The position numbers were made by a program, and so were the translations under genes. A stretch of 64,000 nt of DNA from Clostridia bacterium. Its GTDB lineage: Bacteria; Bacillota; Clostridia; TANB77; CAG-508. Numbering within the stretch: the stretch's first letter is position 1; the number at the start of each line of letters is the position of its first letter. The notes beneath the pieces are model-generated. The model was not told the DNA's origin. It saw nothing but the letters and a program-made list of their open reading frames with translations, and made no database searches. Positions 1 to 64,000 of the stretch are shown here, one piece after another. Location: positions 5,463 through 69,462 of the forward strand of contig JAFUYJ010000017.1 in assembly GCA_017470645.1 (NCBI GenBank), read 5' to 3'.

Positions 1-1483
1 CTTTTAGAGCTTTAGTATATCCTGTTTTATTTAAAGTTTCCTTTACTAATTCTGATATTAACATTTTGTCTTGCTTGGCTCTTAGTTCTTCTATGACCTC
101 AACAAACTCTCTTGAATTTACATACACCCTATTTAATCCATATTGTTCAGAATTTTTTATTATTTCATACATTGAAACTCCTGTTTTTTCAGATATTTCT
201 TGAATACTATCTAAACTTGTTTTTCCTATTCCACGTTTTGGTTCGTTTATTATTCTTTTTAAAGCTAAATTGTCTGAAGTATTAAATATTAACCTTAAAT
301 ATGAAATAATATCTTTAATTTCTTTTCTTTCGTAGAACTTTTGCCCACCTATTATTTTATACGGAATCTTCTCTCTTCTTAAAATATCTTCTATTGCTCT
401 TGATTGAGAGTTCATTCTATATAAAACTGCAAAATCTGAATAATTATAGAAATATTCTCTTTTTAGTCTGTTGATTTGACTAACTATGTAATTGCTTTCA
501 TTGTATTCGTCATCACCCACATAAATTGATGGTAAATTACCCTCATCATTCTGAGTCCATAGTTTTTTATCATACTTTACTTGATTGTTTTTTATAACAG
601 CATTTGCTGCTTTTAAAATATTCCCTGTACACCTGTAATTTTGCTCTAGCTTTATAATTGTTGTTCCAGGAAAATCTTTCTCAAAGTTTAAAATATTGGT
701 TATATCTGCTCCCCTAAACGAATATATACCTTGGTCATTGTCCCCTACAACTGTAATATTTCCGTGTCTTGACGCCAAAATTGATATAAGCATAAATTGA
801 GCTTTATTTGTATCTTGATATTCATCTACTAAAACATATTGGAATTTATCTGTATAGTATTCATAAACATCTATGTTCTCAGTTAAGATTTTAATTGTAT
901 AATTAATGATATCATCAAAATCTATAGCATTATTTTCTTTTAAACGTCTTTGATACAGTTCATATATTTGAGCAATTATTTCTTTTCTATAATCACCCGC
1001 ATATTTGGTAGCATATGCTTTTGGTTCTAACATTTCATTTTTGCCATTACTAATTTCAGATAAAACAGCCCTATCTGAGAATAGTTTATCATCGATTTTA
1101 AGTTCTTTTAAACATTCTTTTACCAACGTTTTTTGATCTTGAGTATCAAAAATTATAAATGAACTTTCAAATCCAATTCTATCTATATATTTTCTTAAAA
1201 TACGCACACAAATAGAGTGGAAAGTTCCAATCCACATATCATTCACAGCATCTCCAACTAAAGACTCCACTCTTTGTTTCATCTCGTTAGCTGCTTTATT
1301 TGTAAATGTAATTGCTAAGATATTCCATGGCTTAATATATTTTTCTGCCATTAAATATGCTATTTTATGTGTTAGGACTTTAGTTTTTCCACTTCCTGCT
1401 CCAGCTATTATTAAGCATGGTCCATCTGTTTGAAGCACTGCTTCTTGTTGTTTGTCATTTAATCCTTGTATTAAATCTTGCAT
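1..1483 (-). CDS. pcrA: ATP-dependent DNA helicase, UvrD/PcrA family (N-terminal ~494 aa; 3' part runs off the window)
   Basis: Not in ORF track (edge-truncated). Own translation from ATG at 1483-1481: MQDLIQGLNDKQQEAVLQTDGPCLIIAGAGSGKTKVL (Walker A), later VLVDEYQDT (motif II). Frame stays open to position 1. Confidence 0.85.
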   Translation of the reverse strand, partial: MQDLIQGLNDKQQEAVLQTDGPCLIIAGAGSGKTKVLTHKIAYLMAEKYIKPWNILAITFTNKAANEMKQRVESLVGDAVNDMWIGTFHSICVRILRKYIDRIGFESSFIIFDTQDQKTLVKECLKELKIDDKLFSDRAVLSEISNGKNEMLEPKAYATKYAGDYRKEIIAQIYELYQRRLKENNAIDFDDIINYTIKILTENIDVYEYYTDKFQYVLVDEYQDTNKAQFMLISILASRHGNITVVGDNDQGIYSFRGADITNILNFEKDFPGTTIIKLEQNYRCTGNILKAANAVIKNNQVKYDKKLWTQNDEGNLPSIYVGDDEYNESNYIVSQINRLKREYFYNYSDFAVLYRMNSQSRAIEDILRREKIPYKIIGGQKFYERKEIKDIISYLRLIFNTSDNLALKRIINEPKRGIGKTSLDSIQEISEKTGVSMYEIIKNSEQYGLNRVYVNSREFVEVIEELRAKQDKMLISELVKETLNKTGYTKALK

Positions 1484-1609
1484 CTTATGTTCTCCTTGTT
1501 ATTATTTGTTTTATATCTTGTCTTAGTATAGCATAGATAAGTGCAAAATACTACAAAATTTAGCAAAATTTATTTATAATCCTTTCGACTTTTTTCGATA
1601 TTTTTATAA

Positions 1610-2833
1610 CTAATTGCAGAACTCATACGCAAATATTTTTACATAGTCCCATATATCTTTTTTCTCAATTGTTTCTTTGTTTTTTATTTCAAGTACATCA
1701 ATAATCTCATTGTTTAGGCACACTTTTAATGAACCTACTGTTTCATCCTTTACTACAGGAGCTTCAAAGTAAAATAAATTATTTATTTCTACATCAACTT
1801 TATCTTTATCTGATTTTTTTATAGGAATAAGCTCATTGTCTAACTCCGACGTATATAGTTTCATATTATTATTATTATTAGACTTGTTTACTTGGATTCT
1901 ATTTTGATTAATCTGACACCAATTATTGAACTTTTCATCAACTACTTCTTTAATATTAAATAATTCATAGTTTTCATAAACATAGTTTATTAATTTGATA
2001 CTATCAGAAGTTCTAAATTTCTTGGTATCTGCTTGTAAGACTACTGTAATAATTTCAAAGCCGTTTCTATTTACCGATGTTACCAAGCATCTTCCAGCAT
2101 TATTTGTAAATCCTGTTTTTACACCGTTTACTCCTTCTAGATAACCTAATAACTCATTAGTATTTGAAATTGTCTTTGGATACCCATTAATTATAACTGT
2201 ATAACTTTTCGTATTTACGACTTTTGCAAAAGTCTCATTGTTAAGTGCATAATCTGCAAGTTTAGCAAGTTCATATGCAGTAGTATAATGATCTGGATTA
2301 TCAAGTCCATGAGGAGTAACATAATGTGTGTTTTCTAGCCCCAACTCTTTTGCTTTTGCATTCATCATATCAGAAAATCCTTCAACACTCCCTCCCACAG
2401 TCTCAGCAATTGCAACAGCCGCATCATTTCCTGATTTAAGCATTAATCCATAGAGTAAATCCTTTAATGTAATTTTATCATTCTTCTTTAATCCTAGTCT
2501 TGATCCTCCAGTTCCTCCTGCTTTGGCAGATATTGTAACCGTTTGAGTTAAATCTGCATTTTCAATTAGTATTAATGATGTCATTATTTTAGTTGTAGAT
2601 GCCATTGCACTTCTTTTATTTTCATCTTTTCCCCATATTACATTTCCAGATTTTCTATCATATGCTATAGCAATTCTTGAATTTAATTTTGGTTCCTCTA
2701 TAACATCATTACTTGTAACTTGTATATAATCATCTTCTGAAATGCTTTCATTTTCATCATCTGCATAAATTACTGAAACGTTTATAAGCATTAAATTTAT
2801 AATTATTACTATACCTATTATTTTTTTCCACAT
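1610..2833 (-). CDS. Serine-type D-Ala-D-Ala carboxypeptidase (PBP5/S11 family) with N-terminal signal/anchor
   Basis: Active-site motifs ASTTK (SxxK), SGND (SxN) and KTGFT (KTG) occur in order in the 407-aa ORF, after a hydrophobic N-terminus. Confidence 0.85.
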   Translation of the reverse strand: MWKKIIGIVIIINLMLINVSVIYADDENESISEDDYIQVTSNDVIEEPKLNSRIAIAYDRKSGNVIWGKDENKRSAMASTTKIMTSLILIENADLTQTVTISAKAGGTGGSRLGLKKNDKITLKDLLYGLMLKSGNDAAVAIAETVGGSVEGFSDMMNAKAKELGLENTHYVTPHGLDNPDHYTTAYELAKLADYALNNETFAKVVNTKSYTVIINGYPKTISNTNELLGYLEGVNGVKTGFTNNAGRCLVTSVNRNGFEIITVVLQADTKKFRTSDSIKLINYVYENYELFNIKEVVDEKFNNWCQINQNRIQVNKSNNNNNMKLYTSELDNELIPIKKSDKDKVDVEINNLFYFEAPVVKDETVGSLKVCLNNEIIDVLEIKNKETIEKKDIWDYVKIFAYEFCN

Positions 2834-2899
2834 AAAAAAATCACCTATACAAATATATTTTGTATAGATGATTTTTATGCAATTTATGTATTTTTTCTA

Positions 2900-3271
2900 T
2901 TATACACCGGAATTTAATCCTGCTCTAACAACCATATCGAATATTATATCTAATAATGTGGTAACTGTAAATAATATTAATGCTCCTACGGTTAGCATAA
3001 TAAGATCTTTTTTTATTTCTGCCTTTCCTTCTGGAGAAACAGTAACATATTTTATTCCTTTGATAATTATAGCCCCAATCATTATAACAACTCCAACCCA
3101 TCTAATAACGCCTAGTACTAAACTTGCTACACCAGACAATGGATTTGAATTCGGTTTTAGAACATTATAAATATCATTAATATCATTAGCATTTACAAAG
3201 TAAACATTTGCTAACATAACAAATAAAACTATTATTAAATATAACGTCATTATAATATGTTTTTTTTTCAT
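2900..3271 (-). CDS. Small secreted two-helix membrane protein, VirB2/TrbC pilin-like (paralog B)
   Basis: Signal-peptide-like N-terminus (...FVNA/ND), then two hydrophobic helices joined by the loop GIKYVTVSPEGKAEIKK. Paralogous to 3298..3660. ATG at 3271 preferred over the upstream GTG at 3289. Confidence 0.6.
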   Translation of the reverse strand: MKKKHIIMTLYLIIVLFVMLANVYFVNANDINDIYNVLKPNSNPLSGVASLVLGVIRWVGVVIMIGAIIIKGIKYVTVSPEGKAEIKKDLIMLTVGALILFTVTTLLDIIFDMVVRAGLNSGV

Positions 3272-3297
3272 TTTTTTACCTACACTCACTTTTAATA

Positions 3298-3660
3298 TTA
3301 TAATTTATCGAATGTTGTCTCCAAAATACCTACTACTGATGTTGCTGCAACTATAAATGCAAGACCTAGTACATAAATACCTAATTGTCCTTTTAAGTTT
3401 GCTTTTCCTTCTGGAGATGAAGTTACATACTTGATACCTAAGAATATCAACATACCAACTGCAACAACAATTCCAAGCCATTTTAATGCTCCTAATGCTG
3501 TTTTTGCAATATTTGCTGCGTTTGTACCATTTACTGCAGTTGTGTCTGGTTGAACTGTATTTGCAATAGGTTCAGCAAATACGGCACTACTGAATGTAAC
3601 TAATAACATTACTACTAATAAAACTATACTTAATATTTTAATACTTTTTTTACTTAACAT
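3298..3660 (-). CDS. Small secreted two-helix membrane protein, VirB2/TrbC pilin-like (paralog A)
   Basis: Signal peptide ...SSAVFA/EP, helix KWLGIVVAVGMLIFLG, loop IKYVTSSPEGKANLKG, second helix. RBS AAGGAGG upstream. Confidence 0.6.
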   Translation of the reverse strand: MLSKKSIKILSIVLLVVMLLVTFSSAVFAEPIANTVQPDTTAVNGTNAANIAKTALGALKWLGIVVAVGMLIFLGIKYVTSSPEGKANLKGQLGIYVLGLAFIVAATSVVGILETTFDKL

Positions 3661-3715
3661 TTTAAATTCCTCCTTTTATTTAAATAAAAAATTAAATACT
3701 AATGCCTATACTATA

Positions 3716-3744
3716 ATGATACCTCTTTTTTACAAAAAAGTCAA
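3716..3744 (-). promoter_or_regulatory. Sigma-A type promoter for the pilin-like pair
   Basis: Minus strand reads TTGACT, 17 nt, TATCAT, about 55 nt upstream of the 3660 start. Confidence 0.55.
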
Positions 3745-3750
3745 TATTTT

Positions 3751-3888
3751 TTAATTTTTTTCTAAATAATATTTTGCTATTAATTCGTCTAGCTCCACAC
3801 TTAAATTATATATTACTTCGTAGTCTTTTCCAGTTATTATGCTTTCGTTTAATCGCTCTCTTGTTTCACGAATCTTTTCGTCTAACAT
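3751..3888 (-). CDS. Spo0E-like sporulation regulatory aspartyl-phosphate phosphatase (45 aa)
   Basis: Below the ORF-track cutoff. Own translation: MLDEKIRETRERLNESIITGKDYEVIYNLSVELDELIAKYYLEKN. This matches the Spo0E-family helical hairpin pattern (..LS.ELD.LI..YY). RBS AAAGGAGAG lies 9 nt upstream. Confidence 0.65.
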   Translation of the reverse strand: MLDEKIRETRERLNESIITGKDYEVIYNLSVELDELIAKYYLEKN

Positions 3889-4007
3889 ATTAACCAACTC
3901 TCCTTTTCACTCCTAGTGCTTGTCTCTTTCGTATATATATAAGATACCACATTTAGGTTTGTCCAGTCAACAAAAAAGCTTTATTTTTGTGCATTTATAG
4001 CGACTTT

Positions 4008-4799
4008 TCATCTATCTTTTTCGACATTTTTCGACTTTTGTTTTTGTTTACTTTTTTTATTTATCAAAATAATACTAAATACTATAAAAAGTGCTAATGA
4101 CAAAATTTGTGAAATTCTAAAATTAAATAACATTAAACTATCTGTTCTTAATCCTTCTATTATAAATCTTATAAAAGAATAGCAAATAATGTATAGATAT
4201 GTTATTTCTCCTGAAAATTTTCTTTTTTTACTTAAAATTGACAACAAAACAAAAATTCCAAGAGTACAAATGGATTCGTATAAAAATGTGGGATGTACGT
4301 ATTTTACCACTCCATTTTCTATAATTTCCATTTTTAACGGTAAATTTGTTTCATATCCATATGCTTCTATATTTATGTAATTTCCCCATCTTCCAATTGA
4401 TTGACACAAAGCAACTATAGGTACAATATAGTCTGTTATATCTAAAAGTCTTATTTTCTTCATTTTGCTAAAAATTGATATAACTATTACTCCGCCTATT
4501 ATTCCTCCGTATATAGCTAACCCACCATTTTTTATACTAAAAATTTCTGAAGGATTATTCATATAATAGTCTAAAGAGAAGACTACATAGTATAATCTAG
4601 CAAAAATAATTGCAGTCGGAAGCATTATAATTGCTAAATCCAGTAAATCTTCAAACTTTACTCCAAATCTCCCATCATGTAATTTACACCATATTAAGCC
4701 TAATATCATAGAACCAACAATTAGTATTCCATACCAATATATTGAATTTCCGAATATCTCAAAGGCTACCTCTGGAATAATTCCAGTTTTGATTATCAT
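4008..4799 (-). CDS. lgt: Prolipoprotein diacylglyceryl transferase
   Basis: Polytopic membrane protein with Lgt signatures GGLAIYGGIIGG and GRWGNYINIEAYG. Confidence 0.9.
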   Translation of the reverse strand: MIIKTGIIPEVAFEIFGNSIYWYGILIVGSMILGLIWCKLHDGRFGVKFEDLLDLAIIMLPTAIIFARLYYVVFSLDYYMNNPSEIFSIKNGGLAIYGGIIGGVIVISIFSKMKKIRLLDITDYIVPIVALCQSIGRWGNYINIEAYGYETNLPLKMEIIENGVVKYVHPTFLYESICTLGIFVLLSILSKKRKFSGEITYLYIICYSFIRFIIEGLRTDSLMLFNFRISQILSLALFIVFSIILINKKSKQKQKSKNVEKDR

Positions 4800-4938
4800 G
4801 TTTTGCCTCCTTTTTTCGTATGTATGAAGAAAGAAATCACTTTTAATTTCTTTCCATAAAATTATAAATCCTCTTTTTAATTGATTATTATTTTTTCTTT
4901 AATTATTTTGTTTTAATTTTTACTCTATTTAAAAAGAT

Positions 4939-6225
4939 TTATTTAGGTCGTACAATACTTAACGCCATTTTATCTTCTTTAAATACTTCATTTAAAATTT
5001 GCTCAGCAAATTCTTTTGTTACATTGTTGAATTTTTCAATGTAATCAAAACTGTTGATTCCCTTGAAATTATCAGCAAGGAACATTCTGGCAATATATGA
5101 AACATTGTTATATTCTACAACATAATCACCATATATTTTTCTCTTTAATCTATTGAAATCTTCCTCGTTCAATCCGTCTTTTTTGAAATTTTCTATTTCT
5201 TTTTTTACTTTCTCATAAATTAGCTCTGGATTTTTAGATTGTCCTCCAATCAAAACATGAGCATATTGTTTTGTAAATTCGTAATCCATATCTGGCTCAG
5301 CTAGCAAATCTCCTGAATTATATAAATCTTTGTATAAGTCAGAACTTTTGCCTATTAACATATTCAAGATTATTTCTATAGCAATATGTCTTTTTACCGC
5401 TTCTTCAGAGCTTGGCACCTTATCTTTAATACCTATCATAAATATAGGTGTACTTACCTCCATATTTACTTCTTTTTTACTCATATTTATTGAGTCTTCT
5501 TCTATCTCATATATTCTCTTAATTTCCCCTTGATTTTCTTTTGGAATAAGTCTCTTCTTTATTTCTTCAAGTAAATCTTCTGGTTTGAAATCACCACATA
5601 CAACCATCGTCATATTGCTTGGATGATAAAATGTATTATAGCACTTATATAAAACATCTGGATTTATTTCACTAATTGATTCTATAGTTCCAGCGATATC
5701 AAGCTTTACAGCATTTTTATGATACAAACAATCCATTGTGTTTAAATACAATTGAAATCCTGGATCATCATCATACATTTTAATTTCCTGTCCTATAATT
5801 CCTTTTTCTTTTTCAACATTTTCATCAGTAAAATATGGATTCTGAACATAATCCATAAGTTCATCTAATCCTTCGTAGAACTTATCTGATGAACATTCAA
5901 ACAAATACGCTGTGTGATCATTTGTTGTGTATGCATTTGCATCTAATCCCAGAGCCATAAGAACATCTAAGCTGTTGCGTCCATTTTTTTGTTCAAACAT
6001 TTTATGTTCCAAGAAATGTGCTACACCATCTGGAATAAATACTTCCTCATTTGTTTGAGGCATTATAAATCTATTATCAATTGAACCAAAATTAGTTCCC
6101 CACATTATATATTTCTTTTTCGTGTTAGCTTTAGGAATTATGATTATATTCAAACCATTTTCCAATTTTTCAAAATACGCTTTTTCTTTAATATTTGTGC
6201 TTTCAACAATTTTCATAATTATCAT
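4939..6225 (-). CDS. M16 family zinc peptidase (catalytic partner)
   Basis: Inverted zinc motif HFLEH (HxxEH) near the N-terminus; ~425 aa, the size of pitrilysin-like YmfH/YmfF pairs. Confidence 0.8.
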   Translation of the reverse strand: MIIMKIVESTNIKEKAYFEKLENGLNIIIIPKANTKKKYIMWGTNFGSIDNRFIMPQTNEEVFIPDGVAHFLEHKMFEQKNGRNSLDVLMALGLDANAYTTNDHTAYLFECSSDKFYEGLDELMDYVQNPYFTDENVEKEKGIIGQEIKMYDDDPGFQLYLNTMDCLYHKNAVKLDIAGTIESISEINPDVLYKCYNTFYHPSNMTMVVCGDFKPEDLLEEIKKRLIPKENQGEIKRIYEIEEDSINMSKKEVNMEVSTPIFMIGIKDKVPSSEEAVKRHIAIEIILNMLIGKSSDLYKDLYNSGDLLAEPDMDYEFTKQYAHVLIGGQSKNPELIYEKVKKEIENFKKDGLNEEDFNRLKRKIYGDYVVEYNNVSYIARMFLADNFKGINSFDYIEKFNNVTKEFAEQILNEVFKEDKMALSIVRPK

Positions 6226-6279
6226 TTTCCTTTCATTATATTTGAAACATTTAAGACCGTCCCGGATTGTTTCACATAT

Positions 6280-7554
6280 TTAGTCTTTCAAAAAGTAAAT
6301 TGTGTTTATCTGAATCTTCTTAGCTATTTCAACAATTTGCTCTTTTGTAACCTCATTAATTTTTTTGATATATTCTTCAATTGAAACAACCTCATCTGAT
6401 AGCTCTTGCGAAAAATAATAAGTTATTTCTGAATCTTGTGATTCCGTTATACTTCCAACAGATGCATCTATTATTGTTTTCGCATTTTCAATATCTTCTT
6501 CTGTAAAATCTCCATCTTCCATTTGCTTTAGTTGTTCTTTGATTATTTCTAAAGCTTTGTCAAAATTTGGAATATCTATTCCACATTTTACGAACACATT
6601 ATCTTTTTGTCTTAAATAGTTTGATCCAGCCGTATATGCTAAGCTTGCTTTTTCCCTAACATTTTGGAACATTTTTGAATTTGCACTTCCACCCAAAATA
6701 ACGTTATACACAGATGTAGCATACTTACTTTCTTTTCTGTTATCTAGAACATCTAAACCAATAATTAATTTAACTTGATTTATTTGCATACTTTCTGTAA
6801 TAGTTTTTGGTTCTTCAACTTGTGGTTTTATCTCATTCTCTTTATTAATATTAAAATTTGCATTTCTCTCTTTTAAATCTTCTATTATCTTACTTTCTTT
6901 TAATTCATTAATTATTTTATCATCTAAATTTCCAGATACAAAAATATCTATTTTTACATTCTTTATCATTTCTAAATAGTATTCATATAAATTTTGTGCA
7001 TCAATTTTTTCTAAATCTTCTATATATCCATATTTATATAATCCATATGGTTCGTTTTTATACATTTCTTCAACACATCTGTCGTATGCGTATTTTGCTT
7101 TATTATCAATTTTTCCTTGTATAATTTGTTTTAAGTTTTCTTTTTCGCCATCTACATACTCTTGTTTAAATTTTCCATCTTCTAAATATGGGGTAAATAC
7201 TATATCAAGTAATATTTCTAAGCATTCTTTGCTTAAATTTTCTTCTGATGGTAAGAATTCGTTATTAATGCTTTCTAAATAGAACTTCATTACATGATTG
7301 TCTCCCGTTTTTTCAACACCACAGTCAAAACTTGCACCATACATATTTTCTAACGCTTTACTAATTTCTTCTTGACTTGTTAATTTTTTTGTTCCTCTTC
7401 TTAAAACTGCTGTTAGTAGTGCATTTTTAGTAACATTTTCTCTATCAAGTTTTGTTGTTAAAAAAATAGCAAACAAATTTGTTTTAAATTTATTTGTATT
7501 AATTTTATGAAAAGTTATTCCATTTTTATAGTCTTCTTTTTTATAATTCATCAT
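6280..7554 (-). CDS. M16 family peptidase-like protein (no HxxEH seen; probable non-catalytic partner)
   Basis: Same size, adjacent to and co-directional with 4939..6225. I found no HxxEH motif in the translation. Confidence 0.65.
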   Translation of the reverse strand: MMNYKKEDYKNGITFHKINTNKFKTNLFAIFLTTKLDRENVTKNALLTAVLRRGTKKLTSQEEISKALENMYGASFDCGVEKTGDNHVMKFYLESINNEFLPSEENLSKECLEILLDIVFTPYLEDGKFKQEYVDGEKENLKQIIQGKIDNKAKYAYDRCVEEMYKNEPYGLYKYGYIEDLEKIDAQNLYEYYLEMIKNVKIDIFVSGNLDDKIINELKESKIIEDLKERNANFNINKENEIKPQVEEPKTITESMQINQVKLIIGLDVLDNRKESKYATSVYNVILGGSANSKMFQNVREKASLAYTAGSNYLRQKDNVFVKCGIDIPNFDKALEIIKEQLKQMEDGDFTEEDIENAKTIIDASVGSITESQDSEITYYFSQELSDEVVSIEEYIKKINEVTKEQIVEIAKKIQINTIYFLKD

Positions 7555-7709
7555 AAAACCTTCTTTCTTGATTTTTTATTTATTATAATATAATTTGGAA
7601 AAAATATACAATAGAATGCATAAAAATTTTAAAATGAATAATTTTTATAAACTTGTATACAATAATATAAAAGAAAAGCAAATTTAAAATAAGAAAGGAG
7701 CCAAATACT

Positions 7710-7904
7710 ATGAGAATTATAAATACAATAGCTTTAATATTAGTTATAATTGGTGGATTAAACTGGGGATTAATTGGATTATTCAACTTTAACCTTGTAG
7801 ACTTCTTATTTGGAGAAGGTTCTATATTATCTAAAATAGTTTACATCTTAGTTGGTATTGCAAGTTTATGGTGTATTAGTTTATTTGCAAAAATATTTGA
7901 ATAA
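7710..7904 (+). CDS. DUF378 family small membrane protein
   Basis: 64 aa with the characteristic IGGLNWGLIGLF motif; RBS AAGGAG upstream. Confidence 0.8.
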   Translation: MRIINTIALILVIIGGLNWGLIGLFNFNLVDFLFGEGSILSKIVYILVGIASLWCISLFAKIFE

Positions 7905-7910
7905 AAAAAA

Positions 7911-7950
7911 GAGAGATTCTATAAACCTAATTATAGAATCGCCCTTTTTT
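7911..7950. terminator. Bidirectional intrinsic terminator between convergent DUF378 gene and yqeY
   Basis: Stem GATTCTATA / TATAGAATC flanked by an A-run and a T-run. Confidence 0.6.
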
Positions 7951-7972
7951 ATTGAGTATTCTTTATTTAAAA

Positions 7973-8413
7973 CTATGCTAATAGTTTTTTTACAACTTCA
8001 TTTATCATTCTACCGTCAGCAGTTACACCTAGTCTTTCCTTAGCTGTTTTCATTATAATTCCCATGTCTTTCATAGATGTAGCACCTATTTCAGATACTA
8101 TTTCTTTTACTTTTTCTGTTAATTCTTCTTCTGATAATTTCTTTGGTAAGTATCCTTCTAACACTGCCATTTCTTCTTTGATTTGACTAATTAAATCTTC
8201 TCTACCTGATTTTTCGTAATCTGCTAATGAATCATTTCTCTTTTTAAATTCTTTAGCAATTACTTCTAATATTTGGTCATCATTTAATTCTATTTGTTTG
8301 TCTTTTTCAACTTGTAGAACTGCTGCTCTTACCATTTGAACAGTATTCTTTTTAACAACATCTTTATCTTTCATTGCAGATTTTAAATCTTCTAATAATT
8401 TTTCTTTCCACAT
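7973..8413 (-). CDS. yqeY: GatB/YqeY domain protein
   Basis: MWKEKLLEDLKSAMKDKD... is the typical YqeY N-terminus. Classic rpsU-yqeY synteny. ATG 8413 preferred over the longer track ORF (8446). Confidence 0.85.
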   Translation of the reverse strand: MWKEKLLEDLKSAMKDKDVVKKNTVQMVRAAVLQVEKDKQIELNDDQILEVIAKEFKKRNDSLADYEKSGREDLISQIKEEMAVLEGYLPKKLSEEELTEKVKEIVSEIGATSMKDMGIIMKTAKERLGVTADGRMINEVVKKLLA

Positions 8414-8521
8414 TGTAATCAATCCTTTCTTTTTATATTGTGACACTTTTTTTATTATGATTTTTTTTTAGTCGTTCCTAAAAACACCTTTTTGAGATTA
8501 TCCCAAAAGTGTCAAAAATAT

Positions 8522-8550
8522 CACAAAAGTGCAAGCATTACACTTGCACT
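8522..8550 (-). terminator. Intrinsic terminator after rpsU
   Basis: Minus strand: AGTGCAAG, 7-nt loop, CTTGCACT, then UUUU. Confidence 0.6.
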
Positions 8551-8562
8551 CTTAACAAACCA

Positions 8563-8730
8563 CTAAAATTTTCTTTTTCTAGCAGCCTCTGACTTTTTCT
8601 TTCTTTTAACACTAGGTTTTTCATAGTGTTCTCTTTTACGAACTTCTTGTAATACTTGGTTTCTAGCACATTGTCTTTTAAATCTTTTTAAAGCTTCTTC
8701 CAAGTTACCATTATTTTTTACTTCTGGCAT
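8563..8730 (-). CDS. rpsU: 30S ribosomal protein S21
   Basis: Below the ORF-track cutoff. Own translation: [65 protein letters not shown]. Confidence 0.93.
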
Positions 8731-8823
8731 ATATAATTCCCCTCCTTCCGGTATCTCTATTACCTTATTGGATGTTTTCCTAGGGGTTGTATTTTTTCTT
8801 TAACCCTTTTACGTACGAATACT

Positions 8824-8853
8824 ATTATACTCTAAGTTAAAGTGAATTGTCAA
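8824..8853 (-). promoter_or_regulatory. Sigma-A type promoter of rpsU-yqeY
   Basis: Minus strand reads TTGACA, 18 nt, TATAAT. Confidence 0.6.
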
Positions 8854-8957
8854 TACAATTAACTTGATTTTTCTAATTTTTCAATAATTTTTAATTGTCG
8901 TATTTTGTCAACAAATGTCATAATCTTCATATTATATATTATAGGAGGTGAATTTCT

Positions 8958-9212
8958 ATGGATCAAGAAATAGATATTTGCTGCTGCAAAAAAAATAAAA
9001 AATCTAGAAAATGTTGTATAGATTTAATAATATTTATTTTGTCTATACTATTAGCCTTTGTTGTTGGTGTGCTTATTGGTGCTGTTACAGGCTTATTTGC
9101 TGCCTTAGGTTTAGGTGCTGTTATAGCTATCCTTGTAACTTTGGTTGTATTTCTTATTGTTAGAATTATAATGCTTGTTTGTGAAAAAGATAATAAAAAG
9201 AAATGTTGTTAA
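8958..9212 (+). CDS. Small membrane protein with cysteine clusters at both termini
   Basis: 84 aa: N-terminal ICCCKKNKKSRKCC, Gly/Ala/Val-rich hydrophobic core (about two TM spans), C-terminal KKKCC. RBS AGGAGG. Confidence 0.6.
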   Translation: MDQEIDICCCKKNKKSRKCCIDLIIFILSILLAFVVGVLIGAVTGLFAALGLGAVIAILVTLVVFLIVRIIMLVCEKDNKKKCC

Positions 9213-9221
9213 TAATAACTC

Positions 9222-9250
9222 TTGATTTTTTTTTTAATTCATGTTATCAT
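9222..9250 (+). promoter_or_regulatory. Promoter of the Ser T-box leader
   Basis: TTGATT, 17 nt, TATCAT. Confidence 0.45.
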
Positions 9251-9261
9251 TATAAACATAA

Positions 9262-9500
9262 TATGTAGCGTAACAAGAGACTAGTAGTAAACTCCCTTTT
9301 ATTCAGAGAGATTATGGTTGGTGAGAATAATCTAAAAAAGTTTATGAATCTACTCTTTAGCTTTTAGTGAAAACTAAACCTAGTAATGCAAGGTTACAAG
9401 CATTGTTAAGATATGAAATATGTTATATACAACAATTTCATAATTAAGGTGGCACCGCGATAATTATTCGTCCTTATGAATTTTCATAAGGACGTTTTTG
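9262..9500 (+). promoter_or_regulatory. T-box riboswitch leader, serine specifier (UCU)
   Basis: AGAGA bulge (9304-9309) and GGUGAGA distal loop (~9320). Specifier GAA-UCU-A has UCU at 9349-9351. T-box sequence AAUUAAGGUGGCACCGCG is at 9442-9459. Terminator CGTCCTTATGAA/TTCATAAGGACG plus T-run at 9469-9499. serS lies downstream. Confidence 0.85.
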
Positions 9501-9576
9501 ATTTTTAAATCGAGGACGTAACTTTTGGAAGTAGTCCCAAAAGTTTCAACCGCCAAAAACGAAAGGAGAATGTTTT

Positions 9577-9840
9577 ATGGAAGAAGTTAAAATTGGAAGA
9601 GTTTACAGACATTTTAAAGGAAACTACTATTTTGTTGAGAATGTTGCTTATGATAGCGAAACAAAAGAAAGAATGGTAGTGTACAAGCCTCTTTATCCAA
9701 GAGAAGATAATAGGCAAATATGGGTAAGGCCAGAGTCGATGTTCTTGTCCGAGATCCCAGTTGATAGACCAGATAATATTACGAAACAATCTCAAAGATT
9801 TCAATTATGTAAAGAAATAGAAAAAAATTATATTAATTAG
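9577..9840 (+). CDS. DUF1653 family protein
   Basis: The YRHFKGNYYFV...MVVYKPLY pattern is typical of DUF1653. RBS AAAGGAG. First gene after the T-box. Confidence 0.7.
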   Translation: MEEVKIGRVYRHFKGNYYFVENVAYDSETKERMVVYKPLYPREDNRQIWVRPESMFLSEIPVDRPDNITKQSQRFQLCKEIEKNYIN

Positions 9841-9851
9841 GAGGTATTTTT

Positions 9852-11138
9852 ATGATAGATATAAAATTTCTTAGAGAAAACCCCGATGTTGTAAAGGAAA
9901 ACATCAAGAAAAAATTTCAAGACCATAAATTAGTTTTAGTTGACGAAGTTATTGAATTAGATATAAAAAATCGCCAAGCTATGCAAAATGGTGATAATTT
10001 AAGAGCTAAAAGAAAAACTTTAAGTAATGAAATTGGAAACTTAATGAAACAAGGTCAAAAAGACGAAGCTGAAAAGATTAAAGCTGAAGTTCAACAATTG
10101 AATGATGAACTTGTAGAAAATGAAAAAAGAGAAGCTGAATTGGCTGAAGCCATAAAAGAAAGAATGATGAAAATCCCAAATATTATTGACCCATCTGTTC
10201 CTATTGGTAAAGACGATAGCGAAAATGTTGAAGTTCAAAGATTTGGTGATCCTGTCGTTCCAAGCTATGAAATACCACATCATGCTGATATTATAGCTAA
10301 ATTCAACGGTTTAGATAAAGAATCTGCAGGACGTACAAGCGGTGTTGGATTTTATTATTTAATTGGTGATGTTGCACGACTTCACGAAGCTATGCTTGCC
10401 TATGCAAGAGACTATATGATAGACAATGGATTTACATATACTATTCCCCCATTCATGATTCGTAGTGATGTTGTTACTGGAGTTATGAGTTTTGAGGAAA
10501 TGGATGCAATGATGTACAAAATTGAAAATGAAGATTTGTATTTAATAGGAACATCTGAGCATTCAATGATTGGAAGATTTAAGGGACAAATGATAAAAAA
10601 AGATGAATTACCAATTTCAATGACATCATATTCTCCATGTTTTAGAAAAGAAATTGGATCTCATGGATTGGAAGAAAGAGGTTTATACCGTGTACATCAA
10701 TTTGAAAAACAAGAAATGATAGTACTTTGCGAGCCTGAAGATTCTATGAATTGGTACAATAAAATGTGGAAATTAACTGTAGATTTATTCAGAAGTTGGA
10801 ATGTTCCTGTAAGACAATTAGATTGTTGTTCTGGTGATATGGCAGATTTAAAGGTTAAATCTTGTGATGTTGAAGCATGGAGCCCACGTCAACAAAAATA
10901 TTTTGAAGTTGGAAGCTGTTCTACTTTAGGAGATGCTCAAGCAAGACGTTTAGGAATTCGTGTTAAAAATGAAAAAGGTAACTACTATCCTCATACTTTA
11001 AACAACACTGTTGTTGCTACACCTAGAGGTTTAATTGCAGTATTAGAGAATAATTATAATGAAGATGGAACTGTTACAATACCTGAAGTTCTAAGACCTT
11101 ATATGGGTGGCTTAGAAAAAATTGTACCTAAAAATTAA
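9852..11138 (+). CDS. serS: Seryl-tRNA synthetase
   Basis: 428 aa with an N-terminal coiled-coil arm and class II core (e.g. CFRKEIGSHG, YRVHQFEKQEM). Preceded by the Ser T-box. Confidence 0.95.
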   Translation: MIDIKFLRENPDVVKENIKKKFQDHKLVLVDEVIELDIKNRQAMQNGDNLRAKRKTLSNEIGNLMKQGQKDEAEKIKAEVQQLNDELVENEKREAELAEAIKERMMKIPNIIDPSVPIGKDDSENVEVQRFGDPVVPSYEIPHHADIIAKFNGLDKESAGRTSGVGFYYLIGDVARLHEAMLAYARDYMIDNGFTYTIPPFMIRSDVVTGVMSFEEMDAMMYKIENEDLYLIGTSEHSMIGRFKGQMIKKDELPISMTSYSPCFRKEIGSHGLEERGLYRVHQFEKQEMIVLCEPEDSMNWYNKMWKLTVDLFRSWNVPVRQLDCCSGDMADLKVKSCDVEAWSPRQQKYFEVGSCSTLGDAQARRLGIRVKNEKGNYYPHTLNNTVVATPRGLIAVLENNYNEDGTVTIPEVLRPYMGGLEKIVPKN

Positions 11139-11180
11139 GAACGTCCTTCAGTGTTTCAAATTTAAAAAGGAGGAGCCAAA

Positions 11181-11762
11181 ATGTTAATTAAAAATCCAAA
11201 AATAGAAATTTCCGCTACATCTCCAAAGCAATACCCTAATTCTGGACTTCCAGAAATTGTTTTGGTTGGAAAATCTAATGTTGGTAAATCTTCATTTATT
11301 AACACTATGATTAACAGAAAAAAATTAGCTAGAACTAGTAGCGAACCTGGCAAAACAAGACAAATCAATTTTTATAATATGGATGATAAGTTTTATTTTG
11401 TTGATTTACCTGGCTATGGCTACAGCAAAATGTCTAAAGTCGAACAAGAAAAAGTTAATCATTTTATAGATGAATATTTACATGTTAGAAAGAATATTTC
11501 ACTTATCATTTTATTAATAGATATCAGACATGAACCAGGTAGCAATGATAGAATGATGTATGATTACATAATCCGCTCAGGATTGCCATTTATGGTACTT
11601 TGTAATAAAGCTGATAAAATAGCTGTAACCAAAGTAGAAAACGCTGTAAAAACCATCCAGAGCGATTTAAACCCTATTGGTGACTTTACATTTATGCCTT
11701 TTTCTGCTGAGAGAAAGATTTATTCTGAGGATGTATGGGAAATTTTAGAAGAGTATATTTAA
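11181..11762 (+). CDS. engB: Ribosome biogenesis GTPase YsxC/EngB
   Basis: G1 GKSNVGKSS, G3 DLPGYG, G4 NKADK; 193 aa. Confidence 0.9.
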   Translation: MLIKNPKIEISATSPKQYPNSGLPEIVLVGKSNVGKSSFINTMINRKKLARTSSEPGKTRQINFYNMDDKFYFVDLPGYGYSKMSKVEQEKVNHFIDEYLHVRKNISLIILLIDIRHEPGSNDRMMYDYIIRSGLPFMVLCNKADKIAVTKVENAVKTIQSDLNPIGDFTFMPFSAERKIYSEDVWEILEEYI

Positions 11763-11768
11763 AATAAT

Positions 11769-11812
11769 AAAAGCATAAAGGTTTAAACAATATAAAACCT
11801 TTATGCTTTTAT
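11769..11812. terminator. Bidirectional intrinsic terminator
   Basis: 14-bp stem AAGCATAAAGGTTT / AAACCTTTATGCTT flanked by A and T runs, between convergent genes. Confidence 0.7.
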
Positions 11813-11820
11813 AGTTATTA

Positions 11821-12291
11821 TCAAATCAAATGAATACACCTATATTTCTCAAAACCATAATCACTAACTCTTTTTCTAAACACATCATATGTATGTGCTG
11901 CAATTAAAGTATTTTCAACGCTAGTTCCACTCTGAATTACTACAAGTCCATGAGAAAATCTCAATCCTTCAAAACTTAGTTGAACTATATCACCTATTTC
12001 CAACTTATCAATAGATGTATCCTCTCCCCTTGGTCCCGATCCTTTATTAGAAATCAAAAAATCATACAAAAACTCTACCCCTGTCCATGATGGAGATTTA
12101 TTATTAGCATTTATGTAATACCAACCATTTAACCTATTATAATTCATCTGTCCGCAACCTGCGTAAATGCATTGAGATACAAAGTTTGTACAATCTCCTC
12201 CAATATAATCGTAATTGTAGTATTTCGGATTTCGTGAAAGCGCCCATTTTTCAGCATATTTATATATATTTTCTCTATTATATTTAGACAT
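11821..12291 (-). CDS. Putative amidase-domain protein (Amidase_6 / NlpC-P60-like cysteine peptidase fold)
   Basis: GGDCTNFVSQCIYAG ... SPSWTGV ... HGLVV pattern. ATG 12291 follows RBS AAAGGTG. Confidence 0.6.
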   Translation of the reverse strand: MSKYNRENIYKYAEKWALSRNPKYYNYDYIGGDCTNFVSQCIYAGCGQMNYNRLNGWYYINANNKSPSWTGVEFLYDFLISNKGSGPRGEDTSIDKLEIGDIVQLSFEGLRFSHGLVVIQSGTSVENTLIAAHTYDVFRKRVSDYGFEKYRCIHLI

Positions 12292-12345
12292 AAAAATCAC
12301 CTTTTACATTATATTAATTAAATAGTAAAAGGTGATTTTTAATTT

Positions 12346-13629
12346 TTATTCTCTATCTGGTTTAGTTTTTAAATCAATTATATTCTTAACAATGTCCGTA
12401 CCAACAGCAGTTTTAGGATCTACTGTGTACCAATCTGAAGTACTATTGTGATCGCCCATATTATCATATAACTGAATTGATATTGTTCCATCATCATTTT
12501 TTTGCGAACCAACACGACTTGGTCTATATCCTGTTTTTGCTTCATAATAATCTAATGCCATTTTTTCTAATTCTTCTGTTGTGTATTCTTTGTTGGCGTT
12601 TGAGTTGATGTTTCTACTATTTTTATTTTCTAAATATTGGGTGTCAATATAGTTTTCAACTAAACTATATGGTACTGCATATTGAAATTCTCCAGCTGCA
12701 CCACTTGAAATTTCATATTTTGGTATTTCAACACACATAATTCCATCTTTTGTGAAGTATCCGTCTAATTTTTCTATTGCTGAGTTTATTGTACTTTGAT
12801 AACTATCACCGTGTGATTCTACAACTTCATTATATCTTGAGTCTTTTTGTAATTGTTCATAAACTGATTTTTTACATGCTTCTATGTATTTTTCTTTTGA
12901 TTTAACCAAATTTTTAATTTCAATTACATCTCCTGTTTCCAAATCAAATGAAACGCCACTTGCATTTCCCCAGCCTACACCTCCAAGACCTCCGCTGAAA
13001 GTGTATCCAAATGTTACTAATTTATCAGTTAGGTAAATTACTTCATATGATTGATGAAAACCGATATCGTAAGGTCCATATCCATCATTTTCTTCACTTG
13101 CTTCATTTATTTGAGTTAAAAGTTCCTTTATGTAATCATCACTAGTTTGTGCATTAATATCTACCCACACACTGCTATACCAGTCTGCTAAATATTTTTC
13201 CATTTTAGCAGAAGCTGCAGAACTTATTCCTGAAATGTGAGGAACATCTTCATTACAAACGAAACTTGCTCCTCCTATTGTTATATTTCTTACTCCTCTT
13301 GTTTCATATGTGACTTTAAATGAATCTTTTAGATTTATGGTATTTGAGGTTTCTTCTTTGTCTCCACCTTTACCTGAAACATTACCATCTTTTTCTTCTG
13401 TTATTTCATTATTATTTTCATTGTTTTTCTCATCATTTTGTTTTACATTACTATCTTTTTTATCTTCTGATTGTTCTACTTTATTAAAAACAGTTGAAAA
13501 ATCTTTTCCTGAAATAACCATCCATGAAAGCATTCCTATTATCGCTGCCATAATAAGTATAATTATGATTAGCACTACTTTAGGTATTCCTCTTTTTTTA
13601 TTTTTCACTTTTGGGGCTTTATTTCTCAT
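12346..13629 (-). CDS. Membrane-anchored extracellular protein, unknown function (acidic low-complexity linker)
   Basis: N-terminal K-rich segment plus one TM helix, a D/E/K/N-rich linker, then a globular part. No motif I can name with confidence. Confidence 0.5.
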   Translation of the reverse strand: MRNKAPKVKNKKRGIPKVVLIIIILIMAAIIGMLSWMVISGKDFSTVFNKVEQSEDKKDSNVKQNDEKNNENNNEITEEKDGNVSGKGGDKEETSNTINLKDSFKVTYETRGVRNITIGGASFVCNEDVPHISGISSAASAKMEKYLADWYSSVWVDINAQTSDDYIKELLTQINEASEENDGYGPYDIGFHQSYEVIYLTDKLVTFGYTFSGGLGGVGWGNASGVSFDLETGDVIEIKNLVKSKEKYIEACKKSVYEQLQKDSRYNEVVESHGDSYQSTINSAIEKLDGYFTKDGIMCVEIPKYEISSGAAGEFQYAVPYSLVENYIDTQYLENKNSRNINSNANKEYTTEELEKMALDYYEAKTGYRPSRVGSQKNDDGTISIQLYDNMGDHNSTSDWYTVDPKTAVGTDIVKNIIDLKTKPDRE

Positions 13630-13701
13630 ATTTTCCTCCTTTTTCTTTTGTTCATCTGATATTAAGTATAATATTTTGTCTTTGAACGTATCATCAAAAA
13701 A

Positions 13702-15420
13702 TTATTTAACATATTCATTTACATTAGCATCATTCAACTCTGTTCCGATTGGATAAAATTTATAATTTGAATATTGGGCATGTATGCTATCATATTCTGA
13801 TTTAGAAATTGATACTGTTTCTGAAGAATTCGCCGCTCTTTTATAATAAGTTGTTCCACTAGAATTGTTATCATCTCCACCAATTTCTATTAATTCTTTA
13901 GCTCTACCGCTTGACAAATCATAATATGTATCAGAAAAATATCCCATATGCATATATGATATTACAGCTATACATTTATTTGGATCAACTTCTACGCCAG
14001 CATGGCTATTGTGTAATGGATATTTTGTAAATGGTTTTACGACTACTCTTCCACCTTGATATGAAACTATGAATACCTGATTTGATAAATCATTTTCAGA
14101 ATAAGCTTCTACTAGAAACATTGGAGTATATTTTCCTCCAATAACTTTCATAAAATTCAATGTTTGATTTCCGGTAATAGCCTCTCCAAAACAACTTTTT
14201 GTCATCATAACATTGTTTCTAATCCAATACGCATCTTTTAAATTACTTTTTATTTGTTCAATACCGTCACCATATGGTCCTGCTGGTGGTTCATAGCCAT
14301 CATCTTCAGGCAATTCAAATGAAGTTTTTTGTTTTTTATTGCTTACTACATCTGTTTTAATCACTAAACTATCATTTCCACCCATAGGAGCTTCTGTATT
14401 TATTATATTGAAGTTGTAGTTTTTGTCTATATAGCATTGATTGTTGTACCACTGTGAATTACTTGAAACAGTACCATCTGCCACACCATTTTCTAATGTA
14501 ATTCTAATTTTATCTTCTAAATCCTCCTTTGAAGTAAATCCACAAGCTTTGAACACATCTTCTAAACTTGCCTCATCGTATGTATCTAAATTAAAATTAT
14601 ATGTGTAAAAATTTATCCCTGCACCACCATTAGTAACACCATTATGCTGTCTTACAACAATAGATAAAACTTTATCTTTTACTATATATTCATATTCTAT
14701 TTTAAATAAAGTTGCAGCACCTGATTCATTAGTTTCTCCATATTTCTCATAGCTTAAATTATATACATCTTTTATTTCTTTGTTTGCTTTTTTAGCCGCT
14801 TTTGAATTAATATTAATATATGGTGCAATTAACATATCTACTGTTTTGTATTCTGTTCCTTCAAATGTTGTTATTGTCTTTTCAATTTTTCCCTCTGCAT
14901 AATTTGCATCATACACCCATGGTTTGTTTTTATCTATTTTTGAACCAGTATATTTTTCATCACTATCTTCTTTATCATCTGAATCTTTGTCTTCAGATTT
15001 ACTATTATCATCCTCATCTTTATTACTCTTTTTCGAATCTTTACTTTTTGATGACTTGCTACTTGAAGATGTTTCGTTGTTATCAAAGAAATTTAATTCT
15101 CCACCTGTTAACAAATATCCAGTAAGTCCTCCACCCGCTATTACAAGTATTATCAAAATGATTATTGCAATAATTTTTCCAGCCTTTCCTTTCTTTTTAG
15201 GCTTTTCTACATTATCTTTTTTGTTTGATTTGCTATTTTTCACCTTTTTGCTTGTAGTATTTGCTGCATTTGGCTGAATAGTTTGGCTATACGCATTTGC
15301 GTTATTCATATTAGTATTTTGTGCTGTCTGGGCATTCTGCACATTTTGATTAAATTGTGCTTGAATTGGTTGGGCTCCTTGATTATTTTGATTTAAATTC
15401 TGATTTTGATTTTCATCCAT
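13702..15420 (-). CDS. Membrane-anchored extracellular protein, unknown function (Q/N-rich N-terminus, S/K/D-rich linker)
   Basis: Start moved to ATG 15420 (RBS AAAGGGG 7 nt upstream) rather than the track start 15492. One TM helix (IIAIIILIILVIAGGGLTGYLL). Confidence 0.5.
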   Translation of the reverse strand: MDENQNQNLNQNNQGAQPIQAQFNQNVQNAQTAQNTNMNNANAYSQTIQPNAANTTSKKVKNSKSNKKDNVEKPKKKGKAGKIIAIIILIILVIAGGGLTGYLLTGGELNFFDNNETSSSSKSSKSKDSKKSNKDEDDNSKSEDKDSDDKEDSDEKYTGSKIDKNKPWVYDANYAEGKIEKTITTFEGTEYKTVDMLIAPYININSKAAKKANKEIKDVYNLSYEKYGETNESGAATLFKIEYEYIVKDKVLSIVVRQHNGVTNGGAGINFYTYNFNLDTYDEASLEDVFKACGFTSKEDLEDKIRITLENGVADGTVSSNSQWYNNQCYIDKNYNFNIINTEAPMGGNDSLVIKTDVVSNKKQKTSFELPEDDGYEPPAGPYGDGIEQIKSNLKDAYWIRNNVMMTKSCFGEAITGNQTLNFMKVIGGKYTPMFLVEAYSENDLSNQVFIVSYQGGRVVVKPFTKYPLHNSHAGVEVDPNKCIAVISYMHMGYFSDTYYDLSSGRAKELIEIGGDDNNSSGTTYYKRAANSSETVSISKSEYDSIHAQYSNYKFYPIGTELNDANVNEYVK

Positions 15421-15573
15421 AATACATTCCCCTTTATCATTTGAATTTTTATCATCTATAAAAATTATATCATTGTAAAAATCCATCGTCAATATGAATT
15501 TTTTGGAGGAACTTATTGTTCATTGAACAAATGTGTTATTTATCTACGTCCCCATTGACACGTTGTAGATGAC

Positions 15574-15607
15574 AAAAAAAAATCCAAATTTGAATTTGGA
15601 TTTTTTC
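15574..15607. terminator. Intrinsic terminator after rplQ (end of alpha operon)
   Basis: A9-TCCAAATT / AATTTGGA-T7 hairpin directly after the rplQ stop. Confidence 0.7.
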
Positions 15608-15615
15608 TCATATTA

Positions 15616-16149
15616 TTAAACTAAAGCTAATATAACAACTTCAGCTGAATCTCCTCTTCTAGGTCCTTTTTTGATTATACGAGTATAACCACCGTTTCTA
15701 CCTTCATATTTAGGAGCGATTTCATTGAATAATTTAGCTGTTAAATCTACGTTATTTCCGTCGCTATCTTTTACTTTGTTTATCATTCTCATCATTTTTC
15801 TTCTAGCATTTAATCTAGATGGCATATCTTTTTGTCTTTTTTCAGTAGTCTCTTCTTTAACTACTTTTAAATATTCTTTACCATTTTTGCTTTTTGCTAT
15901 TTCAGTAACTTTTTTACCGTTAGAATCTAATTTTGCTTTAACAACTTTAGCGTCAACAGTTTCAAAATTATCTTTTTCTCTTATAGCTAATGCAATTATA
16001 CTATCAGCTAATGCTTTAATTTCTTTAGCTCTAGCTTCAGTAGTTTCTATTTTTTCATGCCAAATTAAATCTGTTAATCCAGTTTTTAACATTGCATTTC
16101 TTATATCTGTAGTTCTACCTAACTTTCTGTTAATTGCCACTTTTTTCAC
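15616..16149 (-). CDS. rplQ: 50S ribosomal protein L17, with ~55-aa internal insertion
   Basis: Ends are L17-like ([14 protein letters not shown]..., ...[25 protein letters not shown]). Total 177 aa versus ~115-125 typical. Start codon uncertain (GTG 16149 or GTG 16140). Confidence 0.9.
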
Positions 16150-16187
16150 CCTCTCTTTTTTTATTAATAAGTAAAATTTAAAATAAT

Positions 16188-17135
16188 TTAGTCTTCTTCC
16201 TTAGCAAAATCCAATCCTAATGAATGTAATTTGTTTGTAACTTCATCCAAAGATTTTTTACCAAGATTTCTAACTTTCATCATATCTGACTCTGTTTTAT
16301 TTGTTAAATCTTCAACTGTAGAGATATTAGCTCTTTTTAAACAGTTAAATGATCTTACAGATAATTCTAATTCTTCAATAGCCATTTCTAATACTTTTTC
16401 TTTCTTGAACTCTTCTTTTTCAATCATTACTTGAGTATTTTTTGTAGCTTCAGATAAATCTATAAATAAATCTAAATGTCCAGTCATAACTTTTGCTGCT
16501 AAACTTAATGCTTCATATGGTTTTAAACTTCCATCTGTCCAAACTTCGATTGTTAATTTATCATAATCAACCATTTGTCCAACTCTAGTGTTTTCAACTG
16601 AATAATTAACTTTCTTAACTGGTGTATAGATAGAATCTATTGGAAGTACCCCTAAAGGTTGGTTTTCCTTTTTATTCTTTTCAGCTGTGTTGTATCCTCT
16701 ACCCATTTCAGCTGTTAATTCCATAACTAGTGAACCACCTTCTGAAACAGTAGCAATGTGTAAATCTGGGTTTAGTATTTCAACTGTTCCATCAGTAATT
16801 ATATCACCTGCAGTAACTTCACCTTCTCCTTTAAAGTTAATTCTTAAAGTTTTTTCTTCATTTTTATCTAATTTTAATCTTACACTTTTTAGATTAACAA
16901 TTATCTCTGGTACATCTTCTACTACATTTGGTATTGTAGAAAATTCATGTAGAACACCATCAATTTTAACTCCAGTAATTGCACTTCCTGGTAATGATGA
17001 AAGTAAAATTCTTCTTAATGAATTTCCTATTGTAATACCATATCCTCTCTCCAATGGTTCACAAACGAATTTTGCATAATTCTTGTCATTGTCTATCTCT
17101 AAGCATTTAATATTTGGCTTTTCAAATTCTATCAT
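16188..17135 (-). CDS. rpoA: DNA-directed RNA polymerase subunit alpha
   Basis: 315 aa; MIEFEKPNI..., NTD and CTD ([17 protein letters not shown]) signatures. Confidence 0.97.
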
Positions 17136-17258
17136 TTTTACCTCCTAATAATTAATCATTTTATTTAATTCAGTCTTAAAGTAAATCTTATATTTATCCA
17201 CAATTTGTATACACACAAAACATATAAATATAGGCTTTCTTTAACACTTTTACAACCA

Positions 17259-17855
17259 TTATTTTGAGTAAAGCTCTACTATTAAATGTTCTTCTACTGG
17301 GTAGTCGATTTCTTCTCTTGATGGCTCTTTTACCACTTTACCTGATAAATTATCAATATTTTTCTCTAACCATGTAGGTACTAATCTTGAAGCAGTTTCT
17401 TCTACACTTGCTTTAATTGTACCATTATCTTTTCTTATTTCTCTTACAGCTATTTCATCTCCAGGTTTAACAATGTATGATGGAATATCAACTTTTTGTC
17501 CATTAACTTGGAAAGCTCCGTGAGAAACTTGCATTCTAGCTTCTGCTCTTGTTCTAGCATATCCTAATCTAAATACTACGTTATCTAATCTGCTTTCTAG
17601 TAATTGTAGTAATAATTCACCTGTATTTCCTTTTTTGTTATATGAAATTGCATAATATTTTCTAAATTGTTTTTCTCCAACTCCATATATAAATTTCAAT
17701 TTTTGCTTTTCTTTTAACTGAATAGCATATTCAGAAACTTTTTTATGTTTATTTCCTGCTGGTTTACGATTAGATTCTTTGTCAATACCAATAACTGTTG
17801 GACTGATTCCAAGATATCTACATCTTTTTAAAACAGGTTCTCTATATCTTGACAT
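17259..17855 (-). CDS. rpsD: 30S ribosomal protein S4
   Basis: MSRYREPVLKRCRYLG..., S4 domain; conserved alpha-operon position. Confidence 0.96.
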   Translation of the reverse strand: MSRYREPVLKRCRYLGISPTVIGIDKESNRKPAGNKHKKVSEYAIQLKEKQKLKFIYGVGEKQFRKYYAISYNKKGNTGELLLQLLESRLDNVVFRLGYARTRAEARMQVSHGAFQVNGQKVDIPSYIVKPGDEIAVREIRKDNGTIKASVEETASRLVPTWLEKNIDNLSGKVVKEPSREEIDYPVEEHLIVELYSK

Positions 17856-17888
17856 TAATTTTCACCTTCCTTATTATATTCACTTATT

Positions 17889-18287
17889 TTATACACGACG
17901 TCTTTTTGGTGGTCTACAACCATTATGTGGTATTGGTGTTACATCTTTAATACTGCTTATTTCTAACCCTGCAGCTTGTAATGATCTTATAGCTGCTTCA
18001 CGACCAGCTCCTGGTCCTTTTACAAATACTTCTACTGATTTCAAACCATGTTCCATAGCTGTTTTAGCTGCTGTTTCTGCTGCTTCTCCAGCTGCGAATG
18101 GTGTGCTTTTTCTAGAACCCTTGAATCCTAATTGTCCAGCACTTGCCCAAGATAAAACATTACCTTGAACATCAGATATTGTAACTATTGTATTATTAAA
18201 ACTAGAATGAATATGAGCCATACCTTTTTCGATATTTTTTCTATCTCTTCTTCTAGTAACTCTTTTTGTTACATTTTTAGTAGCCAT
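17889..18287 (-). CDS. rpsK: 30S ribosomal protein S11
   Basis: [18 protein letters not shown]... ; ...[15 protein letters not shown]. Confidence 0.97.
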
Positions 18288-18306
18288 TTATGTTTTACCT
18301 CCCTAA

Positions 18307-18672
18307 TTATTTTTTACTCTTACTTACTAATTTTCTAGGACCTTTTCTTGTACGAGCATTAGTTTTTGTTCTTTGTCCTCTAACTGGTAATCCTCTTCTA
18401 TGTCTTAATCCTCTGTAGCATCCTATTTCTGTTAATCTCTTAATGTTAAGAGCAACTTCTCTACGTAAGTCACCTTCAACTAAATAACCATCCATAGCAT
18501 TTCTTATTGCTTGTACTTGGTCATCAGTTAAATCTTTTACTCTAGTATCTGGGTTAACACCAGCTTGTTTTAATATTTTTTGTGAACTTGGTAAACCAAT
18601 TCCATAAATATATGTTAATCCAATTTCTACTCTTTTTTCTCTAGGTAAATCTACTCCTGATATACGAGCCAT
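18307..18672 (-). CDS. rpsM: 30S ribosomal protein S13
   Basis: [26 protein letters not shown]... Confidence 0.97.
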
Positions 18673-18884
18673 TATTTTAGCACCTCCAAAATATTTTGTT
18701 TAATTTAAAAAATTGTTTATTTTATATCAAATTAAAGGTGAAATGCATTAATACAATTAAACTCGGATTCTTTAACTATATTAATCTTTAATCAATATAA
18801 AATGTTATATATAAACACAAATTAAATAAATTATCAGCCGCTTATCGTAATTTGTGTTAATACCATTTTTGTTTATCCTAAAAA

Positions 18885-18998
18885 TTATCCTTGTCTTTGT
18901 TTGTGTTTAGGATTTTCACAAATTACTCTTATAACACCTTTTCTTTTGATTACTTTGCATTTTTCACACATTTTCTTAACTGATGGTCTTACTTTCAT
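18885..18998 (-). CDS. rpmJ: 50S ribosomal protein L36
   Basis: Below the ORF-track cutoff. Own translation: [37 protein letters not shown]. Confidence 0.95.
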
Positions 18999-19038
18999 TT
19001 CACTACACCTCCTGTAATATTTGTTACATAACCTACAT

Positions 19039-19148
19039 ATAGTGTTTGCTTAATTTTAATGATGCGTGAGGTCAGACGTATACAAAATACAGGCTAAATG
19101 TAGTTCTATACATCTCACATCGCACCTCATAAATTATTCAAACACTAT
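19039..19148. repeat. ~110-nt imperfect palindrome filling the infA-rpmJ spacer
   Basis: Perfect 10-bp outer stem ATAGTGTTTG (19039-19048) / CAAACACTAT (19139-19148). Inner arms pair with indels (TAATTT, ATGA, TGCG, TGAG, GTATA blocks). Confidence 0.6.
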
Positions 19149-19161
19149 TTGCTTTTGTATT

Positions 19162-19380
19162 CTATTTTGCTCTCCAAGTAATTCTTCCTCTTGTTAAATC
19201 ATATGGAGATAATTCAACTTTTACTTTATCTCCAGGAAGAATTTTAATATAATTCATTCTAAGCTTTCCTGAGATATGAGCTAAAATTTGATGTCCATTT
19301 TCAAGTTCAACCTTGAAATTTGTATTAGGTAACGCTTCAACAACTGTTCCTTCTAATTCAATAACATCCTCTTTTGCCAT
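19162..19380 (-). CDS. infA: Translation initiation factor IF-1
   Basis: [30 protein letters not shown]... Confidence 0.97.
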
Positions 19381-19507
19381 TATAACCTCCTAAATTTTTA
19401 AATTTATGTAATGCTTATTTTTCTTGATTTATCAACTATTTTCAGGAATATTTAACCATATTTTATGTCAAAATGTTCCATGATAGCTTTTATATTATAT
19501 AATAAAA

Positions 19508-20278
19508 TTATAATAAAGTCAATATTTCTGGCTCATTTTCTGTAATTAAAATTGTATTTTCATAATGAGCAGCCAAACTTGCATCTTCAGTAACAATTGT
19601 CCATCCATCGTCTAGTTCTAAAATGTCTGGTTTTCCTTGAATTACCATAGGTTCGATGGCTAATGTCATACCAGGTTCTAACCTAATACCTCTTCCAGGT
19701 TTTCCATAATTTGGAATACCTGGATCTTCATGCATTTGTCTTCCTATTCCATGTCCTTGAAATTCTCTAACAACTGAATATCCATTTTTATGAACAAACT
19801 CACCAATTGCATGGCAAACATCACCAATTCTATTTCCTTTTTTTGCATATTTAATTCCTTCAAAAAATGCTTGTTCAGTAACATTTATTAAATCATATGC
19901 AGCTTTACTACCTTTTCCCACAACATAAGTTCTTGCAGCATCGCCGTTAAATCCATCTTTCAAAACAACCAAATCGATGCTAACAACATCTCCCTCTTTT
20001 AATTTAACTCTACTTGATGGAACACCATGAATAACCTCATCATTGATTGATACGCAAATAGAACCTGGAAAAGGTGGAACACCTTTAATCCCTGGATCAT
20101 AACCTTTTTCAGCAGGAAATCCCCCATTCTCTCTCATTGTCTTCTCAGCAATTCTATCCAACTCTAGCGTCGTAATCCCAGGTCTAATATTCTTTTTTAA
20201 CTCTTCATGAACCAAAGCCGTAACCCTACAAGCTTCCCTCATTAATTCAATTTCTTTTTTAGATTTTATAGTTACCAT
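19508..20278 (-). CDS. map: Methionine aminopeptidase type I
   Basis: 256 aa with the pita-bread fold metal-ligand context (DLVVLKDGFNGDAARTY, HGIG, EPM). Confidence 0.95.
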   Translation of the reverse strand: MVTIKSKKEIELMREACRVTALVHEELKKNIRPGITTLELDRIAEKTMRENGGFPAEKGYDPGIKGVPPFPGSICVSINDEVIHGVPSSRVKLKEGDVVSIDLVVLKDGFNGDAARTYVVGKGSKAAYDLINVTEQAFFEGIKYAKKGNRIGDVCHAIGEFVHKNGYSVVREFQGHGIGRQMHEDPGIPNYGKPGRGIRLEPGMTLAIEPMVIQGKPDILELDDGWTIVTEDASLAAHYENTILITENEPEILTLL

Positions 20279-20361
20279 TTTTTATACTTCCTTTTCTACT
20301 ATACACTTCCGTCTTCTTTCTTTGGTAGGATTTTTATAGTCAAATTTAACCACCTTATTAT

Positions 20362-21021
20362 TTACCCTTGAATTTGACGTAAGAAATCCTCACAAGCCTC
20401 CGCAGCCAATCTATTTATTCTCGCACTAATCTCCTCAACAATAACAATGCCCTTTTCATTATAAAAATCAACTAAAGGCTTTGTTTGAGTATCATAAATC
20501 TCTAATCTATTTCTAATAGCCTCTTCATCACTATCGTCAGCTCTAATAATTAACTCTCCACCACAATTATCGCAAATTCCTTCAACCTTAGATGGATGTA
20601 ATTTTAAATTGTATGTAGCTTTACATTTAGAACATACTCTTCTATTCATCATTCTTTCTATAATCTCATCTCTAGGAGTTTCTAGGTTCATAACCCAGTC
20701 AACTTTTTGACCTTTGCTTGCTAATATTTCATCTAATTTCTTTGCTTGTTCAAGATTTCTAGGGAAACCATCTAATATAATGCCATCTTCATCTTTTAAT
20801 TCTTCTAATCTGTTTTCAACCATAGAAATAGTAATTTCATCAGGAACTAAACATCCTTTTGAAATATACTTATTAGCTTCAACACCAAGCTCTGTTCCTT
20901 TTGAGATATTCTCTCTAAAAATATCTCCAGTTGATAATTGGATCCAACCTTTTTCTTTGTTTAAGATTCCAGCAACTGTTCCTTTTCCTGTTCCTTGTGC
21001 ACCTAACATTATTATTATCAT
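20362..21021 (-). CDS. adk: Adenylate kinase (zinc-lid type)
   Basis: P-loop GAQGTGKGT; lid CSKC...CDNCGG. Start placed at the ATG with best RBS spacing; the track start is 21027. Confidence 0.93.
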   Translation of the reverse strand: MIIIMLGAQGTGKGTVAGILNKEKGWIQLSTGDIFRENISKGTELGVEANKYISKGCLVPDEITISMVENRLEELKDEDGIILDGFPRNLEQAKKLDEILASKGQKVDWVMNLETPRDEIIERMMNRRVCSKCKATYNLKLHPSKVEGICDNCGGELIIRADDSDEEAIRNRLEIYDTQTKPLVDFYNEKGIVIVEEISARINRLAAEACEDFLRQIQG

Positions 21022-21044
21022 AATCATCTCTCCTTTTTATTTTA

Positions 21045-21133
21045 TTTTGGGATCGGGGAATGACTTTAAAAAAAATCATTCCCCCATCCCAAAACAAACT
21101 TTGAAGTTGGAAGCGAATTATTTTCTCTTCCAA
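21045..21133 (-). other. Two hairpins in the secY-adk spacer (19-bp and 8-bp stems)
   Basis: TTTTGGGATCGGGGAATGA / TCATTCCCCCATCCCAAAA (one mismatch) and GTTGGAAG / CTTCCAAC. Possible internal terminator or processing site. Confidence 0.4.
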
Positions 21134-21164
21134 CCTCTTTTGTTTATTATAGTATGGGATTTAT

Positions 21165-22520
21165 TTAGTTAAGGAATCCCTTATAATGTCTCATTACTAA
21201 GTATGATTCTAATTGTTGAACCGTCTCTAATGCTACACCTACTACAATAAGTATTGATGTACCTCCAAAAGCTAAGTTCAATTCACCTAATGTTCCAAAT
21301 CTAGCAAACATTGGTATTATAGCTATTAATGCTAAGAAAAATCCACCAACTAGCGTTAATTTAGAAATTATTGATGATAAATATTGTGTTGTTGGTTTAC
21401 CAGCTCTAATTCCTGGTATGAAACCACCATTCTTCTTAATATTGCTAGATACCTCTGCAGGATTAAATGTAGCATATGTATAGAAGAATGTGAATCCTAT
21501 AATTAGTAATATGTAAATTAAAGCATTAGCAATTACATATCCCCATGGTACAGGTACTCCTGTAGATAATTTTGTTGTAGACGTTGCAATTGATAATTTA
21601 AATAATCCAGCTAAAAAGCCATTTTGTGTAGCTATTTCTGGCTTGAATATTTGAATTATCATTGCAGGGAATGTCATGAATGATGATGCGAAAATTATTG
21701 GCATTACACCAGCCATAGCTAGTTTTAATGGAATATGTGTATTTTGCGCACCAACCATTTTTCTTCCTACAACTTTCTTTGAATATTGTACTGGTACTCT
21801 TCTTTCAGCTTGTTGTACAAAAACAACTCCTGAAACCAAGATAATTGCAGCTGCCAATATTGCTAAAGCAACAATTAAGTTAGTAGTACTAAATTTACCA
21901 TTTAATAATAATGTATCAAATATCTTTTGAATTCCTCTTGGTAATCTAGAAACAATACCAACAAAAATCAAAATTGATATACCATTTCCAATTCCTTTAC
22001 TAGAAATTTGGTCTCCTAGCCACATCAAGAATGCTGTTCCTGCCATGAAAGATAATACAACAATTGTACCTGCCATAAATCTTTCAAATGGAACTTGTGA
22101 TGAAGCTCCTATAAAATATCCTTTATATGAGAAGAATAATCCTAATCCTTCTACAAATGCAAGGAATATTGTAAGTATTTTTGTATATCTGTTTATTTTA
22201 TTTCTTCCTTCTTCTCCACCTTCTTTAGTTAATTTTTCTAAAGATGGAATTATCATACCCAATAGTTGTATAACGATTGAGGCTGTAATGTATGGAGTTA
22301 TTGACATTGCAAAAATTGAAAGATTTTCAAATGCTCCACCTGATATTGTATTTATTAATCCAGCAAATCCACCTTGGGTGAAATTTGATAATAATACTGT
22401 ATCAACATTTGGTACAGATATATAACATCCTAATCTAAATATTACTATTAATAATAATGTATATAACACTCTTTTTCTTACATCTGGAGTCTTAAAAGCG
22501 TTTTTAATGGTGTTGAACAA
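21165..22520 (-). CDS. secY: Preprotein translocase subunit SecY
   Basis: 451 aa, 10-TM pattern, conserved spc-operon position. TTG start abuts the rplO stop. Confidence 0.96.
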   Translation of the reverse strand: MFNTIKNAFKTPDVRKRVLYTLLLIVIFRLGCYISVPNVDTVLLSNFTQGGFAGLINTISGGAFENLSIFAMSITPYITASIVIQLLGMIIPSLEKLTKEGGEEGRNKINRYTKILTIFLAFVEGLGLFFSYKGYFIGASSQVPFERFMAGTIVVLSFMAGTAFLMWLGDQISSKGIGNGISILIFVGIVSRLPRGIQKIFDTLLLNGKFSTTNLIVALAILAAAIILVSGVVFVQQAERRVPVQYSKKVVGRKMVGAQNTHIPLKLAMAGVMPIIFASSFMTFPAMIIQIFKPEIATQNGFLAGLFKLSIATSTTKLSTGVPVPWGYVIANALIYILLIIGFTFFYTYATFNPAEVSSNIKKNGGFIPGIRAGKPTTQYLSSIISKLTLVGGFFLALIAIIPMFARFGTLGELNLAFGGTSILIVVGVALETVQQLESYLVMRHYKGFLN

Positions 22521-22955
22521 TTAAATCACCTCTGTCTTTCCTCCTAAAGCTTCGATTTTTTCTTGAGCAGCTTTAGTAAATCTTTTAGCTTTTACAGCTA
22601 ATTTTTTCTCTAAGTTTCCTGTAGCTATAACTACGATACCGTCATTGGCTTTGCTTATTATTCCGTCAGCGATTAAGCTTTCTGCTGTAACTTCTTCAGT
22701 AGTAGCTTTATTTAACATTGTTAAAGTTACTTCTGTATAGTTTTTAGCATGAATATTTGTAAATCCTCTTTTTGGTAATCTTCTATATAATGGTGTTTGA
22801 CCACCTTCAAAACCTCTTCTAACTCCGCCGCCTGTTCTAGCCTTTTGACCTTTATGTCCTCTTCCTGAAGTTTTTCCTAGTCCTGAACCTATTCCACGTC
22901 CTACCCTAGTTCTTGTCTTTCCTTCTTGTGCTGGGCTTAATTCGTCTAATTTCAT
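22521..22955 (-). CDS. rplO: 50S ribosomal protein L15
   Basis: [40 protein letters not shown]... Confidence 0.96.
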
Positions 22956-23026
22956 TGTGCGGTTACACCTCCTTATTCTTAATTATAATTAGTATATACT
23001 ATAACTTTTTATATTTCAATAATAAA

Positions 23027-23515
23027 TTATAAAATATCTTCTACTTTTTTACCTCTTTTTGCAGCTACTTGTTCGATAGTTTGCATTGATTTTAAACCTT
23101 CGATTGTAGCATAAACAACGTTTCTAGGATTGTTTGTTCCTATAACTTTTGTTCTAATATTTTTGTAACCTGCAAGTTCTAGAACTGGTCTAACGCTTCC
23201 ACCAGCAATAACTCCAGTACCTTCTGCAGCTGGTTTTAACATAACTTTTGCACTACCAAAAGTTCCAACAAATTCATGTGGTACAGTTGTTTTAACAATT
23301 GGAACTTCTACTAAGTTTTTCTTAGCTTCTTCAATTGCTTTTCTGATAGCATCTGGAACTTCAGCTGCTTTACCATTTCCAACACCTACATGACCATTTT
23401 CGTCACCAACAACAACTACAGCACTAAATCTAAAAGTTCTACCACCTTTAACAACTTTAGCAACTCTGTTTATAGCAACAACTTTTTCTTTTAATTCTGC
23501 TACTGTATTTTCCAT
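23027..23515 (-). CDS. rpsE: 30S ribosomal protein S5
   Basis: [27 protein letters not shown]... Confidence 0.97.
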
Positions 23516-23580
23516 TGATTTAATTTTCCCTCCTTCATTATTTTAAAGTGATTTATTATAAACTCTTTATAATTGCAAAA

Positions 23581-23940
23581 TTAGAATTCTAAACCTGCTT
23601 CTCTTGCAGCTTCAGCTAATTCTTTAACTACACCGTGATATACGTAACCACTTCTATCAAAAACTATTGTTTTGATATTTTTGTCTAAAGCTCTTTTTGC
23701 TATTAAAGCCCCTACTTCTTTAGCAGCTTCTTTATTTGAATGTTTAGTTTTTACTTCTTTATCTAATGTAGAAGCACTTACTAATGTATTTCCAGCAACA
23801 TCATCAATTATTTGAACAAATAAGTTGTTGTTACTTCTATAAACACACATTCTTGGACATTCTGGTGTTCCGCTTATTTTTCTACGAACTCTTATATGTC
23901 TTCTTTTAACTTCGAATTTTCTATTTGTTTTAGAAACCAT
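23581..23940 (-). CDS. rplR: 50S ribosomal protein L18
   Basis: [34 protein letters not shown]... Confidence 0.96.
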
Positions 23941-24041
23941 TTTTATTACTCCTTTCTAACTAATGTAACAGCATTAGTTGTTTCGATTGGTTAATTATTA
24001 TTTCATTAAACATTTGGTTAAACAGATACCAAACTATATTT

Positions 24042-24581
24042 CTATTTCTTACCTGCTTTACCTTCTTTTCTTCTGATATGCTCTTCAGCATATTTGATAC
24101 CTTTACCTCTATATACTTCAGGTGGTCTCTTTGTTCTAACAACAGCTGCTGTTTGACCAACAACTTCTTTGTCAATACCTTTAACTATAATTGTATTAGG
24201 ATTTGGAACTTCAAAAGTAATTCCTTCTGGAGCGTCCATTTCAACTGGATGTGAATATCCTAAATTCATTACTAATTTTTTACCTTTTAATTGTGCTCTA
24301 TATCCAACACCATTAACTTCCAATGTTCTAGAGAATTGTTTTTCAACACCTTCGATCATGTTGTTAATAAGTGTTCTTGTTAATCCATGTAAACTTCTGT
24401 TAAAAGCTTCATCATCAGGTCTTTTTACTGTGATTTCTGTACCATTTACAGAAACTTCCATATTCTTATGTAATTCTTTTGTTAAAGTTCCTTTAGGACC
24501 TTTTACAGTAATTACATTACCGTCTAATGTAACTTCAACACCTGCTGGTATTGTTATAGGTTTATTTCCTATTCTTGACAT
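24042..24581 (-). CDS. rplF: 50S ribosomal protein L6
   Basis: [31 protein letters not shown]... Confidence 0.97.
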
Positions 24582-24635
24582 GGTTCTTCCTCCTTCTTAT
24601 AATTCATTTTTTACTGGTATATATACAATGTGATA

Positions 24636-25037
24636 TTACCATACATAAGCTAAAACTTCTCCACCTAATCCTAGGTTTCTAGCTTCTTTATCTGTTTTAA
24701 TTCCTTTTGATGTAGAGATTAATGCAATTCCTAAACCATTTAATACTTGTGGTAATTCATCTTTAGATGCATAAACTCTTAAACCTGGTTTACTAATTCT
24801 TTTTAATCCATCAATTACTCTATTACCTTTTTCATCATATTTTAAAGTGATTCTTATAATCCCTTGATTATTTTCACTTTTTATTTCTTCTAATGATTTG
24901 ATATATCCTTCATTTAACAATATGTTAGCTATAGCTAATTTCATGTTTGATGCAGGAACATCTACTGTTTTATGTTTTGAACTATTTGCATTTCTTATTC
25001 TTGTTAGCATATCTGCTATTGGATCAGTAGTTATCAA
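24636..25037 (-). CDS. rpsH: 30S ribosomal protein S8
   Basis: [19 protein letters not shown]... Confidence 0.97.
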
Positions 25038-25081
25038 TTTCTATACCTCCTTTTTTGTAATCTCAAGCGGTTTACTAAATT

Positions 25082-25267
25082 TTACCAACTTGCTTTTTTA
25101 ACACCTGGAATTTCGCCTTTGTGTGCTAATTCTCTAAAGCATACACGGCAGATTCCAAATTTTCTAATATATGCGTGTGGACGTCCACAAATCTTACATC
25201 TATTATATTCGCGTGTGCTGAATTTTTGTTCTTTTTGTTGTTTTACTTTTAAAGATTTCTTAGCCAT
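25082..25267 (-). CDS. rpsN: 30S ribosomal protein S14 type Z (zinc-binding, 61 aa)
   Basis: [25 protein letters not shown] (CxxC...CxxC). Confidence 0.96.
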
Positions 25268-25334
25268 ATTTTAGCTTTTCCTCCTTTTACAAATTTCTTG
25301 AAATTAATTAAAAGTTGCTTTCAACTAATTTCCT

Positions 25335-25458
25335 AAAATTAATTAAAAGTAGTAAGATGTGCATTTTTGCGAATTAATCAAGACGAAGGTGTACGTATGT
25401 ACATCGAGGTTTGATTAATGAAGCGAAAATGTGCAGATTGCTGCTTTTAATTAATTTT
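25335..25458. repeat. 124-nt extended hairpin in the rplE-rpsN spacer (right arm overlaps last 8 nt of rplE)
   Basis: Arms AAAATTAATTAAAAGTAGTAAGATGTGCATTTTTGCG... / ...CGAAAATGTGCAGATTGCTGCTTTTAATTAATTTT. Apical stem GTGTAC-GTAT-GTACAT. A third direct copy of AAATTAATTAAAAGT is at 25300-25314. Confidence 0.7.
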
Positions 25459-25990
25459 TGAATGGCATTCCTAACAATGTTAATAGCTCTTTAGCTTCTT
25501 CGTCAGTTTGAGCTGTTGTAACAAATATTATATCCATACCTCTAATTTTATCAATTTTGTCATATTCAATTTCAGGGAATATTAATTGTTCTTTAATACC
25601 CATTGAATAATTTCCTCTTCCATCAAAAGAGTTAGCTGATACTCCTCTAAAATCTCTTACTCTTGGAAGTGCTACATTGAATAGTTTGTATGCAAAATCA
25701 TACATTTTACCTTTTCTTAAAGTAACTTTACATCCAATGTTAACTCCTTCTCTTAACTTAAATGCAGCTATAGCTTTTTTAGATTTTGTTATAATTGGTT
25801 TTTGACCTGTGATTATAGATAAATCATTTACTGCATTTTCTAATGATTTAGGATTTTCTTTTGTATCACCTAAACCTATATTAATAACTATTTTATCTAA
25901 TTTTGGAACCTGCATAACTGATGTATAATTGAATTTTTTCATCATTGCTGGTATAACTTCTTTTTCATATTGTTCTCTTAAAATTTCCAT
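25451..25990 (-). CDS. rplE: 50S ribosomal protein L5
   Basis: 179 aa; ...[14 protein letters not shown]... RDFRG... conserved L5 blocks. Confidence 0.97.
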
Positions 25991-26013
25991 AAGTCTTCAA
26001 TAGACCTCCTTTC

Positions 26014-26325
26014 TTATTTTAATTTTGCACCACATTTTTTACAAACACGAACTTTATTTTCTTTATCCATTTCAAATCCGATTCTTGTAGCTTTTCCGCA
26101 TTTTGGACATACTACGCTAACTTTACTTGCATGGATTGGGAATTCTGATGAAATTATTCCACCTTCATCTCCTGCTCTTCTTGGTTTAACGTGTTTTTTC
26201 TTTATATTAATTCCTTTAACAAGGATTTTTTCTGTTTTTGGTAATACTTCTAAAACTTCTCCAGTTTTACCTTTATCATTTCCTGATAAAACTTTAACTG
26301 TGTCACCTTTTTTAATTCTTAACAT
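26014..26325 (-). CDS. rplX: 50S ribosomal protein L24 with C-terminal CxxC...CxxC ribbon
   Basis: [24 protein letters not shown] (KOW). C-terminal [35 protein letters not shown] 26325 follows RBS AGAGGTG; the track start 26349 is a TTG. Confidence 0.93.
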
Positions 26326-26373
26326 TACTTTTTTCACCTCTTTATTCAAGATTATTAATTATTTAGCTACCTC

Positions 26374-26742
26374 CTATAGAACTTCTGGAGCTAGTGAAAG
26401 AATTTTCATATATCCCTTATCTCTTAATTCTCTAGCGATTGGCCCAAATATACGAGTTCCTTTTGGAGTACCATCTTCTTTTAATATAACTGCAGCGTTT
26501 TCATCAAATCTTATGTATGAACCGTCTGCTCTTCTTACAGGTTTCTTAGTTCTAACTACAACAGCTTTAACTACGTCACCTTTTTTAACAACGCCACCTG
26601 GTGTAGCTGTTTTAACAGAAGCAACTATTATGTCTCCTACTCCTGCGTATTTTCTATAAGAACCACCTAAACATCTAATAACCATTATTTCTTTAGCACC
26701 TGTGTTATCAGCTACTTTTAATATTGATTGTTGTTGTACCAT
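26374..26742 (-). CDS. rplN: 50S ribosomal protein L14
   Basis: [23 protein letters not shown]... Confidence 0.97.
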
Positions 26743-26790
26743 TTCAGTAAATTCCCTCCTTTTATAAAATTATTTTACTCTTTAAAAATC

Positions 26791-27051
26791 TTATTTTATT
26801 ATTGCCTTTTCAACTACTTCAACAACTCTCCATCTTTTATCTTTTGATAGAGGTCTTGTTTCCATAACTTTTACTTTGTCTCCAACTTGGCATTCATTGT
26901 TCTCATCATGAGCTTTTAATTTATATGTTTTCTTTTGGATTTTGCTGTATATTTTGTGTTTAACGTTTGTTTCAACAGCTACAACAACAGTTTTATCCAT
27001 TTTGTCAGAAACAACTGTACCGATCATTACTTTACGATCATTTCTTTCCAT
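26791..27051 (-). CDS. rpsQ: 30S ribosomal protein S17
   Basis: [22 protein letters not shown]... Confidence 0.96.
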
Positions 27052-27139
27052 GTTACAATCTCCTTTCTTAGAATTGTTTTACATGAATTACAATTTCATT
27101 GCAATACATTAAATTACATTAACTTATACTAATTGATAA

Positions 27140-27343
27140 TTAGTTTTTTTCAGCTATTTCTCTACTTCTCATTTCAGTTTTTACTCTAGCTATATCTCTT
27201 CTAACTTCTCTAATTCTCATAGGATTATCCAAACCATTTGTTTTTGATGAAAATCTTAATTTGAATAATTCTGATTTTAATTCTCCTAATTCTTTTTCTA
27301 GATCAGATGAAGACATTTCTCTTATTTTATTTATTTTCATCAT
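27140..27343 (-). CDS. rpmC: 50S ribosomal protein L29
   Basis: [30 protein letters not shown]... Start overlaps the rplP 3' end; exact ATG (27343 or 27340) uncertain. Confidence 0.93.
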
Positions 27344-27770
27344 TATCACCACCTAATTCAGATTCCTTTTTTACAAATTTACATTTAACAGATAATTTAT
27401 TAGCTGCTAATCTTAAAGCTTCTCTAGCTGTTTCCTCTGGAACACCAGCTAATTCAAACATTACTCTACCTGGTTTTGCAACTGCAACCCAGTAAGTAAC
27501 AGCACCTTTACCTTTACCCATACGAGTACCGATACCTTTATTTGTGATTGGTTTGTCTGGGAATAATTTAATCCAAACTTTACCACCTCTTTTAATGTAA
27601 CGAGTCATAGCAACACGGGCAGCTTCTATTTGATTAGAAGTAATAAGCCCACCTTCTACTGCTTGAATACCATATTCACCGTCAGTAACTCTATTTCCTC
27701 TTGTTGCTTTACCTCTCATTCTACCTTTTTGTTGTTTTCTATATTTTGTTCTTTTTGGCATTAATGGCAT
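27327..27770 (-). CDS. rplP: 50S ribosomal protein L16 (short acidic C-terminal tail)
   Basis: [23 protein letters not shown]...; tail ...[14 protein letters not shown]. Confidence 0.96.
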
Positions 27771-28432
27771 TATTTTTCTCCTCCTTCCACGTTAGCTTTT
27801 TTAGCTGGAAGAACTTCTCCTTTATAAATCCAAACTTTAACACCGATTTTTCCGTATGTTGTATCTGCTTCAGCAAATCCATAGTCAATATCAGCTCTTA
27901 ATGTTTGAAGTGGTATTGTACCTTCTTTGTAGAATTCAGTTCTAGCCATGTCTGCTCCACCTAATCTTCCAGATACTGCAGTTTTAATACCTAAAGCACC
28001 TGCTTTCATAGTTTTTTGCATACATTGTTTCATAGCTCTTCTGAATGAAATTCTTCTTTCTAATTGTCCTGCAATGTTTTCAGCAACTAATTGTGCATCA
28101 ACATCAACATTCTTAACCTCAACTATATTTAGGTTAACATCTTTACCTATCATTTTTTCTAATTCTGCTTTTAATATTTCAGCATAGTTTCCACCTTTAC
28201 CAATTACTAAACCTGGTTTAGCTGTGAAAACATTAACTTTAACAAATTTAGCTGTTCTTTCAATTTCGATTTTTGAAATTCCGCTAATATATAATTTCTT
28301 TTTAACATATTTACGAATTTTGTTATCTTCAACTAAGTAATCTGCAAAATCTTTTTTATCTGCATACCATTTTGAACTCCAATCTTTGATAACACCAACT
28401 CTTAATCCATGTGGATCCATTTTTTGTCCCAT
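27770..28432 (-). CDS. rpsC: 30S ribosomal protein S3
   Basis: [24 protein letters not shown]... Confidence 0.97.
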
Positions 28433-28454
28433 GACTTAAATTCCTCCTTTCTCA

Positions 28455-28811
28455 TTATGCTCTTTCTCTTAATTTAATTGTAATATGAGATGTTCTCTTT
28501 CTAATTCTAACTGCTGAACCTTTTGCAGCTGGTCTAATTCTCTTCATTGTTGGACCTTGGTTTGCATAGATTTCAGCAACATATAAATTATTAGATGACA
28601 TACCGTGATTATTTTCAGCATTTGCAATTGCTGATTTTAATAATTTTTCTAATACTTCAGATGATGCTTTAGGTGTGAATTTCACAATTGCTAAAGCTTC
28701 TTTAGCATCTTTACCTCTTATTAAATCTGCTACTATTTTAACTTTTCTAGCTGAAATTCTAGCATTTTTAAGAGTTGCTACTGCTTCTGGAACGATAACT
28801 GTTTCTTCCAT
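28455..28811 (-). CDS. rplV: 50S ribosomal protein L22
   Basis: [32 protein letters not shown]... Confidence 0.96.
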
Positions 28812-28851
28812 TTTTTACCTCCTTATTTATTTAAGAAATTCTCTTTATTAA

Positions 28852-29124
28852 TTATTTTGTTGTTTTATCTCCTGAGTGTCCTTTGAATGTTCTTGTAGGA
28901 GCAAATTCTCCTAATTTATGTCCTATCATTTCTTCTGATATATAAACAGGTACATGTTTTCTACCATCATGAACAGCTATTGTGTGTCCAACCATTTGTG
29001 GGTAAATAGTAGAAGCTCTTGACCATGTTTTTAATACTGTTTTTTCTCCTGATTCATTCATTGCTTCAATTCTTTTTAATAGCTTTGGAGCTACGAATGG
29101 CATTTTCTTACTTGATCTTGACAT
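28852..29124 (-). CDS. rpsS: 30S ribosomal protein S19
   Basis: [19 protein letters not shown]...[20 protein letters not shown] 29124 follows RBS AAGGAGGG; the track ORF starts further upstream. Confidence 0.96.
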
Positions 29125-29192
29125 ATTTTTTGTTTCCCTCCTTATTTGTTGGTTTAAAATTACTCTTGCGCTTGATATCTCAAGCAACTATT

Positions 29193-30020
29193 TTATTTTC
29201 TTCTCTTAACAATAAATTTATTTGATAATTTATTTTTCTTTCTTGTTTTATATCCAAGTGCTGGTTTACCCCAAGGAGTCATTGGACCTGCGTGTCCTAC
29301 TGGTGCTCTACCTTCACCACCACCATGAGGGTGATCATTAGGGTTCATTACAGAACCTCTAACTTCAGGTCTTTTACCTAAATGTCTAGTTCTTCCGGCT
29401 TTACCTAATTTAACGTTTTCGTGGTCTGAGTTACCTACTGTACCGATTGTTGCTCTACATACAGCCATTATTAATCTCATTTCTCCAGATGGTAATCTTA
29501 CGTGAGCATATTTACCTTCTTTAGCCATTAATTGAGCTTCTTGACCAGCTGCTCTTACTAATTTTCCACCTTGACCTGGATTTAATTCGATATTGTGAAT
29601 CATAGTACCTACAGGAATGCTTTCAATCTTCATGCAGTTTCCTGGTTTGATATCAGCTTTATCTCCTGATACTACTTTATCTCCGTCTTTTAATCCGATT
29701 GGAGCTAAGATATATGATTTAGTTCCATCTTCATATTCGATTAATGCAATATTTGCACTTCTGTTTGGATCATATTCGATACCAATAACTGTTGCTTCCA
29801 TATCATCTTTTAGACGTTTGAAGTCTATTTTTCTATATTTTTGTCTGTTTCCTCCACCATGATGTCTAACAGTTATTCTACCAGATGAGTTTCTACCTGC
29901 ATTTTTCTTTTTTGTTGTTAATAAAGATTTTTCAGGAGTTTTCTTTGTGATTTCATCAAATGTAGAAACTGTCATGTTTCTTAATGATGGAGTAGTTGGT
30001 CTAAAATGTTTCATTCCCAT
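29193..30020 (-). CDS. rplB: 50S ribosomal protein L2
   Basis: 275 aa; ...[16 protein letters not shown]...[13 protein letters not shown]... Confidence 0.97.
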
Positions 30021-30058
30021 TTTTAATTCTCTCCTTTTAAATTAATTTATTTTCCGAG

Positions 30059-30223
30059 TTATCTCTCGATATCTTCATCTTGTTTTACTTTATTTTTTTC
30101 ATCTTCTGACTTTTTTTCTACTGATTTCTTAATTGCTTCAGTAAAGCTTTTTCCATCAGAAACATGTAAAACAATACTTTTCTTAAATTTTTCGATTATA
30201 TTATCATCAAATTTATCTGGCAT
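30059..30223 (-). CDS. Unannotated 54-aa charged ORF between rplW and rplB
   Basis: Own translation: MPDKFDDNIIEKFKKSIVLHVSDGKSFTEAIKKSVEKKSEDEKNKVKQDEDIER. The ATG lies 2 nt after the rplW stop. The ORF fills 165 of the 205-nt spacer, on the same strand as the operon. Confidence 0.5.
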   Translation of the reverse strand: MPDKFDDNIIEKFKKSIVLHVSDGKSFTEAIKKSVEKKSEDEKNKVKQDEDIER

Positions 30224-30225
30224 AA

Positions 30226-30573
30226 TTAAGCACCCATAAATTCTTCAATAGAATCTTTATACTTCATAGCTACTTTCTTAACTTTTCCACCTTCAGCTAA
30301 GTATGTTTTGTCAGATGGATTTGTATCTATAGTAACTATAGCTTTTTTCCAGTCTGATGTTTTACCATAGTTTCTTCCAACTCTTCTTGTTTTTCCGCTA
30401 ACGTTGATTGTGTTAACTTTTAAAACTTTAACATTGAATAATTTTTCTACAGCCATAGCTATTTCTGGTTTTGTAGCTTTTTTGTTAACTTTGAAAGTGT
30501 ATTTTCCTTCATTAATTCCATCATTACTTTTTTCAGTAACTACTGGAGCGATTATGATATCTTCTGCCATCAT
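30226..30573 (-). CDS. rplW: 50S ribosomal protein L23 (with C-terminal extension)
   Basis: [32 protein letters not shown]...; 115 aa versus ~95 typical. Confidence 0.95.
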
Positions 30574-31196
30574 TATGCATACACCTCCTCTAATTTTTTA
30601 ACTGTGTCTAATGTTAATACTAAGTTTTTATATTTTAATAAGTCATAAACATTGATTGTGTTAACTTGTAATGTTTTAACATTTTCAATATTTCTAGCTG
30701 ATTTTTGAACGTTTTCATTTTTGTCAGCTAATACGATTAATGTTTTTCCTTCTACTTTTAAGTTTGTTAAAGCATTAACCATTTGTTTTGTTTTGATTGA
30801 ATCAAAGTTGAAAGCGTCTACAACTGTTAATTCGTTCTCTAATACTTTTGAGCTTAATAAAGATTTAATAGCTAATCTTCTTTCTTTCTTATTAACTGTA
30901 TATTTATATGAACGAGGTTTTGGACCTAAAGCGATACCACCTTTAATCCATTGTGGAGCTCTGATACTTCCTTGTCTTGCTCTACCTGTTCCTTTTTGTC
31001 TCCATGGTTTTCTACCACCACCACGAACTTCTGCTCTTGTTTTTGTGCTTTGAGTACCTTGTCTTTGGTTAGCTAAGAAGTTAACTAAAACACTGTGTAC
31101 TACTGCTTCATTTGGTTCAATTCCAAATATTTCTTCTTTCAAATCTACACTTGAAACTTTTTTACCTTCTACATTATATACGTCTATACTAGGCAT
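30573..31196 (-). CDS. rplD: 50S ribosomal protein L4
   Basis: ...[26 protein letters not shown]... Confidence 0.97.
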
Positions 31197-31213
31197 TTCT
31201 TAATCCTCCTTCC

Positions 31214-31840
31214 TTATGCTTTTACACTTTTTCTTAATTTTAATATTGCACCTTTAGCTCCTGGTACACTACCTTTGATTAAGATAACATTTTTATCCAT
31301 ATCAACTTTTACAACATCTAAGTTTTGAATTGTAACTGTTACTCTTCCCATATGTCCTGGTAATTTTTTACCTTTGAAAACTCTACCTGGAGTTGATGTT
31401 GGTCCCATTGAACCTGGTCTTCTGTGATACATTGAACCATGTCCCATTGGTCCTCTTGATTGTCCGTGTCTTTTAATAACACCTTGGAAACCTTTACCTT
31501 TTGTTGTTCCTTGAACATCAATTTTGTCTCCTGCTTCAAAAGCGTCAGCTTTGATTTCTGAACCTACTGTTAAGTCTTCGAAATCTTCAACTCTGAATTC
31601 TCTTAAATGTTTTTTGTTAGCTAAACCAGCTTTTGCAAAATGTCCTCTTTCTGGTTTGTTTAATTTAGATTCTTTTACATCTTCGAATCCTAATTGGATA
31701 GCGTTGTATCCGTCTGTTTCAACTGTTTTAACTTGTGCTACTACACAAGGACCAGCTTCGATTACTGTTACTGGAATAACTTTTCCTTTTTCATCAAATA
31801 TTTGAGTCATTCCAACTTTCTTTCCTATAATTGTTTTCAT
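31214..31840 (-). CDS. rplC: 50S ribosomal protein L3
   Basis: [28 protein letters not shown]... Confidence 0.97.
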
Positions 31841-32038
31841 TTTTAAAATTCCTCCTAACTATTGGCTGATAATTTTATTTCATTATAGCTAATGTATATC
31901 AGCTTGGTTTTGATTTGCTTTCTTATTTATATATGTAAGAAAACCTTTCCGAACTTTAAAGTTTAGTTCTAACTAATTAAAACTCTATTTAATTTTTTCT
32001 TTCGAGTTATAACTTTCTTTCATAATTCAAAAGAAAAA

Positions 32039-32371
32039 TTATAATTTGATTTCAATATCAACACCTGCAGGTAATTCTACTTTCATTAAAGTATCTACAG
32101 TTTTTTGTGTTGGGTAAAGAATATCTATAACTCTTTTATGTGTTCTCATTTCAAATTGTTCTCTTGAATCTTTGTGTTTGTGTGGAGAACGTAAAATTGT
32201 TATAATCTCCTTTTCTGTTGGTAGTGGAATAGGACCTGAAACTTTTGCTCCTGTTTTTTTAGCAGTATCTACTATTTTTTCAGCAGACTGTTCTAATACT
32301 ACATGATCATAAGCTTTTAATCTTATTCTGATTTTTTCACTTGCTACCGCATTTCCTTTTACTGTTGCCAT
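32039..32371 (-). CDS. rpsJ: 30S ribosomal protein S10
   Basis: ...[40 protein letters not shown]... Confidence 0.97.
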
Positions 32372-32748
32372 GTAATTTTCCCTCCTTAAAATATTTTTAT
32401 TTTGGTCGGAAGTTATAAACGCACCCTGGTGTTTTGTAAAACTCTAATATTTAAACCCAAGTTTTTGCATGATATTCTTGGGATAAGTGCACGACTTTCT
32501 GACAATAAAAATATGCTTTTAGCACTTATATGTAGCTTTATAATTTTTGATTGATTGTTTAATTAATCTCTCTAATTACTCTGCTTCATACAACTTAAAG
32601 CATTTTTTATCTTTCGAAGTCTAAATATTTTAAATAACTTACCGCCTTGGTCTAAGCCACGACATACTCCATAAGAGTTCCCTCCATCCCTGCTATTTCA
32701 AAGGATGTAGCCACATCTTACTTCATCGCTAATCTTACATGCCCTACT
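32372..32748 (-). promoter_or_regulatory. ~370-nt 5' leader of the S10 operon (structured-RNA candidate)
   Basis: Lies between a consensus promoter (32749-32777) and the rpsJ ATG. The first ~100 nt are locally G+C-rich (GGCTACATCC...GGGATGGAGGGAAC...GTCGTGGCTTAGACCAAGGCGG). Weak hairpin CCCAAG/CTTGGG at 32456-32482. Confidence 0.45.
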
Positions 32749-32777
32749 ATTATATATTGATTGCTTGTTAAAGTCAA
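32749..32777 (-). promoter_or_regulatory. Sigma-A consensus promoter of the S10 operon
   Basis: Minus strand reads TTGACT, 17 nt, TATAAT. Confidence 0.7.
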
Positions 32778-32855
32778 TAGTTTTGTTGGATTTTTTTTAT
32801 TTTTTTGTGATATAAACTTATGAATTATTGAATTAATTATTTAAGTTCTAATAGC

Positions 32856-32890
32856 ATAAAAATAAGACATGCAATTAGTTTACATGTCTT
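32856..32890 (-). terminator. Intrinsic terminator after the PPIase gene
   Basis: AAGACATG, 11-nt loop, CATGTCTT, then AUUUUU on the minus strand. Confidence 0.7.
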
Positions 32891-32899
32891 GTGTTTATA

Positions 32900-33649
32900 T
32901 TAATAGCTTCCGCCATACATTCTGCTGTAAAATTGATTCATTAAATCATCATAATTCACAACTTCAGGTGTTCCATAATCTACACCGAAAGTATCCACTG
33001 TTATAGATTTTATTATTATTGTATTCTTATTATCTTCTTCATTTTCTTCTGTTACTGCTTTTACTTCATTATCTGTTTCATCAGTATCTTCAATTCTACT
33101 ATTAGCAATTGCATCTAAAACATCCATTCCTTCAACAACTTTACCAAATGGTGCATAAAGTTCATTATAACTATCAATATCAGCTGTTAAAATAGCAAAT
33201 TTACTATTAGCAGTATTTAATAATTCTTTATATCCCCTAGATTCATTTGGCATAGTAATTACACCTTTTTCATGTTTTATATAATTTTTTACTCCATTTA
33301 AAAGTATATCAGCTTTAATTCCATATTCATAATCTTTTTCAGGATATTCCTTAATGTTTGATAATGTAGCTTTTTGCATAGATGAATCTGCTACTAATTG
33401 ATTCTCTTCTATATTTAATTTATAGTTTGTATAAAAACCATTATTAGCTAATTTTATAAAATTTGAAACTGCATTTGGTGCTGACTCAGGATCTAATTCT
33501 ATCTTTATTGGATTATCATATCCCTCTATTTGTATTGTCGCTATAGGATTTTGTACCTTATATGTTTTAGACTTAATTATTGAAATCCCTACCAAAACAA
33601 TTGCTACTAAAACTGCTACTATTGAAATTATTAATATATTCTTTTTCAT
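32900..33649 (-). CDS. Cyclophilin-type peptidyl-prolyl cis-trans isomerase, membrane-anchored
   Basis: N-terminal TM helix; PNAVSNFIKLANNGFYTN ... FGKVVEGMDVLDAI cyclophilin blocks. Confidence 0.8.
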   Translation of the reverse strand: MKKNILIISIVAVLVAIVLVGISIIKSKTYKVQNPIATIQIEGYDNPIKIELDPESAPNAVSNFIKLANNGFYTNYKLNIEENQLVADSSMQKATLSNIKEYPEKDYEYGIKADILLNGVKNYIKHEKGVITMPNESRGYKELLNTANSKFAILTADIDSYNELYAPFGKVVEGMDVLDAIANSRIEDTDETDNEVKAVTEENEEDNKNTIIIKSITVDTFGVDYGTPEVVNYDDLMNQFYSRMYGGSY

Positions 33650-33791
33650 TTGAATTCCTCCATCTTTTTATTTTATAATCATAAACATATTATAAACTTA
33701 ATTCAGAAAAAATTACAAGTCTTTTAGTTAATTTTTTCAAACTTATTATTATAGAGTAGGCAAAATTGCCGGCTACCTGCAAAGGAAAACC

Positions 33792-34871
33792 CTAAATCAT
33801 AAGATTATCAAAAATAAACTGCTCCTGCATTCTCTTTAACGACTGCTTAATAGTTCTAGCTCTAATCTCCCCAATTCCATCAACCTCATCTAAAGCAGGA
33901 ATATCAGCTGCCAAAATATGTTGAAAAGATTTAAAAGACCTAACCAAATTCTCAACAATATTGGCCGGAACTCTTGGAATCTTATTTAATACTCTATATC
34001 CTTTAGTAAACACTCCAACCTCATCATAGTTATCAAAATCTTCATACCCTAAAATTCTCGCAATCCACTGTGGCTTAGTCAATTCATCATGAGTTGTCTC
34101 CCTTATTTGTGCTAGTATTTCATTTGAATCTTTCTTTTTATTAGGAACCATATAATCCTTTATAATTAATAACTCCTCTAATTCCAGATCACCAATCAAT
34201 TCATCCAATTGCATTTGAAGCAATCTGCCTTCTTCACCAAGCTCGTAAATAGCCTTACGAACCTCATCAGCAACCTTCATAACCATTTCTGCCCTCTGAA
34301 GAGCTATAATAACATTTTCCAGTGTTACAATATCATTAAACTCATATTCGTTTAAAATATTTAACTTATTATCAAAAACTTTCTTATACTTCTCAACTGT
34401 TTGTAAAGCCTGATTTGCCTTTGTTATAACCTTAGAAGTATCCTCCAACACATACCTCAAACTACCTTTGTATATAGTAATAATATTTCTTCTTTGTGAC
34501 ACGCTAACAACTAGCTCGCCAGTTTGTTTTGCTGTTCTCTCAGCTGTTCTGTGACGAGTTCCAGTTTCGTTCGTAACAATATCAGAAGATGGGATTAATT
34601 GAGTGTTAGCTAGTAATATTTTCTTTAAATCTGCACTCAAAACTATAGCTCCATCCATTTTAGCAAGTTCATATAGTTTAGCAGGTGTATAATCAACATC
34701 AATCCTAAAACCACCATCAACCAAGTCTAAAACTTCCTTAGAATCTCCAATTACAATTAATCCACCAGTTTTTGCCTTCAAAATATTTTCCAACCCTTCA
34801 CGAATCGGAGTTCCCGGAGCAATTAATTTCAATATTTCAATCATTTCATTGTCATCCTTTACTACAGCCAC
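33792..34871 (-). CDS. disA: DNA integrity scanning protein DisA (diadenylate cyclase)
   Basis: DAC domain blocks GGLIVIGD, DGAIVL, GTRHRTAER. C-terminal HhH region. radA-disA synteny. Confidence 0.93.
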   Translation of the reverse strand: MAVVKDDNEMIEILKLIAPGTPIREGLENILKAKTGGLIVIGDSKEVLDLVDGGFRIDVDYTPAKLYELAKMDGAIVLSADLKKILLANTQLIPSSDIVTNETGTRHRTAERTAKQTGELVVSVSQRRNIITIYKGSLRYVLEDTSKVITKANQALQTVEKYKKVFDNKLNILNEYEFNDIVTLENVIIALQRAEMVMKVADEVRKAIYELGEEGRLLQMQLDELIGDLELEELLIIKDYMVPNKKKDSNEILAQIRETTHDELTKPQWIARILGYEDFDNYDEVGVFTKGYRVLNKIPRVPANIVENLVRSFKSFQHILAADIPALDEVDGIGEIRARTIKQSLKRMQEQFIFDNLMI

Positions 34872-34928
34872 TTTTCTTCCTCCTATCTTATTTTTACAAA
34901 ACCTACCATCTTATAGTAGAGCAAAATG

Positions 34929-36299
34929 CTATCTAAGCCCTACTGCCTTCAAGGCCTCATTAATATTCTTAACCCCAATTATATCCATTTTATAACTTTC
35001 TTTCAACTGTTTTTTATTACTTTCTGGAATAATGCATGTCTTAAATCCTAATTTTTCAGCTTCTTTCAACCTTTTATCCATTAAATTGACGGTACGTACC
35101 TCTCCGGTTAAACCTACCTCACCAATGGCTACAACATCTTTTGAAACACTCAAATTTTTAAAGCTAGAAGCAACTGCTAGAATAACTCCTAAATCAACCG
35201 CAGGTTCATTAATTCTCATTCCGCTTACTACATTTATATATGCGTCTTGATTTCCTAAATTAAATCCAGCCTTTTTCTCTAAAACTGCCATTAATAAGGT
35301 CAATCTGTTATAATCTATACCATTAGCATTTCTCCTTGGCATCCCGAATATACTTGGTGTTGTTAAAGATTGTAATTCAATTAACAAAGGCCTTGTACCT
35401 TCCATACTTGCCACTATAACGGAACCTGCTGGATTATCGCCTCTTTCTGAAATTAATACTGCTGAAGGATTTGAAATTTCAACCATACCTTCATTTGCCA
35501 TTTCAAACATTCCAACCTCATTGGTTGAGCCAAATCTGTTTTTTACTCCTCTTAATATTCTATAAGAAAAGTATCTCTCTCCTTCAAGATATAGTACTGT
35601 ATCAACCATGTGTTCTAGCACTCTTGGTCCAGCAATATTTCCCTCTTTTGTAACATGTCCAATAATAATAGTTGTTATTCCATTAGTTTTACACAATTTC
35701 ATAATTCTTGCTGTTATTTCTCTTACCTGACTTACAGTACCTGGAGCAGATGTAATCTCATCTGAATACATTGTTTGTATAGAATCAATTATAACAAGTT
35801 TTGGATTCATATCTAATATAGCTGTTTGTATTATATCCATATCCGTTTCACCAAGAAACATTAAATCTTGGTTATTAATTCCCAATCTATCTGCTCTTAT
35901 TTTTATTTGCTCAGCTGACTCCTCTCCTGAAACATATAATACTTTTCCATCACCTTTTACTTTATCGCATATTTGTAATATTAATGTAGATTTTCCAATT
36001 CCTGGTTCTCCTCCGATTAATACTAACGAACCATTTACTAAACCTCCACCTAATACTCTATCTAATTCTTCAAAACCAGTTGAAACTCTTACATCTTCCT
36101 TTCCTATTACATCATTAAGTTTTAGTGGCTTTGCACTCTTTCTTTCTGAATTACCACCACCTAGTTTATCGTTACTTTTACTTATTTTTTCTTCATAGAA
36201 ACTATTCCATTCATTACATCCAGGGCATTTTCCAAGCCATTTGCTAGATTCATATCCACAATTATTACACACAAATACAGTCTTCACCTTATTCGCCAT
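34929..36299 (-). CDS. radA: DNA repair protein RadA/Sms
   Basis: N-terminal CNNCGY..CPGC zinc finger, Walker A GEPGIGKST, KNRFG motif, Lon-like C-terminus. Confidence 0.95.
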   Translation of the reverse strand: MANKVKTVFVCNNCGYESSKWLGKCPGCNEWNSFYEEKISKSNDKLGGGNSERKSAKPLKLNDVIGKEDVRVSTGFEELDRVLGGGLVNGSLVLIGGEPGIGKSTLILQICDKVKGDGKVLYVSGEESAEQIKIRADRLGINNQDLMFLGETDMDIIQTAILDMNPKLVIIDSIQTMYSDEITSAPGTVSQVREITARIMKLCKTNGITTIIIGHVTKEGNIAGPRVLEHMVDTVLYLEGERYFSYRILRGVKNRFGSTNEVGMFEMANEGMVEISNPSAVLISERGDNPAGSVIVASMEGTRPLLIELQSLTTPSIFGMPRRNANGIDYNRLTLLMAVLEKKAGFNLGNQDAYINVVSGMRINEPAVDLGVILAVASSFKNLSVSKDVVAIGEVGLTGEVRTVNLMDKRLKEAEKLGFKTCIIPESNKKQLKESYKMDIIGVKNINEALKAVGLR

Positions 36300-36432
36300 A
36301 TCTGCCTCCTTTTTATATTGTACATCTTTGAAAACTTTATCATATTTTCCATTTTTTTTCCACCTTTTTTTAATAATTATAAAAAGTGATGAAATAACTC
36401 ATCACTTTCTCATATATAAAAATATCTTATAC

Positions 36433-38082
36433 CTAGTATCCTTCTACTATTCTAACTATTTGTTGTTCCAGATCCTTTATTCTATTGTTTAGTCTTATAA
36501 TTTCAGCATCATTTGTATCTGCTGTTTGTAAATCTTCTTTTACCATTTGTTCCATATCTTGCAATTCTTCTTTTAAAGTTTCTAACCTATCTAAAACTTG
36601 AAGTTTTACATATTTTTGACTATTATTATTTTCTATCTTATCCACCATTTTTATTGTTTCACTTAAATCATATTTTTCACCAAATGATGGAATTGTTACA
36701 GGAATTTCTGTTGTTTCAGCAATTTTTTGTTTTAATACCTTTTGACCTTCTGGCTCACCATGAACTAAAAATATGTGTTCAGGCTTCTTCGCAAATGAAT
36801 AAATAAAGTTTAATAAACCTTCTTGGTCAGCATGTCCTGAATATCCCTCTATGTATTCAATTCTTGCATTTACAGATATTTCTTCTCCAAATATTTTTAC
36901 GGTTTTTGCACCATCTACAATTTTTCTTCCCAAAGTACCTGGTGCTTGATATCCTACAAACAAAATAGTATTTTTTGGATTCCATATATTATGTTTTAAA
37001 TGATGTTTAATTCTGCCAACTTCGCACATTCCACTTGCTGAAATTATTATAGACGCTTCATCATCTTCATTTAATTCTTTTGATTCTTGAGCTGTTCTAG
37101 TAAACCTTAATCCAGGGAATTCTAATGGATTATCTCCGCTTTGAATTAACCTTTGTGTATCTTCGTCAAATAGTTCCATATTTTCTTTAAAAACTTCTGT
37201 TGCAGATATTGCAAGTGGACTATCTACATATACTGGTGTATGCATTAAAATTTCGTACTTTCTTAAGAAATCAGTGTCATGTTTTTGCTCTTTTAAATTA
37301 TTTAATTCATATAGAATTTCTTGTGTTCTACCAACTGCAAATGATGGAATAACAACCGTTCCTCCATTTCTTATTGTTTCAGATACTATATCAACAAATA
37401 ATTCTGCTTTATCATCATTTCTCATATGATGTCTATCACCATATGTTGATTCCATAACAAGATAATCTGCATCTTCTATCATTGTTGGTTCAGATAAAAG
37501 TGGTATGTCGTTGTTTCCTAAATCTCCTGTAAATACTATTTTTTTATTTACCCCATTTTCCCTAATCCATATTTCTATGATAGCTGAACCTAACATATGA
37601 CCTGCATCATTGAACCTTACGTGAATATCATCATCAATTTCTATTAATTGATCATAATTTACCGGATTAAACAACTCTAATGACATTAATGCTGTGGCTA
37701 CATCATATATTGGTTCTATTGTTTTTTCTCCTTTTCTTAGTTTTTTTCTGTTTTTCCAGTCAGCTTCCATTTCTTGAATATGTCCACTATCAGGAAGCAT
37801 AATTGCACATAAATCACATGTTGCCTTTGTTGCATAAATTCTTCCCCTATATCCATCTTTGTATAACTTTGGAATTCTTCCTGAATGATCTATATGAGCA
37901 TGCGTTAATAGCATAAAATCTATGTCGTTAACATCAAATTGAAAATCTTCTTCGTTTTCCATTTCAACAGTAGCTTGTCCCTGAAAAAGTCCACAGTCTA
38001 CTAAAAATTTCTTTCCTGCTCCCTCTACTAGAAAATTTGAACCTGTTACCGTTTTCGTTGCTCCTAGAAAAGTAATATTCAT
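36433..38082 (-). CDS. MBL-fold beta-CASP family hydrolase (RNA/DNA-metabolising type) with C-terminal coiled-coil tail
   Basis: HAHIDHSG metallo-beta-lactamase motif; beta-CASP-like middle; last ~90 aa heptad-like (LETLKEELQDMEQMVKEDL...IKDLEQQIVRIVEGY). Confidence 0.75.
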   Translation of the reverse strand: MNITFLGATKTVTGSNFLVEGAGKKFLVDCGLFQGQATVEMENEEDFQFDVNDIDFMLLTHAHIDHSGRIPKLYKDGYRGRIYATKATCDLCAIMLPDSGHIQEMEADWKNRKKLRKGEKTIEPIYDVATALMSLELFNPVNYDQLIEIDDDIHVRFNDAGHMLGSAIIEIWIRENGVNKKIVFTGDLGNNDIPLLSEPTMIEDADYLVMESTYGDRHHMRNDDKAELFVDIVSETIRNGGTVVIPSFAVGRTQEILYELNNLKEQKHDTDFLRKYEILMHTPVYVDSPLAISATEVFKENMELFDEDTQRLIQSGDNPLEFPGLRFTRTAQESKELNEDDEASIIISASGMCEVGRIKHHLKHNIWNPKNTILFVGYQAPGTLGRKIVDGAKTVKIFGEEISVNARIEYIEGYSGHADQEGLLNFIYSFAKKPEHIFLVHGEPEGQKVLKQKIAETTEIPVTIPSFGEKYDLSETIKMVDKIENNNSQKYVKLQVLDRLETLKEELQDMEQMVKEDLQTADTNDAEIIRLNNRIKDLEQQIVRIVEGY

Positions 38083-38085
38083 ATT

Positions 38086-39651
38086 TTATCCTCCTATTTT
38101 AAATACTTTTGTTTTTCTTTCTTTTTTATTTGTAATATCTTCCTCTAATGGAATATCGAAGTTTTGCTGATAATCCATCATTTTATCGTCATAATATTGC
38201 ACTTCAATTTGATTATCTTTTATAAAACTAATTTTTATTGATAAATTTTGAAGTTCAATCATTTTTGTTCGAAATATATATTTTAAGATCTCATAATTAA
38301 GTTTCGAACTTTTAAAACCAAGTTCAATAACTTTATTTTCAATCATTTTATTTACTAATTCTTTTGCTACTTCATCAAATTCTTTTGCTATTTTATCGTT
38401 TTGTATTACTGAACCATCCTTCTTATATAATAAATTAGCAAAATATCTTAATTGAACTGCTATATTATATAAATCTCTTTTTATTTCAGTATTTGATATT
38501 TTTAGTTTCATACATTCCAAAAAATCTATTTGTAATTTGATAATTTTATTCTGTACTCCAATTTTTTCTTTTCCATCATCTACAAAATTGTACAATTTTA
38601 GTGTTGTTTCGTAATCATCATGATTAAATAGATACTGTTTTTTACGAAGAACTTTATTATTCTCTTTTATCTTTAATAATAAATCCTTTTTTTCATTTTC
38701 TTTATCTTCCACAAAATTACTAATACAAAAATATCTGTCCTTATCTTCCTCTATACATTTTAAGTATTCTTGTCTAATTATTTTTATATCATTTAGCATT
38801 TCATCAATTTTTTGAATTCTTTTACTAATATCAGAACTATCTTTGGTTTTATCCTCAACATACTCTTTTCTAGTATTAAGCATGTTTTTCTTATTTATTA
38901 AATTCTTTTTAAATTTAAAACATTTTTCATGATTTTCTTTAGATTGGTTATTGTACAATATAACGCACAATTCAAACAAGTCCATTATAAAGTCATATCC
39001 TGGTTTATCATATTGCATTTCATTTATTTTCTTATTTAAGGCTTCTACTATATTGGATTTTCTAAAGCATTCATTTAAATTTTCATAACCCAATAGTACT
39101 AATGCATTTTGAAATATTAAGTTGTATATAATATTGTCTGAGTTATCAAATTGAATGTTCCATGACCAGCCTGTAAAATCACGTATTGGCTCTGTGGAAT
39201 TAATTGTTTTTCCTCTCATCAAAACGTTGTTTACGCACTCATTTGTATAGTCTTCTAATAGATATTTATCATAGCAAATATTTTTTTCGTTTAATTCATA
39301 TATAGCGTATATTAGATTTAGCTCATTAGGAAAACTCTCTATCTCTCCTTTTTGTCTATTAATGATAATTCTATTGTTTTTTGATATTTGATTTGCCTTT
39401 AACAAATTTATTTTTTTACATTTTCTTTTTATAATGTTTATATAGTTTTCAAGGAATTGATTTTTTTGTGCACAATCTATCTTTACACTTGAATAATCCT
39501 TGTAAAAATTATCCATCTTATAGAAAACACTTAAAATTAAACTCTTAGCCTCTTCATCGAATTGTTTGCTATCTAAAACCAATTCCAAATCGTTTCTATA
39601 ATCTTTAATATTAAGTTTTGATAAGATTCTTTCTTTCTCTCCCAAAATCAA
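38086..39651 (-). CDS. Hypothetical 521-aa soluble protein, no recognisable motif
   Basis: Long ORF. Its stop lies 3 nt from the start of the MBL gene, suggesting translational coupling. No TM segment and no motif I recognise. Confidence 0.5.
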   Translation of the reverse strand: MILGEKERILSKLNIKDYRNDLELVLDSKQFDEEAKSLILSVFYKMDNFYKDYSSVKIDCAQKNQFLENYINIIKRKCKKINLLKANQISKNNRIIINRQKGEIESFPNELNLIYAIYELNEKNICYDKYLLEDYTNECVNNVLMRGKTINSTEPIRDFTGWSWNIQFDNSDNIIYNLIFQNALVLLGYENLNECFRKSNIVEALNKKINEMQYDKPGYDFIMDLFELCVILYNNQSKENHEKCFKFKKNLINKKNMLNTRKEYVEDKTKDSSDISKRIQKIDEMLNDIKIIRQEYLKCIEEDKDRYFCISNFVEDKENEKKDLLLKIKENNKVLRKKQYLFNHDDYETTLKLYNFVDDGKEKIGVQNKIIKLQIDFLECMKLKISNTEIKRDLYNIAVQLRYFANLLYKKDGSVIQNDKIAKEFDEVAKELVNKMIENKVIELGFKSSKLNYEILKYIFRTKMIELQNLSIKISFIKDNQIEVQYYDDKMMDYQQNFDIPLEEDITNKKERKTKVFKIGG

Positions 39652-39718
39652 ACTCTCCTTTATCTTCAGTTAGTTTTAAGTAGTCATTAAATAATAAACT
39701 TAATAACTACTTAAAATA

Positions 39719-42097
39719 TTACCCTTCTTTTGTTTCTGATGAAGTAGACATCTTTAATTCTTCTAATCTTTCCTTTGTCATTAAAACTTGACGTGGTTTA
39801 CTTCCTTGATATCCTGAAATAACGCCTCTTTCTTCTAGTTGATCTATTATTCTTCCTGCTCTTGCATATCCTACTTTGAATTTTCTTTGTATAAATGATG
39901 TTGATGCTTGTCCTGTTTCAACTACAACATCCATAGCTTCCATTAAAAATGGATCTGTATCATCATCATTAGCATCTTCTGCTAATTCTTTATCAGATTT
40001 ATTGCTATTTTCAATGCTTTCCAATATTGCTTCACTATATGTTGCTGTTCCATTTGCTTTTACAAAATCAACAATTTTTTCAACTTCATCATCTGATACA
40101 AACGCACCTTGAATTCTTGTTGGCTTTGATGAACCTGCTGGGGCGAAAAGCATATCTCCTTTTCCAAGTAGTTTTTCTGCTCCAACCATATCAAGAATTG
40201 TTCTCGAATCCACTTGTGATGAAACAGCAAACGCTATTCTTGAAGGAACATTTGCTTTTATTAATCCTGTAATAACATCTACCGAAGGTCTTTGTGTTGC
40301 AATAACTAAGTGCATTCCTGCAGCTCTTGCCTTTTGTGCTAATCTACATATTGCATCCTCAACATCTTTTGCAGCAACCATCATTAAATCTGCAAGCTCG
40401 TCTATAATAATTATTATTTGAGGAAGCTTTCCGCCTTCTCCTTCTTTTTCCATTGCAGCATTATAACCTTTTAAATCTCTAACCCCTTTTGTTGCAAATT
40501 TGTTATATCTATCATCCATTTCTTGAACTGCCCATGCTAGTGCACCAGCTGCTTTTCTTGGATCTGTAACAACAGGTATTAGTAGATGTGGAATTCCATT
40601 ATATACAGAAAGCTCAACGACTTTTGGATCTACCATAACCATTTTTACTTCGCTTGGTTTTGCATTGTAAATAATACTTGTTATTATTGTGTTTATACAA
40701 ACACTCTTACCAGAACCAGTAGAACCTGCTATTAGTACGTGAGGCATTTTGGCAATGTCAGCTATAACAACTTGACCTGCTACGTCTTTTCCTAATGCTA
40801 CACTTAATTTAGATTTATTGTTTGCAAATTCTTCTGTTTCTACTACATCTCTTAAGTGTACAGCCTCTTTTTCTTTATTTGGAACTTCAATTCCAACTGC
40901 TTGCTTTCCAGGAATTGGAGCTTCAATTCTTATTGTTTCTGCCGCTAAATTTAAAGCTATATCATCTGCCAAATTGGCTATTTTACTAACTCTTACACCT
41001 TCTGCTGGTTTAAGTTCATACCTTGTAATCGCCGGACCAACAGAAACATCTTCAACTTTTGCAGATACTCCAAAGCTGTATAATGTTTTTTGTAGTTTTG
41101 CAGCTGTATCTGCTAAGGCACGTGCCCCAGCTTTATTTGCTTTTTTTGTATTTTTACTAAGAAGATTTATTGGTGGATACTCATAGTGTTCATCCTCAAC
41201 TATCATTGCGTGTTCTAATTGTAAAACTTCCTTCTTATTATCCGCTTTCTTTTCATCTTCTTGCTTAAATAAATTTCCTTCTATGTATTCTGGATCATCT
41301 GCCATTTTATCATGATTTGATTTATTTCCCATTCCTAGCGGTACTAAGTCTTCACTATCATGCTTATATTTTTTTATGCTACCATCATCTTCACCAAAAT
41401 TAATTTGAAGTTGACCAACTTCCATAGCTTGTCTACGTTTTTCTTCTTTTTCTCTTAGTTTTCTTTCCTTCTTTGTTTCTACAACCTGTTCGCCATCTTG
41501 TGTATCTTCATCGTCTTCATACTCTCTTCCTTCTTTTATTCTTTCAAATAGATTAGCAAAGAATTCTGAAGGTTTAAAACCAAACATAAATACAACGAAA
41601 ATTATAGCTAAACCTAAAGCTAAAATAACCGTGCCCCATACACCTAGCAATTTAATTAATGGATACGCAAATATTGCACCAACAGCACCTCCACCTTGAT
41701 TCAATGTTCCTAAATAAAATGCTCTTTCCATTACATTTTGAAGACTTTGATCCATAAACAAAGCTTTCGTTATTGCTACTTCATATATACTTAATACCGT
41801 ACAAACACAGCACAATATTATTCCATATTGTATTAATTTTGAAACAACATAATCTTTTTTATTTTTTATTAAGCTTATTGCTACGCCTATAATTCCTACA
41901 GGAACTATGTACTTAACAATTCCAAATACTCCGCCTAAAAAGTCACTTAGTGATTTTCCAATAACTCCCGATTTAAAATAAATTAAAACACCACTTAGTA
42001 TTCCAGCAACAAATAAAATTACAATTGCTGTTTCATTATTAATTCTTCTTGTTTGCCTAACCTGCCTTTTTTGAGTTGTCTTTCTTTTCTTTGCCAA
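39719..42097 (-). CDS. ftsK: DNA translocase FtsK/SpoIIIE
   Basis: N-terminal TM helices, acidic linker, motor domain with Walker A GSTGSGKS, C-terminal gamma (winged-helix) domain. TTG start with RBS GGAGG 7 nt upstream. Confidence 0.95.
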   Translation of the reverse strand: MAKKRKTTQKRQVRQTRRINNETAIVILFVAGILSGVLIYFKSGVIGKSLSDFLGGVFGIVKYIVPVGIIGVAISLIKNKKDYVVSKLIQYGIILCCVCTVLSIYEVAITKALFMDQSLQNVMERAFYLGTLNQGGGAVGAIFAYPLIKLLGVWGTVILALGLAIIFVVFMFGFKPSEFFANLFERIKEGREYEDDEDTQDGEQVVETKKERKLREKEEKRRQAMEVGQLQINFGEDDGSIKKYKHDSEDLVPLGMGNKSNHDKMADDPEYIEGNLFKQEDEKKADNKKEVLQLEHAMIVEDEHYEYPPINLLSKNTKKANKAGARALADTAAKLQKTLYSFGVSAKVEDVSVGPAITRYELKPAEGVRVSKIANLADDIALNLAAETIRIEAPIPGKQAVGIEVPNKEKEAVHLRDVVETEEFANNKSKLSVALGKDVAGQVVIADIAKMPHVLIAGSTGSGKSVCINTIITSIIYNAKPSEVKMVMVDPKVVELSVYNGIPHLLIPVVTDPRKAAGALAWAVQEMDDRYNKFATKGVRDLKGYNAAMEKEGEGGKLPQIIIIIDELADLMMVAAKDVEDAICRLAQKARAAGMHLVIATQRPSVDVITGLIKANVPSRIAFAVSSQVDSRTILDMVGAEKLLGKGDMLFAPAGSSKPTRIQGAFVSDDEVEKIVDFVKANGTATYSEAILESIENSNKSDKELAEDANDDDTDPFLMEAMDVVVETGQASTSFIQRKFKVGYARAGRIIDQLEERGVISGYQGSKPRQVLMTKERLEELKMSTSSETKEG

Positions 42098-42150
42098 ATC
42101 TGTTCCTCCATTCTATATAAACTACTAAAATAAACGCAAGGACCTTTTAA

Positions 42151-42255
42151 ACGCGTACCAAATTTCCCCAAAATTATATTTGAGGAAATTTGGTACGCGT
42201 CCCCAAAATTTCCTCGCGTTACCTTTTCCTTTTTCGCGTCTCTAATTTTCCGCGT
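42151..42255 (-). promoter_or_regulatory. CGCGT-box array with mutually exclusive hairpins in the ftsK leader
   Basis: CGCGT at 42152, 42196, 42215, 42235 and 42251. 17-bp hairpin 42151-42167/42184-42200. Alternative 10-bp hairpin 42184-42193/42203-42213 reuses the same GGAAATTTGG segment. Confidence 0.5.
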
Positions 42256-42265
42256 TTTTAACAAA

Positions 42266-42703
42266 TTATTTAAGTTCTTTTCTATTATTTTGAATAATTT
42301 TTAAAGCATCTTCTAAAGCTACTTCTAAACCTTGTAAAATATTATCAGCATAGTCTTTAGTTCCCTTAGATATTTCTCTAGACATTTCATTTGCTGTTTC
42401 AATAATTTCAGCTTTTTTCTCATATGCTTTTTTAGTAATTTCATTTTCATTTATCATAGAGATTATTCTATTTTCAGCTTCTTTTACAATATCATCAGCT
42501 TCTTTTTGAGCTTCAACTAAAATACGTTGTCTTTCTTCTTTTATCCACTTAGCTTGTTTTAATTCATCTGGTAACTTTAGTCTAATCTCCTTAATAATTT
42601 CAAGGATTTCTTCCTTATCAACAACACTCTTACCAGAGAATGGTACTGTTTTACAGTTTTCTAATATGTCTTCTAATTCTTCTAATAAAGTAAATATTTC
42701 CAT
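42266..42703 (-). CDS. Coiled-coil protein of unknown function (V-ATPase G / ATP synthase b-like repeats)
   Basis: 145 aa, strongly E/K-rich helical sequence (KQAKWIKEERQRILVEAQKEADDIVKEAENR). Immediately downstream of rsmD. Confidence 0.5.
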   Translation of the reverse strand: MEIFTLLEELEDILENCKTVPFSGKSVVDKEEILEIIKEIRLKLPDELKQAKWIKEERQRILVEAQKEADDIVKEAENRIISMINENEITKKAYEKKAEIIETANEMSREISKGTKDYADNILQGLEVALEDALKIIQNNRKELK

Positions 42704-42706
42704 GAT

Positions 42707-43270
42707 TTAGCCCCTTTCACAATTTAAAAATATGAGATTTGCTCTGCCATATTTTCTTATATCATAAACTTCTATATCTAATTTTTTTAAATTATTCAAT
42801 TCTCTATCTTTTTCATCTGTTTCAATAATAATAATGCCATCTTTTTTAAGTAATTTCAAAGACAATATCGTTTTAACTGAATCAACAGCTATATCATCCT
42901 TATATGGTGGATCTATAAAAATTAAATCAAATGCTATATCTTGTTTTGCAATTTGACGCAAACACTCTTTATAGTCTTTATTTATAACTACAGCATTTTC
43001 TTGTAATCTAGTTCTTTCCAAATTTTGATGTATCATATTTACTGCTTTTTTTGACATATCGCAGAAATACGCCGTTTTACATCCTCGGCTTAGAAATTCA
43101 ATTCCAATTGCTCCACTGCCAGCAAATAAATCTAAAACTATAGAATCGTCTATTTTTTGCTGAACTATATTAAACAAAGATTCCTTTACCCTATCTAATG
43201 TTGGTCTTGTTGATAATTCATCTATAGAATTTAATTTTGTTCCTCTAGCAGTTCCACTAATTACTCTCAT
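42707..43270 (-). CDS. rsmD: 16S rRNA (guanine966-N2)-methyltransferase RsmD
   Basis: SAM motif LDLFAGSGAIGIE and DPPY motif; 187 aa. Confidence 0.9.
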   Translation of the reverse strand: MRVISGTARGTKLNSIDELSTRPTLDRVKESLFNIVQQKIDDSIVLDLFAGSGAIGIEFLSRGCKTAYFCDMSKKAVNMIHQNLERTRLQENAVVINKDYKECLRQIAKQDIAFDLIFIDPPYKDDIAVDSVKTILSLKLLKKDGIIIIETDEKDRELNNLKKLDIEVYDIRKYGRANLIFLNCERG

Positions 43271-43303
43271 ACTAACCTCGTATTTTAAATTTATACACGT
43301 ATA

Positions 43304-43332
43304 TTTATATTATTTTTTTTGAAATATGTCAA
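43304..43332 (-). promoter_or_regulatory. Sigma-A type promoter of rsmD
   Basis: Minus strand reads TTGACA, 17 nt, TATAAA. Confidence 0.6.
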
Positions 43333-43343
43333 TAATATTAACA

Positions 43344-43396
43344 AAATTGTAACATACTCTTAATATTTTTGTAATAAAGTTACAAATTTGTAATAT
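43344..43396. repeat. TTGTAA(T/C)A motif cluster including perfect 14-bp palindrome TTACAAATTTGTAA
   Basis: TGTAA at 43348, 43370 and 43389; palindrome at 43380-43393. Lies just upstream of the rsmD -35. Confidence 0.55.
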
Positions 43397-43427
43397 TTTA
43401 GTAAAAAATATATACTTAATAAAAACA

Positions 43428-43461
43428 GGGAAATTAGGCACGTGTCCCCATTTCCCTTTTT
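43428..43461. terminator. Bidirectional intrinsic terminator after divIVA
   Basis: GGGAAAT / ATTTCCC stem around the loop TAGGCACGTGTCCCC, with T-runs on both strands. Confidence 0.65.
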
Positions 43462-43469
43462 CATATGTT

Positions 43470-43922
43470 TTAATTATCTTTTTTCATATCTTTGATTAAT
43501 TCCAATTGTGAAATTAAAAGAGACTCCATTTTTGCTTTGTATATATCAAATTGTTTTTCTACTTCATCCTTCTCTCTTTGTTTCAATGCAATTGATTGAT
43601 TTAAAGAGTCCAAAGATTGTTTTGCAGTCCCCTCAGCTTCTTTAATTATTTGATCTGCTTGTTGTTTAGCAGTGTTTTTAACTTCATCAGCTGCAGATTG
43701 GGCTATTACTAGTGTGTTTTGAAGCGTGCTTTCTATTGTTTTGTAGTGTTCAAGATCTTTCTCTAATTGAGATATTTTTCTATCTTTTTCTGAAATTTCT
43801 CTACATTTTTGTTCATAATCTGCTGTTAATTCATCTAGAAATTCATCTACTTCTTCAACATCATAACCGTTAACCATTTTTCTGGAAAATTTTTTGTTTT
43901 CAATATCTAATGGTGTAATCAT
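43470..43922 (-). CDS. divIVA: DivIVA domain cell-division protein
   Basis: MITPLDIENKKFSRKMVNGYDVEEVDEFLDEL... ATG 43922 follows RBS GGAGGG; the track start is 43937. Confidence 0.9.
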   Translation of the reverse strand: MITPLDIENKKFSRKMVNGYDVEEVDEFLDELTADYEQKCREISEKDRKISQLEKDLEHYKTIESTLQNTLVIAQSAADEVKNTAKQQADQIIKEAEGTAKQSLDSLNQSIALKQREKDEVEKQFDIYKAKMESLLISQLELIKDMKKDN

Positions 43923-43948
43923 ACGCTTTCCCTCCATTTTTATTATGA

Positions 43949-44428
43949 TTAATCATTCATACTATTATTCTTCAACCAAGAAACAGAAAGTTTGCTTTTA
44001 ATTTCTTCTCTTGCCATTTCATTTGTAATATCATAATTGTAAGGTGCAATTAAAAATATAGAATTTGAAACTTTTTGAATGTGTCCATCTAAAGCATGTA
44101 CAGCTCCACTAATGACATCTATAATTCTTCTTGCAACATCTTTGTTAACATATTCAAGATTTACTATTACAGACTTTTTCTCTTTTAATAAATCACATAT
44201 GCTTTCAGATTGTTCAAATGAAGTTGGTTGTGAAATAACCATTTTTATTTGTTGCATTTGAGGCATGTTAACTACTTTGGTGTTACGTTTAACACCAAAT
44301 AAACCTTTACCCTCTACCTCTTCATTTTCGTTTTCATATTCATCTTCATATTCGATTTCGTCTTCTGTATCTGCTGATGGATCTACTCCAAATAAATCCC
44401 ATACCTTATTCATTATTGCTCCTGACAT
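43949..44428 (-). CDS. sepF: Cell division protein SepF
   Basis: C-terminal SepF core (VIVNLEYVNKDVARRIIDVISGAVHALDGHIQKVSNSIFLIAP). Confidence 0.9.
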   Translation of the reverse strand: MSGAIMNKVWDLFGVDPSADTEDEIEYEDEYENENEEVEGKGLFGVKRNTKVVNMPQMQQIKMVISQPTSFEQSESICDLLKEKKSVIVNLEYVNKDVARRIIDVISGAVHALDGHIQKVSNSIFLIAPYNYDITNEMAREEIKSKLSVSWLKNNSMND

Positions 44429-44474
44429 AATTTTACCTCCTAAAAAAAATACTCCTCATTTGTTAGCTGTAATA

Positions 44475-44503
44475 AGTATCTAACTTTTTTATTTGAAAGT
44501 CAA
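44475..44503 (-). promoter_or_regulatory. Candidate promoter of sepF
   Basis: Minus strand reads TTGACT, 17 nt, GATACT. Confidence 0.45.
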
Positions 44504-44514
44504 TACTTTTTAAA

Positions 44515-44569
44515 TTTTGTAATATAAAAATAATAATTCTGTAATATTTTTGTAATATTTTTGTAATAT
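44515..44569. repeat. Four phased copies of TT(T/C)TGTAATAT (11-bp register)
   Basis: Units start at 44515, 44537, 44548 and 44559 (spacings 22, 11, 11), directly upstream of the sepF -35. Confidence 0.75.
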
Positions 44570-44573
44570 CTTT

Positions 44574-45837
44574 TTATTTCTTCATAACAATTTCATCATA
44601 CACGCTTATAGACTTTTTGCTGTCCATAGAACTCGTATCTACGCCTGCTTCTTGAAGTTCTTGAGTAGAATAATTTTCAACTATAGAATAATTATCGTTT
44701 TGTCTCAATACTTTGACATATATTTTTTCCTCATATCCTGCCCTATTTCTAATAATGTATGCTATATTACCTTCATATTGTATAGCTTTATTTGGAACCT
44801 TTAATCCCGAGTTGCTCCACCAAATAACATCAAATGCAATTTTTCTGTAATTTATTAAACTCTCAACTGATTCTTTTAATTCAAATACCAATAATGTTTC
44901 ATTTTTTTCCTCATCAGCTTTATACACAATTTCAACTGGAACCTCTGCTGAATTTGGAAGTCTGAGTTTAATATTATCACCAACTTTTGAGTTTTTTGCT
45001 TCATCTGATTTTGAAATGCAAGCAACATAACAGTTGAAGTTATTTACTATTTTTGCTTTGCTATTATTTGATGCAATAATCTGACCTGTTTTCAAATTCA
45101 GTGATTCTAGTAATTGTTTATTTAAATAACTAAAGTCCCCAACTGTCAATTTACTTTCTAAATCATCAACCTTATATGAAATAATTCCACTTTTATTAGA
45201 ATATACATATTTAGAATTTGAATTTACTTGATTTTCATACCCACTTCTTTGTTCAATTAGTTGTTGAACATAAGAGCCATTTGTTGCCAATGTACTAGCT
45301 ATTTTAGCCTTTTTATTCATTGCACTATTTATGTCTTTTTTATATTGTTCTATTTCTTGAATATCCGTATTTTCGTACACATTTTCAAGTTTTTCCTCAA
45401 TTTGAGTTTCTAACAGTTTTATATCTGAAGAAAATAATGTATTTTCATTTTGTAATGCGTCCTGTATTTGTTGATCTAATTCTTCTATTTTTTTATTTAA
45501 TTCATCTTCATTTTCCAACGAATACCTGTATATAGCCTCACCGTTAGCAACCTTTTTGCCTTCAGCTTTTAATTGAACTATTTTGCCGATTTGCCGACTC
45601 GTTTTCTATAACTTCTTCGTCCCTAATTAAATAGCCGGATACGGATTCTTCTTTATATATCTTTCCTTGTTCAACTATAAAAGTATCTGTTGGATTAGAT
45701 AATAATTTTATAAATAAAAAAATACAATAAGTCAAAAAAGCAACAGCAACAATCAATATAATTGTCATTTTTTTATTTTTTAAAGGTACCTTTTTTTCAC
45801 TTTTCTTAACCTCATTTACATTACTATTATTTTTCAC
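44574..45837 (-). pseudogene. HlyD-like membrane-fusion family protein, interrupted by a +1 frameshift (or sequencing error)
   Basis: Track ORFs 45562..45837 (TM anchor) and 44574..45518 are in different frames. The downstream frame stays open upstream to ~45597 and reads GKIVQLKAEGKKVANGEAIYRY. Deleting one A of the A4 run (forward T-run 45581-45584) fuses them. Confidence 0.6.
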
Positions 45838-46757
45838 CTTTAACTCCCTTCAAAATAATATTAATATTATTTTGCCTGTCATCTAAACCATCAAGCCAAA
45901 CTATATCTTGATTTCTTCTAAACCAAGTTAGTTGACGTTTAGCATAACGTCTAGTTTCTTGTTTAATTTTCTCCACCATTTCTTCATAATTAATTTCATT
46001 ATTTAAATAAGAAACCACTTCTTTATATCCTAATCCTTGAATTGCTGTTGGAAGTTCATCATATTTATTTATCAATGATTTAACCTCATCAATCAATCCA
46101 TTTTCTATCATAATATCTACTCTTTTATTAATTCTTTCATAGAGTTTTTCTCTGTCCATATTTATTGCAAAAACGTAGTACTCATATGGGTTTTCTTTTT
46201 TTCTAGACTCGATTTCTTGACCGTGTTTTTGTTTTTCCTGTAGAATGAAAAATTTCCAATACTCTAAAAATTCTTTTTTTATCATTTTGGCTAATTTTTT
46301 TCATTGCTTCTGAATCTATTTCTACCGCTCTTTCATATAGTGATTGTAGTCCATCTTTTTCCGCAATATCTTCAAGTTGGTTTCTATAATCCAGATCCAC
46401 TTCTAGATCATCATATTCAATTCCTTTAACTAAAGAATCTACATATAGTCCTGTTCCTCCAACAACAATAGGTGTTTTGCCTTTATTTAAAATTTCTTCT
46501 ATTGCAGTTAACGCATCTCTTTTAAAATTAGCAACACTATACCTTACAGTTGGAGAAACATTACCTATAAGATAATGTTTAACTCCATCCATTTCCTCTA
46601 TGGTTGGCTTAGCAGTTCCAATATCCATATCTTTATATATTTGCATCGAATCTGCTGAAACAATTTCGCCATTTATTCTTTTTGCTAAATCAATTGATAA
46701 TGCTGTCTTTCCAGAAGCTGTAGGACCACATATTACAATAATTTTTGGTTTTGACAT
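45827..46757 (-). pseudogene. miaA: tRNA dimethylallyltransferase MiaA, interrupted by a +1 frameshift (or sequencing error)
   Basis: The N-terminal part (GPTASGKT P-loop, 46203..46757) and C-terminal part (45827..46285) overlap in different frames. The shift lies in the A5-C-A5 tract (forward 46226-46236). Removing one A gives ...STGKTKHGQEIESRKK... Confidence 0.7.
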
Positions 46758-46768
46758 TTTACTACACC

Positions 46769-49243
46769 CTACCTTCTAGAAAATTTCTTTTCAATATCAA
46801 TTTTAGACATTCTAATTGCAGTTGGTTCTCCATTTGGATTTACAAAAGGATGTGGTAAAGAAAGCAATTGTTGCATTAATACATCAACCTCTTGTGCTGT
46901 TAAAGCTATACTTGACTTTTGAGCCGCTTTACAAGCTACAGTTGATATGAATTTTTCTTCAATCTCCTGTTTTGCAGTTCTTGCCACAGTATTAATTTCA
47001 TCTAAAATATCAATAAATAATTTTCCTGTGTCTAACTCCATACAAACATTTGGAACCCCACTTAATTTAACTGTGTTTTCTCCAAACTCTTCAACATCAA
47101 ATCCAGCTTGTTTGAATAAACTTATATTGTCTTTAAAAATTCCCATTTGCTTAGGTGTTAAGTTAATAACATCCGGCAATAACATTAGTTGTGAATCCTT
47201 GTCAGTATCACTATAATAATTTTTCTTTAATTTTTCATATAGTATTCTTTCATTTGCGGCTTGTTGATTAACTATGTACATTTCTTTTTCATATTCAATT
47301 ACAATATAAGATCCAAAAACTATTCCAATATATTTGTAAACTGGTCTGCTATAGAATGAATTATTAGTAAACAATGACATGTTTTCTACAGTTTTAAAAT
47401 CTTCTTGTTTAACTGTATATGCTGTTTTTTCTTCCTCTACTTTTTCTCTTTTTGGAATTGTAGTTCCAAACATTTTAGCATACATTTCCTCGAAATTAGT
47501 ATCTGTTTCATTGTTTTTTGTTTCTATTTTTTCTTCTACATTTTTATCTTCAACCGCTTTTTTATTTTCTATCTCTTGATTTTGTACTTCATTAATATTA
47601 TGAACTTCCTCATTTATTTCTTTATTTGTTTCCTCTAGTTCTGTCATTATTGGTTCGTTAACAGCTTCTCCGTTGTTTGATAAAATACTTCCAACGACAT
47701 TACCATTCTCTTCGGGATTTACCATTTGATTTTCTAAAGTATTTACAACTGTATCATTTACATTAGAACTTCTAGCAGCGCCTATTCCGTCAATTCCAAT
47801 ATCTTGAGGTTTCATATTTAATTTTTCTAAATTTTCATCTAATTCCTTTATTAATCTCTCTAAATTAGAACTTTGTTGTGTTTCTACTTCAAATTTATTG
47901 TTAGCATTATCATTATTTGTACTATTTTCTTCACTTGAACCTTTTATTTCACTTAACAAATTTTCTTGTTCACGGTGAATCTTATCTTTATACAATTGTT
48001 CTACCAAGTTTTCATCATTTGTTGCAAATTCATTTTTAGAACCACCTAAAATATTTTTTAGGAATCCTCCTATTCCTTTGCTGTCAGTGTTTTCACTTTC
48101 ATCATTTTTGTTATGTTTTTCATCATTAATCAATGATTTTTCTGATAATCTTTCAGTTTTATTGTCAATATTATCAACATTACTTATATCTTCTATGTAG
48201 CTTTTTTGGAATAATTTATCATCATCATTATTATTTAATTGTGGTTCATCTACATTTGTTTTCAATAAAGTTTCTTTTATAGCATGATACACCAATTTAA
48301 ATATTTTGTTTTCTTCTTGGAAGCGCACTTCTAACTTAGCTGGATGTACGTTTACATCTAGTTTATGTGGATCTATTTCTATGTTTAGTATTAAAAATCC
48401 ATATTTACCAATTGGTAACATTCCTTTAAATCCTTGTTCTGCTGCACTTGTTAAAGTTTTGTCTTTAACATATCTTTTATTTACAAAAAATAATTGATTT
48501 GCTCTGTTAGAACGTGCAATGCTTGGTTTTCCAATTACACCTTTTACTGCCATATCTTCAAAATAATATTCAACATTAGTTATATTCTCCGCAATATCTT
48601 TTCCATAAATTCCGTATACAATATCCTTTATTTCACCATTTCCAGATGTTTGAATTACTGTTTTTCCAGAGTTTATATATTTTATTGCAATATTTGGATT
48701 AACCAATGCAATTCTAGTAACAGCATCTTCGATATACCCAGATTCTGTAAAATCTTTCTTTAAAAATTTATATCTAACTGGAGTGTTATAAAATAAATTT
48801 TCTATAGTGATAGACGTTCCTTTTGGACATCCTGTTTCTTCTTTTGAAATAACTTTTCCACCTTCAACAACAATTTTATGTCCTATTTCACTGTCTTCTG
48901 TTTTTGTAACAAGTTCAACTCTTGCTATTGCTGCAATACTTGCTAATGCTTCTCCTCTGAATCCCATAGACTTAACTGTTTCTAAATCATCAGCATGTCT
49001 TATTTTGCTGGTAGCATGCCTTTCAAATGCAATTTCAAGGTCATCTGCTGCAATTCCTTTACCATTATCAGTAATTCTAATGTATGATATTCCTCCGTTT
49101 TTTATTTCAATAGAAATATTATCTGCTCCTGCATCAATTGAATTTTCTACAACTTCTTTTACAACTGAAGCTGGCCTTTCTATAACTTCACCTGCGGCTA
49201 TTTTGTTAATTGTTAAATCGTCTAATAATACTATGTTTCCCAT
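46769..49243 (-). CDS. mutL: DNA mismatch repair protein MutL (long low-complexity linker)
   Basis: N-terminal GHKL ATPase (AAGEVIERPASVVKEVVENSIDAG). ~300-aa N/E/K-rich linker. C-terminal dimerisation domain. ATG 49243 follows RBS GGAGG. Confidence 0.93.
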   Translation of the reverse strand: MGNIVLLDDLTINKIAAGEVIERPASVVKEVVENSIDAGADNISIEIKNGGISYIRITDNGKGIAADDLEIAFERHATSKIRHADDLETVKSMGFRGEALASIAAIARVELVTKTEDSEIGHKIVVEGGKVISKEETGCPKGTSITIENLFYNTPVRYKFLKKDFTESGYIEDAVTRIALVNPNIAIKYINSGKTVIQTSGNGEIKDIVYGIYGKDIAENITNVEYYFEDMAVKGVIGKPSIARSNRANQLFFVNKRYVKDKTLTSAAEQGFKGMLPIGKYGFLILNIEIDPHKLDVNVHPAKLEVRFQEENKIFKLVYHAIKETLLKTNVDEPQLNNNDDDKLFQKSYIEDISNVDNIDNKTERLSEKSLINDEKHNKNDESENTDSKGIGGFLKNILGGSKNEFATNDENLVEQLYKDKIHREQENLLSEIKGSSEENSTNNDNANNKFEVETQQSSNLERLIKELDENLEKLNMKPQDIGIDGIGAARSSNVNDTVVNTLENQMVNPEENGNVVGSILSNNGEAVNEPIMTELEETNKEINEEVHNINEVQNQEIENKKAVEDKNVEEKIETKNNETDTNFEEMYAKMFGTTIPKREKVEEEKTAYTVKQEDFKTVENMSLFTNNSFYSRPVYKYIGIVFGSYIVIEYEKEMYIVNQQAANERILYEKLKKNYYSDTDKDSQLMLLPDVINLTPKQMGIFKDNISLFKQAGFDVEEFGENTVKLSGVPNVCMELDTGKLFIDILDEINTVARTAKQEIEEKFISTVACKAAQKSSIALTAQEVDVLMQQLLSLPHPFVNPNGEPTAIRMSKIDIEKKFSRR

Positions 49244-49445
49244 TTGAATTCCTCCAAAAATCATTTGTCTATTTGAAACATTTAAGCTAAATTCTTAAAT
49301 GTTTTGTCTACTTTTTTGAAATTATATCACTAATTCTTAAATTTTGTATAGACATTTTTTCAAATTTATTAACACTTTTTTCAATTTTGAATACTATATA
49401 CCATACAAAAGAACAAAATTAAAGTTCTTTTTAGGAGGTACCATT

Positions 49446-49553
49446 ATGGGAAATTGTTGTAATAATAGTGAAATCTTATGGTTCATTATTTTGTTCTTAC
49501 TTCTTTTCTGCTGTTGTGGAAACAACAATGACTGTGGTTGCGGATGCAACTAA
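49446..49553 (+). CDS. Tiny Cys-rich single-TM peptide (35 aa), YjcZ-like class suspected
   Basis: MGNCCNNSEILWFIILFLLLFCCCGNNNDCGCGCN; RBS AGGAGG 7 nt upstream. The track ORF starts further upstream. Confidence 0.6.
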   Translation: MGNCCNNSEILWFIILFLLLFCCCGNNNDCGCGCN

Positions 49554-49592
49554 TTAGAAAATTTCTTAACTTTTAGAAAGGGGGGAATTTCT

Positions 49593-49712
49593 ATGCCAGA
49601 AAACAGAGGATGCGGATGTGGATTCGGTTTTGGTGATGACTGCTGCTGGATAATAATATTATTTATATTAATAATATGTTGTTGCGGTGGAAATGGTAGA
49701 GGTTGTTGCTAG
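49593..49712 (+). CDS. Tiny Cys/Gly-rich single-TM peptide (39 aa), paralog of 49446..49553
   Basis: Below the track cutoff. Own translation: MPENRGCGCGFGFGDDCCWIIILFILIICCCGGNGRGCC. RBS AAAGGGGGG. Confidence 0.55.
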   Translation: MPENRGCGCGFGFGDDCCWIIILFILIICCCGGNGRGCC

Positions 49713-49748
49713 TAGAATGGTGAAACGTAGTCTTGCCATAAAGAAAGA

Positions 49749-49777
49749 GCGATTCAGTTGTGAATCGCCCTTTTTTT
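49749..49777. terminator. Intrinsic terminator between convergent genes
   Basis: GCGATTCA-GTTG-TGAATCGC followed by CC and T7. Confidence 0.7.
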
Positions 49778-49779
49778 GT

Positions 49780-50145
49780 TTACGCAGTTTTTATTTTTTC
49801 AAGAAGCTGTTCTAGGAAGTTTTCTGCTACCAGATTGTCTCTAAACAATCCTTTTAAGATAGTTCCAGTAGGAGCCTTGAACTCCGTTCCGTAATGAATC
49901 TTAATCCACGCCTTCCTGTCAGACTGAAGAACCATGAAAGTTGTGTTTCTTTCAATAAACTCTTCGTATATCGTCTTAGCCTCTTCAGCAGTATCGCAAT
50001 GCTTTATAACTGCGTAGTTGTCCTCATATAACCGCTCTTCTGAGTAGTTCATGAAGATCTTCGGAGGCTCGTTGCCATCTTTGTTGACAGCAACAATGTA
50101 GTTGTGCTGGTGTGTGTACATTCTCTTCATAACTCTGTTGTCCAT
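49780..50145 (-). CDS. Hypothetical 121-aa protein in a G+C-richer islet
   Basis: Clean ORF with no motif I recognise. Composition differs from flanks: 29 G+C in the 60 nt 49861-49920 versus 14 in 50641-50700. Confidence 0.55.
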   Translation of the reverse strand: MDNRVMKRMYTHQHNYIVAVNKDGNEPPKIFMNYSEERLYEDNYAVIKHCDTAEEAKTIYEEFIERNTTFMVLQSDRKAWIKIHYGTEFKAPTGTILKGLFRDNLVAENFLEQLLEKIKTA

Positions 50146-50246
50146 ATTATTTACCTCGCTTTATTATATTTCTCCTTTTAGGAGTTCATTATTATTATAC
50201 TACAATTTTACATAAAATGCAAATTTTATGCCGGTTCTGATTTGGT

Positions 50247-50307
50247 CAGCCCAACCAATAAAAAAAATGTAGTACATTATAGTAACTACATTTTTTTGGT
50301 TGGGCTG
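50247..50307 (-). terminator. Long hairpin/terminator that includes the 3' acceptor strand of tRNA-Gln
   Basis: CAGCCCAACCAA (50247-50258) is the reverse complement of TTGGTTGGGCTG (50296-50307, the tRNA 3' end). Inner stem ATGTAGT/ACTACAT is flanked by A8/T7 runs. Confidence 0.6.
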
Positions 50308-50371
50308 GCTAGATTCGAACTAGCGCATGTCAGAGTCAAAGTCTGATGCCTTACCGCTTGGCTACAGCCCA
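50297..50371 (-). tRNA. tRNA-Gln (anticodon UUG), CCA encoded
   Basis: Hand fold: acceptor TGGGCTG/CAGCCCA, anticodon arm TCAGA-CTTTGAC-TCTGA, T arm GCTAG-TTCGAAT-CTAGC, discriminator A then CCA. Confidence 0.9.
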
Positions 50372-50390
50372 ATGTATTAAGTTTATTTGA

Positions 50391-50468
50391 TGGGGTGGAA
50401 GATGGGTCTCGAACCCACGACCTCTGGGACCACAATCCAGCGCTCTAACCAACTGAGCTACATCCACC
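50391..50468 (-). tRNA. tRNA-His (anticodon GUG) with G-1, CCA encoded
   Basis: Hand fold: G-1 opposite C73, D arm GCTC-AGTTGGTTA-GAGC, anticodon loop TTGTGGT, T loop TTCGAGA. Irregular pairs U6.U67 and A31.C39 noted. Confidence 0.8.
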
Positions 50469-50498
50469 ATAAGCATAACTTATCGCAATGCATTTATA

Positions 50499-50527
50499 AT
50501 TTTACCCCATCTTTATATTTTTGTCAA
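50499..50527 (-). promoter_or_regulatory. Sigma-A consensus promoter of the tRNA-His/tRNA-Gln unit
   Basis: Minus strand reads TTGACA, 17 nt, TAAAAT, about 30 nt upstream of tRNA-His. Confidence 0.7.
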
Positions 50528-50553
50528 TAGTTTAAGATTAAAAAACTTTAATT

Positions 50554-51216
50554 TTATTCTACCCTTGCACATACAACTAATCTATTTGCGCCTGTTCTAT
50601 CGCATGTAACTAATGTAACTTCTATTTTTCCATCAGTTTGTCTTGTTATATATGATGTATCATTTTCTGGAGTGTAATACTTATTAAATATAGTATACTC
50701 CATTTTATTTCCTTGCATATCAGTTATATATATTTTATCTCCAACTTTTAGATTTTTATTCTTTCCAAAGAAAAGTCCATTATTATAGTTATGCCCTATA
50801 ATTACGGTATTTCCTGGAACATTTACGCCAGGGCCATATAAAATACCAACTGAATATTCTATAGCCTTTGCATTCGTAATAGTATCTAAAATTGGATATC
50901 TAATATTAATTATAGGCATTTCTAATTTTCCAGCGACTTTAAATCCTTTATAGTATAAACCATCTGTATTTGCTCCACCCCAATTTCCATTTCCAGATCC
51001 TGATGGTTGTGATGGTTGTTCAGGATTCTCTTCTGGATTTTCTTCTTTAGCCTTGTTTAATTCAACATAGTATTCCTCTAATTCATTATCTATAAAATTA
51101 CCTGTATCAGCGTTGGTTTTATACTTTTTATAGTATCCATATCCTAAATACGCAAGTGTACCAGTTATTGCTATAAGTAGAACTACTAAAATACCTGATA
51201 ATACTTTATTATACAT
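50554..51216 (-). CDS. Sortase family transpeptidase
   Basis: N-terminal TM anchor, catalytic His context IIGHN, TLVTC active-site motif, conserved Arg near the C-terminus. Confidence 0.85.
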   Translation of the reverse strand: MYNKVLSGILVVLLIAITGTLAYLGYGYYKKYKTNADTGNFIDNELEEYYVELNKAKEENPEENPEQPSQPSGSGNGNWGGANTDGLYYKGFKVAGKLEMPIINIRYPILDTITNAKAIEYSVGILYGPGVNVPGNTVIIGHNYNNGLFFGKNKNLKVGDKIYITDMQGNKMEYTIFNKYYTPENDTSYITRQTDGKIEVTLVTCDRTGANRLVVCARVE

Positions 51217-51253
51217 TATTTTTTCCTCCGTTTAAATATTGTTTTTACACCAA

Positions 51254-51613
51254 TTAACCAACTATCTTAGTTCCTAATTTTCTTCCTGCCAATAAATGAT
51301 AATGTAAATGCATTACTTCTTGCCCTGCATCTTTACCACAATTAACAATCACTCTAAATCCTTCTTGCTCAATGTTTAAATCTTTTGCTAATTTATTAAT
51401 AACCTTTTGAATTTTACCAACTAATTCATAATCATCATCTTCCAACTTTAATAATGATTCAATATGTTTCTTAGGAACAACTAATATATGAATTGGTGCT
51501 GCCGGATTAATATCTTTAAAAGCCAACACCTCATCATCCTCATATACTTTTTCAGAAGGAATTTCCCCCTTAATTATTTTACAAAAAATACAATCATCCA
51601 TTTCTCTCACCAC
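51254..51613 (-). CDS. HIT family (histidine triad) protein
   Basis: CIFCKII... and HLHYHLL triad. True start probably the internal ATG (MDDCIF, 51601). Confidence 0.9.
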   Translation of the reverse strand: MVREMDDCIFCKIIKGEIPSEKVYEDDEVLAFKDINPAAPIHILVVPKKHIESLLKLEDDDYELVGKIQKVINKLAKDLNIEQEGFRVIVNCGKDAGQEVMHLHYHLLAGRKLGTKIVG

Positions 51614-51681
51614 AAAGCGCTATTTTATAAGCCCTTTTCCTTTCTTAAGTTTTCTTATAAATTCTCAAAACAAACAATAAT

Positions 51682-51874
51682 CAGTAGAGTAGTAAAAATG
51701 TAGTGCTTGGATTTATATATTAAATGTAGTACGAGCGCGCAGTTTGGCACGTTTTAGTATAACCGATAAAAGGAGCACCAAACCTAAACATTTATCACAC
51801 CCAAACTCCTTTTATCTTATACTAAAACCGGCCAGTAAGCTCACGGAATTTAATATATAAATCCAAGCACTACA
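51682..51874. repeat. Nested-hairpin element copy A (27-bp unique outer stem plus conserved core)
   Basis: Outer arms 51699-51725 / 51848-51874 are perfectly complementary. Core 51726-51847 is homologous to 55194-55319. GTAGAGTAG sits at 51684-51692. Confidence 0.8.
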
Positions 51875-51897
51875 CATATTTTTTGACGGTTATAACA

Positions 51898-53667
51898 TTA
51901 GCATAAAATAGCTTTAATTCTCCTAACCCCCGCAGAACTAGCTTCCTCTTTCTTAATCTTAAAAGTTCCCAATTCAGAAGTATTAGCCACATGAGGTCCA
52001 CCGCATATTTCTAATGATACATCCCCTATTTTATACACAGTAACAATATCAGGATATCTTTCAATAAATTCACATTCAGCCCCCATTTTTACCGCTTCTT
52101 CTTTTGGCATTTCTAACCTTTCAACAGGAATAGCCATTTTAATATATTCATTTACCAAATCCTCTGCTTGTTTCTTTTGCTCATCTGTCATTTTCTCATC
52201 TTGAGTAAAGTCAAATCTCATTCTCTCTGCTGTAATATTACTTCCTCTTTGATGAACATGCGCACCTAAAACAACTTTTAATGCAGCATTCAATAGATGT
52301 GTTGCAGTATGATATTTAGTTTCCATTTCGCCAGTTGATGCTAAACCACCTTTAAATTTTTGCTCTGAACCAGCTCTTGATTTAGCTTGATGTTCTTCAA
52401 ATTTTGCTTTGAATCCATCCATATCAACAGTTAAACCTTGCTCTTTTGCAAGTTCTTCTGTTAATTCAATTGGAAATCCATATGTATCATACAATTTAAA
52501 TGCTGTATCTTTATCTATTGAACCATCTTGAATATTTTTTGTAATTTTTTCAAACTCTCTTAGTCCTTTTTCCAAAGTTCTATTGAATTTTACTTTTTCA
52601 TTTTTTAGTGCATCTAATATAAATTGTGTATTTCTTTCTAATTCTTTGTAATAAGCTTTATACTCATTTATTACAATACTTGCCAATTCTTGTTCCCAAT
52701 TAGAATCAATTTGAATATCAATTTGTTTTGCATATCTTATCATTCTTCTAATTAATCTTCTAAGAATATACCCTTGGTCTTTATTTGATGGCATTATTTT
52801 AGCATCATCACCTAAAATAATAACAACTGCTCTTATGTGATCTGCTATAATTCTTATATATTTAGTATAGTTTTCATCATCATAATTCTTTCCAGAAACT
52901 TCTTCTATTTTAGCAATTATATCTTTCCAAATTGATGATTTGTAATTATCTGTTTGTCCTTCTAAAATTGCTGTAACTCTTTCTACACCCATTCCTGTAT
53001 CAACATTTTTATTTTTTAATGGTGTAAATGTTCCATCTGGATTATGCATATATTGCATAAATACGTTGTTCCAAATTTCAACCCAATTATCATTTTCTGG
53101 ATCGAATTTTTCAGGAACTGCTTCATTACTTCTCCAATAAAAAATTTCTGTATCTGAACCACAAGGTCCTGTAGCTTCCATGTTTGGCCACCAGTTATCA
53201 TCTTCACCTAAATATGCAATTCTTTCTTCTTTAATACCTTGTTCCATCCAAATTTTAGCTGCTTCACTATCAGCTGGAATCATATCATTTCCTCTAAATA
53301 CTGTTACAGCCAATCTTTCTATTGGTATATTTAAATGTTTTGTTAATAATTCAAAACTCCATTCAATTGATTCTTTTTTGAAGTAATCTCCTAAAGACCA
53401 GTTTCCAAGCATTTCAAAAAATGTATGGTGAGTTTTATCTCCAACTTCATCTAAGTCATTTGTTCTAAAACACTTTTGAACATCTGTTAATCTTGTTCCT
53501 TCTGGATGTGGTTCACCTTTTAAGTATGGAACCAATGGTTGCATTCCAGCTGTGTTAAATAATACTGTTGGGTCATTTTCTGGTATTACTGGTGCGCTTG
53601 GAATTATTTTATGTCCTTTACTTTCAAAAAATTTTAAATATGTATCTTTTAAATTTAAGCTTTCCAT
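51898..53667 (-). CDS. alaS: Alanine--tRNA ligase, short form (589 aa; no C-Ala domain, minimal editing core)
   Basis: N-terminal AlaRS blocks (FNTAGMQP, FFEMLGNWS, GMGVERV). C-terminal HTATHLL (HxxxH) and CGGPH (CxxxH). The protein ends ~30 aa later. ATG 53667 follows RBS GAAGGAG. Confidence 0.85.
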   Translation of the reverse strand: MESLNLKDTYLKFFESKGHKIIPSAPVIPENDPTVLFNTAGMQPLVPYLKGEPHPEGTRLTDVQKCFRTNDLDEVGDKTHHTFFEMLGNWSLGDYFKKESIEWSFELLTKHLNIPIERLAVTVFRGNDMIPADSEAAKIWMEQGIKEERIAYLGEDDNWWPNMEATGPCGSDTEIFYWRSNEAVPEKFDPENDNWVEIWNNVFMQYMHNPDGTFTPLKNKNVDTGMGVERVTAILEGQTDNYKSSIWKDIIAKIEEVSGKNYDDENYTKYIRIIADHIRAVVIILGDDAKIMPSNKDQGYILRRLIRRMIRYAKQIDIQIDSNWEQELASIVINEYKAYYKELERNTQFILDALKNEKVKFNRTLEKGLREFEKITKNIQDGSIDKDTAFKLYDTYGFPIELTEELAKEQGLTVDMDGFKAKFEEHQAKSRAGSEQKFKGGLASTGEMETKYHTATHLLNAALKVVLGAHVHQRGSNITAERMRFDFTQDEKMTDEQKKQAEDLVNEYIKMAIPVERLEMPKEEAVKMGAECEFIERYPDIVTVYKIGDVSLEICGGPHVANTSELGTFKIKKEEASSAGVRRIKAILC

Positions 53668-53761
53668 TATATCTCCTTCTTCAGTTGTGAGCGTAGTTAT
53701 ACGCATCTACCAACTCTTATTTTATCAATTAAAATCCTTTATAATTATATCTCAAAAATAT

Positions 53762-55054
53762 CTATTTTGCAATACTTCCAATCAAATGCATTCTATCATT
53801 TTTTTCTACTTTTACATTAACGATTTTATTTTCTAGATTATCACCTTTTGCCCACACTTCAATATAATTTTTAGTATGTCCTTTGTAGTAATCCCCATCT
53901 TTTTCTTCAAATAAAACTTCTACTATTTTATCAACATACTCAGAATTATACTTTTCTTCATTCTCGTCAGATAATCCCAAAAGTACTTTGCTTCTTTGTT
54001 CTTTAATAGAACCATCAATTTGATTTGGCATTACAGCAGCTTTCGTACCTTTTCTCTGAGAATATTTAAAAATGTGCATTTTGTAGAAAGCAATTTTTTT
54101 CAAAAATTCATAAGTTGCATTAAATTCATCATCTGTCTCTCCTGGAAATCCAACAATAACATCTGTTGTTAAAGCTGCATTTGGAAATGCTTTTCTAAGA
54201 AGTTTCGTTCCATCTTCAAACTCTTTACAAGTATATCTTCTATTCATTCTTCTTAAAGTTTCATCACAACCACTTTGTAATGAAAGATGAAAATGATCAC
54301 ATATTTTATCTAATTTAGCCAATCTTGAAACAAACTCGTCTGTAATTATTGTTGGCTCTATTGACCCTAAACGAATTCTTTTTAATCCATCAATTTTATT
54401 TAATTCTTCTAATAAATCTATTAAAGTAATCTCATAATTAAAATCTTTTCCATAAGATGCAATATGAATTCCAGTAATTACAATTTCTTGCATGCCGTTA
54501 TCCACAATTTGTTCAACTTCGCTGATAATATTTTCTATTTTTCTGCTTCTAACTCTTCCACGAGCAAAAGGAATTATACAATATGAACAAAATCTATCAC
54601 AACCATCTTGAATTTTAACAACAGCTCTAGTCTTCTCTGTATATGTAGTTGTTCCAAACTCAACATACTCTTTTTTGTGCATTACATCAGAAATTATTGC
54701 ATTCTTCTCATTTTGATAATTCTCTATAATTTCAACAATATCTTTTTTCTCATTATTTCCAATTATCAAATCTATATCATCAATCTTCTCTAATTCATCC
54801 TTACCAACCTGTGCATAACACCCACACGCAACTAAAACCGCTTCTGGATTAATTTCCTTAACCCTTCTTAACATCTGCCTAGACTTTCTATCAGCAATAT
54901 TAGTAACAGTACAAGTATTTACAATATACACATCCGCAACATCAGTAAATTCAACTACTTCATATCCATTTTCTATAAACTCCTGAGACATCGCATTTGT
55001 TTCATACTGATTAACCTTACATCCCAGCGAAATAAAAGCAACTTTTTTACCCAA
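53762..55054 (-). CDS. mtaB: tRNA t6A37 methylthiotransferase MtaB (radical SAM MiaB family)
   Basis: KVAFISLGCKVNQYE N-terminus, radical SAM CDRFCSYC, TRAM-like C-terminus. TTG start at 55054 follows RBS AAAGGAGAGG; the track ORF is over-extended to 55174. Confidence 0.85.
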   Translation of the reverse strand: MGKKVAFISLGCKVNQYETNAMSQEFIENGYEVVEFTDVADVYIVNTCTVTNIADRKSRQMLRRVKEINPEAVLVACGCYAQVGKDELEKIDDIDLIIGNNEKKDIVEIIENYQNEKNAIISDVMHKKEYVEFGTTTYTEKTRAVVKIQDGCDRFCSYCIIPFARGRVRSRKIENIISEVEQIVDNGMQEIVITGIHIASYGKDFNYEITLIDLLEELNKIDGLKRIRLGSIEPTIITDEFVSRLAKLDKICDHFHLSLQSGCDETLRRMNRRYTCKEFEDGTKLLRKAFPNAALTTDVIVGFPGETDDEFNATYEFLKKIAFYKMHIFKYSQRKGTKAAVMPNQIDGSIKEQRSKVLLGLSDENEEKYNSEYVDKIVEVLFEEKDGDYYKGHTKNYIEVWAKGDNLENKIVNVKVEKNDRMHLIGSIAK

Positions 55055-55091
55055 TTTTACCTCTCCTTTTATTTTACATAATTTACTCTCT

Positions 55092-55120
55092 ATTATATAT
55101 TCAAAACCCCTATATGTCAA
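55092..55120 (-). promoter_or_regulatory. Sigma-A consensus promoter of mtaB
   Basis: Minus strand reads TTGACA, 17 nt, TATAAT, immediately downstream of repeat copy B. Confidence 0.7.
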
Positions 55121-55144
55121 CACAAACACACTCATTTTTTCATA

Positions 55145-55358
55145 CTGTAGAGTAGCAGAAACATAAAAATACAAAAAGCAAATAATATTAACAACGAAGT
55201 ACGAGGCGCGCAGCTTGGCACGTTTTAGTATAACTGATAAAAGGAGCTCTAAGCCCGAACATTTATCGCACCCAAACTCCTTTTATCTTATACTAAAACC
55301 GGCCAGTAAGCCTACGTAGTGTTAATATTATTTGTTTTTTGTATTTTTATGTTTTTGC
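55145..55358. repeat. Nested-hairpin element copy B (39-bp unique outer stem plus conserved core)
   Basis: Outer arms 55155-55193 / 55320-55358 pair over 39 positions with only two G.T mispairs. Core is 55194-55319. GTAGAGTAG at 55147-55155. Confidence 0.8.
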
Positions 55359-55373
55359 GGCCACCTTCAACAA

Positions 55374-56687
55374 CTAATCCCCATAAGCCGGCACCACATA
55401 CATATCAGAATCCATCTTCTGCACAACCGCCTTATAAGTCTCATACACACTCTTATAATTAGACAAATACTTACCAATATTCTCATTACTAAACGGAACA
55501 ACCTTAAAATTACTCCAACTACTCTTATTATAAGAAGTAAATATCAACTCATTCTTAACATCATCAATTTTAATTTCCGTCTTTCCATTCTTAACAGTTT
55601 TAGTTATATTAACAGAAGTCATTAACCCAACCATCTTATTATAATTTTGATCTTGCAACTGCGCAGAAACAAAATTTCCTAAAGAATAAATTACTAATGT
55701 ATCATCAATCCAAGTAACCGGTTGAATTACATGTGGATGTGCCCCAATCACTATATCAACATCATTATCAGCCAAAAACTTAGCAGAATCTTCTTGATAC
55801 TTTGTTGGAGTATGTGTATATTCAACTCCCCAGTGCATTGCCACCATTAATACATCAACATCTCCTCTAACTGCTTCAATGTCTTTTTTTACTTGCTCTT
55901 TATATGCTTGATAATCTTTATCTTTGCTTGGATCATTAATACTTAAATCTGTTGGCCAAACATTAACCAAATACTCTTTTCCTTTAGGAACTGCTATTCC
56001 ATTTGTTCCATATGTATAATTAAGCATAGCATATTTTATACCATTTTTTTCTCTTATTTGAACTTTATTTCTTTCTTCTTCAGATGTGTATGTTCCAACA
56101 GCTAAAACTTCATCTTCATGTTTTTTCCAATATTCAATAGAAGCTAAAATCGCTTTTTCTCCTCTATCCATTGTATGATTTGTTGCTAAACTTACTATAT
56201 TGAATCCAGCATCAAGCATAGCATCTCCTGCTTCTTGAGGTGAATTAAATGTTGGATAATCTGATACTCCTAGCTCACTTCCACCTAATACTGTTTCTTG
56301 ATTATAGTATGCCAAATCATAATCTTTAACTTCTTCTTTTATATATTCTATAATTGGTTTAAAATCATATTGATTTTTTCCGCCACCTGCTAATCTGTTA
56401 GCATCTTTATATACACTACTATGAATTAAGTTATCACCAACCATTACTAATGATACGCTTGTTGTTTTTTCTTCTTGTGTATTAGAAGCTTTCGTTTCTT
56501 GAAGCTTTTCCATACTAATACCAAGTAAATTACTACTTACACCATTATTGTTATTATTATCATTATGATTCATTAATTTAACCGTACCATAAATTGTACC
56601 TATAACTAAAGCAATTAATATCAATAGCACAATCCACAATTTAACCACTACTTGTTTCTTTGTTCTTCTCTTTCTCTTCTTTCCCAT
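55374..56687 (-). CDS. CapA/PGA-synthesis family metallophosphoesterase-like protein, membrane-anchored
   Basis: N-terminal K/R-rich segment plus TM; MVGDN, ATNH and HWGVEY blocks typical of CapA family. Confidence 0.8.
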   Translation of the reverse strand: MGKKRKRRTKKQVVVKLWIVLLILIALVIGTIYGTVKLMNHNDNNNNNGVSSNLLGISMEKLQETKASNTQEEKTTSVSLVMVGDNLIHSSVYKDANRLAGGGKNQYDFKPIIEYIKEEVKDYDLAYYNQETVLGGSELGVSDYPTFNSPQEAGDAMLDAGFNIVSLATNHTMDRGEKAILASIEYWKKHEDEVLAVGTYTSEEERNKVQIREKNGIKYAMLNYTYGTNGIAVPKGKEYLVNVWPTDLSINDPSKDKDYQAYKEQVKKDIEAVRGDVDVLMVAMHWGVEYTHTPTKYQEDSAKFLADNDVDIVIGAHPHVIQPVTWIDDTLVIYSLGNFVSAQLQDQNYNKMVGLMTSVNITKTVKNGKTEIKIDDVKNELIFTSYNKSSWSNFKVVPFSNENIGKYLSNYKSVYETYKAVVQKMDSDMYVVPAYGD

Positions 56688-56844
56688 ATTATCCCCCTAT
56701 TTCTACAAAATTCGACTTCATTATATCAGTCTTTTTTGTGGTTTTCAATGGAAAAACAAAACATTGTTAATTGTTTTAAAAAAACATATTTTATATTTAA
56801 ATTACATATATATTAAATAATAAAAAACGGAGGTTAATTAAGAT

Positions 56845-57633
56845 ATGAAGTTTTTTAAATTAACAAAGAAAAAGATAATTATTTTATCTACTATAATAAT
56901 ATCTTTTATACTAATTTTTGCATGTACCACCTCTTTTGGTATGCAACACTATTATAAATTAGACTTTTCAACCGGATTAGTTACAGCTGATAGATTAAAC
57001 GTTAGAAGTGGTCCTGGAACAGGTTATCCAGTTGTGGCTACTGTTACTAGAAATCAGTATATTCGAATTTTCGCTGGTGTTGGAAATTGGTATATTGTTC
57101 AAGTCGAAGGTGATTTTGTTGGAGCAGTTAGTCAAAAATATGTTAAACCAATCTATCCAAATAGCTCTGGAACTTCAAGTGGTACTTCTACCAATACTGG
57201 TTCTGGTAACAGTTCGGGAGGAACAACATCACAGTCAAACACTTCTTCTTTAACAGCAGATGAATTAGAAACTTTTAACTTGATTAATCAACAACGTGCA
57301 AACAATGGACTTTCAGCTTTAAAAGTAGATAGCGAATTGCAACGAGTTGCAAGAATCAAAGCTCAGGACATGGTTAATAACAACTACTTTGACCATAACT
57401 CACCTACCTATGGAACTCCATTTAATATGATGAAAAATTTTGGCATTACTTATAAAACCGCTGGAGAAAATCTTGCTGGAAACTCTAGTAACTCGGCTGC
57501 AGTAACAGCCTGGATGAATTCTCCAGGACATAGGGCAAATATTCTAAATAGCAGTTATAATTATACCGGTTTAGCTGTTGTTTCAAGTCCACGTTATGGA
57601 AAAATATATGTGCAAATGTTTATTGGAAAATAA
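56845..57633 (+). CDS. Secreted SH3b domain plus CAP/SCP (YkwD-like) domain protein
   Basis: Signal/TM N-terminus, LNVRSGPGTGYPVV (SH3b), S/T/G linker, C-terminal SCP block (NSPGHRANILN..YN..G). Confidence 0.8.
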   Translation: MKFFKLTKKKIIILSTIIISFILIFACTTSFGMQHYYKLDFSTGLVTADRLNVRSGPGTGYPVVATVTRNQYIRIFAGVGNWYIVQVEGDFVGAVSQKYVKPIYPNSSGTSSGTSTNTGSGNSSGGTTSQSNTSSLTADELETFNLINQQRANNGLSALKVDSELQRVARIKAQDMVNNNYFDHNSPTYGTPFNMMKNFGITYKTAGENLAGNSSNSAAVTAWMNSPGHRANILNSSYNYTGLAVVSSPRYGKIYVQMFIGK

Positions 57634-57640
57634 ACTTAAT

Positions 57641-57705
57641 GTTTTAGGGACTACTTACAAAAAACATCAAGTCTTTGATATTTTTTGTAAGTAGTCCCTA
57701 AAAAC
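57641..57705 (+). terminator. Long (24-bp) perfect hairpin after the SH3b-SCP gene
   Basis: GTTTTAGGGACTACTTACAAAAAA, 16-nt loop, TTTTTTGTAAGTAGTCCCTAAAA(A)C. Confidence 0.6.
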
Positions 57706-57709
57706 ATCC

Positions 57710-57738
57710 TTGACATTCCCCCTATTTAATCATATACT
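57710..57738 (+). promoter_or_regulatory. Sigma-A type promoter of the oxidoreductase operon
   Basis: TTGACA, 17 nt, TATACT. Confidence 0.65.
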
Positions 57739-57821
57739 AAAATCATATTGTGAGAGCAAATATTTCTTGCGAAATAAAACCTTTCATAATTTCAAACCAA
57801 ATCAAGGAGGTAATAATACAA

Positions 57822-58403
57822 ATGGAAGATTTAATTGAAATCAGATGGCACGGTAGAGGTGGTCAAGGTGCAAAAACAGCCTCACTTTTACTTGCTGATG
57901 CAGCTTTCAATACTGGAAAATTTATTCAAGGATTTCCTGAATATGGACCAGAAAGAATGGGAGCTCCAATAACTGCTTACAACCGTATTAGTAACTCACC
58001 TATCACAATCCACAGTAATATTTACGAACCAGATTATGTAGTTGTAGTAGATGATACTTTACTAGATGCAGTTGATGTAACATCTGGATTAAAAGAATCA
58101 GGTGCAATTATCATTAATACAACAAAAGATGGTGATAGTTTAAAGAAAAAATTAAAAGATTATAATGGGGGTATTTACACTATTGATGCAAGAAAAGTTT
58201 CAATAGAAGCTTTAGGAAAATATTTTCCAAATACTCCAATGCTTGCTGCAATTGTTAAAGTAAGCGGAATTATGACTGACGAAGAATTATTAAATGATAT
58301 GGAAGGATCATTTAAACATAAATTTGCTAAAAAACCTGAAGTTATCGAAGGTAATATGAATGCTTTAAAAATAGCTTTAAATGAAGTTAAAAAAGTTAAT
58401 TAG
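57822..58403 (+). CDS. porC: 2-oxoacid:ferredoxin oxidoreductase gamma subunit
   Basis: IRWHGRGGQGAKTAS motif. ATG 57822 follows RBS AAGGAGG; the track ORF starts upstream at 57750. Confidence 0.88.
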   Translation: MEDLIEIRWHGRGGQGAKTASLLLADAAFNTGKFIQGFPEYGPERMGAPITAYNRISNSPITIHSNIYEPDYVVVVDDTLLDAVDVTSGLKESGAIIINTTKDGDSLKKKLKDYNGGIYTIDARKVSIEALGKYFPNTPMLAAIVKVSGIMTDEELLNDMEGSFKHKFAKKPEVIEGNMNALKIALNEVKKVN

Positions 58404-58418
58404 AAAGGAGATTCTATC

Positions 58419-58712
58419 ATGACAGAAATAAATAAAAACACACCTGCTAGCGAATTAACTATTGGTGGAAATATATATACTGCAGGAAATGCTCGTGAGT
58501 TCAAAACTGGTGATTGGAGAAGCACAAAACCTGTTTTCATCAGCGAAAAATGTAAACAATGTGGACTTTGCTTCCCTGTTTGCCCAGATGATGCAATTCC
58601 TGTAAATTGTGAACAAAAAAGAGAAGATTTTAATTATGATTATTGCAAAGGTTGCGGTGTATGCGCTAAGGTATGCCCTTTCGGAGCAATTGAGATGAAG
58701 GAGGAGAATTAA
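58419..58712 (+). CDS. porD: 2-oxoacid:ferredoxin oxidoreductase delta subunit (2x[4Fe-4S])
   Basis: CKQCGLCFPVCP and CKGCGVCAKVCP cluster motifs. Confidence 0.88.
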   Translation: MTEINKNTPASELTIGGNIYTAGNAREFKTGDWRSTKPVFISEKCKQCGLCFPVCPDDAIPVNCEQKREDFNYDYCKGCGVCAKVCPFGAIEMKEEN

Positions 58713-58715
58713 AAT

Positions 58716-59897
58716 ATGGGAATTAGAGAACGTTTAAGTGGTAATGAAGCTGCAGCCATCGCAATGAAACAAATTAATCCTGATGTTGTTGCTGCCTTCC
58801 CTATTACACCATCAACTGAAATACCTCAATATTTTTCAACATTTGTAAGCAACGGACAAGTTGATACAGAATTTGTTGCTGTTGAAAGCGAACACAGCGC
58901 TATGACAGCATGTATTGGTGCTGAAGCTGCTGGTGCAAGAGCTATGACAGCTACATCTGCAAATGGTTTATCATTCATGTGGGAGCAAATATATATTGCT
59001 TCTAGCTTACGTTTACCTATTGTTTTATCACTTGTAAACCGTGCTGTATCAGGGCCTTTAAATATTCATAACGATCATTCAGATGCAATGGGTGTTCGTG
59101 ATGCAGGATGGATTATGCTATTTAGCGAAAACAATCAAGAAGCTTATGATAATTTATTAATGGCTCACAGAATCGCTGAACATAAAGATGTTCTATTACC
59201 TTTAATGGTATGTCAAGATGGATTTATTACATCTCACTCAATTGAAAATATTGAATTATTAGAAGATGATAAAGCAAAAGCATTTGTTGGAACATATAAG
59301 CCTGAGCACTATTTGTTAAATAAAGAAGAACCAATAGCTATCGGTCCACTTGATTTACAAGCTCATTTGTTTGAACACAAATATCAACAAGCTACAGCTA
59401 TGAGAAATGCTAAGAAAGTTATAGCTGAGGTTTCAAAAGAATTTGAAGAATTAACAGGAAGAAAGTATTCTTTCTTTGAAGAATATAAATTAGAAGATGC
59501 CGAAATTGCAATTGTTTGTATGAACTCTACAGCTGGAACAACAAAGTATGTTGTTGACCAATTACGTAATAAAGGAATTAAAGCTGGTCTATTAAAAATT
59601 CGTATGTTTAGACCATTTCCTACAGAAGAAATAGCAAAGGCTTTATCTCACTTAAAAGCTGTTGCAGTTCTTGACAAAGCTGATTCTTTAAACGGTGCCG
59701 GAGGTGCTTTATTTGAAGATGTTACATCAGCTATGTTTGTAAATAAAGTTCAAGTTCCTACTGTAAACTATGTATATGGAATTGGTGGACGTGATACAAC
59801 ATCTAACGATATTGAAAGCGTTTATAACGATTTGGCTGATATTGCAAATAAAGGTGGAACAAACGATTTTTACAGATATTTAGGAGTACGTAAGTAA
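58716..59897 (+). CDS. porA: 2-oxoacid:ferredoxin oxidoreductase alpha subunit
   Basis: 393 aa; GNEAAAIAMKQINPDVVAAFPITPSTEI N-terminus typical of POR/VOR alpha. Confidence 0.88.
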   Translation: MGIRERLSGNEAAAIAMKQINPDVVAAFPITPSTEIPQYFSTFVSNGQVDTEFVAVESEHSAMTACIGAEAAGARAMTATSANGLSFMWEQIYIASSLRLPIVLSLVNRAVSGPLNIHNDHSDAMGVRDAGWIMLFSENNQEAYDNLLMAHRIAEHKDVLLPLMVCQDGFITSHSIENIELLEDDKAKAFVGTYKPEHYLLNKEEPIAIGPLDLQAHLFEHKYQQATAMRNAKKVIAEVSKEFEELTGRKYSFFEEYKLEDAEIAIVCMNSTAGTTKYVVDQLRNKGIKAGLLKIRMFRPFPTEEIAKALSHLKAVAVLDKADSLNGAGGALFEDVTSAMFVNKVQVPTVNYVYGIGGRDTTSNDIESVYNDLADIANKGGTNDFYRYLGVRK

Positions 59898-59921
59898 TAA
59901 ATTCGAAAGGAGATAATAAAA

Positions 59922-60875
59922 ATGGCATATAACATGAAGGAAATAATTGCTACAAAACCAGCAAGATTCACAGCTGGACATAGAATGTGTGCAGGATGTG
60001 GAGCTCCAGTAGTTGGAAGAACAGTTCTAAGAGCACTAAAAAATGAAGACTATGCTGTAATATCATGTGCAACAGGATGTATGGAAGTTTCTACATTCAT
60101 CTACCCATACACATCATGGACTGATTCATTCATTCACACAGCTTTTGAGTGTGCTGCTGCAAACACATCAGGAGTTGAAGCAGCTTACAAATCATTAAAA
60201 AAACAAGGAAAATTACCTGAAGACCAACATACAAAATTCATTACATTTGGTGGAGATGGTGGAACTTATGATATAGGACTTCAAAGTTTATCTGGAGCAA
60301 TGGAAAGAGGTCATGACATGGTTTATGTATGTTATGACAATGGTGCATATATGAACACAGGTATTCAACGTTCAAGTGCAACGCCAAGATTTGCTGATAC
60401 AACAACAAGTCCAGCAGGTAAAGTTATTCCAGGAAAAATGCAAAATAGAAAAGATTTAACACAAATTATGGCAGGTCATCACCTACCTTATGTTGCTCAA
60501 TCTATTGCAGTTAATAATTTTAAAGATTTATATGAAAAATCTGAAAAAGCAATTTACACAGAAGGACCTGCATTCTTAAATGTACTTGCCCCTTGTCCAA
60601 GAGGATGGGGTTATCCAACAGATATGTTAATGGAAATTAACAAATTAGCTGTTGAAACATGCTACTGGCCTTTATATGAAATAGTTGATGGAAAATATCA
60701 CATTACATATAAACCAGCTAACAAAAAACCAATTGAAGAATTCTTAAAACCACAAAGAAGATTCAAGCACATGTTCCTACCTGGAAATGAATGGATGATT
60801 GAAGAATTCCAAAAAGAAGTTGATAGAAGATGGCAAGAATTACTAGATTTAGAGGAAATAACTAATAAAGAATAA
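59922..60875 (+). CDS. porB: 2-oxoacid:ferredoxin oxidoreductase beta subunit (TPP-binding)
   Basis: CAGCG near the N-terminus; GGDGGTYDIG ... NGAYMNTG TPP motif. Confidence 0.88.
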   Translation: MAYNMKEIIATKPARFTAGHRMCAGCGAPVVGRTVLRALKNEDYAVISCATGCMEVSTFIYPYTSWTDSFIHTAFECAAANTSGVEAAYKSLKKQGKLPEDQHTKFITFGGDGGTYDIGLQSLSGAMERGHDMVYVCYDNGAYMNTGIQRSSATPRFADTTTSPAGKVIPGKMQNRKDLTQIMAGHHLPYVAQSIAVNNFKDLYEKSEKAIYTEGPAFLNVLAPCPRGWGYPTDMLMEINKLAVETCYWPLYEIVDGKYHITYKPANKKPIEEFLKPQRRFKHMFLPGNEWMIEEFQKEVDRRWQELLDLEEITNKE

Positions 60876-60893
60876 ATTATAACCATTATATTT

Positions 60894-60932
60894 GAAGGAT
60901 ATAGTACAAAATCTACTATATCCTTCATTTTA
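60894..60932 (+). terminator. Intrinsic terminator of the oxidoreductase operon
   Basis: 13-bp stem GAAGGATATAGTA / TACTATATCCTTC followed by ATTTTATTT. Confidence 0.75.
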
Positions 60933-60946
60933 TTTGCTATTAAGCC

Positions 60947-60975
60947 TTGAAAAATAAAGAAAAAACTAGTATAAT
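60947..60975 (+). promoter_or_regulatory. Sigma-A type promoter of the WG-repeat gene
   Basis: TTGAAA, 17 nt, TATAAT. Confidence 0.6.
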
Positions 60976-61009
60976 AGACTTACATTATTTTTATAAGGAG
61001 GCTGGAACG

Positions 61010-61585
61010 ATGCTAAATATCATCTCTTTACAGGATGGACGGAAAGGGGTATTAGAAAGCGAAACAAAACAGCTTATAATCCCTGCTGAGTACAACGACA
61101 TTACTATCCAAAAATATGGAATTGTAGCCCGTGACTCTAACGATTCATGTGTTATATACCATATGGATGGTACTCCGGCTGTAAAAGCACTAACAAATGC
61201 CCTTCTTCTGGACAATAACTTAGTGCTTACAGCAAGCAAAAAAGGAGTTTGCTATCTTGTAGACTACGTCCAGCGTCAATATATCTGCCAACTTGAATTG
61301 GATGCTATCCTCTTTTTCTGGGGAGCAAACAAACAAGCTGACATTTATACCGCCGACAAAGATTTTTCCTTCTTATACAGGCATCCAGACTACATTAGGT
61401 ATGGTGCTCATGTGGAAAATCTCGTTGGAGTCCGTTCAAAGGCAACTCAGAAATGGGGAGTTTATAGTGTTAACACTCGTTCATTATATTCTCCACTCGA
61501 ATATGAGATTGTAGCCCAGTTTACTGGAACCAACACGAACGTGATTGCTGGCGTAAATGATGCGGGTACTCTCCTTCAGCTGTAA
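61010..61585 (+). CDS. WG-repeat-like protein of unknown function, in a G+C-richer islet
   Basis: Repeats of the KWGV/RKGV...IIPxEY(D/E)xI type (RKGVLESETKQLIIPAEYNDI; QKWGVYSVNTRSLYSPLEYEIV). ATG 61010 follows RBS AAGGAGG. 23-25 G+C per 60-nt line versus ~14-18 nearby. Confidence 0.55.
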   Translation: MLNIISLQDGRKGVLESETKQLIIPAEYNDITIQKYGIVARDSNDSCVIYHMDGTPAVKALTNALLLDNNLVLTASKKGVCYLVDYVQRQYICQLELDAILFFWGANKQADIYTADKDFSFLYRHPDYIRYGAHVENLVGVRSKATQKWGVYSVNTRSLYSPLEYEIVAQFTGTNTNVIAGVNDAGTLLQL

Positions 61586-61607
61586 TTAAACGGCTAAAAA
61601 ATGATGT

Positions 61608-61638
61608 AAAAAAGAGACGGTTGATACCGTCTCTTTTA
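61608..61638. terminator. Bidirectional intrinsic terminator
   Basis: AGAGACGG-TTGATA-CCGTCTCT flanked by A-run and T-run, between convergent genes. Confidence 0.75.
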
Positions 61639-61649
61639 CTTTTATGTTT

Positions 61650-61820
61650 TTATTCTTCAACTGGTGCACTTACTGGGCAAACTCCAGCACATGTTCCACA
61701 ACCTATACACACATTTTGATCAATTACATATCTTTCATCACCTTGTGAAATACATCCAACTGGGCATTCTCCTGCACATGCTCCACATGATATACATGCT
61801 TCTGTAATTTTATATGCCAT
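61650..61820 (-). CDS. fdx: Ferredoxin, 2x[4Fe-4S] (56 aa)
   Basis: MAYKITEACISCGACAGECP...CIGCGTCAGVCP. ATG 61820 preferred over the track start 61832. Confidence 0.9.
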   Translation of the reverse strand: MAYKITEACISCGACAGECPVGCISQGDERYVIDQNVCIGCGTCAGVCPVSAPVEE

Positions 61821-61850
61821 ACATTTCACCACCTTTCAAAATAATATTTG

Positions 61851-62768
61851 CTATATTTCATCGCTATTATTTTTTGTATCCATTTTCTCTAGTTTTTCAA
61901 GTTCTTTTAGCTCTTTCATATGTTCTGCTTCTTCAGGATTAACATTATTGTTTGATCCATTTTTAATTATTTTTACATCTTTAGCATTATATTTTTTGTA
62001 GAAATACTCGTCCCCGTCTCTAAATTTTACTTTTAGTTGTTCCTTTAAAATCTCTACGTTATCAACAACACCTTCACCATCTTCAGTTTTAACTATAGCA
62101 CCAATTTTAGGTAATCTTCTCAATTTTTCCTCATATGCTTCTTGTTCATATTTTAAACAACACATAAGACGTCCACAATTTCCTGATATCTTAGATGGGT
62201 TTAAAGAAATGTTTTGTTCCTTTGCCATTTTAATTGAAACCGTTTCAAAATTTCCTAAAAAAGAGCAACAACATAATTCTCTACCACAAACTCCATTTCC
62301 ACCTATTCTACGAACTTCGTCTCTTACGCCTATCTGTCTTAACTCTATTCTTGTTTTAAAAATACTTGCTAATTCTTTTACTAATTCTCTAAAATCTATT
62401 CTTCCGTCAGCTGTAAAATAGAATAGTATTTTACTTCCATCAAACTTGTATTCAACGTCTGTTAAATTCATTTCTAAGTTGTGCTTTTTAATTTTTTCTT
62501 CACAAATTTTTAAAGCCTCTGATTCTTTACTTTTATAGTATTCTAAATTTTTCAAATCTTCAGCTGTTGCAACTCTAATAACCTTTTTTAGCGGGTTTGT
62601 TACTTTTTCGTCTGGTAATTCCCTTTTATTTACAACTATTTCTCCAAGTTCGTCTCCCATAGCTGTTTCAACTACTACTTTGTCCCCCATTTTTACTTCA
62701 AGATCTTCTGGGTCAAAAAAGTAAATTTTTCCTGGCTTTTTGAATCTAACCCCTACTATTTTTTTCAT
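61851..62768 (-). CDS. ricT: PSP1 domain protein YaaT/RicT (stage 0 sporulation / RNA-maturation complex)
   Basis: MKKIVGVRFKKPGKIYFFD...; Cys cluster GRELCCCSF...CGRLMCCLKYE. holB-yaaT synteny. Confidence 0.88.
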   Translation of the reverse strand: MKKIVGVRFKKPGKIYFFDPEDLEVKMGDKVVVETAMGDELGEIVVNKRELPDEKVTNPLKKVIRVATAEDLKNLEYYKSKESEALKICEEKIKKHNLEMNLTDVEYKFDGSKILFYFTADGRIDFRELVKELASIFKTRIELRQIGVRDEVRRIGGNGVCGRELCCCSFLGNFETVSIKMAKEQNISLNPSKISGNCGRLMCCLKYEQEAYEEKLRRLPKIGAIVKTEDGEGVVDNVEILKEQLKVKFRDGDEYFYKKYNAKDVKIIKNGSNNNVNPEEAEHMKELKELEKLEKMDTKNNSDEI

Positions 62769-63666
62769 TAATCTCCTCCCATATATTGAAAAGTAAATAA
62801 TCTATACACATATCATAATTACTGTTACTTAATAATCTCTTTTTTGTGTTTTCAACTATCTTTATAGAATTTATATATTTTAAATTATTTATATTCTCTT
62901 TTGATTTTTGATATAATATAACATTTATATAATCTAAATAATCATTAATATTATCTTTGTTCTTGTACAATAACTCCGCACTATTCACAACAGAAGTTAA
63001 ACTTTTGTTAAAATTTAGAAATATGTTCTCAAGCTCACTGTATTCGTCAAGCTTACTACTAATAGACAAGCATTTTCCAATACTTCCATCACACATCTTT
63101 AATATATTTTTATTAATACTACTTATATTGCACTTTTCTTCTAAAAATCTTGTTATTTCATTATCATTTATTTTCTCAAAATGAACTTTCATACATCTTG
63201 ATTTTATTGTTGTTAAAATCTTGTTTTCATTATTTACAATTAAAATTATAACTATATAATCAGGTGGTTCTTCCAATGTTTTAAGTAGACAATTCTGAGC
63301 TTCTCGTGTCATTAAATCAGCATCATTGATTATGTAGATTTTCTTTCCAGAATTTATAGGCTTCTCTACAACCTTTATTTGCATCTCTCTTATTTGTTCA
63401 ATTTTAATAGCTTTACCATCTGGTTCAATATATATATAGTCTGGATTATTTCCACTATCAAACTCTATGCATGATTTGCAATTGTTACATTCTTTACCAT
63501 CAAAATTACTACATAAAATCATTTTTGCAAACTGGCTAGCTATTAATTTTTTTCCTACTCCAGGCTCTCCTATAAACATATAACTGTGTAAAACAGTGTT
63601 ATTTTTTAATGATTTAGTTAAAATATTTTTTACATTATCATTACCAATTATATTATTGAAACTCAA
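62746..63666 (-). CDS. holB: DNA polymerase III delta-prime subunit
   Basis: HSYMFIGEPGVGKKLIA (P-loop-like), CNNCKSC zinc module, LLKTLEEPP. Confidence 0.88.
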   Translation of the reverse strand: MSFNNIIGNDNVKNILTKSLKNNTVLHSYMFIGEPGVGKKLIASQFAKMILCSNFDGKECNNCKSCIEFDSGNNPDYIYIEPDGKAIKIEQIREMQIKVVEKPINSGKKIYIINDADLMTREAQNCLLKTLEEPPDYIVIILIVNNENKILTTIKSRCMKVHFEKINDNEITRFLEEKCNISSINKNILKMCDGSIGKCLSISSKLDEYSELENIFLNFNKSLTSVVNSAELLYKNKDNINDYLDYINVILYQKSKENINNLKYINSIKIVENTKKRLLSNSNYDMCIDYLLFNIWEEINEKNSRG

Positions 63667-63716
63667 GTAAGTTCACCACCAATTTTTTATTTATTAATCA
63701 AGCATTATTTATTTAC

Positions 63717-64000
63717 TTACTTAACATTTTTGTAAATTCCACCAATTTTGTTTAATGGCCAAAATCTAAATACCGCCCTACTTTCAATTTTTTCTACTGG
63801 TACACATCCAAATCTTCTACTATCTGTTGACTCAGGTCTATTATCTCCAAGTACATATACTGTATTTTCAGGAACTATAACATCTGTATACAATCCTTCT
63901 AAATCTGTTGTTACTACGTAATCCTCTAAATAATCTTCTTGTAATTTATCGCCATTTATATACACTGCTCCATCTTTTATTTCTACATGTTCTCCAGGAA
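63717..64000 (-). CDS. lepB: Signal peptidase I (C-terminal part; 5' end beyond window)
   Basis: VLGDNRPESTDSRRFG box. Frame stays open to position 64000 (…PGEHVEIKDGAVYINGDKL…). Confidence 0.85.
   Translation of the reverse strand, partial: PGEHVEIKDGAVYINGDKLQEDYLEDYVVTTDLEGLYTDVIVPENTVYVLGDNRPESTDSRRFGCVPVEKIESRAVFRFWPLNKIGGIYKNVK

Follow-up and report, generated by a model that had tools for sequence, protein, structure and literature searches.

A dispersed palindromic repeat with a conserved folded core, probably a MITE-like element, in gut and rumen Bacillota

Which kind of element forms the two long hairpins that lie next to the ends of the alaS gene and of the PGA_cap gene in the window, as the whole stretch of 64,000 nucleotides analysed here is called? 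The evidence points to hairpins A and B being, probably, two old copies of a dispersed, non-coding palindromic repeat, that is, of a MITE-like non-autonomous transposable element. Such an element is of an ordinary kind; unusual is its G+C-rich folded centre, which is very well conserved.

Anatomy of the two copies and distribution of the family

An nhmmer search assigned positions 51682-51892 to copy A and 55145-55369 to copy B, so that both are larger than in the preliminary description and include the conserved termini GTAGAGTAGT and GACGG. All parts are given here for the plus strand. Copy A starts with the left-terminal motif GTAGAGTAG (51684-51692), a 9-mer that is present at the left end of most family copies; as had been noticed, it stands outside the left arm of both copies, and its exact matches in the window are only those at 51684 and 55147. 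The left arm follows at 51699-51725, belongs to the A-type subfamily, and is over its 27 nt 100% complementary to the right arm at 51848-51874, which bears out the perfect pairing described before. The 5' side of the outer core (51726-51750) contains a 3x3 purine loop, the helices P2 and P3 (GAGC), an invariant CGCGCAG, and the 5' strand of P4 (TTGGC), all of them invariant or covarying columns in an alignment of 36 sequences. Next comes the 5' strand of the inner stem (51751-51775), composed of P5 (GTTTTAGTATAA), a 2-nt bulge (CC), and P6 (GATAAAAGGAG); P5 and P6 covary across the subfamilies, and the 2-nt 5' bulge is present in all of them. A variable, G-poor apical loop (51776-51805) separates this strand from the 3' strand of the inner stem (P6' and P5', 51806-51828), which was assigned by folding and covariation. 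The 3' side of the outer core (51829-51847) consists of GCCAG (P4'), TAAG, GCTC (P3'), AC (P2'), and a GGA loop. The right terminus (51879-51892) contains a T-run and the GACGG motif, conserved in the family as GACGGCT, and it ends 8 nt before the alaS stop codon at 51898-51900.

Copy B is built in the same way, with the motif GTAGAGTAG at 55147-55155, a left arm of 39 nt at 55155-55193 that is 95% complementary to the right arm at 55320-55358, and a core with outer core, P5/P6 inner stem, and apical loop at 55194-55319. The covariance model matched this core, which is 91% identical to that of copy A; the recurrence reported earlier was thus recovered, and the comparison of 51735-51845 with 55206-55316 is gap-free. 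The right terminus (55359-55369) comprises GCGGCC, a degenerate form of GACGGCT, and ends about 5 nt short of position 55374, where the PGA_cap stop codon lies. Both copies are located 15 to 23 nt past a minus-strand stop codon, as had been described. Other gene ends in the window also possess long plain hairpins, for instance at 57642-57703.

The term "two-copy element" is correct only inside the window, where nhmmer and the covariance model found a density of 2 copies per 64 kb, and dozens of copies exist elsewhere. The family comprises at least 70 copies or fragments; of the roughly 70 matches in total, 51 were near full length, with copy lengths between 160 and 330 bp; the carriers are eight metagenome contigs from rumen or gut and 44 loci from seven GTDB MAGs. 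A window-specific 18-mer and 20-mer found nothing real in GTDB, and a looser two-block pattern revealed the copies. The numbers of copies or fragments per MAG are lower bounds from exact-pattern scans: at least 13 in CAMPBM01, 12 in CANPWE01, 8 in CAMEHU01, 7 each in CANQKT01 and CAKOWZ01, 5 in CANRGM01, and 4 in JAFXOY01. In many cases the true end of a contig falls within a copy (L114, L131, L150, L215, L219, L226, L011, L012, and L018). The neighbours of the copies are unrelated housekeeping genes (YitT, rnr/clpX, rpsA-like, recF/gyrB, TmcAL-like, and patatin). Among relatives with an AlaRS identity of 77% or less (L021-L100), neither nhmmer nor the covariance model identified a copy, and there was one weak analogue in L079. 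The family occurs solely in a small clade of low-G+C Bacillota, uncultured bacteria from gut and rumen.

The repeat family is previously undescribed, and no Rfam family and no paper matched it. The window gave no Rfam match at the gathering score, L017 and L020 gave none at E<=1, and a permissive Rfam search of 51400-55600 returned only chance snoRNA and miRNA matches at E>1. No match resulted from blastn against phage and plasmid collections; three patterns run against IMG/VR yielded chance matches in G+C-rich contigs and one unrelated giant-virus palindrome; a literature search by sequence strings brought up chance primer matches only; and one by keywords yielded general papers on ncRNA discovery. 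Several other identities were rejected. A CRISPR repeat-spacer origin does not agree with GTTTTAG... units that are inverted and not direct, with only one "spacer", and with no cas gene nearby; the loops of the two window copies, considered as guides, have no 11-mer match elsewhere in the window; and a likeness to sigma-54 sites (TGGCAC) or to the ends of ISL3 or IS6 (GGCTTATTGCAAAAG), seen by eye only, failed because of spacing or orientation. A small open reading frame in the core is not conserved: no conserved ORF exists across the copies, and the ATG-led 32-codon frame of the Lapin-001 copies stops after 2 to 4 codons in other subfamilies.

Ends, target duplications, and comparison with known systems

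Complete copies in related MAGs carry terminal inverted repeats that start with GTTAC and are flanked by direct target duplications of 7 to 8 bp, which sit outside the arms. The 161-bp copy at positions 5299-5459 of L182 has perfect 44-nt arms from GTTAC onward, with TCTTTTGG (8 bp, exact) on each side. The target duplications of the L101 copies are AACTACT and GATTGCAC, that of L156 is GAATTT, and that of L104 is AATTTTT, next to the ends GTTACTGTTTAATA and TATTAAACAGTAAC; GTTACAGGTCAGCC and GGCTGACCTGTAAC are a further pair of terminal inverted repeats in the family. Inverted repeats with duplications of 7 to 8 bp are the signature of staggered-cut (DDE-type) transposition, and together with the GTTAC ends they indicate a MITE that depends for its movement on a transposase provided in trans. 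The family is small, below the limit of about 600 bp for a MITE, and non-coding, has terminal inverted repeats and direct target duplications, and occurs in multiple dispersed copies per genome, which are the characters of a MITE. In copies A and B, neither GTTAC ends nor a target duplication was seen, so that their membership rests on homology to the complete copies.

The preliminary description was right in proposing that a small mobile element is involved. Its argument that a conserved inside and a variable outside are the opposite of a MITE was not supported, since the terminal inverted repeats and duplications of complete copies lie beyond the arms. A search of about 400 kb of loci around copies detected neither a transposase nor an autonomous element whose ends match, and 8-kb blocks around copies contained neither matching ends enclosing a gene nor a multi-copy ORF. 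Genes for an integrase, RAYT, or TnpA were absent within 5 kb on either side of the window copies, where cas genes were also lacking, in agreement with what had been stated, and from the flanking ORFs of the copies. Comparisons with possible empty sites (the window versus L132 and L120, L014 versus L141) met flanks that were too diverged or a synteny that was broken, so that they yielded no insertion boundaries.

Correia elements of Neisseria and the pneumococcal RUP are bacterial MITEs with long hairpin-forming bodies. Like these, the family is small and non-coding, with terminal inverted repeats, short target duplications, and tens of intergenic copies near gene ends; it would form a long hairpin if transcribed, and it comprises subfamilies and internal-deletion variants. 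Unlike Correia and RUP, it has no cognate insertion sequence identified in the loci around the copies and no sequence similarity to entries in Rfam, in the phage and plasmid collections, or in the papers searched, the window copies are without termini, and the best-conserved part is not the termini but an asymmetric internal core with covarying helices. With ERIC/IRU and REP/BIME/REPIN of proteobacteria, the family shares imperfect palindromes in transcribed intergenic regions and an orientation that matters with respect to transcription; as in ERIC and REP, copies within a genome are more alike than orthologs between genomes, and size variants arise from internal indels at fixed points. REP and REPIN sequences are believed to depend on RAYT (HUH) transposases for their movement, and they make no target duplication. 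In contrast, this family has duplications of 7 to 8 bp, low-G+C Bacillota as hosts, and unrelated sequences; the GTAGAGTAG motif, which contains GTAG like the REP head, is there, and no HUH gene is near any copy; an assignment to REP/REPIN was therefore rejected.

Fold of the core, strand preference, and the possibility of a functional RNA

The nested fold proposed earlier, with GAGC/GCTC, TTGGC/GCCAG, and a 23-bp stem with CC bulge and a loop of about 30 nt, is the minimum-free-energy fold, and it is not random: z-scores ranged from -9.9 to -13.3, and none of the shuffled sequences folded as well. All copies have in common an asymmetric G+C-rich core, GGAGYAC..CGCGCAGTTTGGC ... GCCAGYAAG..CGGAAT, and the core helices of the family are maintained by compensatory changes. 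RNAalifold predicted 42 pairs, 21 of them with double changes that preserve pairing, and 97.7% of the alignment cells were paired. The covariation score was 0.354, compared to 0.158 in shuffles (none of 500 reached 0.354) and 0.04 to 0.075 in slid controls. Two isoforms are present within the same genomes, a long one with the 23-bp inner stem and its 2-nt bulge, and a short one in which helix P4 is capped by a C/T-rich loop of about 28 nt, the sequence of which is conserved across MAGs.

The two strands of the element are not equivalent. The GTAGAGTAG strand provided the better fold in 30 of 41 copies (mean, -2.2 kcal/mol), the mismatches of the stems being G.T and not A.C on this strand, and a covariance-model search gave 139 bits for the favoured strand versus 45 bits for the other. 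For copy B, the match at 55181-55332 reached 136 bits on the plus strand versus 36.9 bits on the minus strand. The G:Y pair of alignment columns 32:137, which 20 sequences form as G.U and 16 as G-C, works only on the plus strand. Relative to co-directional flanking genes, the orientation of the copies is biased to antisense at about 20:4. The better-folding strand is predicted from GC skew and gene orientation to be the leading-strand template, not the strand exposed during lagging-strand synthesis.

These data need to be considered with respect to the possibility that the element is first of all a functional structured RNA, acting in cis from a 3'UTR or an intercistronic position or else produced as a small RNA from the GTAGAGTAG strand. 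Its copies would be selected paralogous genes, with mobility being incidental or, for copies of the window type, absent. In favour of it are six helices with strong covariation, including a 4-bp helix between asymmetric loops, the maintenance of purine-rich internal loops (GGA/GGA) and of the position-conserved 2-nt bulge, the conserved loop of the short isoform, the better folding and far higher scoring of one strand with its strand-specific 32:137 pair, and the orientation bias. In addition, at the alaS-HIT ortholog in L121 (alaS, 89.7%; HIT, 87.7% nucleotide identity; flanking spacer, about 76%), arms and outer core are 98% identical to those of copy A where alaS is only 90% conserved, with one compensatory pair change between the 5' and 3' sides of the outer core. 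Arms that are better conserved than a coding sequence suggest selection at the level of the host or of the element. Against a primary RNA function stand the marks of mobility, namely, terminal inverted repeats, target duplications, and assembly breaks at copies, and the Rfam searches, which remained without a match up to E<=1-5. Neither a promoter nor a terminator is conserved, and transcription would have to come from genes to which the favoured strand runs antisense. The perfect Watson-Crick arms of 27 to 48 bp, nearly devoid of G.U pairs, fit a palindrome maintained at the DNA level better, and covariation of the arms may also result from a concerted change of two protein-binding sites. A structured RNA as the primary identity is unlikely.

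With respect to transcription signals, a consensus promoter scan revealed no excess over shuffles and nothing conserved; a strong-looking promoter is situated inside the loop of L193, and other subfamilies do not have it. The consensus scan for a canonical intrinsic (Rho-independent) terminator found none at copy A and none at the complete copy in L193, and conservation does not extend to the T-run behind the arms, as the ending ...TATATTGGAC of L014 and L016 shows, so that an intrinsic terminator was rejected as an identity of the element.

Arms, module exchange, and meaning of the family

The arms had been described as locus-specific and as sharing no sequence. This had to be revised because the A-type arm is found again in L017 (at recF-gyrB), L019 (beside a TmcAL-like gene), and L121 (at the alaS-HIT ortholog), the B-type arm is similar to those of L013-L016, and the blocks ATTATGTA and ATATATTAA are common to all arms. 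The same arms at unrelated loci indicate that they are subfamily-specific parts of the element and not pre-existing terminators. The near-perfect pairing of the long arms may have come about by copying of changes from one arm into the other through intra-strand template switching in quasi-palindromes, by selection for pairing, or by both. Quasipalindrome correction by template switching is a mutational mechanism described in Escherichia coli. It would explain why arms that differ between subfamilies are 95 to 100% self-complementary with nearly no G.T intermediates, and also how the palindrome grew outward, as in L101 and L104, whose left ends are reverse complements of their right ends; it would tend, however, to erase the bulge and the asymmetric loops, both of which are conserved in the family.

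Inner parts of the element changed separately from the arms. The inner hairpin of L121 cannot be aligned with that of copy A and was wholly replaced; the apical loop of copy A is replaced in strains L005-L008 and L010, which have arms and stems identical to those of the window, and it is 81% identical to the loop of copy B. The right arm of site B in L005 differs at about six positions from that of copy B and resembles the L013 type, and in the orthologous copies of L119 and L150, arms and inner stems are genome-specific. This mosaicism of loops, arms, and inner stems would be consistent with gene conversion, by which inner hairpins, loops, and arm segments may have been swapped between copies. 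Gene conversion would also explain why the inner hairpin is common to A and B but differs in the ortholog from another species.

A quite improbable alternative is that a small conserved hairpin entered the loops of pre-existing, locus-specific hairpins or, in a variant, that the inner hairpin of 88 nt, as an element in its own right, entered the loop of the short isoform. It would account for the coexistence of both isoforms in the same genomes, for the completely different inner hairpin of L121 at the orthologous site, and for site B of L005, which is without exactly the inner 88 nt, and long plain hairpins do exist at other gene ends of the window, such as 57642-57703. The arms, however, belong to the element and are not locus-specific, the target duplications lie outside them, and a free-standing inner hairpin was not seen, viral and GTDB scans with its arms giving chance matches only. 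Site B of L005, the sole empty-looking site, is not an ancestral plain hairpin but an internal deletion that also took the 5' strand of P4, and thereby half of this helix, leaving a 1-nt microhomology and no duplication, as would be expected for the deletion of a palindrome. Insertion into terminator loops, as proposed in the preliminary description, was therefore not supported.

Least probable of all is a single-stranded DNA site read by a recombinase in its folded form, like integron attC or the hairpin ends of HUH/Y1 transposases (REP/RAYT, IS200/IS605): strand-specific folding, extrahelical bases at a fixed position, an inner stem with a structure more conserved than its sequence, an orientation bias relative to gene and replication direction, and GTAG in the terminal motif would fit, but HUH or tyrosine recombinases do not make target duplications of 7 to 8 bp, the better-folding strand is not the one predicted to be exposed on the lagging side, and integrase, RAYT, and TnpA are missing around the copies. 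The element may resemble attC as a hairpin read by structure, with extrahelical bases, a variable terminal structure, and a fixed orientation just after genes; unlike attC, its hairpin is much longer and has inverted repeats, duplications, and a strongly conserved core sequence, and each copy stands alone among housekeeping genes instead of in a cassette array, with no integrase found, so that attC was also rejected.

A MITE-like repeat is thus the preferred reading. A transposase encoded elsewhere would move the young copies, and the copies of the window may have lost their outer ends and become immobile and fixed. There is no room for a terminator between stop codon and element, which indicates that copies A and B are probably part of the alaS and PGA_cap mRNAs, in which they would form imperfect hairpins of about 90 bp. 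We infer from the sequence that the most likely consequence of such a hairpin would be cleavage by RNase III, or else a stabilising or limiting effect on the 3' end of the transcript. A purely selfish DDE-type MITE, however, predicts none of three observations, namely, the deep conservation of the asymmetric internal core, the folding advantage of one strand, and the bias to antisense orientation, and these speak against such a simple case. Covariation and strand asymmetry point to a strand-specific folded form. Tentatively, and with a lower probability than the MITE-like repeat as such, the core may represent a strand-specific structured module of a new class, either RNA or folded single-stranded DNA, which is carried along by a MITE and recognised by a protein or RNA that acts in trans. 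Inner hairpin and loop, being genome-specific, would co-evolve with this partner, and the fixed copies would have been domesticated, for instance, as sites of RNA processing or regulation between housekeeping genes. Such a module would consist of the 3x3 loop of purines, P2 and P3 with their covariation, the CGCGCAG/YAAG loop, which is invariant, and P4, followed by either the bulged 23-bp stem or the conserved C/U-rich loop.

A repeat family that breaks the assemblies of a poorly known Bacillota clade from herbivore and human gut has now a sequence model, in the form of a covariance model and an alignment, and an anatomy. It clearly illustrates how a palindromic repeat can evolve in concert, with arms, inner hairpin, and loop exchanged as separate modules, and it offers pairs of "young and mobile" and "old and fixed" copies. 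If the core is not functional, the practical value of the finding is smaller: hairpins of this kind should not be taken for new RNA genes or terminators. If it is functional, a structured module would have been spread by a MITE and retained beside essential genes such as alaS, gyrB, and rnr.

The window copies and their family

The preliminary description had reported two giant hairpins, and both copy A (51682-51892, between alaS and HIT) and copy B (55145-55369, beside PGA_cap) were measured as such. The arms of copy A (51699-51725 / 51848-51874) are 27 nt long and perfectly complementary, those of copy B (55155-55193 / 55320-55358) 39 nt and 95% complementary, and an ungapped 111-nt alignment of the sequences enclosed by the arms gives 91% identity. 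Minimum-free-energy folding turned each whole copy region into one extended hairpin on either strand, at -76 to -95 kcal/mol and with z-scores of -9.3 to -13.3, which no shuffled sequence came near. The previously hand-drawn helices GAGC/GCTC and TTGGC/GCCAG and the 23-bp stem with its CC bulge are part of this fold, and the 9-mer GTAGAGTAG noticed outside both left arms occurs exactly at 51684 and 55147 and nowhere else in the window. The genes around both copies are all on the minus strand, in the order PGA_cap, copy B, MtaB-like radical-SAM enzyme, short AlaRS, copy A, HIT and sortase.

Several other features were recorded in the window. The AlaRS gene (51898-53706, minus strand) encodes a short form without the C-terminal C-Ala domain (588-602 aa), and similar short forms among the matches of the relatives search came from candidate-phyla-radiation bacteria, DPANN archaea, spirochaetes and Lentisphaeria. 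Two tRNA genes (50300-50371 and 50394-50467, minus strand) lie downstream of the sortase gene, the first of them overlapped by imperfect inverted repeats at 50234-50320. A complete T-box leader (9262-9478, plus strand; Rfam RF00230, 108.9 bits) supports a Bacillota origin of the window. A long imperfect hairpin of about 124 nt at 25335-25458, with 36-nt arms of 81% complementarity and a sequence unrelated to the element, could be another repeat or a structured RNA.

The structure is not limited to two copies, as first described, but occurs also in metagenome contigs and in seven representative MAGs. Copy A was present in all ten contigs from rumen or gut metagenomes that were gathered as encoding an identical HIT protein; in five of them (L005 to L008 and L010) about 36 nt of the apical loop had been replaced while arms and stems were identical, and at site B of L005 the inner 88 nt were missing. 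A metagenome scan with a core 20-mer yielded eight further contigs with copies, flanked by unrelated genes (YitT/radical-SAM, rnr/clpX, S1 protein, recF/gyrB, TmcAL-like, patatin). The arms, which can reach 44-48 bp, are not locus-specific as had been proposed: contigs L017 and L019 repeat the A-type arm (TGTAGTGCTTGGATTTATATATTAAAT), arms similar to the B-type one are found in L013 to L016, and the blocks ATTATGTA and ATATATTAA are common to all arms. The element begins with a conserved TGTAGAGTAGT(C) and ends with GACGGCT, in many copies followed by ..TGCAAAAG. The further copies thus made clear that the element extends past what had been reported.

The GTDB representative nearest to the window is MAG CAMEHU01 (AlaRS 93% identical in amino acids), followed by a MAG with 77% and by MAGs labelled Bacilli, Tenericutes or Erysipelotrichaceae with about 65%. 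Searches with two-block patterns derived from the invariant core located the family in seven representative MAGs only: CAMPBM01, CANPWE01 (Lapin-001), CANQKT01 (Lapin-027), CANRGM01 (Lapin-022), CAKOWZ01 (Hadza), CAMEHU01 and JAFXOY01 (sheep rumen). Copies and fragments number from 4 to at least 13 per MAG, all lower bounds. Many contigs genuinely start or stop within a copy, as expected of an assembly-breaking repeat. No copy was detected by nhmmer or the covariance model in the alaS neighborhoods of more distant relatives, and none was found in IMG/VR or in phage and plasmid collections. A weak covariance-model match in an uncultured Clostridium MAG (L079 9163-9280; 27.6 bits, E 0.005), with AT-rich palindromic arms, a G+C-rich asymmetric center and an inner hairpin, could represent a remote analogue of the family. 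A nearly perfect palindrome in a giant-virus MAG contig (L002 6617-6735), its arms about 55 bp long and a second palindrome adjoining it, is unrelated and surfaced solely through a chance occurrence of GTTTTAGTATAA.

Core architecture and strand asymmetry

An alignment of 36 distinct cores (A7) was analyzed with RNAalifold. From outside to inside, the consensus consists of the inner arm portion, a purine loop of 3x3 nt (either GGA or GUA facing GGA), P2 of 2 bp followed by a bulge, P3 of 4 bp (GAGC/GCTC, AGGC/GCCT, ACGC/GCGT, AAGC/GCTT or AGAC/GTCT), an asymmetric loop that is invariant (CGCGCAG facing YAAG), P4 (TTGGC/GCCAG), P5 of about 12 bp, a 5' bulge of 2 nt that can have any sequence, P6 of 10-11 bp and a G-poor apical loop, about 30 nt long and weakly AAAC.TTT at its center. 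A short isoform in L153, L182, L197, L217 and L219 has no P5 and P6; its extended P4 (TTTGGCGC/GCGCCAG) is capped by a C/T-rich loop of about 28 nt, which is conserved across MAGs (TCCCACYTAACGTCTTCCTC.AAAC).

In the 36 cores, 21 of the 42 pairs carried pair-preserving two-sided changes. The portion of paired cells was 97.7%, compared to 87.3% in shuffles and 38-43% with slid partners, and the covariation score was 0.354, compared to 0.158 in shuffles (none of 500 reached the observed value) and 0.04-0.075 with slid partners. These are strong statistics, the interpretation of which needs to consider that inverted-repeat arms can covary without base pairing, for instance as two sites of one protein or by templated correction. 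On the aligned sequences, the covariation proves a conserved palindromic architecture, and it is not proof of an RNA.

Three observations point to the GTAGAGTAG strand (window plus) as the strand whose fold matters. Non-Watson-Crick positions in P5 and P6 on this strand are mostly G.T (about 8 independent cases versus 1 A.C and 3-4 G.A). When the core loop was swapped for GAAA, the plus strand gave the more stable core for 30 of the 41 distinct copies, by a mean of -2.2 kcal/mol (Wilcoxon p 2e-4, the copies not being independent). A G in alignment column 32, opposite T in 20 sequences and C in 16, pairs on the plus strand only. The covariance model scored the window copies with 139 and 136 bits on the plus and 45 and 37 bits on the minus strand, a gap partly due to the way the model was built. 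Of the copies between co-directional ORFs, about 20 were antisense and about 4 sense, a count based on rough ORF calls and including some orthologous loci; this bias means that the better-folding strand is usually not cotranscribed with the neighboring genes. No conserved promoter for that strand was found.

Mobility and probable exchange of modules

Copies of the same MAG are near-identical well past the arms, and aligning them located the true ends, GTTACAGGTCAGCC ... GGCTGACCTGTAAC in CAMPBM01 and GTTACTGTTTAATA ... TATTAAACAGTAAC in Lapin-001. Direct repeats of target DNA flank two L101 copies (AACTACT and GATTGCAC) and the copies in L156 (GAATTT) and L104 (AATTTTT). The family's cleanest evidence for recent transposition is a minimal short-isoform copy, L182 5299-5459, 161 bp of perfect 44-nt arms plus the short core with an exact 8-bp TCTTTTGG on both sides. 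Terminal inverted repeats with 7-8 bp duplications are the established signature of DDE-type transposition, and the element is mobile, of the MITE kind. No autonomous partner was found in about 400 kb of loci examined. A small palindromic element at L210 1710-1790 shares the GTTACTGGTCAGCC end and has no conserved core, so that the presumed transposase may also mobilize MITEs of another kind.

Copies A and B have neither GTTAC ends nor a target duplication, and with their right termini within 5-8 nt of the alaS and PGA_cap stop codons there is no room for missing GTTAC ends; they are therefore read as old, terminally eroded insertions. The earlier judgment that the structure is the opposite of a MITE, contradicted by family copies with terminal inverted repeats and flanking duplications, arose because only two eroded copies, from different subfamilies, were in view.

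L121 in CAMEHU01 is the orthologous alaS-HIT copy. Its arms and outer core are 98% (94/96) identical in nucleotides to those of the window, compared to 89.7% for alaS, 87.7% for HIT and about 76% for the spacer to HIT, and among the differences in arms and outer core is one compensatory change from GAGC/GCTC to AAGC/GCTT. The inner hairpin (P5, P6 and loop) is unalignable, having been replaced by one of the same architecture. Copies A and B, on the other hand, differ in their arms but have the same P5 and P6 and loops of 81% identity. Orthologous copies preceding the same promoter in CAMPBM01 (L119) and Lapin-001 (L150) each have arms and an inner stem typical of their own genome; at L005 site B the right arm departs from the window sequence at about 6 clustered positions and matches the L013-type arm; L101_1224 and L104 have, as their left end, the reverse complement of what is usually the right end; and the palindrome exceeds 75 nt per arm in copies from Hadza and RGIG6613 and in some from CAMEHU01. 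These patterns indicate gene conversion, by which copies would swap modules, and symmetrization of the arms by templating. That the bulge and the asymmetric loops survive such exchange and symmetrization argues that they may be under selection.

Between the CAP/SH3 gene and the promoter of the pyruvate:ferredoxin oxidoreductase (POR) genes, positions 57642-57703 form a near-perfect hairpin of 29 bp with a loop of 4 nt. Lapin-022 (L132) and Lapin-027 (L120) each have a full element copy immediately ahead of this conserved promoter (TTGACA..TATACT); upstream synteny is broken there, so the window hairpin is not a clean empty site.

Predicted transcripts and relation to known repeats

The alaS and PGA_cap stop codons are 15-23 nt from the copy arms with no terminator between them and copies A and B, so that the minus-strand version of each copy should be transcribed. 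It would form the 3' end of the alaS and PGA_cap mRNAs or, alternatively, an intercistronic segment preceding HIT and the MtaB-like gene, the latter of which has its own TTGACA-17-TATAAT promoter just past copy B, as read from the sequence. A canonical terminator role is not supported, since a conserved U-tract is absent. Perfect duplexes of 27-39 bp make a hairpin a textbook RNase III substrate and 3'-exonuclease block; as transcripts, copies A and B would probably be cleaved by RNase III or block 3' exonucleases. In L014 the element follows the secG terminator and precedes the rnr ribosome-binding site, a position where it is absent in L141, which shows that it is tolerated in 5' leaders too. 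In L014 (2281-2330, minus strand) a normal intrinsic terminator is followed by the element and the ribosome-binding site, and in L141 (2640-2720) the terminator alone stands about 25 nt ahead of the rnr start codon; rnr expression appears to depend on read-through in both.

The orientation bias and strand asymmetry remain unexplained by simple DDE transposition. Unusual for a repeat of this kind are the deeply conserved, covarying and asymmetric core, its two isoforms, and the strand and orientation bias, and these leave a low but appreciable chance that a real structured RNA or single-stranded-DNA module resides inside an otherwise ordinary repeat. The element is undescribed in Rfam and in the literature searched. 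Correia, RUP, ERIC and REP/REPIN are repeats of a comparable kind but unrelated in sequence. In the way it works and by homology, the element belongs with the bacterial MITEs and palindromic intergenic repeats.

Follow-up and report, generated by a model that had tools for sequence, protein, structure and literature searches.

Large intergenic hairpin repeats, probably mobile and apparently new to the literature, in uncultured Clostridia of the rumen and gut

Results

The window, by which we mean the whole stretch of 64,000 nucleotides that was analysed, has a G+C content of 30% and comes from the metagenome-assembled genome (MAG) of an uncultured member of the Clostridia; its strand skew is strong and uniform. 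In plus coordinates a HIT gene is followed by one copy (copy A) of the element described here, a 602-aa AlaRS-like gene, mtaB, a further copy (copy B) and a capA-like gene. The genes around the two copies are all housekeeping genes on the minus strand, and both copies have the same orientation, opposite to that of these genes. The capA-like open reading frame was confirmed to stop at 55374, and so was the perfect consensus promoter that the original prediction had placed next to copy B for mtaB (TTGACA-17-TATAAT, 55092-55120, minus strand), which matches at 12 of 12 positions and lies outside the element. Starting mtaB at the TTG codon at 55052-55054 (minus strand), as had been proposed, gives a protein of 430 aa, the length of the closest homologues, and the sequence GGAGAGG is found 5 nt upstream of this codon. 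The placement of copy B between the capA-like stop codon and the consensus mtaB promoter is supported.

A promoter-like sequence on the plus strand (TTTACA-17-TATATT, 55073-55101) stands back to back with the mtaB promoter and points into copy B; promoter-like sequences were not enriched in the region near copy B, and copy A had no counterpart of the one at 55073-55101. The AlaRS-like gene beside copy A (51898-53706, minus strand) codes for 602 aa in the window and 589 aa in relatives; the catalytic and second additional domains are present and the C-terminal part is absent, a short form that is conserved across the clade. Elsewhere in the window, miaA (45827-46757, minus strand) is apparently divided into two ORFs, also in the L003 lineage; L010 has it as one gene of 305 aa. 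A T-box leader scoring 108.9 bits and a pair of tRNA genes were found at 9262-9478 (plus strand) and 50300-50467 (minus strand). A 29-bp hairpin, 97% perfect and with a 4-nt loop, lies at 57642-57703 between the CAP/SH3 gene and that of the POR gamma subunit and is outside the family described below; an inverted repeat at 25335-25458, with 36-nt arms that are 81% complementary and 52 nt apart, gave no match to the family covariance model R1.

The original prediction described copy B as a nested hairpin whose outer arms pair over 39 positions with two G.T mispairs, and this was reproduced. The 39-nt arms at 55155-55193 and 55320-55358 (plus strand) are 95% complementary and 126 nt apart, the only two positions that are not Watson-Crick being G55158.T55355 and G55178.T55335, and shuffles of the window contained no equivalent of this arm match. 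The RNA fold of 55145-55365 (221 nt) has an energy of -90.6 kcal/mol against -39.9 +/- 3.8 kcal/mol for shuffled sequences (z = -13.4). The nested hairpin of about 200 bases between the capA-like gene and mtaB is confirmed as a real element.

Taken whole, copy B extends over 55143-55373 on the plus strand, from a few nucleotides upstream of a GTAGAGTAG tag to the end of a tail past a CGG; these ends are approximate and were set from the family boundaries (45-47 copies) and from the comparison of filled and empty sites. The tag, at 55147-55155, is the best-conserved flank motif of the family. It is followed by the 5' arm of the outer stem, which has related arms with compensated changes at the orthologous site in L013 and L190. 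The 5' side of the conserved core (55194-55219) consists of ACGAAGTAC, the helix strand P2 (AGGC) and GCGCAGCTTGGC, and leads into the 5' strand of the inner hairpin (55216-55246), a "type 1" module of the form GGCACGTTTTAGTATAA..GATAAAAGGAG. The apical loop (55247-55276) is about 30 nt long, rich in A, C and T and poor in G, and is the fastest-changing part. After the 3' strand of the inner hairpin (55277-55305) come the 3' side of the core (55302-55319), which reads GCCAGTAAG, P2' (GCCT) and ACGTAG, and the 3' arm of the outer stem with its (C)GG bulge and the tail CCACCTTCAACAA; all of these lie on the plus strand.

Copy A occupies 51681-51897 on the plus strand, with its tag at 51684-51692, outer arms at 51699-51725 and 51848-51874, and CGG at 51887-51889. 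Its 27-nt arms are 100% complementary (27/27). Model R1 scores copy A at 151.8 bits and copy B, over 55175-55341, at 144.6 bits. The two copies, 3.5 kb apart, have in common a core of about 120 nt with about 91% identity and the type 1 inner module, and the sequences of their outer arms are unrelated. The six substitutions in the terminal loop and the CC/CT bulge were correctly described as differences between the copies, to which we add CAGTTTGG versus CAGCTTGG. A compensated indel in the core helix had also been proposed (GAGC/GCTC in copy A, (G)AGGC/GCCT in copy B). Copy B does have the extra G on the 5' side, and a 4-bp helix is kept either way; the 3' side, however, is of equal length in the two copies (GCTCACG in A, GCCTACG in B), so that the change there is a C/T swap and not an inserted C.

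The original prediction did not foresee that copy B belongs to a repeat family, apparently mobile, with many scattered members. A consensus was taken from orthologous loci, fetched via homologues of MtaB, and used for a pattern scan of sequence collections from which chance matches in high-G+C genomes were dropped. Copies A and B were found to belong to a family with at least 61 distinct cores of one architecture, from cow rumen and other rumen and gut metagenomes and from three Clostridia MAG species, of sheep rumen, rabbit and Hadza human gut. A first scan of genomes with an exact 20-mer found nothing, and a gapped genome scan returned mostly chance matches in high-G+C genomes, with at least six true loci among the matches listed. 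Model R1 was built from 59 of the distinct cores, and a search with it revealed more copies in a number of loci and, in the window, just copies A and B. Copies were densest in the 10.8-kb locus L179, which has three, and on contig CAMPBM010000017, with three inside 16 kb. When the copy through which a locus had been retrieved is left out of account, the density is about one copy per 30-40 kb, which by extrapolation would correspond to several dozen to a hundred copies (about 60-100) per genome.

Among the MtaB-homologue loci, the 99% strain L003 has both copies, the 88% relative (L006-L009) has an element in the alaS-HIT spacer and the 86% relative (L013) has one in the capA-mtaB spacer; L010, L014 and L016 have short spacers. 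No Rfam 15 family reached its gathering threshold in the window and 15 other loci, and E-value scans of copies A and B gave only noise (13-22 bits). Queries with the core and with a canonical full copy gave no matches, or matches at chance level, in plasmid and phage collections, and the viral contigs searched held no relative of the element. A search of a limited literature library for the motifs and for reports of REPs or MITEs in Firmicutes found no match. This family of large intergenic hairpins in uncultured Clostridia of the rumen and gut seems not to have been described before.

Members range from 230 to 340 bp, with stems of 27-77 bp per arm, and have a shared plan of a GTAGAGTAG tag, an outer stem of 40-80 bp, an asymmetric core, usually an inner hairpin, a loop of about 30 nt, and a 3' CGG bulge and tail. 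Read in the plus orientation of the window, the element starts with (T)TGTAGAGTAG and enters the outer stem, which has TCAAA at its start, variable boxes mid-way and ATATATTAACA at its end. The junction that follows reads AYGGAG-YAC-A and is succeeded by the 4-5 bp helix P2, by GCGCAG-N-TTGGC and by an inner hairpin of about 25 bp, which is of two sequence types, with its loop of about 30 nt. The 3' half runs through GCCAG-Y-AAG, P2', RCG and a returning arm that ends in TTTGA to the CGG bulge and the tail CTAnnTGCAAAAG. The conserved asymmetric core is therefore GCGCAG-N-TTGGC ... GCCAG-Y-AAG, and the invariance of its two parts is partly an artefact, since the search pattern required these motifs.

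The GTAGAGTAG motif, which holds two overlapping GTAG-type tags, stands directly before the stem and is 70-99% conserved per position in 45 copies; upstream of it and beyond the tail there is no conservation across 45-47 copies. The ends of the element, TTGTAGAGTAG|TCAAA... and ...TTTGA|CGG|CTAnnTGCAAAAG, are imperfect inverted repeats, since the 3' end, when reverse-complemented to CTTTTGCAnnTAG-CCG-TCAAA, is similar to the 5' end, TTGTAGAGTAG-TCAAA, and a few copies have the 3'-type end on both sides. Variants include a short form in which the core lacks the inner hairpin and a long-arm subfamily whose arms are perfect over up to 77 bp, with a folding energy of -157.7 kcal/mol. The mtaB-alaS spacer of L016 (11341-11538), and also of L017 and L018, holds another nested hairpin, whose arms of 52 nt are 98% complementary. 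Its 5' tag is again GAGTAG, CGA stands on the 3' side and the core is unrelated and undetected by R1, which suggests that the design of a tag plus a long stem is common to more than one family.

On the plus strand the loops are composed of 46% A, 29% T, 23% C and 1.9% G, and by inspection the four copies of reverse orientation also have little G in the loop when it is read along the element. Far from being random, the loops have semi-conserved centres (AAACATTTA or AAGTCTTT) and CCNAAA at the 3' end. The idea that they are phage-derived spacers, as in a memory of the CRISPR type, was rejected, as a search with 43 loops together against 50,697 phage records produced nothing with E <= 1; an antisense role towards nearby genes was rejected because the best match in the window was 12 nt, against 11.3 nt by chance. 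There is no conserved reading frame, and a small-protein gene was rejected because any one frame is open in at most 21 of the 59 copies. A retron ncRNA (msr-msd) was excluded, as the neighbours are HIT, AlaRS-like, MtaB and CapA-like genes and there is no reverse transcriptase. An attC site, a sigma-54 promoter, a k-turn and a sarcin-ricin motif were rejected by inspection, as was an invertible promoter, no orthologous copy being inverted.

The helices are kept by compensatory change throughout the family. In the alignment of 59 sequences 95.8% of pair cells were standard, against 80.5% with partners shuffled and about 40% with partners slid, and cells with double changes numbered 456 against 146 expected. 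Compensatory change was seen in 26 of 43 pairs, and none of 500 shuffles reached the observed values. In the outer stem of 38 full-length copies, 2238 of 2345 cells were Watson-Crick. The small helices of the junction covary (UA 40 / CG 19, UA 33 / CG 26, AU 31 / GC 27), and P2, the helix that had been singled out from copies A and B, covaries across the family (AU 31 / GC 27 and GC 38 / AU 11 / CG 2), so that the claim of compensatory changes preserving the helices holds family-wide.

The proposal that it is the plus strand that folds, based on an asymmetry of G.T over A.C mispairs, fared less well. In the consensus helices of the larger set G.U-type mispairs did outnumber the A.C type, by 61 to 12, with 28 of the 61 falling in a single G-Y column (GC 30 / GU 28) and the copies not being independent; a cruder count of arm against arm was reversed (A.C 93, G.T 58). 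One of the two mispairs in copy B, G55158, is a recent uncompensated A-to-G change, as the 99% strain L003 has A at this position. Folding energies did not favour the plus strand, with values of -90.6 (plus) and -94.7 (minus) kcal/mol for copy B and -77.3 and -76.9 kcal/mol for copy A. The nested hairpin with its compensatory changes stands; folding specifically as a plus-strand transcript is only weakly supported. The clearest strand signal is the composition of the apical loop, whose skew fits either selection for an unstructured loop on the plus strand or loss of cytosine on an exposed minus strand.

Comparison of relatives gave examples of both gain and decay. The copy in L155 is a clean insert of about 270 bp relative to L014, with flanks 94% identical, and relative to the window, both of which are empty at this site. 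The edges of the insert lie a few nucleotides outside the tag and just past the tail, and only TTA or TA is shared at the L155/L014 junctions. Direct repeats of 8-9 nt flank the copies in L105 and L167, and flanking repeats were overall no better than those of shuffled pairings. A 3' remnant of the copy A element (..CTACACAACCTTTAGTTTTGACGGCTA) is present at 13260-13300 of L014, in an otherwise short alaS-HIT spacer, which indicates loss by internal deletion, and L144 retains a stem-base remnant left by internal deletion.

Exchange of parts was also seen. Each locus has outer arms of its own, which persist in the orthologues with differences that are compensated; the copy A arm recurs in L006 and L007, and the copy B arm is related to that of L013. 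The type of inner module, on the other hand, differs at orthologous sites, copy A of the window being type 1 and its counterparts in L006 and L007 type 2. At the pfl site the module of L144 is unlike that of L133 and L188, and elsewhere L138 is type 1 and L179 is of the short type. Loops or central segments have been replaced between relatives with 90-99% identical flanks, as in copy A of the window versus L003, L138 versus L184, and L189 versus L194, where both the loops and the mid-arms were replaced. These patterns fit gene conversion among dispersed copies, which would homogenise the cores within a genome and leave the outer arms locus-specific. Many copies are old and stable rather than recently mobile, since orthologous copies persist between lineages whose MtaB proteins are 86-88% identical.

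No Y1 transposase was detected by tblastn in 741 kb of flanking sequence with approximate IS608 TnpA and E. coli RAYT queries. The fetched loci (8-21 kb) contained no recurrent transposase-like ORF beside the copies, the recurrent neighbours looking like SufS, Hsp33, Dtd, GatB and sigma factors, and no complete parent element in which such ends enclose a transposase gene. A group II intron was found between two copies of the element in a sheep-rumen MAG contig (L042, 2421-3020, minus strand). The relatives also carry differing islands downstream of a sortase gene (L006 and L012, about 14.8-16.7 kb; L008, 15.7-20.1 kb), with an integrase and an HTH protein in some and a resolvase, TnpV, MobC and a relaxase in another; this region, near tRNA genes, looks like an integration hot spot.

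The position of the element relative to genes is not random. When sites were grouped into 48 clusters, 17 had both neighbouring genes running against the element and 3 had both running with it (p = 0.003). Of 35 informative sites, 28 had a gene of the opposite strand next to the 3' end of the element, with its stop codon adjoining (28 versus 7, p = 0.0005), and the usual distance of the element from the stop codon was 2-15 nt. Some downstream genes begin only about 17-19 nt past the element and one copy lies between pflB and pflA, from which we infer that transcription runs through the element in the minus sense and meets no strong terminator. There is no T tract after the stem on either strand, and a terminator scan found nothing for the whole element. 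In L010, a relative that lacks copy B, the corresponding spacer holds a canonical terminator.

Discussion

Two groups of known repeats resemble the Clostridia family most closely. REPs associated with RAYT proteins have as their hallmark a GTAG tag 5' of a palindrome, occur as dimers that form larger hairpins, and lie mainly downstream of genes; a survey reports tagged REPs in eight phyla, with Firmicutes unmentioned (PMC3733652, PMC3479197, PMC3116915). Like REPs and REPINs, the elements described here are extragenic, non-coding and present in high copy number, mostly downstream of genes and between co-directional or convergent ORFs, with an unpaired GT(A/G)G tag 5' of the palindrome, a whole unit that forms one long hairpin and compensatory changes in the stem, and the likeness extends to gene conversion among copies and long persistence in lineages (PMC3733652, PMC3116915, PMC3479197). 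They differ in lacking a short palindromic unit, being 230-340 nt long where a REP has 20-40 nt and a REPIN about 100 nt, and their arms are not obviously two self-folding REPs, no REP-like sub-hairpin being seen by inspection. They differ further in the large asymmetric core, the 30-nt G-free loop, the 3' CGG bulge and tail, the absence of a mirrored tag, the Clostridia host and the absence of a RAYT gene linked to the elements.

With the hairpin-forming MITEs (Correia/CREE of Neisseria, ERIC/IRU of enterobacteria, RUP and BOX of pneumococcus) the family has in common that its members are discrete, non-coding, intergenic insertions with inverted ends, which are present or absent at otherwise identical sites (L155 versus L014) and decay by internal deletion. 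Those MITEs are co-transcribed as mRNA hairpins that affect processing and stability. They are, however, only 100-160 bp long and conserved mainly in their terminal inverted repeats, whereas the internal structured core is the most constrained part here, and for them the target duplication is plain (TA for Correia and RUP) and the parent IS families have been identified. The long, imperfect, orientation-specific hairpins of ssoA-type origins and integron attC sites, with conserved unpaired bases in a variable stem, are also similar in form; these occur on plasmids or in cassette arrays at one or few per replicon, unlike elements dispersed among chromosomal housekeeping genes, and no RSB/CS-6 or R/L box consensus was visible in the element on inspection.

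We therefore favour, with a little better than even confidence, the view that copies A and B are non-autonomous palindromic intergenic repeats of a REP/REPIN-like or hairpin MITE-like kind that are co-transcribed with their neighbours. Such an element would be moved in trans, now or formerly, by an enzyme encoded elsewhere, which may recognise the GTAG-type tag together with the folded stem and core of one strand, much as RAYT or Y1 enzymes do with GTAG-tagged REPs. Inner modules and loops would be exchanged by gene conversion, with the core homogenised in each genome and the arms remaining locus-specific. Copy B of the window would be read through from the capA-like gene, giving an RNA with a hairpin of about 100 bp that could act as a natural substrate for RNase III and as a barrier to 3'-exonucleases ahead of the separate mtaB promoter; it would take the place that an ordinary terminator has in a relative. 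Against a mobile repeat count the negative search of the flanks for a mobilising enzyme, the age and stability of many copies, and the conserved, asymmetric, unpaired interior and the G-poor loop, the last two of which a purely selfish repeat does not obviously need, and because the core and loop exceed such needs, explanations in terms of a functional RNA or of single-stranded DNA stay alive.

That the element is a family of structured RNAs serving the host is less likely. RNase III would cut the outer stem as a processing stem, and the core with its G-free loop would either be released as a small RNA or work in cis as a domain of a 3'-UTR or of an intercistronic region, and would bind protein or pair with G-rich targets such as ribosome-binding sites. 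The strong covariation in every helix, the conserved and asymmetric bulges and internal loops, and the semi-conserved loop centres with their 3' CCNAAA all point in this direction, as do the loops that are nearly free of G on the plus strand even in copies of the minority orientation, the excess of G.U-type over A.C-type mispairs on that strand (one G-Y column included), the short variants that keep the core helix and a G-poor loop without the inner hairpin, and the biased orientation relative to transcription. Yet the strand that resembles an RNA is antisense to the neighbouring genes at about 80% of sites, the element has no promoter, and its extrapolated copy number, insertion polymorphism and decay remnants are those of a repeat and unlike those of a gene family. 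Complementarity between the loops and the window is no greater than chance, the phage records gave no match to them, no Rfam relative was found, and folding energies are equal on both strands. The same bias in orientation could equally be relative to replication, with about 80% of sites in agreement, and this figure is near the expected share of leading-strand genes in Firmicutes. The element might then be a cis-acting chromosomal structure of single-stranded DNA, folded on one strand during replication, such as a priming, restart or recombination site or the site of a structure-specific protein, and dispersed by gene conversion rather than transposition. We think this improbable. The strong, uniform strand skew of the window would suit it, the loop being an extreme of the usual skew (no C on the gene-sense strand, and T over A) as if it were exposed, and templated repair within the palindrome could keep the arms near-perfect without selection. 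But if genes are co-oriented with replication, the G.T-tolerant plus strand is the leading-strand template, which is unexposed at forks; the loops of the four reversed copies are likewise short of G when read along the element; the L155 copy was inserted cleanly into a new site; and no known chromosomal function needs about 100 such sites.

An oversized intrinsic or bidirectional terminator that ends the capA-like transcription unit, with copy A as a chance paralogue, would account for the place of copy B directly after a stop codon, where L010 has its canonical terminator, and for the A-run and T-run at the base of the stem. This is very improbable, as the expected T tract is missing from both strands and the scan found no terminator, and as transcription has to pass the copy between pflB and pflA and those from which the next start codon is 17-19 nt away. 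Dozens of related copies with a conserved core that is not that of a terminator contradict it as well.

Much work has been done on the dispersed palindromic repeats of Proteobacteria, very little on those of Firmicutes, and none on those of the uncultured Clostridia that are dominant in rumen and gut communities. The family described here is unusually large and structured, with its asymmetric core, extreme loop composition, locus-specific arms and mobile modules, and is tractable for studying how repeats are recognised and moved, how long perfect hairpins are kept up and what effects they have on the mRNAs that carry them. Its copies can mislead gene callers, as with the over-extended mtaB ORF, as well as operon predictions and assemblies, and could serve as strain markers. 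We would also entertain, with considerable doubt, that the core and the G-free loop of about 30 nt form a working nucleic-acid module, in which case the family may represent a persistent REPIN-RAYT-like system in Firmicutes built on a structured 250-nt hairpin, or a large set of small RNAs embedded in hairpins and excised by RNase III from read-through or antisense transcripts, with exchangeable loops for display or targeting.
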